A DNA stretch of 64,000 bases, from the IMG/VR virus record IMGVR_UViG_3300045988_112440, one strand, 5' to 3'. Every line of letters starts with the position of its first letter. Within the stretch, counting starts at the first letter, position 1. Positions 1 to 64,000 of this stretch are shown here, one piece after another. Source of the DNA: a virus. Below the pieces are notes generated by a model. That model saw only the letters and a list, made by a program, of their open reading frames with translations. It ran no database searches and was not told the DNA's origin. Made by a program: the position numbers and the translations under genes.

Positions 1-512
1 GCTGCTAAATTCTCTCTAAACTCATCCATTTGATCACGAGCAATACTTTCTAATGGTGTACCAACTATTTCAGCCCAGAAGGTATCATCGCCATGTAAAT
101 CTTCTGGATATTGATAAAAATTTTTGTTAGTCATTCCACATGCTCGTAATATTGCAGCTGGTGTCCAAAAGAACTCCATCCAACTACTGCCGTCACATTC
201 TTTAAGTAAGTGGTAAGCAATCTGGTTCTGCAAACGCAAAGAGAATTTCCCTTTATTTCTTGTCGGCAGAGGAGGAAGCACCTCATTGTCTGGACGAATC
301 TTTACAATAATAAAGCGCTTTCCTTCCTTTTTAAATTCAACAAAACGATTCAAATCTTCAAGGAAATGTTTTTTACTATTCCCACCCAACGGTTTTCCGT
401 TTTTATTAAGGATGTTGAGATAAGTAGATAGCTCCAAGAAGTTTGAGAACTTTTGTCCATCACTTAATTTGTTTACCATATCCTGCGTAACATTATAATT
501 ATTTTGCTCCAT
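1..512 (-). CDS. hypothetical protein, N-terminal ~170 codons (ORF runs past window start)
   Basis: Not in ORF track (no in-window stop). Reverse-strand ATG at 512-510 lies 4 nt after GGAGG (complement of 517-521). Frame is open to position 1 (MEQNNYNVTQDMVNKLSDGQKF...). Confidence 0.6.
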   Translation of the reverse strand, partial: MEQNNYNVTQDMVNKLSDGQKFSNFLELSTYLNILNKNGKPLGGNSKKHFLEDLNRFVEFKKEGKRFIIVKIRPDNEVLPPLPTRNKGKFSLRLQNQIAYHLLKECDGSSWMEFFWTPAAILRACGMTNKNFYQYPEDLHGDDTFWAEIVGTPLESIARDQMDEFRENLA

Positions 513-619
513 ATTGCCTCCAGTTCTAATTTAGTTGTACTGACGAGTCTGTATTATATATATGTATGAAGATACATAGTCGTCAGTACAAGTACAACTA
601 TCACAAAATATCTAATAAT

Positions 620-677
620 GGTTTACTCGACTTGAAGCTATGACGCGTAAGCGGCATAGATTCAATTTGAGTAAACC
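620..677. other. 58-nt nested hairpin (9+5+5+3 bp) capped by GTAA
   Basis: GGTTTACTC/GAGTAAACC, TTGAA/TTCAA, CTATG/CATAG and CGC-GTAA-GCG read directly. More hairpins follow to about 740. Confidence 0.5.
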
Positions 678-772
678 TACGAGCGTCCGCAGACGCGAGA
701 TCCCTCTCCACCGTCGTAACGGTCCCTGTCCGGGAGGACTACTATAAACATCCTCTTGCTATCTTCTTTACA

Positions 773-794
773 GTATCCTGTATTGTATAGCTAT
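773..794 (+). promoter_or_regulatory. ACAGGATAC-core motif, forward-type copy (GTATCCTGTATTGTATAGCTAT)
   Basis: Inverted partner at 831-852, centres 58 bp apart. Read on the minus strand it points toward the minus-strand gene. Confidence 0.6.
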
Positions 795-830
795 CTACAC
801 TCATTATACCATGAGATTGCCAAAAGTTCA

Positions 831-852
831 ATAGCTACATAATACAGGATGC
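831..852 (+). promoter_or_regulatory. ACAGGATAC-core motif, reverse-type copy (ATAGCTACATAATACAGGATGC variant)
   Basis: Reverse complement matches 773-794 at about 19 of 22 positions. Confidence 0.55.
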
Positions 853-1608
853 GAGTATTTCTAGTGCCTATTATAATAAGGTATATTTTGGAGAGTATTG
901 TTCTCTATAAATGACATTTAGATACTTTGTGTGTTCTGTGTAAGCTGCCAGAGGCTACAATTATGCTTATTAAATGTGTCTGGAGTCTCTAAGGGTGCTG
1001 CTCAGATGCCAGATCAGTCTATTTATGGCGATAGGGGAGTATGGATGAGCATAAATAGGTACTTTATACTCCGAAGAATGGTCATTTTCGGTACATTTTG
1101 GGTACACATCGGGAAAACCTGCATGAATCCTAGCTTTTTCGGATTTTATTGAGCTAAAAAGGAACAAAATAAGTGGTAAAAAGATACAAATAAAAAGAAA
1201 AACTAGCCAAAATATAACGAAAATACGTTAAATTCTAGCTAGTTACCGAATGAGCTACCGATTGAAAAATAGCGATTTTAAGCCATTTTTATGTATTTTG
1301 AGTGGAAAAATGAGTGATTTGTGAGTATGTGCAGGAGAGGGTATAGGGGTGTATTTTAGGATGATTTTGTCAGGGAAATGTACCCGGGTAGGAACAGGTT
1401 AAATAGTTAGATTGAGTTGATAGGATAGATAGAGGTTGTTGTGATTGAAAGAGAATGGTATTTTTGTGGAAATTGTTGTGCAGAATGTATAGAGAGCAAG
1501 AGAAGATGAAATTCATAATTGGTAATTATGAACAAGAAAGATGTACTGGGATCTCAGCCTGCTGCCTGGAATGTCTCAAAAATGAAAAGTATCCCCCATG
1601 GGGAAAAG

Positions 1609-1640
1609 CCGCTTTTGTGCAAAAAGCGGTATTTGCTTTA
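1609..1640 (+). terminator. hairpin plus T-rich tail (terminator-like)
   Basis: CCGCTTTT-gtgca-AAAAGCGG followed by TATTTGCTTTA. A second hairpin AAAGTGCC/GGCACTTT sits at 1648-1669. Confidence 0.4.
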
Positions 1641-1765
1641 ATTGAATAAAGTGCCTGTTTTGGCACTTTCCAGGCCGGGAATTATTCCTACTTTTCCGGT
1701 ATGTTTATAGCATTGATTTTTGCCAGGAATTGAATTTGCAAATTAGTTGCATTTTCGTCGTGTTC

Positions 1766-1826
1766 GATATCAAAATGATATCAAATGTTGCGTGTGCAAC
1801 ATTTTGTAAAGTATTTTTACTTTACA
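1766..1826. repeat. three abutting perfect hairpins
   Basis: GATATCA-aaa-TGATATC (1766-1782), AAATGTTGC-gtgt-GCAACATTT (1783-1804), TGTAAAGTA-tttt-TACTTTACA (1805-1826). Confidence 0.8.
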
Positions 1827-1870
1827 TCAATTATGCTATTCTCTATATCTTGTATTCAATTCACAAAAAA

Positions 1871-1963
1871 CCACAATATCTAGTATCTATCTATATTGTT
1901 CAATATCGCACTATCCACAATATCTAGTATTCAACCATTCGTTCAAACCACAATATATAGTAT
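1871..1963 (+). repeat. three 16-bp direct repeats (iteron-like)
   Basis: CCACAATATCTAGTAT at 1871 and 1915, CCACAATATATAGTAT at 1948. Spacings are 44 and 33 bp, multiples of 11. Confidence 0.8.
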
Positions 1964-2200
1964 TGCCGGGTACTGTTGTACCTATTAGAGTTTTGCCTGC
2001 CTAGGCGCACGCACGCGCGTGAACACGTTTCCGCGTGTTTCTTAAAATTCTTTAACTATTCGATCACAGCCTTGCCAAAATATAATTTTTAACGATATAT
2101 CGCTATTTTATAAAATCCTGGAATTCTTGCGTGTTTTGTCCATGCGTTTGCAACAAAAGTATATGTTCAACCATGGTAGAACGTGGTAAAGTATAGCCAC

Positions 2201-2299
2201 CGGAAGGCCGGAAGGCTTGAAGGGACGCACGGTCGGAAGGTGCGGAAAAGTTCCCCGATAAATCGTTTAAAAGCAAGCGGTCGTTCCCCGAACGGAAGG
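2201..2299 (+). repeat. CGGAAGG x4 in a purine-rich tract
   Basis: Exact CGGAAGG at 2201, 2209, 2234 and 2293. CGGAA-type variants continue to about 2530. Confidence 0.7.
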
Positions 2300-2975
2300 A
2301 GATGCAAAAGCAAATAGTACGGAACGGCGCTCATGCAAAATACCACGCCTAACAGGCGGGAGAGAGGATAGAACGGTTTTAGACGTGCACACAAAATAGC
2401 CCTTCAATCAATCGAACGGCTAAACAAATGGCACGGCGGGCAAGGCGGTCGGAATCCGTACTTGTTCAAATGGTTCACCTTGCAAAACAGGCCGGAACCG
2501 ATTCCAGATTGACAAAATGCGCTGGAAGGATAAAAACAATATAACCGTTTTGAAAGAATCCAAAACGCAAGTTTTGGCAACGTTTCAAACGCAAGCTATC
2601 AGTTTGTTACTTTTAGGCGGTACAATGCAATCTTGTATGATTGAGAAAACAGAATATTTTTGCAAAGATATGCAATTAGACGGCGCTGGACCTCAAAAGT
2701 TTGGCGCTTTTTGTTTGGACTTCAAAAGTTTGGACTTGTCGCAGATAATAGCAAAAATAGACAGTTTTCCGTGACAATTGAATAATAGCAAGCATGGTTG
2801 AAGGGCTGTTTTTGGCAGACAGAGGGTAAACCATGCTTTACAGTATACATATTTGCCCATCGTGGGCGAACCATAGGCTACAGGCAGAACCTGGAATTTT
2901 GTCTGTAGCACTTGGCTTGCTCATAATAGCAAGAAGTCCATACACACATTATAACACATAAAGGAGAAAAATACT

Positions 2976-3785
2976 ATGTCTACTACTACCATTCTGTCCG
3001 CTATCAACTTCAACGCTACCGCAGCCGCAGAGAAGAACCGCACCACCGGTGCAGCCGTTGCCCTTTTCAAGAAGGGCGGCAAGGAAGTCAACACCTCTGA
3101 GAAGGCCCTGGGCAGAGACTGCCTGAAGGGTATCACAGCAGAGCAGTACGAGACCTATTGCAAGGCCGTCCGTGCTGTCTATCTGGATGCTGATTTGCTG
3201 GCACGCTATGCCGCAGACGCGGACTCTGTTCAGAAGATTAAGACCTTCTACTTCAACGATCTGGCAAACCTTACCACCGCTATCATGGGCGATACCTTCA
3301 AAGTCAATGATGTCTTTGCAACCTTCACTGTTGAGCAGTTCATTGAGCAGAGCGTGGGCAAGGTGCGTGCATTCACCGCTACCACAGCAGGCCACGGCTA
3401 CGACACGGAAGCAGAATCTCAGACTAAGTTTGTCAAGTGGGTCGAAGCATGGTTTAGCGCCAACGCAAGCGGTGTTGCTATGCTCTCTATGGCAGAGCGT
3501 GACCGCCGTGCAAGTGTCCGCAAGCTGTCCTCTAAGGTTGTGCGCCTTACTAAGAGTGTCGAGAATGCAGAAGAAGTACTGTCCAGTGCTAAGAAGGAGC
3601 TGGACTCTCTCAAGAACAAGAAGGACACCAACGCAAAAACTCTGGAAAAGAAGATGAAGGCTGTTCAGGGCATGGAAAAGGATCTGGCAGACGTTAAGAA
3701 GAGCCTGGAATCTGCTCAGACTAAACTGGCAGACCTTCAGAGCAAGGACTTCACCAACGACTTCAGCGCAGAAGAAACCCTGTAA
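2976..3785 (+). CDS. abundant-looking protein with coiled-coil K/E-rich C-terminus, function unknown
   Basis: ORF track. SD AAAGGAG about 8 nt upstream. Strong CTG/AAG/AAC/ACC/TTC codon bias, unlike its neighbours. Confidence 0.85.
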   Translation: MSTTTILSAINFNATAAAEKNRTTGAAVALFKKGGKEVNTSEKALGRDCLKGITAEQYETYCKAVRAVYLDADLLARYAADADSVQKIKTFYFNDLANLTTAIMGDTFKVNDVFATFTVEQFIEQSVGKVRAFTATTAGHGYDTEAESQTKFVKWVEAWFSANASGVAMLSMAERDRRASVRKLSSKVVRLTKSVENAEEVLSSAKKELDSLKNKKDTNAKTLEKKMKAVQGMEKDLADVKKSLESAQTKLADLQSKDFTNDFSAEETL

Positions 3786-3830
3786 TTAAACCACGCAACC
3801 ATCGTGAACACGCAAGAGCTCTACATAAAT

Positions 3831-3875
3831 GCTAGGCGATTAGTGGTACTAGGGAAGACGTAACCACTACCAACA
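3831..3875 (+). repeat. conserved hairpin element, copy 1
   Basis: GCTAGGCGATTAGTGGTACTAGGGAAGACGTAACCACTACCAACA. About 37 of 45 positions identical to 9097-9140, with a compensatory stem change. Confidence 0.6.
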
Positions 3876-3916
3876 CGGCAGTAATGCCGTCACTATCAAT
3901 CGAAAGAAGGGATACT

Positions 3917-4495
3917 ATGCAAAAGTTTCTGTGTAAGAACCATGCAGACCGTCAGATTAAGTTTGACGGTCATTCTGTGCCGTCTGGTGCATACTATGGT
4001 CAAACCGCAGAGGGATTGCGTTTTATCGCAATCGTCAGAGTGAATCAGATCGGTATGGTTTGGCGTTCTGGTAAAGGTTTGGTTCCGTGGGAGAAGTCTT
4101 ATAATCAGACTGTCGTTGACTTCATTAGAAGTGAACCTATCGGCGTAAATCCTGAGACTGTGCATTTTGATATGGCAGTGAAATCAGAACGCAAGAAGGC
4201 TGGACGTTATGCAGCACGTTTTGCTGGCACTGGGTCTGCTAGTGCAAATCGCAAGAGCAAGAAGGCAGCGAAACACACTAAGGCTTTCCGTACTCGCAAT
4301 GACTCCTTTACAGAAGAGTACAATAATGCCTCTAGCCTGATTTATGGGAAGACTGTCGAGATGAACGGACGACCTCAAAAGGTCTATGGTAAGATTGCAG
4401 AGTACATGGACGGCAGCGGGGTTGGAAAAATCCGTGGTGATATGCGTCCTCTTGAGCCTGTTTTTCCTGTACCTTCTGGCAGAAAGGCAAGGTGA
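3917..4495 (+). CDS. hypothetical basic protein
   Basis: ORF track 3884-4495, trimmed to ATG 3917 (SD GAAGGGA upstream). ATG 3884 has no SD. Confidence 0.6.
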   Translation: MQKFLCKNHADRQIKFDGHSVPSGAYYGQTAEGLRFIAIVRVNQIGMVWRSGKGLVPWEKSYNQTVVDFIRSEPIGVNPETVHFDMAVKSERKKAGRYAARFAGTGSASANRKSKKAAKHTKAFRTRNDSFTEEYNNASSLIYGKTVEMNGRPQKVYGKIAEYMDGSGVGKIRGDMRPLEPVFPVPSGRKAR

Positions 4496-4498
4496 ATC

Positions 4499-4801
4499 AT
4501 GTCAGCAACTGTTTTGAGTGGTCAGAACTTGCGCAAGAGTGAAAAATTTGCTATAATTGCATCAAAAGGTGGTGCGACTATGGCAAGTAAGTACGACAAC
4601 ATGAGCAAAGAAGAGCTTGTTGCCGCTATGAAAGCGCGAAATAAATCTTATAAGTGGCAAAAGGCTTGTGTTCTTACTCCGGCAGAGGGTGAAAAGTTGG
4701 AAACTGAAATTCTTCCTCTTTATGGATGTATAAACGTGTCTCAGCTTGTTAAAAAAATTGTCAATGGTGAATTGATTGTTTCCTCGTCAGAATCCAACTA
4801 A
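4499..4801 (+). CDS. hypothetical protein
   Basis: ORF track. ATG follows AAGGTGA. Same frame as the upstream ORF across a single TGA. Confidence 0.6.
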   Translation: MSATVLSGQNLRKSEKFAIIASKGGATMASKYDNMSKEELVAAMKARNKSYKWQKACVLTPAEGEKLETEILPLYGCINVSQLVKKIVNGELIVSSSESN

Positions 4802-4823
4802 TAAACCCCATAACCCTGGCAAC

Positions 4824-4859
4824 AACGTCTTGTGAATTTATCGCAAGGCGTTTTCTTTA
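4824..4859 (+). terminator. intrinsic terminator-like hairpin
   Basis: AACGTCTTG/CAAGGCGTT (9 bp, one G-U pair) followed by TTTTCTTT. Confidence 0.55.
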
Positions 4860-4929
4860 TGCCTTGTTTTGTATAATTATGCAAATAATTTGCAGAATAT
4901 GTAAAATGAAAACAAAAAAGGAGAACACA

Positions 4930-5106
4930 ATGAAAGAATACGCAATCTTTGTTGCCTGTGAAGAGGATAAGGACCCCAATTTTGGTGGCCGTTACGTCCT
5001 CTACACGGAAGAGGAAGTGAATACCCTGGGTGGTCTGGACGCTGTTCTTGCCAAATTGAAGGCAGAAGGCGAGATCATCACCGGTATTCAGACTGGTGAA
5101 CAGTGA
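4930..5106 (+). CDS. hypothetical protein
   Basis: ORF track 4864-5106, trimmed to ATG 4930 after SD AAAGGAGAA. Confidence 0.7.
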   Translation: MKEYAIFVACEEDKDPNFGGRYVLYTEEEVNTLGGLDAVLAKLKAEGEIITGIQTGEQ

Positions 5107-5149
5107 AATCAAACACGTCAGAAAATCACATAAAAGAGGACTTTTAACA

Positions 5150-5407
5150 ATGAAAAACGATATCAATTTCGTTTCTATGATTCATCTGGCAGATACAGAT
5201 GGAAATCGGTTTGTAGCAATCTATAAGCCGATGTCAGAAGAAGAGCGTCAAGCGTTGCTTGAACGTTATTGGCAAGAGAATCGTTGGGGCACACGATTTG
5301 GAGCCCCTGATATTCTCGATGTGTTTCCGCTTGATGACTCATGTTTTCCGAATCAGTGGTTTGAAAACATGAGTGAATGCGAAAGAAACTCAAAATGCAG
5401 CTACTGA
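5150..5407 (+). CDS. hypothetical protein
   Basis: ORF track 5096-5407, trimmed to ATG 5150 after SD AAGAGGA. Confidence 0.7.
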   Translation: MKNDINFVSMIHLADTDGNRFVAIYKPMSEEERQALLERYWQENRWGTRFGAPDILDVFPLDDSCFPNQWFENMSECERNSKCSY

Positions 5408-5538
5408 ATGAAAAATGCCGTGAAGTTAGTGGGCACGGGGAAGAAAGATCCCACTACCAGCCCAATAGGGTACGCAATAGCGTTGTAAAAAATGAATTTG
5501 CAAAGCCTGGTTTATCCTGGCAGAAAGGAAGTCTTGTT

Positions 5539-5661
5539 ATGAAATCGCTTCTCATGTTCTTTGGCTATTCTGCTTATCATGCAGAGTGCGTTGCACCTAT
5601 GATGTGGGCCTTTGTGATTTGTGCCATCGCTATTGGCGTGGCAGAGTGGAAAGGGTGGTGA
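5539..5661 (+). CDS. small hydrophobic protein (40 aa)
   Basis: Within ORF 5377-5661. ATG 5539 follows SD AAAGGAAG. Hydrophobic sequence MKSLLMFFGYSAYH... Confidence 0.5.
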   Translation: MKSLLMFFGYSAYHAECVAPMMWAFVICAIAIGVAEWKGW

Positions 5662-5665
5662 ACTA

Positions 5666-5875
5666 ATGTTTCGTAATGTAAAGAGCTTACGATTCATTGG
5701 AACGGATGACTTTCACCGTGAAGTATTTATCGATAAGTTCGGCACAGTATGGAAATACACAGAACCCGGTGAAATGCCGCAAGAACGGCATGACAAACTT
5801 TACACTTCATCCAGCAACAGCATGGATGGAGAACCAGAAGAACCGATGGCAGATGACCTCGATTACAAGATCTAA
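5666..5875 (+). CDS. hypothetical protein
   Basis: ORF track 5621-5875, trimmed to ATG 5666 after GGGTGGTGA. Confidence 0.6.
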   Translation: MFRNVKSLRFIGTDDFHREVFIDKFGTVWKYTEPGEMPQERHDKLYTSSSNSMDGEPEEPMADDLDYKI

Positions 5876-5888
5876 AAGGAGAACTGTA

Positions 5889-6185
5889 ATGAACAGAGAA
5901 GATATTGATATCCTGGAAGTGGGCAATGCTTACACGGCACTGTTTTACAAGAAGAATCACTATCAGCCATACATTGTGGCGTGGCATTTTGACCCGGATT
6001 CCTACACATGGGATCAGGGTCATTATTTTTGTGACCTGAAATCCGCAAAGAAATTCTTTGCAGAGCAGGAGCGCAATAATGCAAATTGCAAGTATTGCGA
6101 AAAGCTTGATTGCCCTCACAGGGATTGCGTCAGACGATTACCCTATGAAAATGGTGGAATCCTTGCTTGTGAGAATCTTTGGTAA
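5889..6185 (+). CDS. hypothetical protein (Cys-rich C-terminus)
   Basis: Frame of ORF 5697-6185. ATG 5889 follows SD AAAGGAGAA. Confidence 0.7.
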   Translation: MNREDIDILEVGNAYTALFYKKNHYQPYIVAWHFDPDSYTWDQGHYFCDLKSAKKFFAEQERNNANCKYCEKLDCPHRDCVRRLPYENGGILACENLW

Positions 6186-6200
6186 AGGAGAATGAAAAGC

Positions 6201-6383
6201 ATGAAAAAGTATGTCATGTACGAATCGCTTGGAATGTGGTATATCACCACGGCAGAAAATCACAATCGTTATATTACGGATGCAAACAAAATCATCAAGT
6301 TGAGCCGTGACTTTGAGGAAGCGAAGGCCATTGTTGATTACAATTGGCACGGCTTTGATGATGTTGAGATCATTCAGAAATAA
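6201..6383 (+). CDS. hypothetical protein
   Basis: ORF track 6192-6383. GGAG ends 1 nt before ATG 6192, so ATG 6201 fits the SD spacing better. Confidence 0.6.
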   Translation: MKKYVMYESLGMWYITTAENHNRYITDANKIIKLSRDFEEAKAIVDYNWHGFDDVEIIQK

Positions 6384-6409
6384 AAGATATGTTTTAAGGA
6401 GGGTTTGAT

Positions 6410-6667
6410 ATGACCGCAAGAGAATATTGCAAGAGCCATCCTGTAACTGCTTATGATAGCAGCTATGGCCGTTGTGGTGGTTTTCAGATTCATGGCGACG
6501 TTCAGTATGGCATTGATGATTATATCTATGCTCAGTCTGGCGTACTCATTGAAGATGAAAAGTATCACAGTTACCATCACTTGAAGATTATCTATGCACC
6601 GTCTGGCAGAGCATACGTCAAGTGTTTCGGTAAACGAATCTATCTTGATGAGTGCATGAGAGTGTAA
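6410..6667 (+). CDS. hypothetical protein
   Basis: ORF track. SD TAAGGAGGG upstream. Confidence 0.7.
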   Translation: MTAREYCKSHPVTAYDSSYGRCGGFQIHGDVQYGIDDYIYAQSGVLIEDEKYHSYHHLKIIYAPSGRAYVKCFGKRIYLDECMRV

Positions 6668-6680
6668 AGGAGAACGCAAG

Positions 6681-6821
6681 ATGAAAAAGGGTCAGTGGTT
6701 TATGAACGATGAAACAGGTGTTATCACTAATATTCATCGTGAAGCTGTCGAGTGGTATCGGCAGGGTGCAAACATTTCCATCTGGATCAACGGCGTTATT
6801 GTTTGCCGTTGGGGTCATTGA
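6681..6821 (+). CDS. hypothetical protein (46 aa)
   Basis: Below the track cutoff. ATG 6681 follows AAAGGAGAACGCAAG, the same initiation region as the next gene. Confidence 0.5.
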   Translation: MKKGQWFMNDETGVITNIHREAVEWYRQGANISIWINGVIVCRWGH

Positions 6822-6841
6822 TAAGAAAGGAGAACGCAAGA

Positions 6842-7171
6842 ATGCGTGCTACTGTTGAGGTTTACGAGAATAATGCAGGCGGTATCTTTGTTGCCGTCTT
6901 TGGTAAAAATGGCTTGAAAAAGCTGTTTGTTGTTACTCCTGATAATAATGAAACAAGAATGACGAGGGCATTCTATCAGGAAGCATTGTACGGATTCTCT
7001 GGTGTGGATGACTATAACGCAGCAGATTTTTCTGGTCTGTCTATGGATGATGCTTATATGGATATCTGCAGTGGCAACCTGATTGCAGAATTTTACGACA
7101 ATTGTGTTGTGAATCTGTATCCGGCAGACATGGGATCTGCTGGTATGAAATTATTTGGTTTGAAAGACTGA
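6842..7171 (+). CDS. hypothetical protein
   Basis: Frame of ORF 6752-7171. ATG 6842 follows AAAGGAGAACGCAAGA. Confidence 0.7.
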   Translation: MRATVEVYENNAGGIFVAVFGKNGLKKLFVVTPDNNETRMTRAFYQEALYGFSGVDDYNAADFSGLSMDDAYMDICSGNLIAEFYDNCVVNLYPADMGSAGMKLFGLKD

Positions 7172-7187
7172 AAAGGAGATACATAAA

Positions 7188-7547
7188 ATGAAACTTACTC
7201 AGAATAAGCTGTCCGTCATCCTGGCTACTGTTGTGGCTGGTGTTTCCATTCTGGCAAACTGTATGACTGCAAACGCAGCAGAGCCTATGAAAACTCGCCT
7301 GAATAATCGTTATGTCCTGGCCGGTAGCGTGGATGAAATCGAAGTATTCCGCAACGGAATTAAGACCATCCATGTTATTGATGAGAACGGCGAGGAATGG
7401 CTGTATTCTTATGCAAGCATGGAAGAAACCCCGGCAGATGGTCAGAATGTGACCATGATTATGAACAGCAATGGAACAGAAACCATCTACGATGATACCA
7501 TCGAGGATGTTCTGTGGACACGGCCTGATGAAGTGGATGTTGATTGA
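7188..7547 (+). CDS. secreted or membrane-anchored protein
   Basis: ORF track. SD AAAAGGAGA. N-terminal signal-like segment KLSVILATVVAGVSILANCMTANA. Confidence 0.7.
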   Translation: MKLTQNKLSVILATVVAGVSILANCMTANAAEPMKTRLNNRYVLAGSVDEIEVFRNGIKTIHVIDENGEEWLYSYASMEETPADGQNVTMIMNSNGTETIYDDTIEDVLWTRPDEVDVD

Positions 7548-15972: not shown

Positions 15973-16251
15973 ATGAGTAAATTTAAAAATTTTCAGATTG
16001 GAGTAAAAGAAATTAGCAAAACATGGAATAGCGAAAATGTATTTTTTACGCAAATGCGTGACGGATATAGTGCTTCGTATAGACCAAAATATCCAGAATA
16101 TTGTAATGACGACATGATAATTCAGACATTAGAAGGGACAGGAGCAGTAAACCGTGGAGATTATGAATTGATAATTTTTGATGATGGAAAATTTACAAGC
16201 AAATATTTTAATGATACAGAAGAAATAAAAACGTATTTTGAAAACAGATAA
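15973..16251 (+). CDS. hypothetical protein
   Basis: ORF track. SD AAAGGAGA. Confidence 0.7.
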   Translation: MSKFKNFQIGVKEISKTWNSENVFFTQMRDGYSASYRPKYPEYCNDDMIIQTLEGTGAVNRGDYELIIFDDGKFTSKYFNDTEEIKTYFENR

Positions 16252-16277
16252 AAGAACGGTTTTAGGAGGAAAATAAA

Positions 16278-16481
16278 ATGGATAATAATATGATGGAAAG
16301 AATCAAGTATCTGAAGCGTGAGCTTTTTATGGATGGATTTGATACAATTGAAAACTTTGTTGGTTATAAACTGAACGAAGATGAGGATGATGATGTTATT
16401 GAACGACGAGTGGATATTGCAATCGATTCGATGTCGGAAGATGAGTTGAATATTTGGTTTGAAAAATATGATATTATTTGA
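16278..16481 (+). CDS. hypothetical acidic protein
   Basis: ORF track. SD TAGGAGGA. Confidence 0.7.
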   Translation: MDNNMMERIKYLKRELFMDGFDTIENFVGYKLNEDEDDDVIERRVDIAIDSMSEDELNIWFEKYDII

Positions 16482-16519
16482 ATCTTCGGACGAAAATATC
16501 TTTTATGAGGTGCGAATGT

Positions 16520-16690
16520 ATGAAAATGAATATTGACATTGATATTGAACGTGTTGGAAAGGGTTTATTTAACGTCTATATCAGTGATAATGGAAATTCT
16601 GGTGCGGAATACAAAAATGTAAATTGTGATCAGATTGGTGAGTATGTAGCAGATTTGATTGATTGTTTGGAAGAAAGCTATGAGGCGTAA
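16520..16690 (+). CDS. hypothetical protein
   Basis: ORF 16478-16690, trimmed to ATG 16520, 7 nt after TGAGGTG. Confidence 0.6.
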   Translation: MKMNIDIDIERVGKGLFNVYISDNGNSGAEYKNVNCDQIGEYVADLIDCLEESYEA

Positions 16691-16693
16691 AGT

Positions 16694-17029
16694 ATGAGCT
16701 ATAACGGTGGGCCTTGTTGGTCATGTATTGAGAAGTCTTGTAAAAACTGTCCATGTGCTGTCGCAGAGTCTTTTGATAGTACATATCTTACTGCACAATG
16801 GATGTTAAAACTAAGAGAAAATAAAGATGATTGCGACAAATTTGTTGAACGTCTTTGGAAGGAGAACACGGATTTTGCATGGGTTGAAAACGAACGTGGA
16901 GAATTAGTTCTTGATCAGAAGTGGAGAGGCTTTCCCGTTGGCAATTTTACACAGGATGAATGGTTTCATTGGGTAGATGAGTTCCATAGTAAAGGCGTTG
17001 GCTGGGTTTACGAGAATGTGAGTGTGTAA
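16694..17029 (+). CDS. hypothetical protein (N-terminal Cys cluster)
   Basis: ORF track. CWSCIEKSCKNCPC motif. Confidence 0.7.
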   Translation: MSYNGGPCWSCIEKSCKNCPCAVAESFDSTYLTAQWMLKLRENKDDCDKFVERLWKENTDFAWVENERGELVLDQKWRGFPVGNFTQDEWFHWVDEFHSKGVGWVYENVSV

Positions 17030-17049
17030 AATTTAAGAGGAAAAATATC

Positions 17050-17607
17050 ATGAAAACTTACACAAAAGACGAACTTTATAATCTCCTGAAGAACGGCGCT
17101 ATTCTTGATGAATTGCTTGATATGAGTGATGGGCAAGAGTGTACGATATTTAAAGCGGATTGCTTTCCTGAAGAGGACTGTTATAACAGCGTTATTTATA
17201 TTCCTGATCTCGATATGAATGGTGTTGCCTATGACCATAAAATGACTTTGCAAGAACTTGCAGACGCATATACGAACTTTTACACTGCACAGGATATTAT
17301 TGATATCTGTGAAGGTGATGAAAAGAAGGCAAAACGAGTGTTTTACAATTGTGATTGGCAGCATCCATCCACTGAATTTACAGAGATGGAAGCATTTGAC
17401 GAAGAAGATGATTGCGATGCTCAATATTATTATGCTGAAACTCGTTGGTGTATCGATGACGTTATTGATGCAGCGAAAAGAAAAGGCATTGTATTAAATC
17501 CGCAACAAGCTGAACAGTGGTGGCAGAAGAACGAAAAGTGGTTTAAGGATACTCTTACTGAATATGGTAACGAGATCCTTTTCAATGTGGATTTTAGTGA
17601 GGTATAA
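17050..17607 (+). CDS. hypothetical acidic protein
   Basis: ORF track. SD AAGAGGA. Confidence 0.75.
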   Translation: MKTYTKDELYNLLKNGAILDELLDMSDGQECTIFKADCFPEEDCYNSVIYIPDLDMNGVAYDHKMTLQELADAYTNFYTAQDIIDICEGDEKKAKRVFYNCDWQHPSTEFTEMEAFDEEDDCDAQYYYAETRWCIDDVIDAAKRKGIVLNPQQAEQWWQKNEKWFKDTLTEYGNEILFNVDFSEV

Positions 17608-17622
17608 AAGGAGAGTTTTATT

Positions 17623-17808
17623 ATGAAATATGACACTCAAGCGATGGCCGAGGTCCTTTGTAAAACAGCAGGCGTTGAATATAGCTCTGATTTGGAAAAT
17701 TTGCTGTACCATTTAGATGTTCAAGCACAAAATCCTTACAATGCAGATTTTCGGCGTACAGGTTTGGCTATCATTGCAAAAGTGTGTGAGGAGTTGAAAA
17801 AACGATAA
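17623..17808 (+). CDS. hypothetical protein
   Basis: ORF track. SD AAAGGAGAG. Confidence 0.7.
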   Translation: MKYDTQAMAEVLCKTAGVEYSSDLENLLYHLDVQAQNPYNADFRRTGLAIIAKVCEELKKR

Positions 17809-18002
17809 TGTATTACCATCTTGAATACTCTGTCAGACACTTTATGTACGGCGATACATATAGAGGGCATGAAGTCTATCCCACAAAAGAGCTGCGTGAT
17901 GCAGAACTTGACTGGATGAAAACGTGTTACAGCAAGCCGACAGAGCTTGTCTATGCAACGTATGAAACCGAAACACTTAATGAAGATAAGATAATAATAT
18001 AA
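17808..18002 (+). CDS. hypothetical protein
   Basis: ORF track. TAATG stop-start overlap. Weak SD. Confidence 0.55.
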   Translation: MYYHLEYSVRHFMYGDTYRGHEVYPTKELRDAELDWMKTCYSKPTELVYATYETETLNEDKIII

Positions 18003-18026
18003 TGAGGAATTAAGGGAGTGAGAGTT

Positions 18027-18212
18027 ATGATTATCCAAAATTGCGGATGGGATCATTCAGTGGATGAAGTTAAGGAAGCTCTTGATACACTTTCATATTG
18101 GTTAAGAGAAGGTGTGAGAGTTGGGATTTTTAATAAAGAAACCAACAAATATGAGTTACTAAAACCTTTTGATTCAGAAAAAACTTTTATTTTGGAGGAC
18201 ATTAACTTATGA
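18027..18212 (+). CDS. hypothetical protein
   Basis: ORF 18018-18212, trimmed to ATG 18027 after AAGGGAGTGAGAG. Confidence 0.6.
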   Translation: MIIQNCGWDHSVDEVKEALDTLSYWLREGVRVGIFNKETNKYELLKPFDSEKTFILEDINL

Positions 18213-18520
18213 CGGCACGTGAGATTGCAGAAAATTTCGTCAGTACAATGAACCCGTCAGGTTGGGACGGTGTTGGGAAGAAACCTGATGATTTTAATGA
18301 TAAGCAGCAGGTTACATATTATGTGGGTAAATATCCCGATATCGATGTTGATATCCATTACGAATATGACGACAACAAATGGTGGCACGTTTGCGAAGCA
18401 TACGACAAAGAACTTAATGAAAGACTTTGTGGTGGTGCATGGGGCGATACCGTGAACAATATTGATGATATGATTAGAACTATTAAATGTCTTTTCGATA
18501 TGTTAGGCATTAAACTTTAA
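18209..18520 (+). CDS. hypothetical protein
   Basis: ORF track. SD GGAGGA. ATGA overlap. Confidence 0.7.
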   Translation: MTAREIAENFVSTMNPSGWDGVGKKPDDFNDKQQVTYYVGKYPDIDVDIHYEYDDNKWWHVCEAYDKELNERLCGGAWGDTVNNIDDMIRTIKCLFDMLGIKL

Positions 18521-18539
18521 TAAAATCGAGGTTTTAAAA

Positions 18540-18785
18540 ATGTGGACTTTTAATAGGATTTATCTTCGGGAAAGTTGTATTTTGCTTATTGAGGAGGACG
18601 GAGAAAAGAGTGCAATCACAACAAGTGCATATGACTTAATAAGAGTGTACAATAACGGCGAGAGTGAATGTCCTTGTGATAACGCAAAGGTTATTTATTG
18701 CTCGATTTTTAATGTAAAAATGAAATGTAAAACGTTCAAAGAACTTATGGATATGCTTGAGAAAATTGTAGCTGATTGTTGTTGA
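18540..18785 (+). CDS. hypothetical protein
   Basis: ORF track. SD GAGG. Confidence 0.65.
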   Translation: MWTFNRIYLRESCILLIEEDGEKSAITTSAYDLIRVYNNGESECPCDNAKVIYCSIFNVKMKCKTFKELMDMLEKIVADCC

Positions 18786-18795
18786 GGTTTTAGAT

Positions 18796-19029
18796 ATGAA
18801 AAATAAAGCAGTGGTTGTTGTTTATGACGATACGATGTGTAATGGTCCTTACCGTGTAGAGTACAAAACAATTGAAGATGCGGTAGAGGCTGTTAATAAT
18901 GATTTTGAAAGTCTGATGAAAGAACTGCGAGATGAAGGCTATGAACCTGAATGGATTCGTGATGGCTACCATATGCTTGAGGTTTATGTTCCGAATACGT
19001 CTATTAACGCATGGTGGGATTTTAAGTAA
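18796..19029 (+). CDS. hypothetical protein
   Basis: ORF track. SD TGAGG. Confidence 0.7.
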   Translation: MKNKAVVVVYDDTMCNGPYRVEYKTIEDAVEAVNNDFESLMKELRDEGYEPEWIRDGYHMLEVYVPNTSINAWWDFK

Positions 19030-19041
19030 GGAGAATTAAAA

Positions 19042-19248
19042 GTGGATATCAATGATATTAAGATGTTTGAGCAGATGATGGTTGATAGCGCATTTATTGA
19101 TGCCGTTGATTTTGATTCAAAGGTTGCTGCCCCGGCAGTGGAAGTACGCAAGATGAAAATGAAGGGTGTGTGCTCCTTCAATGAATACATTAACTACTTA
19201 CAGACAATTACAGGCAATGCAAAGTTGTTCTGGAAGTATCAGTTTTGA
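19042..19248 (+). CDS. hypothetical protein (GTG start)
   Basis: ORF track. SD TAAGGAGAA lies 6 nt before the GTG. Confidence 0.6.
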   Translation: MDINDIKMFEQMMVDSAFIDAVDFDSKVAAPAVEVRKMKMKGVCSFNEYINYLQTITGNAKLFWKYQF

Positions 19249-19258
19249 GGTGACGATT

Positions 19259-19522
19259 ATGAGTGAATTTGAAAATCATGTTTTCGATGTTTGGAATCGT
19301 TTTGTAAGAAATATGCCTTGTTGTCCAGAAGATGGTTGTGATCGTTGGTGTGATGGTGAGAATATTCTATGCAAAACATATGAAGATGCACAGAAGGTCG
19401 CTGATTATATTGATGAAAAGGCTGGACGAGCAATATCTGCTACCGGTTTTTATGATCCAGAAGAAGATAAGAGAATGGGATATGTAGATAAGTATACTGG
19501 ATGGTATTATGTCACAATCTGA
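19259..19522 (+). CDS. hypothetical Cys-rich protein
   Basis: Frame of ORF 19166-19522. ATG 19259 follows TTGAGGTGA. Confidence 0.65.
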   Translation: MSEFENHVFDVWNRFVRNMPCCPEDGCDRWCDGENILCKTYEDAQKVADYIDEKAGRAISATGFYDPEEDKRMGYVDKYTGWYYVTI

Positions 19523-19568
19523 TAAAACAGTTCTTCTAAAAAAATGAAATACAAAGGAGTAAAACAAA

Positions 19569-20888
19569 ATGATTACCAATAATCCTATGACCGTAATAAC
19601 CTCAAAGTCCTTTGGTGCACTGAATGTGGATGTGTACCAGAATGACAAGCACCAGTATTACATGACCCGTGAACAGATTGGTGCTGCGCTAGAGTACAAT
19701 AATCCTAATAAGGCAATTCAAAACATCCATGTTAAGAATACGGATCGTCTTGACCCTCTTTCAACATTCCTCAAACTGAGGAAAGTTGAAGGCGGAATCA
19801 CGAAAGAGCGTGAAATTATTTGTTACAGTTTGCGTGGCGTTATGGAGATCTGTCGTCTGTCCCGTCAGCCGAAGGCTGATGCGTTTATGGATTTCTGCTG
19901 GGACATTATGGAATCTTTGATGCGTGGCGATACCGTTTTAGCTACTCCTAAGATGGATGCTGCACTGAGCAAAGAATTCATTGACGTAAGACTTCATGCT
20001 CTGTTTGATAGTATGAAGAATCTTCAGAGTGAACTTGATTCCACTCGCAAAGATCTCAGTGAACAGATTGAGGAAGCTCGCGCCACCAGCAATGAAGCAC
20101 TGAATGTGATTAGCAGCGTATCTCAGTGTGTCCATCAGATTAAGGACAAGCAGATGGATGATGCGATTCGTTCTACCAGAAACTTTACTCCTCGTAAGGA
20201 TGTAACGAGTGACTGGCGTAAGAAGATGTATGAACGCATCAATGTGATTGCGGCAATCAATGAGATGAAGGTTCAGGATGTGTTCCGTGATGTTTACGAA
20301 TACATGAATCGTGTTTATACCTTTGTCATCGAGGAAGAGCGTAAAAAGTATTGTGTAAAAACTGGTCGTACTGGTCACATTCCTACGATTGATGTGGTTG
20401 AAGCAAGTACGATGTACAAGTCTATCTTTGGTGCTCTGGTTGAGGATCTGTATACCGAAGCGGTCAGCAAGAAGAAGGAAGAAGTTACTGAACGGAAAGC
20501 TTTGCCTGAAGCAAAAACTATTGAAGCAGCTCCTGAAGTGGCTGTCTGTGATGCTCCTGTGATTGAGGTGGAAGTTAATGAAGTTGAGTCTGAGCCGGTT
20601 GCGAAAGAAAAGCCCAAGAAGCAGAGCGAAACGGCGAAGATTCTTATTCCGATTCTGTTACCTTTGGCAGAAAAGCTTAATGATAAGCCGCAATACAAGC
20701 ACACTTACACTCTGATTTACGAGCGGATTGGCTATAAGAAAATGAATAATTTATTTATTGCTTATGAAAAAGCTCACGGTAAAGCACCAAATCCGAAGAC
20801 TAAGGTGTTTATTGAAAATGAAAAGAACCTGGCACTGTTTAAGAAAACTGTAAAGCAGTTGATGAAGGAGCAATTTGAAAAGAATTGA
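19569..20888 (+). CDS. Bro-N domain antirepressor-like protein
   Basis: ORF track. N-terminus FGALNVDVYQNDKHQYYMTREQIGAALEY..NKAIQNIH fits the Bro-N pattern. The C-terminal part is unrecognised. Confidence 0.7.
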   Translation: MITNNPMTVITSKSFGALNVDVYQNDKHQYYMTREQIGAALEYNNPNKAIQNIHVKNTDRLDPLSTFLKLRKVEGGITKEREIICYSLRGVMEICRLSRQPKADAFMDFCWDIMESLMRGDTVLATPKMDAALSKEFIDVRLHALFDSMKNLQSELDSTRKDLSEQIEEARATSNEALNVISSVSQCVHQIKDKQMDDAIRSTRNFTPRKDVTSDWRKKMYERINVIAAINEMKVQDVFRDVYEYMNRVYTFVIEEERKKYCVKTGRTGHIPTIDVVEASTMYKSIFGALVEDLYTEAVSKKKEEVTERKALPEAKTIEAAPEVAVCDAPVIEVEVNEVESEPVAKEKPKKQSETAKILIPILLPLAEKLNDKPQYKHTYTLIYERIGYKKMNNLFIAYEKAHGKAPNPKTKVFIENEKNLALFKKTVKQLMKEQFEKN

Positions 20889-20898
20889 GGTACATATT

Positions 20899-21150
20899 AT
20901 GAAGGTTTATGTTCTGCACGAGTGTGTTGATTATAGCGATTTCTACGCAGAAGATTCTGTAATCACGGTTACAACGGATAAGCTCAAGGCGCTTGATAAA
21001 ATGGTTCATTTCTTTAATGACTGTAAAGATAGCAATCAGCCGGTAAGCGATGACGAGACGTGGTGCGTTGCTACTGAAGCATCCGTTGTTAGTGGGGATT
21101 CTGGAAATTATTATCGCCATCACTGGAAAATTGATGAGTTTGAGGTATAA
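20899..21150 (+). CDS. hypothetical protein
   Basis: ORF 20875-21150, trimmed to ATG 20899 after TTGAGGT. Confidence 0.65.
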   Translation: MKVYVLHECVDYSDFYAEDSVITVTTDKLKALDKMVHFFNDCKDSNQPVSDDETWCVATEASVVSGDSGNYYRHHWKIDEFEV

Positions 21151-21154
21151 GAAA

Positions 21155-21379
21155 ATGATGAAATATGGAAACATAACGTGTAAACGATGTGGGGCTACGT
21201 GGTATGGGCCAAAGTGTGGAAAGCTTTATTGTGATAATTGCAGAAGGATTGTGGATAGAGAAAAAGATATTAGATGTAAAAATAAAAAGAAACACAAACC
21301 GACATTTGTTGAAATTACAAGAATGGCAGATGCAGAGGGACTGTCCTATGGCAAGTATTGTTTAAAATATGGAATCTAA
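21155..21379 (+). CDS. zinc-ribbon protein
   Basis: Frame of ORF 21050-21379. ATG 21155 follows GAGGT. CKRCG...CGKLYCDNC motif. Confidence 0.6.
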   Translation: MMKYGNITCKRCGATWYGPKCGKLYCDNCRRIVDREKDIRCKNKKKHKPTFVEITRMADAEGLSYGKYCLKYGI

Positions 21380-21392
21380 AGGAGACGCAAAT

Positions 21393-22238
21393 ATGAACGC
21401 AGTATCTGAAAAGAACGAAAATAACGCAGTTGAGTTTAATCCGCCAAAGGTTGATCCTGCTCCCAAAGTGAAACATAACCAGGCGAAGAACTATAGTATC
21501 AAACGCAAGGAAGCTTGTAATGGAACGGTGCAGCCTATTAAAGATGTAGAGGATATTAAACGAATTTCGGAATATTTTTGGAATCGTGGGATGTACCGTG
21601 ATTGGTGTTTGTTTAATGTTGGTGTATGTACTGGTTTTCGTGCAAGCGATTTGCTTCGTTTTAAGGTTTCAGATGTTACAACGCAGAGGGTAAATGGAAA
21701 GTTGCAAGTAAATGCAAATGCAAAAATACGAATGAAGGAAAAGAAGACTGGAAAATACCGTATTGTTTTTCTTCCAGAATCTGCTTTGGAAGTGATTTCT
21801 ACTTATATCAATAAAGTTAAGCTCCATTATGACGATTGGCTTTTCCCGTCATGTAAAGGCAGCTCTCGCAATTCACTGAGGAGCACAGGTGGGACATCAA
21901 TTAGTAAAAAGACTGGAATTATGTATACACACGAGGCAAATCCAAAGGTATCCGGGGAGCCGCTTGATGTGGATAGTTTTGGACGAATTATGAAAAAGGT
22001 TCAAAAGGATATGGCTCTTCCATATAATCTTGGAACACATAGTTGCCGTAAGACATTCGGCTATCAGTTTATGGTACAGCACCGTGATGATGTTATGGCT
22101 CTGGCCTGGCTTCAGCACGCTTTGAATCATAGTAGTCAGGCAATCACTCTTCATTATATTGGTCTTGATTCAGAAGTGGATGAGAGATATTACTCTGGAA
22201 TCAATTATGGTGTGAATACTCATAGTGAAAACTCTTGA
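21393..22238 (+). CDS. tyrosine recombinase / integrase
   Basis: ORF 21369-22238, trimmed to ATG 21393 after AAAGGAGA. Catalytic-type motifs TGFRASDL, HSCRKTFG and LNHSS..ITLHYIG. Confidence 0.8.
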   Translation: MNAVSEKNENNAVEFNPPKVDPAPKVKHNQAKNYSIKRKEACNGTVQPIKDVEDIKRISEYFWNRGMYRDWCLFNVGVCTGFRASDLLRFKVSDVTTQRVNGKLQVNANAKIRMKEKKTGKYRIVFLPESALEVISTYINKVKLHYDDWLFPSCKGSSRNSLRSTGGTSISKKTGIMYTHEANPKVSGEPLDVDSFGRIMKKVQKDMALPYNLGTHSCRKTFGYQFMVQHRDDVMALAWLQHALNHSSQAITLHYIGLDSEVDERYYSGINYGVNTHSENS

Positions 22239-22246
22239 GGTGTGTT

Positions 22247-22927
22247 ATGGCTGATACTTATATTAAAATCTGGGATACTTATGAGAGCTACTTTGAACCA
22301 CTTAGTGCTGCTGAGGTGGGGCGTCTGGTATTGGCGATGATGAAATATAAATCGTCTGGAACGGAGCCTGAACTCAACGGAAATGAGCGGTATGTGTGGC
22401 CTGCTATTAAGAGAGATTTAATTAAAGATGCCGAATACATCGAAGGTAAGCGCATTTCTGGAAAAGCTGGAGGTGAAAGCAAGCGTAAGCAAAACAAAGC
22501 AAATGCAAGCAAAACAAAGCTAGAAAAAGAAAAAGAGAAAGAAAAAGATAAGATATCGTCTTCGTCTAGTGATAAGACGACAACGACGAAATCTATCGAG
22601 GATGTCTTTCGAGATGATATTGGGAAGCTTGGTGCTACTGGTCAAAAGGCTTTAGCAAAATATGTTGAGCGCATGGGTGACGAACTTGTGCTTGCTGTGA
22701 TTGGTAAGTGTTCTGATCTCGGCGGTAGCACATGGGCTTATGTGCGAAAAGCTCTGGACGAAGCAGAATCTCTTGGTTGTAAAACTGCTGATGATTATCG
22801 CCGGGCTTGTCCGATAGGGAATGGTCGTAATCTTAGAGTGAGTAGGGATACTCAATGCGGAACCGATTGGCTAAAAAACGCAACCTTGGATAAAAATCTT
22901 CGCAGAATGAAAATGATAAAAGAGTGA
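22247..22927 (+). CDS. DnaD / replisome-organiser-like protein
   Basis: ORF 22235-22927, trimmed to ATG 22247. N-terminus YFEPLSAAEVGRLVLAMMKY. K/E linker. C-terminus GGSTWAYVRKALDEAESLG resembles a DnaD C-domain. Confidence 0.55.
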   Translation: MADTYIKIWDTYESYFEPLSAAEVGRLVLAMMKYKSSGTEPELNGNERYVWPAIKRDLIKDAEYIEGKRISGKAGGESKRKQNKANASKTKLEKEKEKEKDKISSSSSDKTTTTKSIEDVFRDDIGKLGATGQKALAKYVERMGDELVLAVIGKCSDLGGSTWAYVRKALDEAESLGCKTADDYRRACPIGNGRNLRVSRDTQCGTDWLKNATLDKNLRRMKMIKE

Positions 22928-22943
22928 TTTTAGGAGCGTGATT

Positions 22944-23132
22944 ATGATGAATGAAGATATCGTTTTGCGAGGTGATGAAGCAAAGCAATTTGTGTATAAT
23001 CTGCATCATCCTAATGTTGCTAAAATAGTGAAAGAGAATAGACGACGTGATAAGGCACTTGACGAAGTGAACTATCAAAAAACAGAGGATGGTTTTACGT
23101 TTGACGTTGATAAAAGTAAATTGGAGGTTTGA
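22944..23132 (+). CDS. hypothetical protein
   Basis: ORF 22938-23132. ATG 22944 follows TAGGAGC. Confidence 0.6.
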   Translation: MMNEDIVLRGDEAKQFVYNLHHPNVAKIVKENRRRDKALDEVNYQKTEDGFTFDVDKSKLEV

Positions 23133-23135
23133 ATT

Positions 23136-23537
23136 ATGGGACTGTTACTTGGTTTGGGTCTGCTTGGCGCAGCGTTTGGTATTGACACAGTAAAGCAAGC
23201 GCCGTTTGATAGAGCGCATCGCCGTCTCGAAAACGAATGGGGCACTTGTACATCAGAGGAGAATAAGCGGTGTAACGCTCTTGAATACGCAGTCAAGAAT
23301 GGTTTGTGTTTCGAGGATGAGAGGGAACCGGTTATTACATGGCAGAAGCTGAGAGATCTTCAGTGGAAGTATCAGTTAGCTGGTATTTCATGGCCGAGAG
23401 AATCTGCAATTCGAGATGTGTGTCGTTTGGCAGCTCGTGACCGTGGATTTGAGTACAAGGGATATCTTCGTAATACATTGACATTTGGCTACATCACTGA
23501 TCCGAAAAACATTTGCAAGCTTGGCATCGTAGATTAA
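23136..23537 (+). CDS. hypothetical protein (hydrophobic N-terminus)
   Basis: ORF track. SD GGAGG. Confidence 0.7.
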   Translation: MGLLLGLGLLGAAFGIDTVKQAPFDRAHRRLENEWGTCTSEENKRCNALEYAVKNGLCFEDEREPVITWQKLRDLQWKYQLAGISWPRESAIRDVCRLAARDRGFEYKGYLRNTLTFGYITDPKNICKLGIVD

Positions 23538-23551
23538 AAGGAGATTTGAAA

Positions 23552-23857
23552 ATGAATAACACTCGTAGAAAAGCTATCAAGCAGACCATTAACCGTTTTG
23601 ATTTTATCCGTGAGAAACTGGATGAGCTTGTGTCAGAGGTCGAATGTGTAAAATCAGATGTCGAGAGCATTCAGTGGGAAGAAGAAGAGTATCGTGATAA
23701 CATGCCGGAGAATCTGCAGGGGAGTGAGCGGTATGATAAAGCAGATAATGCTTGCACGAATCTGTCTGATGCTGTGGATGCTCTGGATGATATGATTGAT
23801 GCTCTGGATTTTAATTTTGGTGATGTGACTACCTATCTGGAGGAAGCGATGGAATGA
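23552..23857 (+). CDS. hypothetical acidic protein
   Basis: ORF 23513-23857, trimmed to ATG 23552 after AAAAGGAGA. Confidence 0.7.
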   Translation: MNNTRRKAIKQTINRFDFIREKLDELVSEVECVKSDVESIQWEEEEYRDNMPENLQGSERYDKADNACTNLSDAVDALDDMIDALDFNFGDVTTYLEEAME

Positions 23858-24042
23858 TTAACGCAACAAACCCATTGAGGAGAAATGCATGGGCTGTGTT
23901 CTTGTACAGAGGCAGACAAGTCTATTCGTATCTTTTGCGTAATAGCAATCTTGGGGACAAGGAACGCATGGTAGAACTGCTGGCACGAAGGTACATGACA
24001 GCGCCTGAAAACATTGTTGTAGACATTGAATTTAGAGATTGA
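23854..24042 (+). CDS. hypothetical protein
   Basis: ORF track. SD GGAGGAAG. ATGA overlap. Confidence 0.6.
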   Translation: MINATNPLRRNAWAVFLYRGRQVYSYLLRNSNLGDKERMVELLARRYMTAPENIVVDIEFRD

Positions 24043-24053
24043 GGTGATAAAGA

Positions 24054-24128
24054 ATGACCGCGTTTATAATGTTTGTTTTGAATGTGGCACTGATAATAAC
24101 GGTGAATAGTAATCCGTTTGTGTTTTGA
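24054..24128 (+). CDS. 24-aa hydrophobic peptide
   Basis: ATG 24054 follows TTGAGGTGA. MTAFIMFVLNVALIITVNSNPFVF. Below the track cutoff. Confidence 0.35.
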   Translation: MTAFIMFVLNVALIITVNSNPFVF

Positions 24129-24143
24129 TTGAGAGGTGTGGAT

Positions 24144-24344
24144 ATGAGTATGTTGCAAGAAGAGTATAATTTGACGGATGAAGGACTTAAACAGTTGCTT
24201 TATGATATTCGACATCCGAGCATGGAAGCTGCTATACGTCGTGAAAAGATGTACAAAACATATTTATCGAATGTAGATGTTGAGTATGATGGTGAATCAG
24301 AAGTGGTTGATTTTAAAGACTTAGATATTCGACTGGAGGTGTAA
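24144..24344 (+). CDS. hypothetical protein
   Basis: ORF 24129-24344, trimmed to ATG 24144 after GAGAGGTG. Confidence 0.65.
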   Translation: MSMLQEEYNLTDEGLKQLLYDIRHPSMEAAIRREKMYKTYLSNVDVEYDGESEVVDFKDLDIRLEV

Positions 24345-24346
24345 CT

Positions 24347-24604
24347 ATGAATATTCTGAGTTTTAATGGAAATGAAAATCCAAAAGGGAGAGATGGTGAT
24401 GTCGTTGTCAAGTTAAGTTATCAGGAACTGTTTAAGTTAAATAATATTTTGTATCACGCTCAAAAAGGCGGTGAGATAAAGGACGTAGTGGACTTTAATA
24501 TTCGAAGGAATTTTTACATGGCGCTTAATTTGGTTCAACATGGTAGTCTGGATTCTATTTCGCTAGAAATCATGTTAAAACTTTATGAAAACAATAAAAC
24601 CTAA
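24347..24604 (+). CDS. hypothetical protein
   Basis: ORF track. SD GGAGGTG. Confidence 0.7.
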   Translation: MNILSFNGNENPKGRDGDVVVKLSYQELFKLNNILYHAQKGGEIKDVVDFNIRRNFYMALNLVQHGSLDSISLEIMLKLYENNKT

Positions 24605-24621
24605 ATTCTGTGGAGTAAAAC

Positions 24622-24885
24622 ATGAAATATACAAAGCGTGAAATCATTAGCGCATATCGAATTCTCACGAAGAATATTCAGCAGAATGATCTCGGCTGGC
24701 GTGGGAAGATGATTTTGAGTGATGTACTTGATGACTATTTCAGTCGTATTGAGGGTGAAAAAGTTGTCGTTGATCCGAAGTATGGAAGTTTTCGTTGTCC
24801 AAAATGCAATACCGTAATTACAAGTGAGTATGACCATTATTGTAGAGATTGTGGTCAGAAGTTTGATTGGAGAGAAATAAGATGA
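24622..24885 (+). CDS. zinc-ribbon protein
   Basis: ORF track. CPKCN...CRDCG motif. Confidence 0.7.
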   Translation: MKYTKREIISAYRILTKNIQQNDLGWRGKMILSDVLDDYFSRIEGEKVVVDPKYGSFRCPKCNTVITSEYDHYCRDCGQKFDWREIR

Positions 24886-25103
24886 AGATTGATTTGACTC
24901 TTAATGAAGCACGAGTGATTCAAGACGCACTTGATGTGACAAGCTTGTGCCGGTCTGGATGCTATATGGGTTATAAGAGCGGAGACAAGGATCTGTGTTT
25001 TAGGCTTGACAAAGATGGTGATTGGCGTTGCAAGCTAATGCGTGAAATTGATTCTATCAATGGCAAGCTTGAAGATGCAATGGATGGAGAGGGCAATGAT
25101 TGA
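24882..25103 (+). CDS. hypothetical protein
   Basis: ORF 24867-25103, trimmed to ATG 24882 after GGAGAG. ATGA overlap. Confidence 0.6.
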   Translation: MKIDLTLNEARVIQDALDVTSLCRSGCYMGYKSGDKDLCFRLDKDGDWRCKLMREIDSINGKLEDAMDGEGND

Positions 25104-25326
25104 AAGAAATAACGAGAAAATCAATACATTGCGCAAAGGTATTAAGCGGTTAACAAACGAGCTTGATGAACAATGGAAAGAGTTAGAACACTTTTCTGGA
25201 GATTTGTATGAAATAAAACTTGCTGAATACATGACAAAATTAGAGACCATCAAAACTCTTGGCGGATTTTATTTTCGTTATGATAACGGAAAGCATACAG
25301 TTTCCATTATGGGGTTTGATGGCTAA
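25096..25326 (+). CDS. hypothetical protein
   Basis: ORF 25042-25326, trimmed to ATG 25096 after GGAGAGGG. Confidence 0.6.
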   Translation: MIERNNEKINTLRKGIKRLTNELDEQWKELEHFSGDLYEIKLAEYMTKLETIKTLGGFYFRYDNGKHTVSIMGFDG

Positions 25327-25458
25327 TGATGTAAAGTATGCAAGAATTGATAAAATCCGGGTTCTTGTGGATATTTAACAAAAGGATGTGTAGACCGATG
25401 ATATAACTATTGATGACGTAGGATTATTAGTAAAATTTTGGAAAATAAAATTGTTGGA

Positions 25459-25487
25459 TTGAAAATTACATTCATGTGGTGTATGAT
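25459..25487 (+). promoter_or_regulatory. sigma-70-like promoter
   Basis: TTGAAA (25459-25464), 17 bp spacer, TATGAT (25482-25487). First promoter-like signal after a 215-bp gap. Confidence 0.5.
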
Positions 25488-25541
25488 TTAAGCAACCTCA
25501 GCACAAGATGTTTAAGCTAAAAGAAATGTGAGGTTAATATA

Positions 25542-25697
25542 ATGTGGATTATGATAATATCGTTTATTGCATTTTACTTTGTACTGCTTGTTCCTTTTGG
25601 GATTTTTGTAATGGGACTACTGAAAGTGGCGTCTATTGCTGATGATCAGAGTGAGCGGCTGGAAATGGAACAGGGAAGGGATGGTCAAAATGTATGA
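25542..25697 (+). CDS. small membrane protein (51 aa)
   Basis: Below the track cutoff. ATG 25542 lies 8 nt after GAGG. MWIMIISFIAFYFVLLVPFGIFVMGLL... Confidence 0.5.
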   Translation: MWIMIISFIAFYFVLLVPFGIFVMGLLKVASIADDQSERLEMEQGRDGQNV

Positions 25698-25884
25698 TTT
25701 GAAATCGTGCCCATGTTGTGGTGGTCCAGCAACGCTTTTTAAATTGAGAGCGCAAGTCATATGTGATTATTGTGGACTGAGAACAAAAGCGTATTATGAT
25801 AATCTTGTTAATTGTGGAATGCCAGATAATAATATGCTTTTGGATGCAGTAAATGCTTGGAATAAACGAGTTGATAAAAGTTAA
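25690..25884 (+). CDS. lar: Lar-family restriction alleviation-like zinc protein
   Basis: ORF 25636-25884, trimmed to ATG 25690. LKSCPCCGG...CDYCG...AVNAWNKR matches my recollection of the Lar pattern (CPFCGG, C..CG, WN.R). Confidence 0.6.
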   Translation: MYDLKSCPCCGGPATLFKLRAQVICDYCGLRTKAYYDNLVNCGMPDNNMLLDAVNAWNKRVDKS

Positions 25885-25902
25885 GATTTAGGAGGAATGA
25901 AT

Positions 25903-26067
25903 ATGAACAGATATGATCTTTCCGCTTATGCGATTGCAGTGTCAAACTTTTTGAAAGATAATGCTTCTGCTGGCAATGAACGATTTCCAATTACGGTCAA
26001 TGAATGGGAACTCGCAGCGCAACTGGATAAGCTGGCAAAAGAACTGCGTGTCCCAGATAAAAACTGA
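25903..26067 (+). CDS. hypothetical protein (54 aa)
   Basis: Below the track cutoff. ATG 25903 follows TAGGAGGA. Confidence 0.55.
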   Translation: MNRYDLSAYAIAVSNFLKDNASAGNERFPITVNEWELAAQLDKLAKELRVPDKN

Positions 26068-26086
26068 GTTTTAATGGAGATACATT

Positions 26087-26284
26087 ATGAAAAAGTTCGT
26101 TGTTCTTTTTGAAGGTTGGAATGATAAGCACGACCGTGAATGTATGTGCTATGTTGTTGATGCAGATGATGGCTTTGAAAGTATTTTGAGCGTTGAAGAA
26201 CGGGCGGAAAAGATGGCTCGAAGCAAACATCCTAATCTGAAAAATTTTAAGACGCTTTACATCAAAGAACTGCTTAACAGATAA
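26087..26284 (+). CDS. hypothetical protein
   Basis: ORF track. SD GGAGA. Confidence 0.7.
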   Translation: MKKFVVLFEGWNDKHDRECMCYVVDADDGFESILSVEERAEKMARSKHPNLKNFKTLYIKELLNR

Positions 26285-26310
26285 GAACTAAGATTTAGGA
26301 GGAAATAGTT

Positions 26311-27087
26311 ATGCCGAGAAGGAAAACAGTAGAAGCACTGCAATTAACGCCGAAAGAAATAGCTCGTAAGTCGCCTACTTTTATGGAGCTTCCTGAGATG
26401 GTAAGCCGTGCTGGTGAGCCTACATACTATTATGATGTGGGAGATGCTGTAGAGATTGGTCATCTTAGCGGATGCAAGATTGATGAAGTCTGCGACGGTG
26501 GTTTATATTACGGTGTTTCTTACGATGATGGATATAGGTACGAAACGTGGTTTAACATTCGTAAAGCAGGTATTGAGAAGAAATCTCAACTGACAGAGAA
26601 TGATGACATTAAGATTTCCTACTCAAATGTGACCATCGAATCCTTGCTCCACAGGTATTACTTCTTTGGCATCAACTGCAATCCGAGTTATCAACGTGGA
26701 TCTGTGTGGACAGATGATGACCGTAAACTGCTTCTTGAAACAATTTTTATGGGTGGTGAAATTGGTCGATTCGTTTTAAAAAATATTGATATGGACGAAT
26801 GGAATGAAAATCAGAATTACCTTTATGAAATCATTGATGGAAAGCAGAGGCTTCTGACGCTGACTGCATTCTACGAAGATCGTTTCCGTTACAAAGGATA
26901 TCTGTATAGTGAACTCTCTAAAAAGGACAAGAGAACATTTGATGAGGCCGTTGTTGCTATTGCAGATTTGCGGAATCTTTCTAAGAAAGATATGTTGCGT
27001 GTATTCTTGTTACTGAATCGTGGCGGCAAGGTTGTTACCAACGACGTACTTAATCATGCAAAAGAGTTACTAGATGAAATGGAGTGA
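26311..27087 (+). CDS. DUF262 / ParB-like nuclease-domain protein
   Basis: ORF track. PSYQRGSVWTDDDRKLLLETIF...IIDGKQRLLTL is the DUF262 signature. There is a ~110-aa N-terminal extension and no DUF1524/HNH half. Confidence 0.7.
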   Translation: MPRRKTVEALQLTPKEIARKSPTFMELPEMVSRAGEPTYYYDVGDAVEIGHLSGCKIDEVCDGGLYYGVSYDDGYRYETWFNIRKAGIEKKSQLTENDDIKISYSNVTIESLLHRYYFFGINCNPSYQRGSVWTDDDRKLLLETIFMGGEIGRFVLKNIDMDEWNENQNYLYEIIDGKQRLLTLTAFYEDRFRYKGYLYSELSKKDKRTFDEAVVAIADLRNLSKKDMLRVFLLLNRGGKVVTNDVLNHAKELLDEME

Positions 27088-27091
27088 GTAA

Positions 27092-27427
27092 ATGATTTAT
27101 ACCGTAACAATGATTGACTCGTTTAAGAACGAGCAGAATGCGAAATTCAGTTCGCCAGTGTCAAATACCAAAGGAATCTATTGGATGCCGGATGATAGTT
27201 GGATCGCTGGATTCTTTACAGATTTGGCAGAGGCTATTCGAGTTGTTAAAGAAAACGTGACTGACATCTTTGAACATTGTTACAACTACGCAGTCGTTGA
27301 AGGATACGAGGAAGGTCTGTATCCAAGACCAGAATTGACGAGGTGGTTTAAATATGATGCTGAGAGTGACACAGCATTCGAGATTGAACCGCCGTTGCAT
27401 AATAAGGTGGCCGGATATGCGTTTTGA
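27092..27427 (+). CDS. hypothetical protein
   Basis: ORF track. SD GGAGTGA. Confidence 0.7.
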   Translation: MIYTVTMIDSFKNEQNAKFSSPVSNTKGIYWMPDDSWIAGFFTDLAEAIRVVKENVTDIFEHCYNYAVVEGYEEGLYPRPELTRWFKYDAESDTAFEIEPPLHNKVAGYAF

Positions 27428-27444
27428 AGAAGGAGAATAAGACT

Positions 27445-27600
27445 ATGAGTAGTGTACTTATTGATCGGAACGCAGCTAAGAAGGTAGAATCCATCTTCGA
27501 GCATCCTGATAAGGTCTATTCGGTGTATTTGAAAGCTGGCGGAGATGTCGTTTGGCTGCAAGGTGAAATTGAGTTGTATGAATTTTTGCGTAGCTTGTAA
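27445..27600 (+). CDS. hypothetical protein (51 aa)
   Basis: Below the track cutoff. ATG 27445 follows GAAGGAGAA. Confidence 0.55.
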   Translation: MSSVLIDRNAAKKVESIFEHPDKVYSVYLKAGGDVVWLQGEIELYEFLRSL

Positions 27601-27626
27601 AACTAAGTTTTAATATAGGTGATTTT

Positions 27627-28379
27627 ATGACAAGAAATGAATTGCTTGGAGCATTATGCTTTCCAGAATATAATTTTCTTCGGGAGAATGAGCATCTTGG
27701 CAAGCATATGATGTTCGTAACGGTCGGTGGCAGTCATGCTTATGGAACAAATGTTGAGGGTTCAGATCTCGACATCCGAGGGGTGGCATTAAATTCAAGA
27801 GAAGACCTTCTTGGTCTTGGTGAGTTTGAACATTATGTGGATACTCAAACTGATACTACAATCTACAGCTTTAATAAGGCTGTGAAGCTAATGTGCAGTG
27901 GAAATCCTAATATGCTGGAGCAGCTAGGGAACGCCGATGAACTCGTTATTAGCTATAATCCAATGACAAAGTTACTTATGGATAATAAAAAGCTGTTCCT
28001 GTCGAGGCGTGTAATCTATTCGTTTGGCGGTTTTGCAGGTAAGCTGATTCAGAAGGCTGATACGCTGGACAAAGATCCAATTTATCATGGCTCAAAGAAA
28101 ATGCACAAGACGGTAATGAATGTAGTTCGTGTATACCTGATGCTCTTTGACATCTTAGAAAAAGGTGAAATTAAAACCTATCGAGACAACGATCATAACT
28201 TCCTGACGCAGCTTCGCAACGGTGAATATGATTACAAAGAGATTCGTCAGCAACTGATTCCGGCCTATGAAAGCAGATTGTCAGTGGACAAGAGTGAGAC
28301 TTACCTGCCGGACAATGTTGATTGGAAGCGGGTCAACGAGCTTGTGATGACTGTAAATGAGGAGTCTTTAAAGATTTGA
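27627..28379 (+). CDS. predicted nucleotidyltransferase
   Basis: ORF track. GGSHAYGTNVEGSDLDIRGV is a GS..YG...SD.D nucleotidyltransferase motif. Confidence 0.65.
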   Translation: MTRNELLGALCFPEYNFLRENEHLGKHMMFVTVGGSHAYGTNVEGSDLDIRGVALNSREDLLGLGEFEHYVDTQTDTTIYSFNKAVKLMCSGNPNMLEQLGNADELVISYNPMTKLLMDNKKLFLSRRVIYSFGGFAGKLIQKADTLDKDPIYHGSKKMHKTVMNVVRVYLMLFDILEKGEIKTYRDNDHNFLTQLRNGEYDYKEIRQQLIPAYESRLSVDKSETYLPDNVDWKRVNELVMTVNEESLKI

Positions 28380-28406
28380 TAAAACCAATATTTTAGGAGT
28401 GATATT

Positions 28407-28586
28407 ATGAAAACTTTTGATGTTTTAAAAGTTGGACAGACTATTGTAGCCGAAGACGGGGACACAATGAAAGTTATTGATTATGATTTTTATGGGACAG
28501 GGCAGAATATCATGTGCTTTATGTCGGATCGTTGTGTATATCCATCAACTGAGTTTAATGCAGGCGATTGGGAGATTGAAAGTTGA
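28407..28586 (+). CDS. hypothetical protein (59 aa)
   Basis: Below the track cutoff. ATG 28407 follows TAGGAGTGA. Confidence 0.55.
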   Translation: MKTFDVLKVGQTIVAEDGDTMKVIDYDFYGTGQNIMCFMSDRCVYPSTEFNAGDWEIES

Positions 28587-28613
28587 AAGGAGGTTTTATT
28601 TATCACTAATAAG

Positions 28614-29228
28614 TTGTTAACAAATCGTGAGCAAAGCGTTGCTATTGTGTGTATAATGTGCCTGCTGGCAGGGAATTTAGTAATAAAAGCGTTACCGAAT
28701 ACTGAAGTTGGAGGCACATATACATATTATAATGATCAATCGGTTCATAATGTTACACAGGCAACAAAAGAAGATGAGAACGATGAACCTACAATTTTTG
28801 TAAAGAAAATCGTTGAAACGAAGGTGGTGAACTTTAGCCAGGGTAAACATGAACTCACTGATGATGAGCGTGCTCTTGCAGAGCAGATTGTTGCTTGTGA
28901 AGCAGGTGCTGACAGTTTGGAAGGCCAGATGGCCGTTGCTCAATGTCTTTATGATTCCGCTGTACTTGATGATTTAACCATCCAGCAGGTCTTTAAGAAG
29001 TATGGTTATAGTTCCTTATATAATAGGAAGGTTACAGCAGAGAATGAGCTGGCTGTCTCTATGGTGTTTGATTATGGTGCTAAAATTTCAGACAAACCTA
29101 TCCAATGGTTTGTAACCCCGACTGCAGCTCCCGGCAGTTGGCACGAGCGTGGAGCAACCTTTGCTGGACAATTTGGCGCACATAGGTTCTATTATGATTC
29201 GAAGTTGGTTGTGGATGATGCTGAGTGA
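28614..29228 (+). CDS. SleB/CwlJ-type cell wall hydrolase with N-terminal membrane anchor
   Basis: ORF track (TTG start, 20 nt after AAAGGAGG, so the start is uncertain). LAEQIVACEAGADSLEGQMAVAQCLYD motif. Confidence 0.65.
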   Translation: MLTNREQSVAIVCIMCLLAGNLVIKALPNTEVGGTYTYYNDQSVHNVTQATKEDENDEPTIFVKKIVETKVVNFSQGKHELTDDERALAEQIVACEAGADSLEGQMAVAQCLYDSAVLDDLTIQQVFKKYGYSSLYNRKVTAENELAVSMVFDYGAKISDKPIQWFVTPTAAPGSWHERGATFAGQFGAHRFYYDSKLVVDDAE

Positions 29229-29281
29229 ATGGCGTCATCTAAAATTTTGATAAATAATACAACAAAAAGATGTGTAATATA

Positions 29282-29309
29282 TTGACTAAAACAAAAGGCT
29301 GTGTATAAT
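29282..29309 (+). promoter_or_regulatory. sigma-70-like promoter
   Basis: TTGACT (29282-29287), 16 bp spacer, TATAAT (29304-29309). Flanked by the tandem word AACAAAA(A/G)G(A/C)TGTGTA. Confidence 0.55.
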
Positions 29310-29314
29310 ATATC

Positions 29315-29680
29315 TTGAAAGTTGTTTGTGTGAGCGGAAGGCGGTTATTCTTGATGAGCGATAGAAAGGTTTTGAAAGTTATACGGGTTGATGATTTTTT
29401 AAAGTACATAAGAAAAAAGCGAGTGTGGGTCTGCTTTGTTTGTAATGGTGTGGATATTCACATGATCTGCAAAAAGATTGACGACATTGGCGTAGAGACG
29501 GGTGGGATTGTTAATGGCGTGGGGTTCTTCGGAAATGAGAGTCACATCGAGTTGCGACAAAAATGCCATGAAGTAAGGAGAATTGAACTTAGGTCTGGCT
29601 GTGCAGAGAAAGCGTATGAGATGATCTTCGATAATACTAGTGTGTTCGTATCAGAGAATCCTGAGTTGTACGGGCACTAA
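29315..29680 (+). CDS. hypothetical protein
   Basis: ORF track. No clear SD (TTG 29315 or ATG 29354), so the start is uncertain. Confidence 0.45.
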   Translation: MKVVCVSGRRLFLMSDRKVLKVIRVDDFLKYIRKKRVWVCFVCNGVDIHMICKKIDDIGVETGGIVNGVGFFGNESHIELRQKCHEVRRIELRSGCAEKAYEMIFDNTSVFVSENPELYGH

Positions 29681-29699
29681 AAATATTTTCAAAAACCTC

Positions 29700-29736
29700 T
29701 TGACTTCTGTGATTGTATCCTGTATAATGTAGCTAT
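29700..29736 (+). promoter_or_regulatory. consensus sigma-70 promoter carrying a forward-type motif copy
   Basis: TTGACT (29700-29705), 17 bp spacer, TATAAT (29723-29728). Motif GTATCCTGTATAATGTAGCTAT at 29715-29736. Confidence 0.7.
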
Positions 29737-29771
29737 GGAACGGAGCTACATCATTGTAGAGGAGAATGACT

Positions 29772-30191
29772 ATGGATAACAATATTGACCCAAAGGTCGG
29801 AGAGGTTTGGTTGGTTGATCTATCCAATGCGACAGGTCATCAGCAGCGCGGCATTCGACCGTTCGTTGTGACAAGTAACAACAAGCGTAACTTCTTCAGC
29901 CCAACAATCAAAGGGAATCCGTTATCTTCAAGAATATATAAGCGTTCTCCGGTTCATGTTCTACTCTCAAAGGAAGACTGCGAGTTCCTAGAGGTTGATA
30001 GTATCGTTCTCTGCGAAGAGACTGATACACTTAACAAAGGACAGTTCATCAAGAAACTTGGTGTCTTGTCGGAGCGTCAGATGAATATGATTGCAATGGC
30101 AAGATGCAAAGATGAACCATTTTTGCTCGCAGCATTTCTGAGCGGTGTACAACATACTATGGAATTTCAGAATTTTGCCGCATTTGCTTGA
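29772..30191 (+). CDS. MazF/PemK-family endoribonuclease toxin-like protein
   Basis: ORF 29766-30191, trimmed to ATG 29772 (6 nt after GGAGA). GEVWLVDLSNATGHQQRGIRPFVVTSNN...DSIVLCEETDTLNK aligns with the MazF fold pattern. Extra ~30-aa C-terminal tail. Confidence 0.7.
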   Translation: MDNNIDPKVGEVWLVDLSNATGHQQRGIRPFVVTSNNKRNFFSPTIKGNPLSSRIYKRSPVHVLLSKEDCEFLEVDSIVLCEETDTLNKGQFIKKLGVLSERQMNMIAMARCKDEPFLLAAFLSGVQHTMEFQNFAAFA

Positions 30192-30242
30192 TTTGTTCTC
30201 AGGTTTAATGGTACACTACATAATAAGAAGGAGTGTGCCACT

Positions 30243-31169
30243 ATGCTTACTGAAGAAAAAATCAAATCTTTTGCCGAAAAGTATTCTGATAGAAGCGGTG
30301 AGTTTGTTATATCGACGCTTAACCATGTTATGGATTACGAGGCCGAGCGTGGATATGAGTTGTTTGACTTCACAAAAGATGATTTTGTAAGGATGTTTGC
30401 TAAATACAATTGGGTGAACTCAAGTCGGTCGTTCAGAAATGTAAAGTCGATAATTACAGGGTACATCAAAAGTGATGATCGAGCGAGTATGTATGACTTA
30501 GCTGAATTCTCGGAGAGCGATGTGAGTTCAGACAATATGTACGAGGACAAGTATTTTGCATCAGTTGATGAGTTTGTTGATTTCTTGGACAAGTATGAAG
30601 AACCATATCAGATTCGTATGAACGTGATTGCCGTACTGTACTGGATTGGACTTACTTCTGAAGAGGTTTCTAATCTGACAATCAACAATGTTGATTTTGA
30701 ATCATGTACTGTTCTGAATAGGACCGGTGTTGACGCAAGACTGATGAATATCATTAAGCAGTGTTATGAAATGAAACAATACGATGCTCCAAATATGGGA
30801 GGATACAGAACGTTTTATGTCATAAATGGTGATTACATCCTTCGCAAAACAGAGGATAGAACTGGTGCAGACAGTGATTCAAGAATGTCTACAAACACAA
30901 TTCATAGTTATTTCACGCGCTTGAATGATATTCTCGAAAGAAGATATCATTCAAAGGCTTTAGACCGAAGACATCTGACTAGAAACGGCGAGTATGTCAA
31001 GGTTTATAACTACTGTAAAACTCATCCAGAATTTAATCTTGCAGAACTTAGTTTCGGAAATGGTAAAGATCCTCTTGCGGACATTATCGGAAGAAAGTGC
31101 AGCAAGGTTGCCTACATTAGTTTCCGGCAAGGATACAAGGGCTGGATCGAATACTTCCACAAAAATTAA
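30243..31169 (+). CDS. hypothetical protein, weak tyrosine-recombinase-like layout (degenerate)
   Basis: ORF track. SD GAAGGAG. WIGLTSEEVSNL sits where recombinases have TG.R.SE (Arg replaced by Thr). The functional call is weak. Confidence 0.35.
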   Translation: MLTEEKIKSFAEKYSDRSGEFVISTLNHVMDYEAERGYELFDFTKDDFVRMFAKYNWVNSSRSFRNVKSIITGYIKSDDRASMYDLAEFSESDVSSDNMYEDKYFASVDEFVDFLDKYEEPYQIRMNVIAVLYWIGLTSEEVSNLTINNVDFESCTVLNRTGVDARLMNIIKQCYEMKQYDAPNMGGYRTFYVINGDYILRKTEDRTGADSDSRMSTNTIHSYFTRLNDILERRYHSKALDRRHLTRNGEYVKVYNYCKTHPEFNLAELSFGNGKDPLADIIGRKCSKVAYISFRQGYKGWIEYFHKN

Positions 31170-31174
31170 AAACA

Positions 31175-31197
31175 GGGGGCTTCGGCCCCTTGATTTT
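31175..31197 (+). terminator. intrinsic terminator
   Basis: GGGGC-TTCG-GCCCC followed by TTGATTTT, 6 nt after the stop codon. Confidence 0.75.
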
Positions 31198-31205
31198 AAC
31201 ATTGT

Positions 31206-31225
31206 AACTATATAACACAGGATAC
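31206..31225 (+). promoter_or_regulatory. ACAGGATAC-core motif, reverse-type copy
   Basis: AACTATATAACACAGGATAC. Ends 21 nt before ATG 31247. Confidence 0.6.
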
Positions 31226-31246
31226 TTATTAGAAAGGGAAATGTAG

Positions 31247-33460
31247 ATGAGAACGCTTTTGCTGTTCCGTGGAGCACCAGGTTGTGGGAAGTCCACCTAT
31301 ATTAAAGAGCATAATCTTGAACAGTACGTATTGAGTGCTGATACACTTCGCCTTATGTGCCAGAGCGCACAGGAAACACCTGCCGGGCAGATGGAGATTT
31401 CTCCGCAGAATGATGATGTTGTATGGGAGATGCTTTTCAAACTGCTTGAGGTGCGTATGAGTCATGGCGAGTTTACCGTGATTGATGCAACGAATTCCAA
31501 GACGGTCGAAATGAATCGTTATAAGAATCTGGCAAAACAGTATCGTTATCGGATGTATGTTATTGACATGACTGACCTTCCGATTGAGGAATGCAAACGA
31601 AGAAACGCTCAGAGAGAATGGCTGAAGCGAGTTCCTGAAGCGGCCATTGATAAGATGTACGCTCGGTTTGCTACTCAAAAAGTTCCTTCTGGCGTGACAG
31701 TTCTTCCTTCTACTACAGATGTGATGTCCGATTTGAATTACTGTCCGAATGACTTCAACCAGTGGAAGAAGATCCATGTCATCGGTGATGTTCATGGCTG
31801 TTATACTTGTTTAAGTGAATACCTTGGCGAGATGAAGGACGACGAACTTTATATTTTCGTTGGTGATTATCTCAATCGTGGCATCGAAAACGTTGAGGTA
31901 TTCAAGTTCTTGTGTGATGTTGTAAATAACAACCGCAAGAATGTGATCCTTTTGGAAGGGAATCACGAGCGTTGGCTGAACAAGTGGGGGCATGATGAAC
32001 CGGTTCAGAGTGAAGAGTTTGCAAACTACACTCGTCCGCAGCTTTTTAAAGCTGGTATTGATAAGAACACTGCTCGTAAGATCTATTCCAGAGTCGGCCA
32101 GTGTGCCTACTTTGAGTATGATGGTAAGCGGTATTTCGTGAGCCACGGTGGTTTGAGTTATCTGCCTTATTTTCTTCCTTTCGTATCTGCTGACCAGATG
32201 ATCAAAGGTGTAGGTCGCTATCCTGATATGCTAACCGTGGCTGAGTCTTGGGAAAAATCGATGCCTGATAGCTATATTCAGATATTCGGTCATCGAAATG
32301 TGCAGGATGTTCCTATTGATATGGGGCATCGGTGCTACAACCTCGAAGGAAAAATCGAGTTTGGTGGATATCTCCGTTGCGTGGAACTTGAACACGGTCA
32401 GCCCGTCAAGTGTGTAGAAACCAAGAATGATGTATTCCGAAAAGAGGAACCAAAGACCGAATCTGCCGTTGAAATGAAAACTGAGTTCGATAACGCAGAA
32501 CTTGTTAGTAAGATGCGTCAAAGCAAATATGTGTTTGAGAAGCGATTCGGAGATATTTCTTCTTTCAACTTCTCTCGTGAAGCATTTTATAAGAAGCATT
32601 GGGATGAGGTTTCTACCAAAGCAAGGGGATTGTTCATTAACACAAAGACGAATAAGATTGTAGCTCGAAGCTATGATAAGTTCTTTGCGGTTGATGAGCG
32701 GAATGAAACGAGAATTGGAAACCTACAGAACACTTTGAAGTTCCCGGTGACTGCGTATCTAAAAGAGAACGGATTTCTTGGTATCATTTCGTATGATGCA
32801 GAACAGGATGGCCTGTTCATTGCAAGTAAATCCACTCCTGAAGGGCCTTTTGCAGATATGTTCCGAAAGATTCTCATGGATACGACTTCTGATGAAGATC
32901 GTAAGAATCTGAAAGAAGTTGCAAAAGAGAATGGCTCCATCATCTTCGAGGTGATTGATCCTGTGAATGATGCTCATATCATTGAATACAAGAAACCACA
33001 CATTGTTTTGCTGGATATTATTGCGAATGATATGAACTTCAGTGTGATGGATTACGATGATCTGAAGCGTGTTGCTGAAAAGTGTCATTTGCAGATTAAG
33101 GAGAAGGTTAAGACTTTTGAGAACTGGAGTAAATTTTATCCTTGGTACGAGGAAGTCATGAACGAGAACTATCTGCATCATGGCTTTGAACACGTTGAAG
33201 GCTTTGTTTTGCGAGACAGCAACAATTTTATGTTTAAGATGAAGCTTCCTTATTATAAGCACTGGAAGTTCTTGCGTGGTGTCATGCAGAGTGTCCAGAA
33301 GCGTGGTTATTACGAAAACACTGCCAAGCTATTTACTGCTGAGGATAACCTGTTCTATGGTTGGATGCGTGAGCAACGAGAGAAAGACCAGGAGTCTTTT
33401 TGCAAGAAGGGTATTATTCAGCTGCGGAATGAGTTCTACGCAAGTCAGCAGAAGAGCTGA
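31247..33460 (+). CDS. trifunctional polynucleotide kinase / metallophosphatase / ligase (Pnkp-like RNA repair enzyme)
   Basis: ORF track. P-loop GAPGCGKST. Phosphoesterase motifs GDVHGC, GDYLNRG and GNHE. Ligase-type motifs KENG, EGFVLRD and FKMKL. Confidence 0.8.
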   Translation: MRTLLLFRGAPGCGKSTYIKEHNLEQYVLSADTLRLMCQSAQETPAGQMEISPQNDDVVWEMLFKLLEVRMSHGEFTVIDATNSKTVEMNRYKNLAKQYRYRMYVIDMTDLPIEECKRRNAQREWLKRVPEAAIDKMYARFATQKVPSGVTVLPSTTDVMSDLNYCPNDFNQWKKIHVIGDVHGCYTCLSEYLGEMKDDELYIFVGDYLNRGIENVEVFKFLCDVVNNNRKNVILLEGNHERWLNKWGHDEPVQSEEFANYTRPQLFKAGIDKNTARKIYSRVGQCAYFEYDGKRYFVSHGGLSYLPYFLPFVSADQMIKGVGRYPDMLTVAESWEKSMPDSYIQIFGHRNVQDVPIDMGHRCYNLEGKIEFGGYLRCVELEHGQPVKCVETKNDVFRKEEPKTESAVEMKTEFDNAELVSKMRQSKYVFEKRFGDISSFNFSREAFYKKHWDEVSTKARGLFINTKTNKIVARSYDKFFAVDERNETRIGNLQNTLKFPVTAYLKENGFLGIISYDAEQDGLFIASKSTPEGPFADMFRKILMDTTSDEDRKNLKEVAKENGSIIFEVIDPVNDAHIIEYKKPHIVLLDIIANDMNFSVMDYDDLKRVAEKCHLQIKEKVKTFENWSKFYPWYEEVMNENYLHHGFEHVEGFVLRDSNNFMFKMKLPYYKHWKFLRGVMQSVQKRGYYENTAKLFTAEDNLFYGWMREQREKDQESFCKKGIIQLRNEFYASQQKS

Positions 33461-33467
33461 ATTAAAA

Positions 33468-33497
33468 TAGACATTTTATCGTGATTTTCGTTAGAAT
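33468..33497 (+). promoter_or_regulatory. candidate promoter of the tRNA array
   Basis: TAGACA (33468-33473), 18 bp spacer, TAGAAT (33492-33497). TATCGTGAT direct repeat nearby. Confidence 0.4.
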
Positions 33498-33575
33498 AAT
33501 TAACGAAGTATCGTGATGTTTCTTCCTCCAAAAATGCTCTGCGCGGGGCTGACAGCCGGGAAAGACCGGCAATAT

Positions 33576-33660
33576 GGGGATATGGTGAAATTGGCAGCCA
33601 CGCTTGATTCAAACTCAAGTGTCGAAAGACGTATCGGTTCAAATCCGATTATCCCTACCA
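33576..33660 (+). tRNA. tRNA-Leu(CAA): tRNA-Leu (anticodon CAA), type II, CCA encoded
   Basis: Hand-folded. Acceptor GGGGATA/TATCCCT. Anticodon stem CTTGA/TCAAG with loop TTCAAAC. Long variable arm. T arm ATCGG-TTCAAAT-CCGAT. Confidence 0.85.
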
Positions 33661-33857
33661 TGAAGATCAGTTGTTCTGGCTAGATCGGGGATTGGCCGTT
33701 CATTGGCAAACGACAGGTATCATACCGGTAAAGGATGCCGAGCCAAATAGGAAGGGGAATAAGGTGCAAGCCGAGTAGCTGTCGGACGAATACCCTTCAG
33801 GTAGCCAGTAAACCGGAATGTAAAACAAATGTTGGCTGTTTCTGATCTTCTATATAA
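33661..33857 (+). ncRNA. 197-nt structured spacer (unclassified candidate ncRNA)
   Basis: Nested helices: 33662-33670/33842-33850 (9 bp), 33676-33682/33802-33808 (7 bp), and two internal arms. Confidence 0.35.
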
Positions 33858-33940
33858 GCTACCGTGGTGGAATGGCAGACACCGGAGACTTAAAATCTCC
33901 TGTCGGAAACGACGTGCCCGTTCAAGTCGGGTCGGTAGCA
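33858..33940 (+). tRNA. tRNA-Leu(UAA): tRNA-Leu (anticodon UAA), type II
   Basis: Acceptor GCTACCG/CGGTAGC. Anticodon stem GGAGA/TCTCC with loop CTTAAAA. Long variable arm. No CCA encoded. Confidence 0.85.
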
Positions 33941-33947
33941 TTGATAT

Positions 33948-34023
33948 CCGGGTGTAGCTCAGTTGGAAGAGCGCGTGCTTTGGGAGCATGAGGCCGCAGG
34001 ATCGTGACCTGTCACTCGGACCA
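33948..34023 (+). tRNA. tRNA-Pro(UGG): tRNA-Pro (anticodon UGG)
   Basis: Acceptor CCGGGTG/CACTCGG (C1-G72). D arm GCTC..GAGC. Anticodon loop TTTGGGA. CCA encoded. Confidence 0.85.
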
Positions 34024-34056
34024 ACCCGAAAGGGCATGTAGAATTTTTCATTCACA

Positions 34057-34110
34057 TTATTCCCAGCTCTCTGGAAACGGAGCAGTGTGACGTAGTAAGC
34101 TGGGCATATG
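34057..34110 (+). ncRNA. covarying spacer element, copy a
   Basis: ATTATT CCCAGCT [CTCTG-GAAA-CGGAG] CAGTGTGACGTAGTA AGCTGGG. Confidence 0.5.
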
Positions 34111-34112
34111 CT

Positions 34113-34183
34113 GCGCCATCGCCAAGCGGTAAGGCAGAGGACTTTGACTCCTCCATCACAGGTTCGACCCCTGTTGGCGCAAT
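34113..34183 (+). tRNA. tRNA-Gln(UUG): tRNA-Gln (anticodon UUG)
   Basis: Acceptor TGCGCCA/TGGCGCA (U1-A72). Anticodon stem GAGGA/TCCTC with loop CTTTGAC. T arm ACAGG-TTCGACC-CCTGT. Confidence 0.8.
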
Positions 34184-34187
34184 TTAT

Positions 34188-34269
34188 GCGGATATGGTGG
34201 AATGGCAGACACGCCAGACTTAGGATCTGGTGCTTCGGCGTGTGGGTTCGATGCCCACTATCCGCACCA
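34188..34269 (+). tRNA. tRNA-Leu(UAG): tRNA-Leu (anticodon UAG), type II, CCA encoded
   Basis: Acceptor GCGGATA/TATCCGC. Anticodon stem CCAGA/TCTGG with loop CTTAGGA. Variable arm TGCTTCGGCGT. Confidence 0.85.
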
Positions 34270-34319
34270 CGATCATAGAATGGTTGCGTACCGTTTGTTG
34301 ATCTCCTTTGACTGCCACT

Positions 34320-34375
34320 ATTATTCCCAGCTCACCAGTGATGGTGCAGTAGTGCTTTGTAAGCTGGGTGATTAT
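34320..34375 (+). ncRNA. covarying spacer element, copy b
   Basis: ATTATT CCCAGCT [CACCA-GTGA-TGGTG] CAGTAGTGCTTTGTA AGCTGGG. Confidence 0.5.
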
Positions 34376-34450
34376 GCAGCGGTCGTACAATGGTTAGTAT
34401 ATCAGCCTTCCAAGCTGAGGATGAGGTTTCGACTACCTTTCGCTGCTCCA
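34376..34450 (+). tRNA. tRNA-Gly(UCC): tRNA-Gly (anticodon UCC)
   Basis: Acceptor GCAGCGG/TCGCTGC. Anticodon stem TCAGC/GCTGA with loop CTTCCAA. Discriminator U. CCA encoded. Confidence 0.85.
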
Positions 34451-34545
34451 ATCTCGTATGGGTAGGATTTTTAGCGGTCAAATCCGGCTGCGCCTGTGCG
34501 AGATACCACCCCGAAAGGGGAGAGATATAGGAAATGTGCATCACT

Positions 34546-34600
34546 GTTATTCCTTCCTCGTCTATATGATATAGATGCAATAGTGTTTATAAGGAAGGTT
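34546..34600 (+). ncRNA. covarying spacer element, copy c
   Basis: GTTATT CCTTCCT cg[TCTATA-TGA-TATAGA] TGCAATAGTGTTTATA AGGAAGG. A further hairpin TCCCAGT/ACTGGGA follows at 34600-34633. Confidence 0.45.
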
Positions 34601-34637
34601 CCCAGTTGAATAGTTGCAGCTGTTTGACTGGGAATAT

Positions 34638-34714
34638 GGGATAGTAGCTCAGTTGGTCAGAGCTGGCGGCTCATAACCGCTTGGTCGCGAGTTCAAATCT
34701 TGCCTGTCCCACCA
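34638..34714 (+). tRNA. tRNA-Met(CAU): tRNA with CAU anticodon (elongator Met or Ile2), CCA encoded
   Basis: Acceptor GGGATAG/CTGTCCC (G1-C72, so not initiator-like). Anticodon loop CTCATAA. T arm GCGAG-TTCAAAT-CTTGC. Confidence 0.8.
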
Positions 34715-34808
34715 GCCCAATAGGGTATACATAAAATTTTTGTTTTATAAGCGATGAAATAATATGACGTTGATACGTCTATTATTTTTTCGCTCATTTT
34801 CGGAGATT

Positions 34809-34829
34809 TAGCTATGTAACACAGGATAC
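34809..34829 (+). promoter_or_regulatory. ACAGGATAC-core motif, reverse-type copy
   Basis: TAGCTATGTAACACAGGATAC. Ends 17 nt before GTG 34847. Confidence 0.6.
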
Positions 34830-34846
34830 TAAAAGGAGGTGGTTTG

Positions 34847-36386
34847 GTGAAACATTATGGAAGTATTTGCGAGATTGATGGTTCTAAGATTGAGCCTGTC
34901 TCGTGTATCACTGGTGGTTCACCTTGTTAGCCAAGACCTTTCTATTGCCGGTAAGCGGGCAGGTTTGGCTGGAGAACGGTCTGGTCTATTTATGGAAATG
35001 ATTCGTGTGATAAAGGAAATGAGGGATGCCACCAATGGAGAATGTCCAAAATTTGCAATCTGGGAAAATGTTAGAGGAGCACTTTCCTCAAACAACGGAG
35101 AAGACTTCCGATGCGTCTTGGAAGAATTTGCACACATCGTCGAAGCAGACGCTACAATTCCTAAACCTTCGGGAAAAGGCGGAAAATGGTCTAAATCCGG
35201 CGCAATTTCCGGTAATGGATGGTCTTTGGCATGGAGACTCTTTGATGCTCAATATTGGGGAGTGCCCCAACGTCGTCAAAGAATCGCGCTTGTCATGGAT
35301 TTTAGAGGACAACGTGCCGCAGAAATACTATTTGAGCGCACGGGCGTGCCAGGGAATCCTGACGAGAGCATCCCGACGTGGCAAAGCTTTGCCAGAATTA
35401 CTGAAGAATGCACTGCTAAAGATGATCGAGTGGTGGGAGAAAAAAGCTTTTGTATTGTCGGAAACATGATTGACAGAGAAACCAATATGAACGGGACTGG
35501 TGTAAAAGAAGATACTGCTTTTACTATAAACACTATTGACCGTAATGCTGTTGCCTATACTTTAAAGATTCGTTCAGGATGCGAAGGTGGTGGCAAAGGC
35601 GCACTGGTACAGACCGAGAAGAGTGCAACGCTTTCTACATTGCAAGATCAAACGCTAATCTGCTTGGCAGACAACACCTCTTTACATAATTTAAAACAAA
35701 AGATTTGTGTCTTGAATGATCAGGGCGGTAGTGTAATGAATGTTTCTTACGATATTGTAGGAACAATAAGAGCACAAGAGCATGGTCATCAACCAATTGT
35801 ATTTGAGAGCCATAGTCAAGATGCTCGATACACCCAGCAAGGTAATACAAGTCCGGCTTGTACGGCTCAATGGGGAACTGGTGGCAATAATATGCCGCTT
35901 GTTGCCGAAAAGAAAGCCTTTGCAATGCAACGCATTGGTGAATACAAGGAAAGTGAACAAGCTAGTACGATGAAATCTCGTGACTACAAGGATGCTACTG
36001 ACTTGATTGCAGAGAAGGAAACGAAGAATCTGCAATGGATTGTTCGTCGCCTGACTCCTGTTGAGTGTGAACGGTTACAGGGTTTTCCTGATGGATGGAC
36101 CGATATTGGCGAGTGGTTTGATGAGAATGGTAAAAAGCACAAACCTGCCGATTCTCCTCGTTACAAAGCACTCGGTAATTCAATCGCTTTGCCTCAGTGG
36201 TATTGGATTTTCCAGAAAATGAAACCGTATATCGGTGAAAATCCCACGCTTGGCAGTCTTTTCGATGGAATTGGTGGCTTTCCGCTTGTCTTTGAAAGTA
36301 TGTATGGTGATGGTGCTGCTATCTGGGGATCAGAGATTGAACCGTTCTGCGTTGCAGTAACGAAGAAGCATTTCCCAGAAGACTAA
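34847..36386 (+). pseudogene. C5 cytosine DNA methyltransferase, circularly permuted motif order, frame broken at the PCQ motif
   Basis: GTG 34847 (7 nt after AGGAGG) encodes MKHYGSICEIDGSKIEPVSCITGGSPC, then TAG at 34928. The +1 frame (track ORF 34857-36386) continues QDLSIAGKRAG, ENV, QRRQR, GNSI and ends with LFDGIGGF...SEIEP. Confidence 0.7.
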
Positions 36387-36423
36387 ATCTCATAAAAGGC
36401 TAATTCAAATAAGAGGTGACACG

Positions 36424-36630
36424 ATGAACAGCAAAATTCCTGTCAATGCAACCATCGATCCTGGCTCTTTGAGTATTCCGGCAAGTCCTATCTTCCAAAA
36501 GGAAAAGAATACATATCTTTGTCCGTTTTGTGTGACGAAGCTGGAGAAGTTCGAGCGTGAATGTTCTGATTGTCATCGCAAGATGGATTGGAGTAGGTTT
36601 ACTGAAAAGAAGGAGGAGATGTTCACTTGA
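36424..36630 (+). CDS. zinc-ribbon protein
   Basis: ORF track. SD AAGAGGTGA. CPFC...CSDC motif. Confidence 0.7.
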   Translation: MNSKIPVNATIDPGSLSIPASPIFQKEKNTYLCPFCVTKLEKFERECSDCHRKMDWSRFTEKKEEMFT

Positions 36631-36905
36631 ATATAGATTTCTTCCAACGGCGCAAGACTCAGCTTGAGGATACTCTTCTTTTGAAAAATCAGGCGGTCGA
36701 TATGCTTGATTATCTAAAGACGCATTGTATCAATAGCGACCAGTATTGTACCATTCGGGATTACATTGAAGAAGCTGCTAAGATTCTGGAGAGTGACCTC
36801 GAATACGCAAACAACAAGTTGCAATCCGCATTCAGACCTAAGTATGGTCGGAACAACAGACTGACTCGTGTTCAATCTAAAATGTTCCGTGATAGAGAAT
36901 ATTAA
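36627..36905 (+). CDS. hypothetical protein (TTG start)
   Basis: ORF track. TTG lies 8 nt after GGAGGAG. Confidence 0.55.
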   Translation: MNIDFFQRRKTQLEDTLLLKNQAVDMLDYLKTHCINSDQYCTIRDYIEEAAKILESDLEYANNKLQSAFRPKYGRNNRLTRVQSKMFRDREY

Positions 36906-36923
36906 AAATGGGGTGATGCCGCT

Positions 36924-37142
36924 ATGGTGATAAGTAAACATGTATGTAACTGGTGTGGCAAGGAATATTCCAAGAATCCTTGTGGAGATACAATCTCTAT
37001 GTATCACGAATTTGGTTATGAAAGCCCGACATGGGATGGTGCGAAGCTACAGTTCTCTTTGTGCCAGGAGTGCTCCGATAAGTTTGCAGGAGTACTCCGA
37101 GCGATGTTTACATACGATCCCATTGAAGATTCTCAGTGTTAA
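36924..37142 (+). CDS. Cys-rich small protein
   Basis: ORF track. SD GGGGTGA. CNWCG...CQEC motif. Confidence 0.65.
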   Translation: MVISKHVCNWCGKEYSKNPCGDTISMYHEFGYESPTWDGAKLQFSLCQECSDKFAGVLRAMFTYDPIEDSQC

Positions 37143-37288
37143 CGACCCGAAGGGTTGTTAAATATAAGCCATCAATAAACCAGACGGAGGATAATACATA
37201 AAATGAATAGTGCATGAATTGATTCAAGACAATAAAAAGAGACATAAGTGATTACAGATGAAACAAAATTACATAAAGGAGACTTGAT

Positions 37289-38389
37289 ATGGCAGATAGA
37301 ATTTTTAATCTTCCTCAGACCCGTGGTTCTTTTGAGATGGCTGGTAAGGTCACCGGCACCCAGCGTAGTAACTTCTACAACGAGAAGGAGACTAAGAGTG
37401 GTGCTATGCGCCGTGTCCTGAGCTTTGGCGTTCAGACCTCTAACGAAAACACTTTTTATGTTGATCTGGCTGGTATGCCTCGTGATAAGGTTTACTTCTT
37501 CCGCCGTGCCGATAAGGACAAGGGTATCGAGAAGGATAAGAAGGAAGTCGCTTGGAAGGATCGTCTGACTTATGTTGCACCGGAAGGCTATGACATGATT
37601 GGTGTTAAGGTCGGTGTCACCAAGAAGACGAATGAGTCTGGTAAGGTCGTCAATGATAACAAGACTCTGACCGACTTCGATGCAGCTAAGGAAATCTCCG
37701 AGAACCTGCATGACGGTGACAATGTGTATGTCCGTGGCAATATCGAGTACAGCACTTACAACGGTAAGCACCAGATTCGCTTTGTTCCTACTCAGGTGTC
37801 TCTGAGTTCCAAGGAAATCGACTTCGATGCAGAGGGTTTCGAGGAGCTGGCTCTGTTTACTCAGACCGTTGTGTACACTGGTTGCCGCAAGAGCGATGAG
37901 GGCGATGAAGTAATTGTCGATGCCAAGATTGTGAATTACAACACCATCGAGGACGCTGAGTTCTTCATTGACTATAAAGCAAACGCTCAGAATAAGGTTC
38001 TGGCCGATTCTATTCGTAAGCGTCTGAAGCCTTATACTAGCTTCGAGTGTTTTGGTCCCATCGTCAATCAGCAGAAGGTTGATGAAGTTGAGACTGAGAA
38101 TATCTGGGGCGGTCCCAACAAAATGAAGCGTCAGGGAACTCAGGCAGTTCGCAAGCTGTATATCGAGGGTGTTAATCCTGATTCCTTTGATCCGAATCCC
38201 GGCGACAAGGATGCAGAGCCCACTTACACTGAGGACAATATCTCCGAGGCACGGGCAAAGATTGCTGCCAACACTCAGGCTAAGAAGGACTTTGACGGCA
38301 AGGCTGCTGAGAACGACACTTCTTGGTGGGGTGGTTCTAATAAGTCTACTGTAACTCCTGAAGATGAGGAAGATATCAACTGGGGCTAA
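37289..38389 (+). CDS. single-stranded DNA-binding-like protein
   Basis: ORF track. SD AAAGGAGA. High-expression codon bias. OB-fold-like N-terminal half and acidic C-terminus PEDEEDINWG. First gene of the replication module. The functional call is an inference. Confidence 0.55.
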   Translation: MADRIFNLPQTRGSFEMAGKVTGTQRSNFYNEKETKSGAMRRVLSFGVQTSNENTFYVDLAGMPRDKVYFFRRADKDKGIEKDKKEVAWKDRLTYVAPEGYDMIGVKVGVTKKTNESGKVVNDNKTLTDFDAAKEISENLHDGDNVYVRGNIEYSTYNGKHQIRFVPTQVSLSSKEIDFDAEGFEELALFTQTVVYTGCRKSDEGDEVIVDAKIVNYNTIEDAEFFIDYKANAQNKVLADSIRKRLKPYTSFECFGPIVNQQKVDEVETENIWGGPNKMKRQGTQAVRKLYIEGVNPDSFDPNPGDKDAEPTYTEDNISEARAKIAANTQAKKDFDGKAAENDTSWWGGSNKSTVTPEDEEDINWG

Positions 38390-38404
38390 AAATTTTTTGC
38401 TTTT

Positions 38405-38424
38405 AACTAAGTGACACAGGATAC
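38405..38424 (+). promoter_or_regulatory. ACAGGATAC-core motif, reverse-type copy
   Basis: AACTAAGTGACACAGGATAC. Ends 36 nt before ATG 38461. Confidence 0.55.
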
Positions 38425-38460
38425 CAATAAAAGAAAAGATTTAGAGAGGAATTTACATAT

Positions 38461-39621
38461 ATGGCTATTGTTTGTGATGCATCTGCTATTCGTAAGAAGC
38501 TTCGTATGCTTGTGTATGGCGAGCAGGGAACTGGTAAGTCTCGATTTGCTATGCAGTTCTGCTACATGAAGACTCCTGAAGGTCGTCCGTTCCGTGTTCT
38601 GTATCTGGATACTGAGTCTGGTTCTATCGACGATTATCGTGAGGAACTGATGGAGAATGGGCTCGACCCGATGAATCTCCGTATCGTTTACACTCAGTCT
38701 CTCGCAGAGGTACAGGATTTCATTCATACCGTTGCTGACAACGAGGACTTCGAAGATGAGGATGGTAATGTTTGGCTGGACGCTGACGGTAAGCCTTTCC
38801 GTGCCGATGCTATCGTTGTTGACTCCGCAACCATTCTTAATCTGACTACGAAACAGGGCTTGACCAATTTCTCGCAGAAGCGTGCAAAAGTTAAGGCTGC
38901 AGCACAGGGTCTGACCGGTGATGAGAAGTCGGTGAAGATTGAGGGTGCTGGTATGGAGTTGAAGGATTATCAGCAGCTGAACTTTAAGGGTCAGTCCCTG
39001 ATTCTTGATCTGAATGCAACTGGCGTGAGCTACATCGTTATTTGCCGTGAGAAGGATGAGACTGAAACCAAGCTGGTGAATGGTTCTTCTGTGAGCGTTT
39101 CTACTGGCCGCAAGATTCCTGATGGCTTCAAGGGCCAGGAGTACAATGTCGGCACCGAGTTCCGTATGTACCATCCCGGCGATGATAAGTCTATCAACTT
39201 TGCTTATTTTGATAAGGATCGTACAGGTGTTCATAATGGCGGTGAGGTTGTCGAAGACCTGACTCTGCTTGAGTATCAGGAGTATCTTGACCGCTCTGCA
39301 AAGAACCGTGAGGTCATTATCAAGAATGGTCTGAATGATGCAGTTAAGACCGAGATGAAGCTTCGTGCTCGTGAACTTGGTCTTGATGACAATGACATCA
39401 GTGATGATGCTCCTGCAGAGAACGCCTCCGAATCCAAGGCGCCTTCTCTGGACGACATCAAGGCAAAGCTGAACGATCTGATTGCTTCCGCTTCTCCTGT
39501 GAAGAAGAGTGCAGCACAGAAGGCAGTTAAGGCGGCTGGTCTGTCTACCGCATTCCGTTCTATGACTGATATCGAGGAACTGAAGAAGGTTGCCGCAATC
39601 ATGGAGAAGGAACTGGCTTAA
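38461..39621 (+). CDS. RecA-superfamily ATPase (Sak4/AAA_24-like) with long C-terminal tail
   Basis: ORF track. Walker A YGEQGTGKS near the N-terminus, then LYLDTESG. Confidence 0.65.
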   Translation: MAIVCDASAIRKKLRMLVYGEQGTGKSRFAMQFCYMKTPEGRPFRVLYLDTESGSIDDYREELMENGLDPMNLRIVYTQSLAEVQDFIHTVADNEDFEDEDGNVWLDADGKPFRADAIVVDSATILNLTTKQGLTNFSQKRAKVKAAAQGLTGDEKSVKIEGAGMELKDYQQLNFKGQSLILDLNATGVSYIVICREKDETETKLVNGSSVSVSTGRKIPDGFKGQEYNVGTEFRMYHPGDDKSINFAYFDKDRTGVHNGGEVVEDLTLLEYQEYLDRSAKNREVIIKNGLNDAVKTEMKLRARELGLDDNDISDDAPAENASESKAPSLDDIKAKLNDLIASASPVKKSAAQKAVKAAGLSTAFRSMTDIEELKKVAAIMEKELA

Positions 39622-40313
39622 TGGAACTTACCCGTAAATGCAAGATTTGCGGGAAGAACATTTTCATCGAGCGAGACCGTAGCACTTTTTTTTACGACAA
39701 GACTGGTTTTTACCACAAGGATTGTTTTGTAGAAAAAAAGAAAAATCAAAAACGCCCTTGGACAGATGACCTGCTAAGGGCATTTTTTGACAAAATGAAA
39801 GATACTACGGATAAAAAAGTCGATGATCTTCTTTCCAAAAAGAGAGAGCAAGACCACAATCGTGAGCTTGCGCATATCAAACAGGAAGAAAAAAAGATTC
39901 TTTTCGACCATATTCGAGATACATACGCCCCAGCGGTTGTTCCTGGCAGCTTCTACTCGAAACTTACGCAGTTAATTTCCGGTAATTATTACAAATATAG
40001 AGGTTCTATTCCTCCGCTAGAACTTTACGATATGTGGGTTCTAGCAAAACCCCGACTAGATAAAATAATTGCCGAGAAAGAAGCAAAGGGCTGTGATATG
40101 AGTCAGCGATGGAATTACGACTTGGCTGTTTTATTGGCTCAATACCCTAGTTATCTCGAACGAAAAGAAAGACTTGCTTCGATTCGCAGTGAAAGCGAAG
40201 ACAAAACGAAGGAAAATCTGACTGAAACGGTACTGAAACGGATGAAAACAGCACCGAAACAGAGTAAAAACGAGAATGAAATTGATATAAATGCAATTCT
40301 CGATGAGATATAA
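39621..40313 (+). CDS. hypothetical protein (N-terminal CxxC pair)
   Basis: ORF track. TAATG overlap with the upstream stop. Confidence 0.65.
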   Translation: MELTRKCKICGKNIFIERDRSTFFYDKTGFYHKDCFVEKKKNQKRPWTDDLLRAFFDKMKDTTDKKVDDLLSKKREQDHNRELAHIKQEEKKILFDHIRDTYAPAVVPGSFYSKLTQLISGNYYKYRGSIPPLELYDMWVLAKPRLDKIIAEKEAKGCDMSQRWNYDLAVLLAQYPSYLERKERLASIRSESEDKTKENLTETVLKRMKTAPKQSKNENEIDINAILDEI

Positions 40314-40330
40314 AAGAGGGAGGTGGATGA

Positions 40331-41854
40331 GTGGAACTCATTTCAAATATCCCGAACGAAATTTTATTTGTTGGCGCAATTTACAAGCATCCTGACTATT
40401 TGGTCGAGTATGGGCATTATGTCAAGAGCAAGTACGATTTTGCCGATGAAGCAACAAAATTTTTCTACGATGCAGCGTTGATTATTTACGAAACTAGGAC
40501 TCAAGAATTTAATAAAACGTCTGTTTTAACGTTTATGGCTGAAGACGAGTCCAGATTGTCCCAGTATAAGCGGCTGAAGGGCTGGTCAACCATCGAATAC
40601 TACATGAGCCTTGCGAATGACGATGATATCAAGGGATACTTCAATATCCTGAAGAAATATTCGCTACTTCGTGAGTACCAGAGAAACGGATTTAACATTG
40701 AAGGAATCTTGAAGCATCGACAGTTTGAAATGTTTGGTGCTCAGGACATTTACAAATTGATTCGTGGCAAGGCCGACAAGATCAACACGGTTATCATTAC
40801 AAACGATGATGCTGAGATTTTGAATAATGGTCTGTTGCCAATGGTCAATGAACGTCTGAGTGTTCCTGATATGGGCTTGCCGTTCCAGTATCCTATCATG
40901 AATGATTTGTTCCGAGGATTGAAGCTGGGCACTGTGATGTTCAATGGTATGCCATCTAACGCTGGTAAGACTAGATACATGATGGCAATTGTTGCCTACG
41001 TCACATTGGTTCAAAAGCAGAAAGCTCTTCTGTTGCTGAACGAGATGGATCTTGAGTCCGTCCGGTATTGCTTACTGGTCACTGCCATCAATAATCCTGA
41101 GTTTCAAGAGCTGCATGGTCATCGCTTCCACAAGGATGAGCGAGAAATCACACTTGGAATGTACCGTGATGCAAATGGAAACTTCATCTTCCGAAAGCAA
41201 AACGAAGACGGAGAATACATAGAAAGTATTGACGAGTTCACCGCTCGTGTCTACGAGGAAAGCGAAGAGTATCGCAATGTGCTTGATGTTTGCCAGTGGA
41301 TTGAGAGCGAATCACAAGGCTTGATTATCGCAAAAGATGTTTCTGCTGATTATAGTGATAAGTCCCTACGATTTGAAATCCAGAAGGCAGCTCTTACTCA
41401 GGGAGTTAAGTATGTGTTCTACGATACTCTAAAGAACGACATTGCATCTATTGGTGAATGGGCAGCGTTTAAAGTCACAGCCACAGAGCTTGAAGAGATT
41501 GCGAAAAACCTGAAGATCTTTATCTATGGTAGTATCCAGTTGGCCGAAAACGCTCATGAGTATTTTCCTGATGAGCTGAATTCAAACAACATTGCTGAGT
41601 CAAAAATGATTAAGCATGTTGCTTGGACGATGGTTTTGTTCAAGGAGATTCCAAAAGATAAGTTCGCGAAGTATCAATACATCTCTTATGACCCTGAGTG
41701 GGGCGGTGACTGTGCCCATCGGCTGAATCCAGATAAGCGGTATTACGTTGGAAATATCGATAAGAACCGTTTTGGTGAGAAAAAGAAAATCATGTTTGAA
41801 GTGAATTTGAACCAGAATGTCTGGAAAGAGGTCGGTGTCTGCACCAGAAAGTAA
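40331..41854 (+). CDS. dnaB: DnaB-type replicative helicase
   Basis: ORF track (GTG start, 7 nt after GAGGGAGG). Walker A GMPSNAGKTRYM. DnaB-like N-terminal domain and RecA-fold C-terminal domain. Confidence 0.75.
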   Translation: MELISNIPNEILFVGAIYKHPDYLVEYGHYVKSKYDFADEATKFFYDAALIIYETRTQEFNKTSVLTFMAEDESRLSQYKRLKGWSTIEYYMSLANDDDIKGYFNILKKYSLLREYQRNGFNIEGILKHRQFEMFGAQDIYKLIRGKADKINTVIITNDDAEILNNGLLPMVNERLSVPDMGLPFQYPIMNDLFRGLKLGTVMFNGMPSNAGKTRYMMAIVAYVTLVQKQKALLLLNEMDLESVRYCLLVTAINNPEFQELHGHRFHKDEREITLGMYRDANGNFIFRKQNEDGEYIESIDEFTARVYEESEEYRNVLDVCQWIESESQGLIIAKDVSADYSDKSLRFEIQKAALTQGVKYVFYDTLKNDIASIGEWAAFKVTATELEEIAKNLKIFIYGSIQLAENAHEYFPDELNSNNIAESKMIKHVAWTMVLFKEIPKDKFAKYQYISYDPEWGGDCAHRLNPDKRYYVGNIDKNRFGEKKKIMFEVNLNQNVWKEVGVCTRK

Positions 41855-41863
41855 GGAACTACA

Positions 41864-42886
41864 ATGGTAAATATCGCAGATCTGAAAAATTACATTCTTG
41901 AAGAACAACAGATTAAGCCGATTCTGGAGGAACTTGGGTGTCATCACATCAGTCACAAGACTGGTTATTACCAGTGTGCAAATCCAGATGGTGACAATAG
42001 AACGGCACTTTGTATCTACGAGAATGAAAATCTTACTGCGGTAGATTACACACGAGATATTGCCAATGGAAAGACCAGTTATGATTTGATTTCTGTCGTT
42101 CAGTTCTTTCTGGAACTGTCTTTTCCAAAAGCCATTAAGCAAATCTGCGAATGGGTTGGTCTTGACTACTATCACAACTTCGAGGAAGACCTTCCTAAAA
42201 GTATGTTGATTCTAAAAGAACTTATCGCCATGCAAAATGAAGGTGAAGAACACGAGGATGACCGTCCGATAGTCCCCATCTCCGAAGCCATCCTCGGTTA
42301 TTACAAACCTTATGTGAACCAGATTTTTGCTGACGATGGGATATCTTATGAGACGCAGCAGGAGTTTGAGATTGGCTTTGATGAACTGACAAATAGAATC
42401 ACGATTCCAATCAGAGATGAAATTGGCACTCTGGTTGGTGTAAAGGGAAGATACTTTGGTAAACCGCCTGAAGGTGAATTAAAGTATCTGTATCTTGAGC
42501 CGTGTGCCAGAAACCGTATTCTGTATGGCCTGTATAAGACAGAGCCGTACATTAAGAATAAAGGTCTGGTATATGTGGGTGAAGCTGAAAAGTCTGTTAT
42601 GCAGATGTGGAACATGGATGTCTGCAACTGCGTAGCGACTGGCGGCAAGAAGGTTTCACAGAATCAAATTGAAATTTTGACACGTCTTTGCGTTGATATT
42701 TGTTTCGTCTTTGATAAAGACGTTCAGCTTAGTGAGCTTATGGTTCTCGCCAATCGATTCGTCGATGGCGTAAGTGTGTATGCTGTAGTAGATGATAAAG
42801 GGATTCTGGATGAAAAGGAAGCCCCAACTGATAATCCTGAAAAATTTAAGGCATTGATTGAGAATTGTGTTAGGAGAATTAAATGA
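41864..42886 (+). CDS. dnaG: DNA primase (zinc-binding plus Toprim domains)
   Basis: ORF track. CHHISHKTGYYQCANPDG zinc motif. Toprim-like VYVGEAEKSV and VFDKD. Confidence 0.75.
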   Translation: MVNIADLKNYILEEQQIKPILEELGCHHISHKTGYYQCANPDGDNRTALCIYENENLTAVDYTRDIANGKTSYDLISVVQFFLELSFPKAIKQICEWVGLDYYHNFEEDLPKSMLILKELIAMQNEGEEHEDDRPIVPISEAILGYYKPYVNQIFADDGISYETQQEFEIGFDELTNRITIPIRDEIGTLVGVKGRYFGKPPEGELKYLYLEPCARNRILYGLYKTEPYIKNKGLVYVGEAEKSVMQMWNMDVCNCVATGGKKVSQNQIEILTRLCVDICFVFDKDVQLSELMVLANRFVDGVSVYAVVDDKGILDEKEAPTDNPEKFKALIENCVRRIK

Positions 42887-44625
42887 ATGTAAAACTCTGG
42901 AAGGGGAGTAGGAATGACCTATCCGACCCGATTGGAACGATTATGGAGAACAGAGGGGTCAAGGATTATAAGACCTACATGAATCTGGATGACTCTTGCT
43001 TGAATTCTCCGTGGGAATTGGACAATATCGAGTATGCTGTCATGATGTTGAATAAACACCTTTGGAAAAAGTCTATCATCTCTATCCTTGTAGACTGTGA
43101 TGTGGACGGTTTTACAAGTGCTTCGATGATGTTTCAGTATTTGAAAGCGATTGGTTATTTTGGAAAAATCAATGTTCTGCATCATAGTGGCAAGGAACAT
43201 GGACTCTCTAAAGAAATTGAGGTTCCACCCGAAACTACCTTACTGATTATTCCTGATGCTGGCAGCAACGATGTTGAGCAATGCAAGGAACTTCGTGAAA
43301 AGGGTATTGATATTTTGATTCTTGACCATCACATCTGCGACAGAGAGAATCCTTACGCAGTAATCGTCAATAACCAGAATGGTACATATCCTAATAAGGA
43401 ACTGTCTGGTGCTGGCGTGGTATATAAGTTCCTTCAGGCTGTTGATGAGGATAATTGGACTGATGTTGCAGACCGGTATCTTGATCTGGTAGCAGTCGGA
43501 AATATCGGTGATGTCATGGATATGCACTCGCATGAGACAAAGCGCCTTTGCACGAAAGGTCTGGCACGAATTGTGAATCCGATGATTTGTGCTTTGGTTG
43601 AAGCGAATAGCTTCAACATCAAGGGTGACCCGACTATCAATGATGTTCAGTTCTACATCGTTCCGATGATGAACGCACTGATTCGCGTTGGCTCATCCGA
43701 GCAAAAGAAGCGGATGTTCCGTGCGATGGTCGGTGAAGAGCAGACTTTCCAGTACACTCCGATTCGTGGCAAGAATGCCGGTGTTACGATTGACGAGACT
43801 CTGGCGCAGCATGTGGCTCGCGAGTGCTCCTCTTGTAAGTATCAACAAAACAAGACCAAGGACAAGGCTGTCGCGGAACTTCAAAACTGGATTTCTAAGT
43901 ATGGAGCGGATAGAAGTAAAGTTTTATTTTGTAATTCCACTGGCATTCTGGACAGTAATTTGACTGGCGTTGTAGCAATCAAGCTGGCTGAAATGTATGG
44001 TAAACCTTGCGTACTACTTCGAGAGATGGCCTGCCCTGAAGAACCAGACGAAAATCAAGAGTATTTTGGTGGTTCAATGAGAAATCCTGATGGTTCTCCG
44101 ATTGAAAGTCTAAAGGAGTTTTTGATGAGTACCGGAGATTTTGAGTCGGTTCTTGGTCATGATAATGCCGCTGGCGTAAAAATCAAGAAAAAAAACGTAC
44201 CAAAGGCTATTGCGGATTGCGATGAACTGCTTAAAGATGTCACGATGAGTAAAGCAATCGTGGTTGATTTTGATTTTGACTATAGTAGGTTGACCGTTGC
44301 GTTGCCGAAGACCATGTATGAAATGCATAAAATCTGGGCACAGGGAATCTCCGAACCGTATTTCTACATTAAAAACATTCCGCTGATTCATAGTGGATGT
44401 GCTCCGATGGGCAAGAACGGTAATATGTGGAAGTATTCTGATGAAGAAAAAGGCATTGATTTTGTGTGCTTTGCTGATAATGGCCGGATGATTGGCTGGA
44501 TCAACAATGACTTCTATGGTGGTCAGGAAGAGAAATATATCAATGCTGTATGCCGGTTATCTATAAATCAGTATGGAAATAAAGTGACTCCGCAGGCACA
44601 GATTGTTGATTTTGAGGTGATTTGA
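42883..44625 (+). CDS. recJ: RecJ-like DHH-family ssDNA exonuclease
   Basis: ORF track. DHH motifs VDCDVDGFTS, PDAGSND, LDHH and GAGVVYKF. Confidence 0.75.
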   Translation: MNVKLWKGSRNDLSDPIGTIMENRGVKDYKTYMNLDDSCLNSPWELDNIEYAVMMLNKHLWKKSIISILVDCDVDGFTSASMMFQYLKAIGYFGKINVLHHSGKEHGLSKEIEVPPETTLLIIPDAGSNDVEQCKELREKGIDILILDHHICDRENPYAVIVNNQNGTYPNKELSGAGVVYKFLQAVDEDNWTDVADRYLDLVAVGNIGDVMDMHSHETKRLCTKGLARIVNPMICALVEANSFNIKGDPTINDVQFYIVPMMNALIRVGSSEQKKRMFRAMVGEEQTFQYTPIRGKNAGVTIDETLAQHVARECSSCKYQQNKTKDKAVAELQNWISKYGADRSKVLFCNSTGILDSNLTGVVAIKLAEMYGKPCVLLREMACPEEPDENQEYFGGSMRNPDGSPIESLKEFLMSTGDFESVLGHDNAAGVKIKKKNVPKAIADCDELLKDVTMSKAIVVDFDFDYSRLTVALPKTMYEMHKIWAQGISEPYFYIKNIPLIHSGCAPMGKNGNMWKYSDEEKGIDFVCFADNGRMIGWINNDFYGGQEEKYINAVCRLSINQYGNKVTPQAQIVDFEVI

Positions 44626-44626
44626 T

Positions 44627-44968
44627 ATGGGAAATTGGAAACGTGCTATCGCCATCGACTTTGATGGCACTCTCTGTGAGAATAATTATCCTGATATCGG
44701 TGAGCCAAACTGGAATGTCATTTATCAAGCAATTCAGGAACAGAAGCACGGTGCTGGTTTGATTCTCTGGACTTGCCGTGAAGGAAAGCTTTTGTATGAT
44801 GCAATGGAGGCTTGCTTTGATTGGGGTATTCAGTTTGACGCCATCAACGAGAGTCTTCCTGAGTGGAAAGAGCATTTTGGCACTGCTCCTAGAAAGGTTG
44901 GAGCTGATGAATATTGGGACGATAAGGCTGTAAAAGTAAAGAATGGAGAGTTGGTTGACAATGAATAA
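44627..44968 (+). CDS. HAD-superfamily hydrolase-like protein
   Basis: ORF track. IAIDFDGTL motif I. Confidence 0.6.
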   Translation: MGNWKRAIAIDFDGTLCENNYPDIGEPNWNVIYQAIQEQKHGAGLILWTCREGKLLYDAMEACFDWGIQFDAINESLPEWKEHFGTAPRKVGADEYWDDKAVKVKNGELVDNE

Positions 44969-45266
44969 AGTGGATAATTACGATTTGTCATTAAATTTGC
45001 TTGACAAAGCACATCAATCACTTGCACATACTATTGCAGATTTAGAACTACTTCGGGAAGGCACAGCATTTAATCAGATTTTAAATGATGGTGCTCATAT
45101 TATTGAACCGGATGAATTGACTCATATTCTTGATAAATTTGCAGAGCAGCATCCAAATTGGGAGATTTGTATCGAAACTGACCACGGATCGGTTAGTGAG
45201 AAATTTAAGATGGATCATGTTTTCTATGAAGGTATGGGAGATATGATTGTTCTTGATTTTGAATGA
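44961..45266 (+). CDS. hypothetical protein
   Basis: ORF 44943-45266, trimmed to ATG 44961. Ends at a TGA that is in frame with the next ORF. Confidence 0.55.
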   Translation: MNKVDNYDLSLNLLDKAHQSLAHTIADLELLREGTAFNQILNDGAHIIEPDELTHILDKFAEQHPNWEICIETDHGSVSEKFKMDHVFYEGMGDMIVLDFE

Positions 45267-45269
45267 AAA

Positions 45270-45518
45270 ATGGAAAAACGACGATATAGATATTACAAAA
45301 TTGATTACCGTACATATAATTATACGCTCAAGAAATATCACAACTTACACAGAGAAATCTACGCTGAAAATGCAAGAGATGCAGTTCAAATGCTAAAAAG
45401 TAAAGAGTGTAATCGTGAGTTTGAGGTTGTTAAAGTCTACTTTGTTGATATTTTCGGTGATAGAAACGATAGATTTTATCCACGAACTTATGTGATTGAT
45501 AAAGAAGATTTTGAGTGA
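45270..45518 (+). CDS. hypothetical protein (possibly a read-through extension of 44961-45266)
   Basis: ORF track. No SD in the 25 nt upstream. Same frame as the upstream ORF, separated only by TGA AAA. Confidence 0.45.
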   Translation: MEKRRYRYYKIDYRTYNYTLKKYHNLHREIYAENARDAVQMLKSKECNREFEVVKVYFVDIFGDRNDRFYPRTYVIDKEDFE

Positions 45519-45527
45519 GGTGAGTAT

Positions 45528-46289
45528 ATGGTTTACATTACAGGCGATATTCATGGTGATTTTAATCGTTTTTTAGAATTGGAAAAGTTTTGCCATGAAC
45601 ACAATCTTGGAAAGAATGACTGGATTGTCTGCCTTGGCGATGTCGGTTTGAACTATTACGGCAAGGACGACCCTCGCGAATGGAGTATTAAGACTATCGC
45701 CGCAGATATTCCTGCAAATCTGTTTTGTATTTATGGCAACCACGAACGCCGCCCTTCTCGTAAGGATGGTTATAGGACAAAGGAAATCAGTGGAGATATT
45801 TGCGGCAAAGTGTGGCATGACCCACATTATCCCAATCAGTATTTCGCTATCGATGGCGAAGTTTACCAGATTCTTGCTGATAGGAAAATTCTGAACTGTC
45901 TTGTTTGTGGCGGAGCTTATTCCGTAGATAAATGTTATCGGTTGGAGCGTGGATGGAACTGGTGGCCGGATGAACAGCCTAATGAGAAGACTAAGAAAAA
46001 GATCTGGAATATTACACATGACCCTCAAATCGATGGTATTGATGTTATGCTCACGCATACTTGTCCATTCCGGTTCATTCCAACTGAATTGTTTATCGGT
46101 GGTATTGATCAAAGCACAGTAGACCAGTCAACTGAAATATTCTTTGATAATATATACGAATGTTATCCTAACGATTGTAAACCATTCTGGTACTTCGGCC
46201 ATTTCCATGGTAACAAGTACACCGATGACTATGTGATGCTTTTCGACGATATTATTAAGTTTGGAGATAAGGTGAAGAGTGATGGTTAA
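45528..46289 (+). CDS. calcineurin-like metallophosphoesterase
   Basis: ORF track. GDIHGD, GDVGLNYYG and GNHE motifs. Confidence 0.75.
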   Translation: MVYITGDIHGDFNRFLELEKFCHEHNLGKNDWIVCLGDVGLNYYGKDDPREWSIKTIAADIPANLFCIYGNHERRPSRKDGYRTKEISGDICGKVWHDPHYPNQYFAIDGEVYQILADRKILNCLVCGGAYSVDKCYRLERGWNWWPDEQPNEKTKKKIWNITHDPQIDGIDVMLTHTCPFRFIPTELFIGGIDQSTVDQSTEIFFDNIYECYPNDCKPFWYFGHFHGNKYTDDYVMLFDDIIKFGDKVKSDG

Positions 46290-46605
46290 AGATAAAAATT
46301 TACGAGTGCTTGATTATATTGATGGCAAGGAAATACTCATTCAGATGGGAGAGGAAGGTTCGGAACTGTCGAAAGCTGCGATAAAGTTTTATCGTGCAAT
46401 CGACATGAAGAACCCAACGCCCGTAAGCATTAACGAGGCTTATGAAAACCTCGTAGAAGAATTCGGGGATGTGCTGAACTGTATTTACGCATACTATGAT
46501 GATGACGAGGATTGCATCTTGGCGTTTACATCGAAAGCGAATGAGATTGCTAACGAGAAGCGCAAGCGCTGGATTAAGCGTCTGAAGGAACGCGACCAGC
46601 TTTAA
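46282..46605 (+). CDS. mazG: MazG-like nucleotide pyrophosphohydrolase
   Basis: ORF 46279-46605. EEGSELSKA...EEFGDVLNC EExxE/D pattern. Confidence 0.65.
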   Translation: MVKDKNLRVLDYIDGKEILIQMGEEGSELSKAAIKFYRAIDMKNPTPVSINEAYENLVEEFGDVLNCIYAYYDDDEDCILAFTSKANEIANEKRKRWIKRLKERDQL

Positions 46606-46622
46606 TGGTGAAAGGAGAATAG

Positions 46623-49600
46623 ATGTCAGATAATTTTGTAAATCTTCATGTACATACAGCGCAGGGTTCGTTACTTGACTCTATTCTTACCGTCAAGGAA
46701 CTTGTAGACTTTGCCAAAGAGAATGGTCAGAAGGCTATTGCTGTTACGGACCATGGCAAGATGCACTCTTTTGTTGACCAAGTTAAAGCTTGTAAAGCAG
46801 AAGGTATTAAGCCTATCATCGGCTGTGAAGTTTATGAAGTAGATAATCAGGCAGAGAAAGCTGACACAAAAGACTATAAACAACCTCGTTACCATCTTAT
46901 TTTACTAGCGAAGAACGAGACCGGTTTAAAAAATCTATTTAAGGTTGTTTCAAATGCTTGCGTTGATGGCATGTATAAAAAGCCTCGAACTTCTTTGAAC
47001 ATCATTGAACAAAACGGGTGGGGTAAAGGTATCATCTGTCTTACGGCCTGTCAAGTTGGTCGAATGAGTAGATTGCTTGTTGATGGAAACGAGACCGAGG
47101 CATGGCAGTTATGGAACAAACTGAAATGGATCTTTGATGACGTGTTTATGGAAGTTCAGTCTCATGATACGCCAGATCAGGCTGAAGCTAATGCCAAAAT
47201 TGCAGCTTTTATCAAAAAGTACAATCTTCCGTATACTATTACAACAGATGCTCATATGCTTTCCAAGGAAGATGTTGAGGCACATTCAGTTTTTGTAGAA
47301 ATTGGAGAAGGACGAGAAGTTGGAGAAAGTTATGTTGACTGTTATCTTCAGACCGAAGACGATGTGCTGAGAACACTTTCAAAGCAGTTTGATGAAGACT
47401 TCATCCGAGAAGGCTGCTCAATGTCTGTGAAAATTGCAGATATGGTTGACGATATTGATATTGGTCTTGGTCAGCCAAACCAGATGCCAGAAGTGAAAAT
47501 TGAAGGTAAATTTGATTCGCATCTGGATTACCTGTGCTACCTTGTTTATTCTACTTTCGATGAAAAATTCGGATGGATGAGTAAAGAAGAACAGCAAACC
47601 CGGCGAGACAGAATTGAGATGGAGCTTGACGTTTTGGAATATGTTGACTACATCGACTATTTCATCATGCTGTATATGCTTTGTAAGGTGGCTGATGAAC
47701 GAGGTATCCCTCGTGGCTATTCTCGTGGTTCTGGTGCAAACTGTCTATGTCTATTTATGCTAAACGTTACGCAGATTGATTCTGTTCGTTGGGATCTTGA
47801 CTTCTCTCGTTTTGCAAATAAGGGTCGTAAGAGTCTCGCGGACTTCGACTTTGATATTAGCCGTCGTCGTCGCAAAGAACTTGTTTCTATTGCAGAAGAG
47901 CTTTTTGGAAAAGAGAGTGTAGCACCAATCGCAACTTTTAATTCTCTGTCTACCAAGGTTGCCATTAAGGATATTGGCAAGGTACTGAACGAAGATCCAG
48001 AAAGCCCATATTATATGCAGATTCCGTATGAATTGCGAAATGAAGTTGCTAAGTTGATTCCGACCGTGAAAACATTGGATGATCTCGGAGAAGAAGTTGA
48101 GAAGGAAGTTCTATTGAAGGACATTCTTGGAAAGAGCGAGCAGCTTTCTAATGTATATGATAAGTTCCCTCTGTGGTTTAAGTACGTTATGCGGCTTGAA
48201 GGTTTACCGAAGAGTATGGGTCGCCATGCTGCAGGAACTTTGATTACACCTAAGCCTGTTATTGAATATTGCCCTCTCTGTATGGATAGAGAAGGCAATC
48301 AGATGTGTCAGCTTGAAATGCACAATGCTATGGATGACCTGTCTCTAGTTAAGATGGATTTTCTTGGTCTTGAAAATTTGGACACGATTGATGACACATT
48401 AAAGATGGCCCATCTTACTTGGAAAGATGTTGATATCAACCATCTTGATTTGAATGACAAGGCAGTCTATGACGCTGTTTATAAATCTGGACACACAATT
48501 GGTATTTTTCAGATGGAGTCTGCTGAAGCTCGAAAGATGTGTGTTGAAGCAAAATGTGACAACGCCGAGGATATCATTGTTGTGAATGCAGCAAACCGCC
48601 CTGGCACTAAGGATAGCTTCCCGACGTACTGTTCCAATAAGCTTCATCCAGAGACTATCAAACTACTTCATCCTGATATCAAACAGCTTTTTGCCAAGAC
48701 TCAGTACATTCTTCTTTATCAGGAACAGGCTCTGGCAGTATTTCGTTATGCAGGATTCCCTGAAACTGAGGTTGACAATGCTCGTCGTGCCATTGGTAAG
48801 AAAAAGAAAGATGTTATGGCATCCTTGGAGGTCCAGTTTAGAGATGGTCTTCACAAGAAAGGATGGAACGATTATCAGATTTCTGAGATGTGGGCATTGA
48901 TCTTGAAACAGGCTTCTTATTCCTTCAACCGGGGCCACGCAGTTGCTTATGGGCTTCTTTCTTACCTGACAGCATACCTGAAGACTCATTATACTGAGTA
49001 TTTCATGGCTGCGTGTATGATTACTAAAGAAGATGATTCTGGCAAAATGGGTGTGTTTATCAATGAATGTGACCGGCTACATATTCGGGTTCTTCCTCCA
49101 AGTGTTAACAAGTCTGATATGGAATTTAAGGCCGATGCGGAGAAACACACAATTCTGTTTGGTTTGAAAGCCATTAAGGGAATGGGTGAGAGTGTCGCAG
49201 CAGGAGTGATTGCAGACCGTCCATATTCTGGATTGGCAGACTTTGTTCAGAGAGCAAACGGTGGCAAGATTGGCACTTCAAACGTTGTCAAGTTGATTAA
49301 GGCGGGAGCTATTCCAACAAAGGACAAGAGAAAAATCTTAATCACTTTTGCAAATATGGTTTTTGAGAACGAGTATAAAGAGAAGGGTTTTCATGAGATG
49401 GCATCTCTTCCCAAAATCTCTGTTCTTAAAGACGAATATGGGATTGACACAAATTATATTAAAGATAAGCCTACTAGACTTGCTTTATATAATAAGGCAA
49501 GAAGGGTGCGCTGGGAGGCAGATACAGAGAACCGCAAAAAGGAAAAAGACAAGAGACGAAAAGATTTCATGCAAGCGTTTGCCGAGAAATATATGCAAGA

Positions 49601-49967
49601 CGAGCACATGTGGGAATTTGAAACCCTTTCAATGTTCTTGACTAGCAATCCCATTAAGGATGCTTGTACCTATATTGATGCTGGTCTTGATACTGTAGAG
49701 GATGGCGGTAAGGCAACTGCTATTTGTGTCATCGTAGACATCCAAAAAAAGAAGGATAAACGTGGTAACCAGTTTGCATACTTACATGTTTATACGACAT
49801 GTGGTATTGTTGAAATGATTTGTTGGGCATCTCAGTATGCACGATATTCAAGTCTGATTTCAAAGGGCAGCGATCTTGCAATCCTTTGCAAGAGAAAAGA
49901 AAATTCGTACATTGTTGAGAAGATGAAGCCTTATAAGCAGTGGCTGCAAGATAGAGAGATAGCGTAA
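46623..49967 (+). CDS. dnaE: DNA polymerase III alpha subunit (DnaE-type, PHP domain)
   Basis: ORF track, 1114 aa uninterrupted. FVNLHVHTAQGSLLDS PHP motif, then FDFDIS, GRHAAG and NRPG. Confidence 0.9.
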   Translation: MSDNFVNLHVHTAQGSLLDSILTVKELVDFAKENGQKAIAVTDHGKMHSFVDQVKACKAEGIKPIIGCEVYEVDNQAEKADTKDYKQPRYHLILLAKNETGLKNLFKVVSNACVDGMYKKPRTSLNIIEQNGWGKGIICLTACQVGRMSRLLVDGNETEAWQLWNKLKWIFDDVFMEVQSHDTPDQAEANAKIAAFIKKYNLPYTITTDAHMLSKEDVEAHSVFVEIGEGREVGESYVDCYLQTEDDVLRTLSKQFDEDFIREGCSMSVKIADMVDDIDIGLGQPNQMPEVKIEGKFDSHLDYLCYLVYSTFDEKFGWMSKEEQQTRRDRIEMELDVLEYVDYIDYFIMLYMLCKVADERGIPRGYSRGSGANCLCLFMLNVTQIDSVRWDLDFSRFANKGRKSLADFDFDISRRRRKELVSIAEELFGKESVAPIATFNSLSTKVAIKDIGKVLNEDPESPYYMQIPYELRNEVAKLIPTVKTLDDLGEEVEKEVLLKDILGKSEQLSNVYDKFPLWFKYVMRLEGLPKSMGRHAAGTLITPKPVIEYCPLCMDREGNQMCQLEMHNAMDDLSLVKMDFLGLENLDTIDDTLKMAHLTWKDVDINHLDLNDKAVYDAVYKSGHTIGIFQMESAEARKMCVEAKCDNAEDIIVVNAANRPGTKDSFPTYCSNKLHPETIKLLHPDIKQLFAKTQYILLYQEQALAVFRYAGFPETEVDNARRAIGKKKKDVMASLEVQFRDGLHKKGWNDYQISEMWALILKQASYSFNRGHAVAYGLLSYLTAYLKTHYTEYFMAACMITKEDDSGKMGVFINECDRLHIRVLPPSVNKSDMEFKADAEKHTILFGLKAIKGMGESVAAGVIADRPYSGLADFVQRANGGKIGTSNVVKLIKAGAIPTKDKRKILITFANMVFENEYKEKGFHEMASLPKISVLKDEYGIDTNYIKDKPTRLALYNKARRVRWEADTENRKKEKDKRRKDFMQAFAEKYMQDEHMWEFETLSMFLTSNPIKDACTYIDAGLDTVEDGGKATAICVIVDIQKKKDKRGNQFAYLHVYTTCGIVEMICWASQYARYSSLISKGSDLAILCKRKENSYIVEKMKPYKQWLQDREIA

Positions 49968-49979
49968 GAGGGTTGTAAA

Positions 49980-52310
49980 GTGGCAGATAAGAAATTTAAT
50001 GAAAATATGATTCGTTGCTACATCAGGATAAAACGAGTCTTTTATCCGAAAGATGGGAGGGAAGTGGAGCCCGGCGGCTTCGCCACTTTCTCTGCCGAGG
50101 TGGTAAAAGTCAAGCAGGGACATCCTATCATGAGCCGATACAGCGACCTCCGGCTAAAAGGCAACGTTCCTAGCCTCGATATGAATAAAACTTATTCGTT
50201 CTGTGGTGAATATGTTCATCATGAAAAGTTTGGTGATCAGTATAAAATTATCTACATGAATGAGTTTCAAGAGATTACTGACCCGGAAGAACAAAAAAGC
50301 TTTCTCCGTTTTATCTTGACCGACCATCAGTTTGAGATGCTTTATGAAGCATTCAAGAATCCGTATGAAATCATCAAGAACGGTGATGTCAAGTCTCTTT
50401 GTACTGTTAGCGGCATTACGGAAGGTCGAGCACAAAAGATTATTGACTCCTTTGAAAACAACATTGATAACAGTGAAGCGTACACAAAACTGATTGAGTA
50501 CGGTTTGACTCCCAGTGCTATTGAAAAGCTTGTTCGTCAGTATCACGGTGCAGACATTCTGGTAAAAAAGATTGAAGAGAATCCTTACGTCTTGATTGAT
50601 GATGTGTATGGCATCGGCTGGAAAAAAGCTGACGCTCTTGCTTTAAATATGGGCTTAAAGCACAATTCGCAATTCAGAATCGAAGCCTACGTCATGCATT
50701 TTCTTGCCGCTCGTGCCGAAGAAGGTAACTCTATTATCTCGGCAAACCAGACAATCAATAGCTGTATTAAGGAACTTGATTTGAACGAGGGTGATCAAGA
50801 AGTTATCAAAATGGCACTTTTCCATCTGCATGATGTCCGTGAAACGCTTTGGTGGAGTGATGACCGTCAGGAATTTGCTTTAACTAGAGTGTGAAATCTG
50901 GAAGATAGTATTGCGAATGAAATCAAGCGTCTGGCGGATGCTCCTGTTGATCCGATTGGTCAAAATATGGATGCAGCAATCAATGAGGCCGAAAATGCGC
51001 TTGGCATCGAGTATACCGAAGAACAGAGAGATGCCATTAAAAAGGTATGCTCTAGCAACGTCTGTATTTTAACAGGCTACGGCGGAACTGGCAAAAGTAC
51101 CGTTGTCGCTGGTGTCTTAAAAGTTCTTCGTGGTAAGTCTTTTGCACAGACTGCACTCTCTGGCCGTGCTGCCGCTCGTATGCAGGAGATTACTGGTCAG
51201 GATGGAAAGACGATTCATCGTCTCCTTGGATATGACATCGAGAACGGTGGGTTTGTTCACGATAAGGACAATCCTCTGGATGAGGACATCATCATTCTGG
51301 ATGAGACCTCCATGGTTGGTGCTCAATTGTTTTACGATTTGATTCAGGCAATCGAAACCGGCAAGCGATTCATCATGATTGGTGATGACGGTCAGCTTGA
51401 GAGTATCGGTATGTGTAACATCTTCAAGGATATGCTTGCATCTAAGGTTGTTCCTGTGGCTCGTTTGACTAAGATCCATCGTCAGGCAGCCAAGTCTGCA
51501 ATTATCACGGAGAGCATTAAGGTTCGTAACGCTACGCAATTGGTGCCTTATGGCTGGGCTGGCAATGAGATTCGTGGTGAACTTCGTGATTTGGAGCTTG
51601 ATATCTATAAAGACGCAAGTGAGTCATTCAACCACATTATCAATCAGTACCGTACCTTATATAATAAGGTAGGGAATGATAGTGCGAAGATTCAGATTGT
51701 GCTTCCACAGAAGCTGCGTGGTAGTATCTGTACCTATGAAGTCAATAATGCTATTCAGGAAATTGTGAATCCGAGTCGTGGTCAAGCAGAAGCAAAGGTC
51801 ACAATCTATGGTGATGGCAAGGATAGAGCGTACACTCTGCGTGAGGGTGATCAGGTCATTATCAACAAGAACAACTATGAGCTTCACACATACAATCTCA
51901 AGACAAAGAAAAAAGAAGAGAAGTGTCCGGTGTTCAACGGAAACCGTGGCATTATCCGAAAGATTGAGAATAGTTTTATCCTGGTTGATTTTGACCAGTG
52001 GGGAACGATCTTCATTCCACATTACTTTGGTGGGAATAACGTCTGGGCAACACTTGAACTTGCTTATGCTTTAAGTTGTCATAAGTTGCAGGGCAGTGAG
52101 GCTCCGTATGTGATTGTTGGCATGGACAACTCTGCGTACCTGATGCTGACGAGAGAATGGCTCTATACGGCCATCACTCGTGCCAAGAAGTATTGTGTGA
52201 TTTGCGCCGAAACTCATGCTCTTGATCGGGCTGTAAAGACTTCGAGAGTTCCATATAAGCGGACGTTCTTGAAGGAATTTTTACGGAAAGAATTTTCAGA
52301 AAAGCATTGA
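49980..52310 (+). CDS. RecD2-like SF1 helicase with one in-frame TGA (50892-50894)
   Basis: Track ORFs 49980-50894 and 50967-52310 share a frame. 24 sense codons bridge them and ATG 50967 has no SD. Walker A GYGGTGKST, Walker B IIILDETSM. Confidence 0.7.
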
Positions 52311-52343
52311 CAATCATATTGGTGTCCTGTATAATGTAGCTAT
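52307..52343 (+). promoter_or_regulatory. consensus sigma-70 promoter carrying a forward-type motif copy
   Basis: TTGACA (52307-52312, overlaps the helicase stop), 17 bp spacer, TATAAT (52330-52335). Motif GTGTCCTGTATAATGTAGCTAT at 52322-52343. Confidence 0.7.
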
Positions 52344-52381
52344 AAGAAGTCTCTATCCCAGAGGCTTAAAATTCTCTCTTT

Positions 52382-52401
52382 AACTATATAATACAGGATA
52401 C
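52382..52401 (+). promoter_or_regulatory. ACAGGATAC-core motif, reverse-type copy
   Basis: AACTATATAATACAGGATAC. Centre is 58 bp from the 52322-52343 copy. Confidence 0.6.
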
Positions 52402-52404
52402 GGG

Positions 52405-52441
52405 AAAGAAATGGCTTGCTCGTAACGACAAGCCTTTCTTT
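52405..52441 (+). terminator. strong ~17-bp hairpin (attenuator/terminator or processing site)
   Basis: AAAGAAA.GGCTTG.TCG-taa-CGA.CAAGCC.TTTCTTT with two bulges. The 3' arm is T-rich but no free U-tract follows. Confidence 0.45.
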
Positions 52442-52450
52442 ATTGGCTAT

Positions 52451-52470
52451 AACTATATAATACAGGATAC
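52451..52470 (+). promoter_or_regulatory. ACAGGATAC-core motif, reverse-type copy
   Basis: Same 20-mer as 52382-52401, 69 bp downstream. Ends 13 nt before ATG 52484. Confidence 0.6.
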
Positions 52471-52483
52471 GCAAGGAGGCTTT

Positions 52484-53815
52484 ATGACAGATAAAGAGCT
52501 CATAGGTAAGCTTGATGCGATGGTTAAGGCATTGCAGAAAGCAAAGAAGAAGACGGACAAAACCCGCATTTTGCTGGATGCACGAAAGGATTTTGGCGAC
52601 GAAGATAATGAGCTGATGTTTTTCTTCAGATTTTTGCTTGACCCAGCAATTGTGACTGGACTGTCTGACGCAAAGATCAACAAGAAGGTGGCGGCAAAGC
52701 CTGATTTGGATTTTGAGCATTACAGTTGTGGATGTCTTTATCTAATGGGTAAAGGTCACAACACTGGCTCTGATGCATCCATCGCAACAATCCAAAATTA
52801 CTTACATAAAAACCATGAGTACGAAGAGTTCCTGAAGCGACTGTTCACTAAGAACCTGCCGATTGGAGTTGAAGCAGCTACCATCAATAAGGTGTACGGC
52901 GAAGAGATTATTCCTGTCTGGGAGGTTCAGCAGGGATATCCGATTGACAAGGTAAAGCTGAAAGATGGTATTTGGTTTAGTTTGAGCCAGAAGATGAATG
53001 GCAACCGGGGCACTATGCATAGAGGTGAAATTATTTCTCGTCAAGCACAGAAGTTTAAGGGACTCGACCATATAAAGAATGACCTGCTTTCTCTATACGA
53101 TGGAGACGCCTCCAGGCGAGATGCGTGGGTGTTTGATGGCGAACTTATCTATAAGAATCCAGAAGGAATGTCAGATGGAGAGGCTTTTCGTTATGGCACT
53201 GGCCTACTTAATTCTGACAACAAGGACAAGGCAGGAATCAAATTTGTGATTTTTGATGTGATTCCTGTTGTAGAGTTCGACCGTGGAAAGTGTACTATCC
53301 CATATAAAATTCGCCGTATTTGGTTAAATTGTCTTCGTGCAGAGATTACTCGCAAGCACCTTGAAAATATTGAGATTGTTCCCATGGTCTATGAAGGAAA
53401 AGACCAAAGCGTGATTCCAAAGTGGCTTGATTATGCTGTCGAGCACGATTGGGAAGGTCTTATGTTGAACACGGACGTCCCTTATCGCCGGGCTCGTCAC
53501 AACGGATGTCTCAAAATAAAGCGATTCTACACTGTTGATCTACGAATCACAGCGATTGAGGAAGGTCAGAACCGTCTGGCTGGTACGATGGGCGCTCTTG
53601 TTGTTGACTACAAGGGCAACGAGCTTCGTGTCGGATCTGGTTTTGATGATGTTACGAGAGTTGCTGTGTGGGCGAATCCAGATGACTACATTGGCAAAAT
53701 TGTTGAGTGTAAATACAAAGAGGTCACGATGGACAAAAAGACTGGCCTTGAGTCTCTGCAGTTCCCGACGTTTGTACGATTCCGAAACGACAAGAACGAA
53801 GTGAGTTACGGATAA
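52484..53815 (+). CDS. ATP-dependent DNA ligase
   Basis: ORF track. SD AAGGAGG. Adenylation motif SQKMNGNRG (KxxG), then EGLMLN and LKIK. Confidence 0.75.
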   Translation: MTDKELIGKLDAMVKALQKAKKKTDKTRILLDARKDFGDEDNELMFFFRFLLDPAIVTGLSDAKINKKVAAKPDLDFEHYSCGCLYLMGKGHNTGSDASIATIQNYLHKNHEYEEFLKRLFTKNLPIGVEAATINKVYGEEIIPVWEVQQGYPIDKVKLKDGIWFSLSQKMNGNRGTMHRGEIISRQAQKFKGLDHIKNDLLSLYDGDASRRDAWVFDGELIYKNPEGMSDGEAFRYGTGLLNSDNKDKAGIKFVIFDVIPVVEFDRGKCTIPYKIRRIWLNCLRAEITRKHLENIEIVPMVYEGKDQSVIPKWLDYAVEHDWEGLMLNTDVPYRRARHNGCLKIKRFYTVDLRITAIEEGQNRLAGTMGALVVDYKGNELRVGSGFDDVTRVAVWANPDDYIGKIVECKYKEVTMDKKTGLESLQFPTFVRFRNDKNEVSYG

Positions 53816-53825
53816 GGAGAAGGTT

Positions 53826-54098
53826 ATGAATCTTTCCAAGAAGTCCATTAAACACATTCTTCGGATTCTTGACAATAAATGTATCGAAGTTCCTACAAAG
53901 ACATCCGCTTATAACAGTAGTGGATGTAGAATTTTGACTCGTGATTTTGAGCCAAAGAAGTCACACGGAACGAATGGTTGGCAACGAATCGTCTATGTAC
54001 CGTCCGAAGGATATTTCTACGGAATTTATAACGGAAAATCGGAAGAAGATTGGGATATTTCAGATATCTGGTCTCCTGCCCAGCTTTCTGATTTGTGA
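53826..54098 (+). CDS. hypothetical protein
   Basis: ORF track. SD TAAGGAGAAGG. Confidence 0.7.
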   Translation: MNLSKKSIKHILRILDNKCIEVPTKTSAYNSSGCRILTRDFEPKKSHGTNGWQRIVYVPSEGYFYGIYNGKSEEDWDISDIWSPAQLSDL

Positions 54099-54106
54099 GG
54101 TTTACA

Positions 54107-54331
54107 ATGTTTGTTTTAACACAGAATCAAACCGGAGTTGCTGATACCAGTAAATGTTTTGGAATCCATATTGTAGATGAATCAACAGTAATCAGAGCGT
54201 ATACATTTGATGGAGATGGATGGATGAAACTTGGTAAATATAAAACAGTAGAACGAGCAAAAGAAGTAATTCAAGAAATTAACACTGCTCTTTGTGAGAA
54301 CCGTGTTAGTTTCGATATGCCGGAGGACTAA
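54107..54331 (+). CDS. hypothetical protein, tandem paralogue A
   Basis: ORF 54095-54331, trimmed to ATG 54107 after GTGAGG. Ends ...SFDMPED. Confidence 0.65.
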   Translation: MFVLTQNQTGVADTSKCFGIHIVDESTVIRAYTFDGDGWMKLGKYKTVERAKEVIQEINTALCENRVSFDMPED

Positions 54332-54332
54332 A

Positions 54333-54548
54333 ATGCTACTTTTAACGCAGGGCGGAGAAATTATAAATCTTGAACGCATGGCGATCATTGATGCCGCAAG
54401 CCTTAATGTTTACGCACGACAAGGCATGGGTGAACGTGGAATTATTCTTGGTAGTTATAATTCTGAGAGCAGATGCTACAATGTTATTGCAGAAATTTAT
54501 GACGAATATGCACATGGACAGGATGTGTATTCTATGCCGAAGGATTAA
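54333..54548 (+). CDS. hypothetical protein, tandem paralogue B
   Basis: Frame of ORF 54294-54548. ATG 54333 follows GGAGGA. Ends ...YSMPKD. Confidence 0.65.
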   Translation: MLLLTQGGEIINLERMAIIDAASLNVYARQGMGERGIILGSYNSESRCYNVIAEIYDEYAHGQDVYSMPKD

Positions 54549-54550
54549 CT

Positions 54551-54790
54551 ATGAACGACTTCCGAAAACTAGCCATTCCAAAGAAAGAACGACTTGAAGT
54601 TCAACTTACGGATGGCACAGAAAAACACAATATATTGTACATAATTACATCTCTAGCCACTATTAAAGGTGCTGAGATTTTTAAAAATTTTCGTTTGTAT
54701 TCTGTAGGCTCCGCCGGGGAGCTCAACTTACTAGAGAAGCAAGACGGCGATCCCTACTTTGATAAGCTGAAAGGAACAGAATATGAGTAA
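54551..54790 (+). CDS. hypothetical protein
   Basis: ORF track. SD GAAGGA. Confidence 0.65.
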   Translation: MNDFRKLAIPKKERLEVQLTDGTEKHNILYIITSLATIKGAEIFKNFRLYSVGSAGELNLLEKQDGDPYFDKLKGTEYE

Positions 54791-55130
54791 TTCGATGAAT
54801 CGAGAAGACCGGCGCAGAGAGCAGCGTAAGGCACGAATCCTTGCCCGGCGAATCAAAAAGGCCGGTGGTCCCGACTTTCTGGCTGGAATGCCGGTTGAAG
54901 AGTGGGAGCCAAAGATTGGTGATGAGGTTACTATTAAGGTAAAGAGGATTCAGGGCAAGAAGGACTTCTTTAAGATGAGTCCTCAGTATCAGGACTTTAT
55001 CAATAGCCTTGAGGATGGAAAGCCTTACAAGATTACCAGTACCGGTATGAAGGGTCAGGTTTACGGCATTGACGCACATCCTTATTTCCAGATTTGGAAG
55101 GGTGATATGGAACCCTACAAGGAGCCCTAA
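54783..55130 (+). CDS. hypothetical protein (Arg-rich N-terminus)
   Basis: ORF track. SD AAAGGAA. Confidence 0.65.
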   Translation: MSNSMNREDRRREQRKARILARRIKKAGGPDFLAGMPVEEWEPKIGDEVTIKVKRIQGKKDFFKMSPQYQDFINSLEDGKPYKITSTGMKGQVYGIDAHPYFQIWKGDMEPYKEP

Positions 55131-55381
55131 TGAGGATGTACTTCAGAACGGACTATTACAGTTATGTTGCTACAATAGATACTTTTGTTCAACTTAAAAA
55201 GGGTAACGCATACGAAGTGTTCGCAGATTTGGATGAATATTACATTATTATGATGGATGGTATGCCATTTGAAAAAGAACTAGGCATCGTAGTTGTGATT
55301 CCCAAAGAAGACCTTGAAGATGATGTATATGTCGTGACTGGTAAGAGCGAAAAACTTGAGGAAGGAGGTGGGACGATATGA
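55130..55381 (+). CDS. hypothetical protein
   Basis: ORF track. SD AAGGAG. TAATG overlap. Confidence 0.65.
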   Translation: MRMYFRTDYYSYVATIDTFVQLKKGNAYEVFADLDEYYIIMMDGMPFEKELGIVVVIPKEDLEDDVYVVTGKSEKLEEGGGTI

Positions 55382-55581
55382 TTGGTATTGACCATCGTGA
55401 ACAGGGACGTAAAGAACGAGCCCTTGCAGAATATTATAGAACCTTGGCTCGATATCCGACTGAATGTGGAGAGCCGATTACATATCAGTTGTCAGAAGAG
55501 CAGCTTAAACAGATTCTCTGTGGAGAGATTACTGTTGATGAATTGATTGAAAGAGGTGAGGTAAATGAGAGACAGGATTAA
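55378..55581 (+). CDS. hypothetical protein
   Basis: ORF track. SD GAAGGAGGTG. Confidence 0.7.
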   Translation: MIGIDHREQGRKERALAEYYRTLARYPTECGEPITYQLSEEQLKQILCGEITVDELIERGEVNERQD

Positions 55582-55729
55582 GATGTGGATCGCCTTCATT
55601 AAGATTTTTAAGGATTATCTTATTGCGGCCGGAATCATGATTGCGTTGTGGTTGCTGTCTTGCCTTATCAAATATGAGATTTCAGTATCCAGTTTTCCAG
55701 ATTGGTTTAAGTTTGCACTTCTAAAATAA
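55565..55729 (+). CDS. small membrane protein (54 aa)
   Basis: Below the track cutoff. ATG 55565 follows GAGGTGAGG. WIAFIKIF...AAGIMIALWLLSCLI. Confidence 0.5.
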   Translation: MRDRIKMWIAFIKIFKDYLIAAGIMIALWLLSCLIKYEISVSSFPDWFKFALLK

Positions 55730-55740
55730 AGGAGGATTAA

Positions 55741-55965
55741 ATGGTAACAGATATTCTTAATAGAGAGATTCATGTTGGCGACACGGTACTTAGAGCTAGA
55801 ACTCGAAATGGTCGCGGAGTTCTTTGGAGTATTCATAAAGTTATCTCCATTATGAACGTAATGATTAAGATTCAAGACGGAAAGTACACAACGAATGTTG
55901 CACCCAGGAATTGTATCGTAATTGACGAGAGTGACATTCCTGAAAACTGGCAGGACGAATATTAA
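55741..55965 (+). CDS. hypothetical protein
   Basis: ORF track. SD AAAGGAGGA. Confidence 0.7.
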   Translation: MVTDILNREIHVGDTVLRARTRNGRGVLWSIHKVISIMNVMIKIQDGKYTTNVAPRNCIVIDESDIPENWQDEY

Positions 55966-55975
55966 GGAGAGTTGA

Positions 55976-56692
55976 ATGACTGTTGATTTGATCGCATACA
56001 CACAGCGAGTTGTTCCTACAAGTGATAAGAACCCTTTAGATATTGTGGAGGAAGCTGCGAGTATTTGTTATGATTCTTCAATGACTGACGACTACAAAAT
56101 TGCCAAGGGATGTAAAGCCAGTGGTCACTATTCTGTGCTTGAACACATCAACTTTACGTTCTACGTCAAAGATGTAAGTCGAGCACTTCTGGCACAGATT
56201 AGTCGTCATCGACATATTAGCATGAGCTGCCGCAGCCAGCGTTATTGCAGCGAGGATGGATTCAAGTATGTGAACCCGTTTACCGGTGAAGATGCTGATG
56301 TTTTCGATAATATGATGTCGGACATTGATACCGATTATCAGATCCTCAAGAAGTATCACAACGCCAAAAACGAAGACGCCCGTGCAGTTCTGCCAAATGC
56401 TTGCTGTACAGAGTTTTACATTACGATGAACGCTCGTGCTTTGATTGAGATGAGTCATCTTCGACTTTGCTCCAGGGCTCAAAAAGAAATCCGCGAGATG
56501 TTTACAGAAATGAAGAATGAAGTTGCACAGGTTTGCCCTGAAGTAGCAAACTGGATGGTTCCTTCCTGCGAGGCTAATCCGAAGTATCCGTTCTGCCCAG
56601 AGGGTCGTGGTTGCTGTGGTCGTCACCCGAAGCTGGCAGATGTTTATAAGCCTATTGAAAAGAACAAGGAGGTTATTGATGGAAACACTTGA
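55976..56692 (+). CDS. thyX: FAD-dependent thymidylate synthase ThyX
   Basis: ORF track. ThyX signature ISRHRHIS (RHRxxS), plus HYSVLEH. Confidence 0.85.
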   Translation: MTVDLIAYTQRVVPTSDKNPLDIVEEAASICYDSSMTDDYKIAKGCKASGHYSVLEHINFTFYVKDVSRALLAQISRHRHISMSCRSQRYCSEDGFKYVNPFTGEDADVFDNMMSDIDTDYQILKKYHNAKNEDARAVLPNACCTEFYITMNARALIEMSHLRLCSRAQKEIREMFTEMKNEVAQVCPEVANWMVPSCEANPKYPFCPEGRGCCGRHPKLADVYKPIEKNKEVIDGNT

Positions 56693-57164
56693 CAAAATTA
56701 AGAAGAACGTCGATCATCCGTCTCATTACGGCGGTGCAGACAATCCCTATGAGGCCATCAAAGTGCTACGGGAGTGGCGGTTAGACAAGGATGCTTATCT
56801 TTGGAATGTTGGTAAGTATCTAAGCCGGGCAGGTCACAAAGATGGTAATTCTCAGCTTCAAGATTTGACGAAGGCACGTTGGTATTTGGACTATAAAATC
56901 CGGCTTTTAGAGGAACAACAGAAGATTGCTGAAAGTGTCGTAGATATGCTAAAGAAGATTCCTGATAAGGCTAATGATAAGCTGACTACGATGCCAAAGA
57001 AGGACATTAACGATTATTTTTATGATCCAAATCTCGGCGGTGTCTGCCATGATTTGGTTTATCGTCCTGATGATTCATTTAAAGAAAAACTGGCAAAAGC
57101 AGAGCCGATGTGCAACATCGAGACTGCCGTGGTTCCTGATTGCGCCGATGAGGTCAAGTTTTAA
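56679..57164 (+). CDS. DUF3310-like phage protein
   Basis: ORF 56607-57164, trimmed to ATG 56679 after AAGGAGG. HPSHYGG...NPYEAIKV pattern. Confidence 0.6.
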   Translation: METLDKIKKNVDHPSHYGGADNPYEAIKVLREWRLDKDAYLWNVGKYLSRAGHKDGNSQLQDLTKARWYLDYKIRLLEEQQKIAESVVDMLKKIPDKANDKLTTMPKKDINDYFYDPNLGGVCHDLVYRPDDSFKEKLAKAEPMCNIETAVVPDCADEVKF

Positions 57165-57177
57165 GAGGTTTACATAA

Positions 57178-57735
57178 ATGAGATACAACTGGAAGTTACC
57201 TATTATCGTTATTTGTGTCGTGCTGATTTCCATTCTTGGTATGACCTTTATGGTGCAGGGGCCTAAGAACACGGCCATCTCTTATGAAGAGCAGATTCAG
57301 GAAGCTAAGTCTGGCATTGAGATTCAGGAGAAGCGCAGAGCTGATCTGATTCCAAATTTGGTTGAAACCGTCAAGGCTTATGACCAACATGAGTATCAGA
57401 CTTTGATGGATGTTGTGAATGCTCGTGGCGCTTCCGGCCAGACCGCTCAAGAGATCACGACTCAGATTGCAGCTATTGCAGAAGCATATCCTGAACTGAA
57501 GTCTAGCGACAACTACAAGGAGCTTATGAATGAGCTATCCGTCACTGAAAATTTGATTGCAAACTATCGTGGCGATTACAATCGTGTCGTGAAGGAATAT
57601 AAGCAGAGCGTTCGTAAGTTTCCGAACTCCTTTCTGCTGGGTCTGACTGGATATGAGGTTCAGAATTATGAGTATCTGTCCTATGAGGGGAATGAGGCAG
57701 CACCGGCAGTCGGCAACCTTTTTGGAAATCGGTAA
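57178..57735 (+). CDS. lemA: LemA-family membrane protein
   Basis: ORF track. N-terminal TM segment, then EEQIQEAKSGIEIQEKRRADLIPNLVETVK...YPELKS typical of LemA. Confidence 0.75.
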   Translation: MRYNWKLPIIVICVVLISILGMTFMVQGPKNTAISYEEQIQEAKSGIEIQEKRRADLIPNLVETVKAYDQHEYQTLMDVVNARGASGQTAQEITTQIAAIAEAYPELKSSDNYKELMNELSVTENLIANYRGDYNRVVKEYKQSVRKFPNSFLLGLTGYEVQNYEYLSYEGNEAAPAVGNLFGNR

Positions 57736-58459
57736 TGCCGAAATTACTTATCGTGAATTGATCGTCAGTGTTGGTATTGTGTTCATTATGCTGATACTTG
57801 GTAGCGTTATCGCTGGAAATATCACCAGAGATTCGCTTGAGCAGAAGAAAGAATATAATACAGCAATTTCGATTGAGTCCGAAAATATGTTAGATTATGG
57901 AATAAGAACTAACGTAGGCAACGCCTTTTGCCAAGGCGCACTAGAAGCAGTAGATACCGTAAGTGATTCACGTATCGACGGACAGTGGATGTACATCTAT
58001 TGCGAAGAAAAGCATTATACGATGCATACACGAACTGTAACTACTACGGATAGCAAAGGCCATACAAAAACAAGAGTCGAAACGTACTGGACTTGGGATT
58101 ATTACAGTTCAGAAGAACACAATTCTAAGAATATTACGTTTCTTGGCAAAGAATTCAAGTATGGTGACATCAAAATGCCATCAAGCAAGTACCTGACAAC
58201 TGTACAAGTCAGTCCTCATGTGAAATTCGAGTTTTATGTCAAAGAAGTTCATTATGATGGTACGTTGTTTGCAAATTTGAGCGACGAAAGTATACATGAT
58301 GCACAATTCATTAAGGATAAAAACATCGAAGAAGCACGAGATTATATGATTTCTGCAGCTGGTACACGGGTGATTTGGTTTTGGGTATTCTGGGTCGTAT
58401 TGATGGTAGTTGCGGTTGGAGCTTTCTATGTGGCAGAAAATCGTTGGTTGGAAGATTAA
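57668..58459 (+). CDS. membrane protein with N- and C-terminal TM segments
   Basis: ORF 57653-58459. ATG 57668 lies 8 nt after GAGGT. Overlaps the lemA 3' end by 68 nt, so the start is uncertain. Confidence 0.55.
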   Translation: MSICPMRGMRQHRQSATFLEIGNAEITYRELIVSVGIVFIMLILGSVIAGNITRDSLEQKKEYNTAISIESENMLDYGIRTNVGNAFCQGALEAVDTVSDSRIDGQWMYIYCEEKHYTMHTRTVTTTDSKGHTKTRVETYWTWDYYSSEEHNSKNITFLGKEFKYGDIKMPSSKYLTTVQVSPHVKFEFYVKEVHYDGTLFANLSDESIHDAQFIKDKNIEEARDYMISAAGTRVIWFWVFWVVLMVVAVGAFYVAENRWLED

Positions 58460-58470
58460 GGAGTGATTGC

Positions 58471-64000: not shown

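Follow-up and report, generated by a model that had tools for sequence, protein, structure and literature searches.

The locus at positions 34847-36386 of the window, a 64,000-nucleotide stretch of viral DNA (IMG/VR record IMGVR_UViG_3300045988_112440), raises the question of whether, and how, an active DNA methyltransferase could be produced from a gene that is interrupted exactly at its catalytic cysteine. All features of the gene lie on the plus strand. A Shine-Dalgarno sequence, AGGAGG (34834-34839), was read directly 7 nt 5' of a GTG start codon at 34847. The position of both elements is kept in the intact alleles of the gene, referred to as class B, which start with CTG, and in distant relatives, which start with ATG; the allele lineage of the window, carrying the interruption, is referred to as class A. 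The GTG opens VKHYGSICEIDGSKIEPVSCITGGSPC, a run of 27 codons ending in GGSPC, after which TAG at 34928-34930 ends frame 0. This segment (GTG plus 26 codons, MKHYGSICEIDGSKIEPVSCITGGSPC; 34847-34927) spans the position of motif III together with motif IV as far as the catalytic Cys. The stop is created by a 4-nt insertion, TAGC (34928-34931), which also puts the downstream gene in the +1 frame; it can alternatively be placed as TTAG at 34927-34930, within the ancestral TGC Cys codon, or as GTTA. Deletion of any of these restores GGSPCQDLSIAG. From 34932, the +1 frame reads QDLSIAGKRAGL and continues as far as TAA at 36384-36386, and the first 27 codons are thereby separated from the other 484. 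The version chosen by gene callers is an open +1-frame ORF of 509 aa, whose annotated start, ATG 34857, sits 17 nt from the Shine-Dalgarno sequence. In the original prediction, the SD-linked GTG, the TAG stop, the +1 continuation with its list of motifs, an interruption exactly at Pro-Cys-Gln and an ATG 34857 without a usable Shine-Dalgarno had been proposed; all were confirmed on the sequence, which at the junction reads GGSPC, then TAGC, then QDLSIAG.

Judged by its sequence, the locus is an orphan phage DNA (cytosine-5) methyltransferase, as first suggested. The repaired protein matched the PF00145 profile at 128.4 bits (cut-off 22), in three stretches, and an intact permuted relative, P0042, scored 124 bits. 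No restriction enzyme was present among the genes neighbouring the methyltransferase, which form a replication/repair module. The catalytic motifs IV (PC), VI (ENV), VIII (QxRxR), I (FxGxG), IX and X were all found, the PC dipeptide in frame 0 and the remainder in the +1 frame. The +1-frame body (34932-36386) begins with QDLSIAG, the rest of motif IV, followed by motif VI (ENV, 35064-35072), motif VIII (QRRQR, 35268-35282), a modular TRD region between motifs VIII and IX, motif IX (RRLTPVECERLQGFPDGW, 36045-36098), motif X (GNSI, 36174-36185), motif I (LFDGIGGF, 36258-36281) and motif II (WGSEIEP, 36324-36344). The enzyme is probably multispecific, and its role is most likely the protection of phage DNA against host restriction. 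The predicted structure of P0042 had a mean pLDDT of 29.7, with an alignment of near-identical sequences only. No consensus promoter was found directly 5' of the gene.

The resulting motif order, III/IV-VI-VIII-TRD-IX-X-I-II, is circularly permuted. In a phmmer comparison with M.HhaI, residues 469-508 of the query aligned with HhaI 16-53, residues 4-89 with 58-136, residues 125-152 with 146-172, and residues 398-447 with 271-308. A blastp comparison with a normal-order relative agreed, placing residues 1-191 of the window protein on residues 45-236 of the relative and residues 467-510 on residues 3-44. At the corresponding boundary, the normal-order relative reads VTKRHFPD directly followed by MVHYGDVT; the window protein ends with VTKKHFPED and starts with MKHYG. 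These alignments show that the first ~50 residues of the ordinary enzyme, with motifs I-II and the AdoMet site, have moved to the C-terminus of the predicted protein, which starts at motif III (M-K-H-Y/L-G-D-I-T). Of the 150 top-ranking cluster representatives (50% identity), at least 89 showed the permuted order and ~21 the normal one, with N- and C-termini that agree across the permuted family. Intact permuted relatives, including those of the cultured Faecalibacterium phages FP_Toutatis and Lelie, start with ATG at the homologous codon. An ordinary motif order disguised by misassembly of a tandem duplication, the outcome that was to have overturned the original prediction, is thus contradicted by a permutation that is family-wide and includes intact, ATG-starting genes. 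Relatives in bacterial genomes were initially a candidate for the same order; explicit motif ordering placed 78/78 of these in normal order.

The protein now begins between motifs II and III, with the original termini joined, an arrangement designated Type B; in Type H, the permutation site falls instead in the variable region and the order is IX-X-I...VIII. In a 2018 study (PMC5944983), Type B permutants were engineered and found to be as active as wild type, and the topology was reported to be absent from nature. All 27 natural permutants listed there break in the variable region, in line with the earlier suggestion that the break point seen here differs from that of M.BssHII. No report of natural Type B permutants was found in the literature searched. 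As mapped on the predicted proteins, the permutation is real and defines a large natural phage family.

The data demonstrate that the 4-nt insertion is real and fixed and is common to phage lineages that have since diverged by dS ~0.5. It was present in every class-A-type sequence found (41/41 and 27/27 matches in IMG/VR, 23/23 in metagenomes; the sequences come from different projects), and the junction CCTTGT-TAGC-CAAGA was identical across all class A copies; at the equivalent position, the class B alleles have CC. TGC CAA GAT. Approximately 90 loci carry the insertion (IMG/VR plus 23 separate metagenome contigs), several of which re-sample one contig, and the corresponding frameshifted protein clusters were located on hundreds of contigs in ENA, NCBI, JGI and Logan. 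Pattern scans of IMG/VR and JGI/ENA metagenomes with different anchors yielded no intact or revertant class A junction among sequences matching the anchors exactly, and neither the common nor the diverged haplotype occurred there in intact form. The flanking genes of the carrier genomes are only 86-95% identical, and the insertion-bearing module occurs in combination with at least three distinct downstream modules. Between the carrier haplotypes furthest apart, dS is 0.51, and because carriers differ to this extent, the insertion must be old. That the 4 nt stem from a sequencing or assembly error, or from an indel that reverts in a phase-variable manner, is scarcely credible given that the same junction was recovered by independent projects and assemblers, that 34920-34935 holds no repeat and that no copy lacks the 4 nt; hypermutable G-runs are found elsewhere in relatives, and nothing at this site favours such an event. 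Reads without the 4 nt would have undone the original prediction, and the 4 nt were present in every independent assembly.

As judged from substitution patterns, both pieces are shown to be under strong purifying selection, each in its own frame. Upstream of the insertion, dN/dS (NG86) was 0.07 in frame 0 versus 2.1 in the annotated frame. Of the variable sites in the class A frame-0 segment, 9/14 were synonymous compared with 3/13 in the +1 frame (P=9e-4), giving synonymous:nonsynonymous ratios of 9:5 and 3:10. Over the first 47 codons of the +1-frame body, dN/dS among class A haplotypes was 0.06; the class A values match those of intact class B alleles, at 0.17-0.18. In 26 unique sequences, the C-terminal 112 codons were free of stops, and their variable sites were synonymous in 119 cases and nonsynonymous in 74. 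Downstream selection was counted per sub-type, the pooled count being inflated by indels and mosaic alleles. The downstream ORF was full length in 52/74 scorable copies, and full-length class A copies retained all catalytic motifs; the truncated copies were mainly of the A2 sub-type or on low-coverage contigs. Sub-type A2 (17 loci) has a variable G7-G11 tract and a TAA-SD-TTG split, extra disruptions which could be decay and are possibly functional.

These values bear on the reading that the methylase was simply killed by the insertion. The allele would then persist because it is dispensable in some hosts, or because it is resistant to inteins or homing and was spread by short-tract gene conversion, with its signs of selection inherited from recently converted functional alleles. 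The nature of the lesion, a stop plus a frameshift exactly at the nucleophile, fits this reading, and in relatives LAGLIDADG inteins are inserted exactly before the catalytic Cys, 3 nt from the insertion site. A second intein site in relatives is at ENV, where the mosaic class A allele has a break. The extra lesions of A2, further stops in a few copies (though on contigs of 2-4x coverage) and the replacement of the motif III Asp in the commonest haplotypes point the same way; the window haplotype has GSIC at motif III in place of the usual GDIT, with S or N at that position also in intact relatives. A pseudogene is expected to show dN/dS near 1 and accumulating lesions; however, carriers separated by dS ~0.5 showed dN/dS of 0.06-0.07, on both sides and in the correct frames, with A2 as the exception, and most scorable copies were full length with all motifs kept. 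Recombination with unsampled intact alleles could in principle have brought in the selected variation, but no intact donor of either haplotype was detected in IMG/VR or JGI/ENA metagenomes. Nor did any intein-bearing allele have class A flanks, four of five new matches being unrelated chance matches. Inactivation is accordingly considered unlikely. A further reading is that a non-catalytic protein lacking the Cys, serving in DNA binding or as a decoy, is made from the +1 ORF alone, beginning at ATG 34857 or ATG 34878. Its 509-aa frame is open and was annotated by gene callers, but the purifying selection in frame 0 and the retained AdoMet-binding and catalytic motifs would be left unexplained, the first of these ATGs is distant from the Shine-Dalgarno, and the +1-frame N-terminus is unconstrained (dN/dS 2.1), making this reading very improbable.

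Since both pieces are selected in their own frames, we infer that both are still translated and needed. The reading that we prefer, held with slightly less than even confidence, is that the ribosome makes one chain of the two parts, passing from the first to the second by a +1 shift or a 4-nt hop at UGU-UAG-C. Non-standard decoding of this kind is the simplest route to an active enzyme. The insertion changed the catalytic Cys codon from TGC to TGT TAG C, and the ribosome would have peptidyl-tRNA-Cys in the P site and UAG, a rarely used codon, in the A site; on the coding strand of the phage, UAG is the stop of at most 1/68 ORFs of at least 100 aa. A +1 shift would then give GGSPC-S-QDLSIAG, with the junction peptide GGSPCSQDLSIAGK and a Ser placed in the catalytic loop. 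Alternatively, in a 4-nt hop, tRNA-Cys might re-pair on AGC via two G:C pairs to give the canonical GGSPCQDLSIAG, with the junction peptide GGSPCQDLSIAGK. The outcome, speculatively, would be a low, set level of active methylase, an end that sister alleles may reach by initiating at CTG, by G-run tracts or by an invertible segment. Equally speculatively, the insertion may have arisen or been favoured through disruption of a homing site, given the inteins 3 nt away in relatives.

Several features of the junction are consistent with such decoding. As in prfB- and PSA-type sites, a stop codon is present at the shift site, UAG directly following the Cys codon, and as expected of +1 frameshifting, the site is conserved and each frame is selected on its own side. 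P-site re-pairing in the +1 frame was not supported, as UGU would be exchanged for GUU, on which tRNA-Cys cannot re-pair. No SD-like stimulator was present at the prfB spacing; GGUGG lies 7 nt upstream and also occurs, as GGAGG, in intact alleles. The flanking RNA had no significant structure (z=0.46) and no hairpin. For the hop, the landing codon AGC matches tRNA-Cys at 2/3 positions, and resumption at CAA would restore PCQ exactly. There are documented cases (PMC5009743) of stop-hops in which the two codons nearly match, and of 'savior' indels that frameshifting at a low level rescues; T4 gene 60 contains an insert that protects against a homing endonuclease by blocking it and that ribosomes bypass (10.1101/2022.08.31.505936). 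No report of a frameshift in these methylases was found in the literature searched. Two other decoding routes were rejected. A suppressor or quadruplet-decoding tRNA was sought with ARAGORN and Rfam, which gave only seven ordinary tRNAs upstream. Reading TAG as sense merged no ORFs, and reading it as Gln gave PCQ followed by PRPFYCR and a stop, without rescue of the gene.

Selection on both sides in two frames would also be accounted for by a split enzyme, in which the catalytic Cys ends a separate peptide of 27 residues that assembles non-covalently with the other 484 residues. The second part would start by termination-reinitiation, for example at the +1-frame GTG 34914, 14 nt before the TAG. 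In class A, the Gly-Gly codons GGT GGT create CTG/GTG in the +1 frame, where class B has GGA GGC, and A2 alleles are further split by TAA-GGAGGG-N7-TTG. C5-methyltransferases tolerate fragmentation, as seen in the natural heterodimers M.AquI and M.EcoHK31I (PMC5944983, PMC2836561, PMC3404938), and many artificial fragment pairs complement, including pairs from a Type B permutant (PMC5944983). However, there is no precedent for a 27-residue fragment with a core beta-strand and the nucleophile, cut inside the PCQ loop; GTG 34914 has no Shine-Dalgarno; and the +1-frame codons 5' of the junction lack amino-acid constraint (dN/dS 2.1). This arrangement is regarded as rather improbable. The original prediction had left a choice between a required frameshift, inactivation and phase variation. 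With no repeat at the site and no intact variant in ~90 copies, phase variation is not supported here, simple inactivation is disfavoured by the selection data, and a decoding event (or a split enzyme) is favoured.

A second reading frame is conserved within the methyltransferase gene after motif VIII. A hidden overlapping ORF, +1 relative to the annotated frame, extends over 35035-35469 with a TGA stop at 35467-35469; in-frame ATGs are located at 35026 and 35035, and GAGGG (35021-35025) lies 9 nt before the latter. Its conserved part (~35290-35445) encodes LSWILEDNVPQKYYLSARACQGILTRASRRGKALPELLKNALLKMIEWW. Over 35290-35370, dN/dS was 0.10 in the hidden versus 0.95 in the annotated frame, and over 35370-35466 it was 0.22 versus 1.39; in this part of the gene, selection acts on the hidden frame alone. 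The arrangement was found in 248/248 related loci examined, across bacterial phyla and with a fixed 55-nt spacing, phages of Mycobacterium, Vibrio and Streptococcus included. Encoded in the hidden frame is the canonical methylase segment ILE..KYYLS..GIL.RA that follows motif VIII. The rho11s methyltransferase has the homologue of this peptide, RLREILEEYVDEKYYLS, in frame (11/17 identical). Within the window's subfamily, no genome examined had motif VIII and the KYYLS element in one frame. The hidden peptide alone had no match in Pfam or NCBIfam, a database search with it returned only short unannotated ORFs, and no report of the hidden frame was found in the literature searched. At an A6 run (35440-35445), where the conserved part ends, ribosomes might slip -1 and so return to the annotated frame; G-runs occupy its position in some relatives. 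A universal -1 slip site at the exit was rejected, as 69/72 bacterial loci had no homopolymer run. We tentatively suggest, with more doubt than confidence, that the methylase is built from three reading frames, passing from frame 0 up to the Cys, +1 over the insert, +1 again after motif VIII and then back to the annotated frame, and that the hidden arrangement is universal in a C5-methyltransferase subfamily of phages and bacteria of the Firmicutes, Actinobacteria and Proteobacteria.

An imperfect inverted repeat was detected by repeat search, with its left arm (core TTTTGTTTTA) at 34729-34747 and its right arm (core TAAAACAAAA) at 35692-35710, inside the gene at the codons SLHNLKQK. A tRNA-Met gene was observed just 5' of the left arm. 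The 971-bp segment between the arms was inverted in five class B contigs and direct in 28; in class A, none was inverted and 42 were direct. G-tract length polymorphism was also seen at other sites in relatives. Together, the weak CTG start, the G-runs, the inverton, the inteins and the 4-nt insert point to a strong pressure on phages to keep methylase expression limited or switchable. The second, hidden frame, the inverton and the large size of the permuted family all go beyond what had been observed in the original prediction.

With respect to the permutation, these data overturn a published negative, since an engineered topology, and the most active one, is common in gut phages, including cultured Faecalibacterium phages. 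Natural Type B enzymes are now available to enzymologists for testing the proposed cost in AdoMet affinity. The 4-nt gap after the nucleophile codon, kept across diverged phages, is a testable candidate for a new short bypass or frameshift, or for a split active site. The hidden frame suggests that, in a very large subfamily of methylases, the annotated proteins may lack a portion of the real enzyme, affecting REBASE-style annotation, structure prediction and the interpretation of phage methylomes. If the three-frame proposal were true, it would represent a widespread, unrecognised recoding event or an overlapping essential subunit in a textbook enzyme family, on top of a short bypass of a new kind at the codon of an active-site residue and of the first Type B permutation from nature.

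Among known systems, the closest parallels to the junction are T4 gene 60 and the stop-hops, in which, as here, strongly conserved coding sequence is interrupted by an insert that opens with an in-frame stop immediately following the take-off codon. The T4 insert blocks a homing endonuclease, and here the LAGLIDADG intein homing site of relatives is 3 nt away. The T4 insert is 50 nt long compared with 4 nt, skipping by ribosomes is proposed here from sequence, and, unlike gene 60, the window junction has no matched landing codon, take-off hairpin or known nascent-peptide signal. With regard to topology, the engineered Type B permutants (PMC5944983) have the same N-terminus between motifs II and III and motifs I-II after X, but those are laboratory constructs, whereas the window's relatives constitute a large natural phage family. 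M.BssHII, M.Alw26I, M2.Eco31IC, M.Esp3I and M2.BsaI (all Type H) and plant DRM2 are also permuted C5-methyltransferases, and M.BssHII-like enzymes and DRM2 connect motif X to motif I via a short linker, as here. The break point is in the variable region (VIII to TRD) in Type H, between V and VI in DRM and between II and III in the window. M.BssHII-like enzymes belong to R-M systems and DRM2 to plant RdDM, whereas the window enzyme is a phage orphan.

The Bacillus phage methyltransferases of rho11s, SPR, phi3T and H2 resemble the window enzyme in being phage-borne orphan C5-methyltransferases with a long modular variable region. They have normal motif order, while the window enzyme is permuted, and they are multispecific, a property that is putative for the window enzyme. 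The four share the post-VIII element RLREILEEYVDEKYYLS, in which KYYLS and motif VIII are read in one frame. Assembly from several translated frames or polypeptides is known for M.AquI and for M.EcoHK31I, whose beta subunit is encoded in another frame inside the alpha gene (PMC2836561, PMC3404938). M.EcoHK31I and the window share a C5-methyltransferase gene with a second conserved frame in the variable region. The beta subunit of EcoHK31I supplies motif IX, whereas in the window the main frame contains motif IX, and the hidden frame, if translated, would supply the post-VIII segment ILE..KYYLS..GIL.RA.

On re-reading, the gene for the orphan C5 DNA methyltransferase (MTase) on the + strand was found to begin with a Shine-Dalgarno (SD) sequence, AGGAGG (34834-39), placed 7 nt 5' of GTG 34847. 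From this start, the frame-0 segment encodes MKHYGSICEIDGSKIEPVSCITGGSPC and then meets TAG at 34928-30. The body of the enzyme follows in the annotated +1 frame from 34932, reading QDLSIAGKRAGL... up to TAA 36384-86, and carries ENV (35064-72), QRRQR (35268-82), motif IX (36045-98), GNSI (36174-85), LFDGIGGF (36258-81) and WGSEIEP (36324-44). Deleting TAGC, or equivalently TTAG within a TGC codon, from the window sequence yields GGSPCQDLSIAG. The original prediction was exact with respect to the start, the TAG, the +1 frame and the effect of removing 4 nt; its observation is confirmed, and its interpretation is supported and extended below. The neighboring genes encode a Pnkp-Rnl1 fusion, seven tRNAs and SSB-like, Sak4-like, primase-like and RecJ-like proteins, with no restriction enzyme among them, as had been claimed. 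The 737-aa fusion (31247-33460) combines a polynucleotide kinase (AAA_33), a metallophosphatase and a T4 Rnl1-type RNA ligase and is followed directly downstream by the seven-tRNA array (33576-34714; Leu x3, Pro, Gln, Gly, Met); it looks like a tRNA repair module beside the phage's own tRNAs.

The predicted 4-nt interruption at Pro-Cys-Gln recurred in IMG/VR and in independent metagenome contigs. The inserted junction, CCT TGT TAG C CAA GA with a GTG start (class A), was present at 29/74 syntenic loci, window included, and the intact junction CC. TGC CAA GAT characterized class B. Four junction pattern scans, each with different anchors, returned the inserted form alone, in 41/41, 27/27 and 7/7 matches from IMG/VR and in 23/23 matches among metagenome contigs of many projects; none of the four found the intact junction in class-A-type sequence. 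The frameshifted protein clusters were represented on hundreds of contigs from ENA, NCBI, JGI and Logan. A sequencing or assembly artefact is excluded as the source of the insertion. Between carrier genomes, flanking genes diverged by 5 to 14% and the 5' part of the MTase gene by ~17%, and the insertion is therefore common to well-separated phage lineages.

Substitution patterns were then compared on both sides of the junction. In the 81 nt before TAG, class A had 14 variable sites, nine of which were synonymous third positions of frame 0 (P = 9e-4); read in the annotated +1 frame, 10/13 variable sites of this stretch were nonsynonymous. By the Nei-Gojobori method, applied between diverged class A carrier haplotypes, dN/dS was 0.07 for frame 0 upstream of the junction, 0.06 for the +1 frame over the 47 codons past it, and 2.1 for the upstream part in the annotated frame. 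The window haplotype and the most diverged carrier were separated by a dS of 0.51 and a dN of 0.036. Class B intact alleles gave 0.17 to 0.18 by a cruder count. Across 26 unique sequences, the C-terminal 112 codons were free of stops and varied at 119 synonymous and 74 nonsynonymous sites, and full-length class A copies retained all catalytic motifs. On these substitution patterns, class A does not look like a gene that has been dead since the insertion arose. An inactive allele propagated by gene conversion is unlikely, given a dN/dS of 0.06 to 0.07 on both sides of the junction despite a dS of 0.51, while recombination from unsampled intact alleles stands as a formal alternative source of the selection signal. 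The 4-nt insertion at the catalytic Cys is thus real, old and maintained by selection.

Some copies carry further lesions. The downstream ORF was truncated in 22/74 scorable copies, mainly of the A2 sub-type of class A, and two contigs of very low coverage had extra lesions. At 17 A2 loci, the TRD held a G-tract of 7, 8, 10 or 11 bases (e.g., L067, L071, L077 and L094), and in A2 alleles a TAA precedes an in-frame GGAGGG-N7-TTG (e.g., L094, ~170 nt past the G-run; CVKH* ... L-EKETSLHNLKQ). This split resembles a pair of translationally coupled ORFs more than a chance stop; the tract and split may represent decay or additional switch or split devices. The motif III Asp was replaced by S or N in the commonest haplotypes, and the same residues occurred in intact relatives. 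The insertion module, from start codon to ENV, was joined with three or more distinct downstream modules, and TRD blocks were present or absent among copies, as they are in multispecific phage enzymes.

Non-standard decoding at UGU-UAG-C is tentatively regarded as the most likely route across the insertion. A +1 shift at the stop would give PC-S-QDLS; alternatively, in a 4-nt hop, tRNA-Cys (anticodon GCA) would re-pair on AGC via two G:C pairs, and CAA would be read next to give canonical PCQDLS. UAG ended at most 1/68 coding-strand ORFs (≥100 aa) versus 27/78 spurious opposite-strand ORFs across the window, so that UAG, almost never a terminator in this phage, may be decoded slowly. The TAG trinucleotide was itself depleted on the + strand of the window (420 versus 2022 for TGA). 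Reassignment of TAG in this part of the genome received no support, as reading it as sense merged no ORFs. No +1 slip re-pairing was seen at UGU-UAG-C, no significant stimulatory RNA structure flanked the junction (z=0.46), and no special tRNA was found. Stop-hops and "savior" indels with low-level frameshift rescue are documented (PMC5009743). A two-polypeptide enzyme, with possible reinitiation at the +1-frame GTG 34914, is improbable, and a Cys-less protein with a different role is very improbable.

The junction also lies close to a site used by mobile elements. In relatives, LAGLIDADG inteins were located exactly between Pro and the catalytic Cys of motif IV (proteins P0227, P0249 and P0261), 3 nt from the position of the insertion. 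A second intein site follows ENV of motif VI (P0047) and coincides with the breakpoint of allele mosaicism, and an HNH+HTH endonuclease ORF occurs within motif IX (P0051 and locus L056). The family is a mobile element hot spot, and the insertion may destroy a homing site. The parallel would be T4 gene 60, where a bypassed 50-nt insert blocks MobA (10.1101/2022.08.31.505936). Class A flanks were not found around any intein-bearing allele, so the link to homing endonucleases is circumstantial.

Other members of the family showed different features that may limit or switch expression. Class B started with CTG in 42/42 intact copies (L010, L021-L074), at the position homologous to window 34847 and 8 nt past AGGAGG; a TGA in frame two codons 5' of the CTG rules out an alternative start. 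A rare start codon has thus become fixed in this phage lineage. Between motifs VI and VIII, G-tracts were found in FP_Toutatis (G9; L220, about 2820) and Lelie (G14; L221), whose methylases are each annotated as two genes; the G-runs explain why FP_Toutatis gp14/gp15 were called two "DNA methyltransferase" genes. Many contigs among L227-L306 had G6-G9 at the same site, and ~23/80 more distant loci had a frame change at two recurrent sites, often with G-runs, which look hypermutable in methylase genes. In Mycobacterium phage Omega (L307), a stop in the variable region separates the adjacent "DNA methyltransferase" genes gp127/gp128, possibly a further split or recoded case in the family. A 971-bp segment containing the SD, start codon and first ~284 codons was cleanly inverted in five independent class B contigs (L068, L069, L070, L072 and L074), cutting the gene off at ...SLHNLKQKF*, and in 0/42 class A copies. 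Inverted repeats with 11-bp cores bound the segment, and their copies lie at 34729-47 and 35692-710 in the window. The segment is an intragenic inverton. For the gene family as a whole, a role of such features in expression tuning is putative.

From motif VIII to the first TRD, selection acts on a hidden frame, +1 relative to the annotated one, and on that frame only. At 35151-35288, dN/dS was 0.17 in the annotated frame versus 1.01 in the overlapping +1 frame; the values were 0.95 versus 0.10 at 35290-35370 and 1.39 versus 0.22 at 35370-35466. A codon-phase scan placed the switch at ~35290-35310 and the return by ~35450-35520 in both allele classes. The hidden ORF lies at 35026-35469 (+ strand); its conserved part, about 35290-35445, encodes LSWILEDNVPQKYYLSARACQGILTRASRRGKALPELLKNALLKMIEWW, with the consensus ILE..KYYLS..AC.GIL.RA..RGK.LP. 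The frame was present in 248/248 motif VIII-bearing loci examined (including L149, L160, L189, L197, L220 and L307-L309); its distance from the Gln codon of motif VIII was exactly 55 nt at 246 loci, and 58 and 61 nt at the remaining two. It is cross-phylum, occurring in phages of Mycobacterium (Omega), Vibrio (CP-T1) and Streptococcus (Javan422). Over the same DNA of 150 unique sequences, the hidden frame was 72% identical versus 47% for the annotated frame. At codon resolution, motif VIII was constrained in the annotated frame only, codons +8 to +24 were conserved in both, and codons +26 to +48 were constrained in the hidden frame only, which ended at the first TRD motif; "ILFE" in the annotated frame is the shadow of YYLS.

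The hidden peptide was homologous to RLREILEEYVDEKYYLS of the characterized rho11s multispecific enzyme (11/17 identical, E=3e-4), in which the element shares the frame of motif VIII, unlike in the window family. It was in frame only in such unrelated canonical enzymes. A long ORF read the hidden frame in 2/150 representatives, both lacking motif VIII, and all database proteins with the peptide were short unannotated ORFs; hence no genome examined joins both canonical elements in frame. A ribosomal frame change after motif VIII is possible, for which the window offers an A6 run (35440-45), although a universal return site was not evident. Alternatively, the ORF could be a separate overlapping subunit, running in the window from ATG 35035, which GAGGG precedes by 9 nt, to TGA 35467-69; M.EcoHK31I likewise has a second frame, its beta chain being encoded within the alpha gene (PMC2836561). 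No description of the hidden-frame arrangement was found in the searchable literature.

The permuted motif order of the original prediction was borne out by profile, pairwise and residue-level comparison. PF00145 matched the MTase with 128 bits in three stretches, and phmmer placed the C terminus on M.HhaI 16-53 (motifs I-II) and the N terminus on 58-136. Residues 1-191 aligned to 45-236 of a normal-order relative (55% identity) and residues 467-510 to its 3-44 (61%). Where that relative reads ...VTKRHFPD|MVHYGDVT..., the window protein ends ...VTKKHFPED and begins MKHYG... at exactly that point. Close relatives, by hundreds, all had motifs I-II at the end; start codon position and SD were the same in 75 syntenic loci (gut phage genomes of ~110-140 kb), and more distant relatives were intact, with ATG at the homologous start (L052, L059, L075 and the cultured Faecalibacterium phages FP_Toutatis and Lelie). 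Exhaustive screening of 1.84 billion cluster representatives yielded 35,636 matches; among the 150 top clusters (50% identity), no fewer than 89 were strictly permuted and ~21 had normal order. Permuted proteins start M[KI]H[LY]GDITKI...GGSPCQDL and finish ...WASEIEEFPIAVTK..F. The best 78 classifiable matches in representative bacterial genomes were all of normal order (78/78), and the permuted form therefore looks phage-borne. The break point differs from that of M.BssHII, as the original prediction correctly stated. It was engineered, between motifs II and III ("Type B"), by Slaska-Kiss et al. 2018 (PMC5944983), whose permutants had activity equal to wild type and who reported this topology as missing from nature; a search for later literature brought up no natural Type B permutants. 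The same break point thus defines a natural phage family here, in contrast to the laboratory-made enzymes there.

Follow-up and report, generated by a model that had tools for sequence, protein, structure and literature searches.

The 64,000-nucleotide stretch of viral DNA analysed here (IMG/VR record IMGVR_UViG_3300045988_112440), hereafter the window, carries a helicase gene that gene calling divides into two open reading frames separated by a TGA. The locus raises the question of whether this TGA is real and, if so, whether it separates two genes, is read through or recoded, or simply breaks one gene. A sequence-only reading had offered four unranked explanations: programmed UGA read-through by tRNA-Trp, local recoding, a recent TGG-to-TGA nonsense mutation and a base-call error.

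One gene interrupted by a single TGA

The window reads ACT AGA GTG TGA AAT CTG at 50883-50900, followed by GAA, and the in-frame TGA occupies 50892-50894. A 304-aa ORF (49980-50894, GTG start) and a 447-aa ORF (50967-52310) lie in the identical frame, with only this TGA and 24 sense codons, NLEDSIANEIKRLADAPVDPIGQN, between them. Both parts matched the same family models. On NCBIfam TIGR01448 (RecD2), the N part covered profile positions 27-243 and the C part 303-711; on PHROG 4412, the corresponding ranges were 5-275 and 316-741. Because the pieces are colinear on single family models, the two ORFs are one interrupted gene and not chance same-frame neighbours. The region 49980-52310 is one gene, interrupted once. 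The sequence-only reading had described a helicase split by a single in-frame TGA, followed by 24 stop-free codons and with the helicase motifs downstream, and the sequence bears out all three statements: GYGGTGKST (Walker A) and IIILDETSM (Walker B region) are both 3' of the TGA. The gene is laid out as follows.

49980..52310, + strand: complete gene of the recD2-like SF1B helicase, with a GTG start, 776 codons and its own terminator TGA (52308-52310); broken at codon 305
49967..49972, + strand: Shine-Dalgarno-like (SD) AGAGGG, 7 nt 5' of the helicase GTG, anti-SD duplex energy -6.3 kcal/mol
49980..50891, + strand: codons 1-304, N-terminal region (OB fold and helix-hairpin-helix), Pfam PF23139, PF14520 and PF14490
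50892..50894, + strand: in-frame TGA, codon 305; all close relatives read TGG (Trp) and two outgroups CGA (Arg)
50895..50966, + strand: codons 306-328, most of helix 302-320 (E308, I311, R317) and the next loop
50967..52310, + strand: 447-aa called ORF, helicase motor core (domains 1A, 2A and SH3-like 2B); its ATG is the internal Met329, without an SD

Identity of the helicase

The Pfam matches followed the RecD2 architecture, a long OB/HhH N-terminal region and then an SF1B motor with an SH3-like 2B domain. OB_YrrC (PF23139), HHH_5 (PF14520) and HHH_RecD2 (PF14490) were assigned to the N part, and AAA_30 (PF13604), AAA_19 (PF13245), SH3_13 (PF18335) and UvrD_C_2 (PF13538) to the C part. With W placed at position 305, the protein scored 488.8 bits on TIGR01448 in a single stretch (profile positions 27-711 of 713), narrowly missing the equivalog cut-off of 500 bits that NCBIfam curates for the whole protein. 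As the score is just below this cut-off, RecD2-like is the safe name. The ATPase motifs Walker A (GxGKS/T) and Walker B (DE) are present, and residues G369, G371, K372, D441 and E442 are invariant in the alignments.

D. radiodurans RecD2 (3E1S) was the best sequence match among solved structures, and the 776-aa protein with a residue set at codon 305 aligned to it in one stretch (E = 1.4e-39). The AlphaFold model of an intact, 96%-identical relative (P0001) had a pLDDT of 86.5. Its top Foldseek matches were 3GPL, 3GP8 and 3E1S, with E values of 6e-39 to 1e-35 and target-normalised TM-scores of 0.79-0.84. According to this model, the intact relative is predicted to have the fold of D. radiodurans RecD2. 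The domain order (OB_YrrC, HhH, AAA_30/AAA_19, SH3-like 2B, UvrD_C_2) is shared with the RecD2 SF1B helicases, namely D. radiodurans RecD2 (PDB 3E1S/3GP8/3GPL) and B. subtilis RecD2/YrrC. Unlike the D. radiodurans enzyme, the helicase in the window is phage-encoded, only ~24% identical to it, and broken at codon 305.

Phage, prophage state and host

The window covers the part of a large phage genome that serves replication and nucleotide metabolism. The gene for DNA polymerase III alpha lies directly upstream of the helicase, and the other neighbours encode a RecJ-like DHH protein, a metallophosphatase, an ATP-dependent DNA ligase and an anaerobic ribonucleotide reductase. Two further features are referred to below.

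46623-49967: DNA polymerase III alpha
33576-34714: tRNA cluster (Leu-CAA, Leu-TAA, Pro-TGG, Gln-TTG, Leu-TAG, Gly-TCC, Met-CAT)

Related contigs (L110-L113) run ~9.5 kb beyond the right end of the window to a Tn916-type Xis and a tyrosine integrase. Beyond the integrase lies an ABC-transporter gene with 100% identity to its Faecalibacterium duncaniae/prausnitzii counterpart, and the GC content rises from 0.34 to 0.545 at the junction (~19 kb in L111). The Xis and integrase genes, followed by a host ABC-transporter gene and a jump in GC, show the element to be an integrated prophage of Faecalibacterium, ~135 kb long and low in GC (41%); the host is thus assigned from the flanks of related integrated copies. 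The gap of ~15 points in GC between phage and host is striking.

Gene content around the helicase varies. One relative (L002, 92% identical) lacks DNA polymerase III alpha 5' of the helicase and has small genes instead, and in another (L114) the gene 5' of the helicase matches Pfam Tad3. By its gene content, the region around 46623-49967 is apparently mosaic. Elsewhere in the window, 31247-33460 encodes a 737-aa fusion of a kinase-like AAA_33 domain, a metallophosphatase and a T4-type RNA ligase 1 domain, which recalls RNA-repair enzymes and stands directly upstream of the cluster of seven tRNAs.

Cultured phages were distant. A blastn search of the helicase gene against GenBank phages gave no match. 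The nearest cultured phages by helicase were the Thomasclavelia phages TR-TP1 and TR-TP2 (36% identity), and by DNA polymerase III alpha, Clostridium phage Amboise (47%), which has no recD2-like gene beside its polymerase. An exact-pattern scan of genome contigs returned 0 matches, and a protein scan of them found only distant Paraglaciecola and Bacteroidales helicases.

Codon 305 in relatives

A search of a large protein collection led to a cluster of 2046 members with P0001 as its representative, which is intact and 776 aa long. Intact 776-aa relatives were found at 96-100% identity, and many more intact homologues down to ~42%. In the protein alignment, the column of the stop held W in every sequence at 95-100% identity. 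Further out it held R (54-82% identity) and beyond that V, I, H or Y, with L in D. radiodurans RecD2. The sequence-only reading had guessed Trp at the TGA from an RVY motif of RecD2 proteins. For the close clade the guess was correct, in the protein and as TGG in the DNA. The motif itself was only loosely right: Y does occur among the distant residues, but the closest clade has W and the next clades R, and Y shares the column with V, I, H and L beyond them.

At the DNA level, the pattern TTTGCTTTAACTAGAGTGTGRAATCT was present with TGG in 99 contigs (77 IMG/VR stretches, 20 metagenome contigs, L002 and L003). With TGA it was present only in L081 and L082, both 100% identical to the window. A protein-guided search gave TGG in all 80 of the IMG/VR loci retrieved, a set that overlaps with the 99 pattern-matched contigs. 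An intact 2331-nt ORF was found in 52 of the 53 full-length relatives, all of them with TGG; the remaining one (L065, IMG/VR) has a 1-nt deletion.

The nearest TGG relatives are almost indistinguishable from the window. L109 (Logan ERR13324839; 99.96% identical) differs from it at 2 of 4455 nt, at 47535 and at 50894, where it has TGG. L003 shows three differences over the first 1613 nt of the gene, two of them synonymous and the third TGG for TGA. Base 50894 is A in the window and G in the TGG relatives elsewhere. Between the window and the 52 intact relatives, dN/dS was 0.06 for the N part, 5' of the stop, and 0.05 for the C part. These values show past strong purifying selection on a gene that is otherwise intact.

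The occurrence of TGG across the relatives indicates that TGG is ancestral for the clade and that the window TGA is a very young G-to-A change at 50894. The outgroups L114 and L115 (82% and 67% protein identity) have CGA (Arg) at codon 305. TGA is one step from CGA and one from TGG, which places the window allele on one of the two shortest routes from CGA to TGG. As the TGA is nested inside the TGG clade, this position is probably a coincidence.

What we found is a derived premature stop set against intact orthologues (52 of 53 intact; TGG in L109 and L003), the pattern that characterises a nonsense allele. The TGA is most probably a recent, lineage-specific nonsense mutation, a G-to-A change at 50894 that converted Trp305 from TGG to TGA in a recD2-like gene of a Faecalibacterium prophage. 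The nonsense mutation, one of the four options of the sequence-only reading, is the one that TGG in the relatives, including L109 and L003, supports.

Authenticity of the base at 50894

The same change could be an artefact, with G as the true base at 50894 and the gene intact. All fetched relatives have G at this site, as an error would predict. The exact 304-aa and 447-aa products are also on record from the ENA MEGAHIT contig k119_272246 (ERZ27250450, 165,172 bp) and from a Logan contig of run ERR636352. Both copies match the window at 100% identity, the ENA contig over 8.9 kb and the Logan contig over 7.3 kb. The same 304-aa sequence, with V listed as the first residue (P0123), is encoded on a JGI contig of 137,545 bp. 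Since different pipelines (ENA, Logan and JGI) all call A, an assembler artefact is unlikely. The three TGA assemblies are, however, identical to the window (100% over 7-9 kb), and may all come from one sample or read set. An error is further disfavoured by the nature of the change, a substitution and not a homopolymer indel, and by the lack of any other coding-strand gene with an in-frame stop relative to its relatives in 40-61 kb, which argues that the assembly is not generally error-prone. Taken together, we consider a sequencing or assembly error unlikely.

The contig L083, from the unrelated Logan run SRR35948386, corresponds to window 48848-50893, is identical over these 2046 nt and ends one base before 50894. 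It ends as a de Bruijn graph bubble at a SNP does, and this hints that both alleles co-occur in the SRR35948386 sample; the observation is only suggestive.

The internal ATG and the 447-aa ORF

If the stop is real, the two ORFs could form a functional split gene, in which the N fragment and a separately initiated 447-aa motor core work jointly or apart. The TGA interrupts the gene where the N-terminal region gives way to the motor core, and the core with all its ATPase motifs is intact 3' of the stop. In the literature, the RecD2 N-terminal region has been proposed to bind DNA, and D. radiodurans RecD2 retains activity in vitro when its first 150 residues are missing (PMC12143592).

Initiation at ATG 50967 finds no such support in the sequence. 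The sequence-only reading had noted that this ATG has no SD, and the calculation agrees: its anti-SD duplex energy of -2.7 kcal/mol is at the level of internal ATGs (median -2.45) and weaker than that of 45 of the 59 gene starts. Between the TGA and 50967 there is no other ATG, GTG or TTG from which the core could start.

The segment between the stop and the ATG is also part of the conserved protein. Both alignments, with members down to ~43% identity, show E308, I311 and R317 without variation. In the AlphaFold model of P0001, residue 305 lies inside helix 302-320 (pLDDT ~95), and Met329 just before the next helix. On this model, a restart at ATG 50967 would delete most of the conserved helix, including the three invariant residues. 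A two-gene arrangement at this point was found in no relative. These findings make a split gene highly unlikely, and the 447-aa ORF is best read as a gene-caller artefact that begins at an internal Met, and not as a natural product.

Recoding and read-through

A change of the genetic code (TGA = Trp, as in code 4), stop recoding by the phage or selenocysteine insertion would each make the TGA a sense codon, and TGA does stand here where relatives have Trp. The rest of the region behaves otherwise. TGA terminates many ORFs of the window, among them the helicase gene itself (52308-52310). We screened 40-61 kb of the window for in-frame stops by comparison with ORFs of at least 120 aa from ~100 related loci. 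The codon at 50892 was the only broadly supported coding-strand stop (69 loci). Four other coding-strand sites had the support of a single locus each and lay at or near ORF boundaries. One of these four, 46273, proved to be simply the stop that precedes ORF 46279-46605.

A suppressor tRNA with anticodon UCA was found neither among the seven tRNAs of the window nor in six fetched loci, which comprise L081 and L109 (window-equivalent) and L110-L113 (relatives, extending ~10 kb beyond the right end). An Rfam search of 50700-51200 gave no family at E <= 1, and the RNA fold of 50880-51000 was no better than that of shuffled sequences (z = 0.55). For selenocysteine, no SECIS-like hairpin follows the UGA, by Rfam match at E <= 1 or as a stable hairpin, and the relatives have Trp or Arg at the site, not Cys.

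The many in-frame TGA codons and the loss of TGA as terminator that mark code 4 organisms or recoded phages were not found: over 40-61 kb there is a single well-supported in-frame TGA against the relatives, and the relatives use TGG. The host flank belongs to Faecalibacterium. Faecalibacterium uses the standard code. The reading as a code change, recoding or selenocysteine is effectively refuted, and the local recoding put forward by the sequence-only reading is left unsupported, with TGA a regular terminator and no suppressor tRNA in the window. The likeness to stop-codon-recoded phages and code-4 organisms is limited to a TGA at a Trp position; here the site is single, TGA is otherwise a terminator and no suppressor tRNA was found. 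As far as the DNA comparison goes, TGG is shown to be the ancestral codon, TGA a rare allele at this position and TGA a normal stop in this genome.

The site might also be programmed or selected for UGA read-through, a leaky stop being kept so that much N-terminal fragment and a little full-length helicase are made. UGA is the leakiest stop, its reading as Trp gives the wild-type residue here, and the downstream frame is fully open and conserved. Against this, the stop is absent from all fetched relatives: TGA is confined to copies identical to the window and is not conserved as a programmed stop would be. The site likewise has no specific context or structure, with no stimulatory fold (z = 0.55) and no Rfam element. 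Because its flanks are identical in the TGG strains, no signal has co-evolved with the stop. We regard programmed read-through, which the sequence-only reading had attributed to tRNA-Trp, as very improbable indeed. A +1 frameshift at GUG UGA A was considered as well and rejected, since the +1 frame enters a 53-aa ORF (50911-51072) and not the helicase.

Other disrupted variants of the helicase gene

The nonsense allele is not the only disrupted form of this gene. L109, in which codon 305 is TGG, jumps from window position 51434 to 57371 with an overlap of ~11 nt. The corresponding 5.9-kb deletion (window 51435-57370) removes the C-terminal half of the helicase, the DNA ligase and several small genes. 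The jump may reflect a true deletion in this strain or a chimera in the contig.

Seven database products (P0124, P0126, P0127, P0131, P0132, P0134 and P0135) are helicases ending at ~215-221 aa and 363 aa, and some of the contigs that encode them are 54-137 kb long. The break points adjoin A-runs, at window ~50619-50632 (GGCTGGAAAAAAGC) and ~51036-51044 (ATTAAAAAGG). These truncated products and the L065 deletion stem either from frameshift alleles that recur or from sequencing errors in homopolymers. In a related integrated copy, L112 (ERZ28754993 contig_2223), the helicase is shortened to 509 aa, NrdD to 369 aa and the dUTPase to 105 aa; either this prophage has decayed or its long-read assembly is rich in errors. 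In view of the L109 deletion and the several frameshifted products, the helicase gene appears dispensable in some strains.

Predicted consequences of the probable nonsense allele

On the preferred reading, a recent nonsense mutation, translation would mostly end at codon 304 and release an OB/HhH N-terminal fragment, the product expected from 49980..50891 if ribosomes stop at the TGA. Full-length helicase would arise only where tRNA-Trp, as a near-cognate, decodes the UGA at its basal rate; this would restore the wild-type residue and yield no more than a few per cent. Read-through of catA86-TGA is 6% in wild-type B. subtilis (PMC7918605), and in E. coli Trp is the residue mainly inserted at TGA (PMC11126739). 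As UGA is leaky and read mostly as Trp, a small amount of exactly wild-type helicase is plausible. The allele may persist because the prophage is copied by its host and the accessory helicase would not be strictly needed. Against the nonsense reading, the strong purifying selection in relatives argues that a null allele should be costly for a lytic cycle.

The TGA could also be a tolerated or even useful leaky-stop hypomorph, in which near-cognate tRNA-Trp restores a little of the exact wild-type helicase and the OB/HhH fragment is present in excess. By analogy with the reporters, the site shares with basal UGA-as-Trp read-through (~6% for B. subtilis catA86-TGA; TGA reporters in E. coli) a UGA at which near-cognate tRNA-Trp gives the wild-type residue. 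Such read-through is a general property of the ribosome, and the window site carries no sign of enhancement or selection; nothing suggests that low-level read-through is selected here. We hold the hypomorph to be very unlikely. If it were true, the allele could also serve as an example of a viable passage through a stop codon, from CGA by way of TGA to TGG.

The ordinary nonsense allele has its closest parallel in the nonsense-mutated (pseudo)genes of prophages. It shares with them a single derived premature stop in an integrated element, with the gene intact in nearly all relatives, and the presence of frameshifted or deleted versions of the gene in other strains. It differs in being so recent that no secondary decay is seen, the nearest TGG strain showing one other base change in 4.4 kb.

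The interruption is an ordinary nonsense mutation and points to no new biology. Its main consequence is for annotation, which should join the CDS at 49980-50894 to that at 50967-52310, mark the result as a single recD2-like gene containing an internal stop, and refrain from passing on the 447-aa 'protein' as a real product. At best, the locus offers a clean, natural and very young nonsense allele in a gut prophage, suited to measuring basal UGA-to-Trp read-through.
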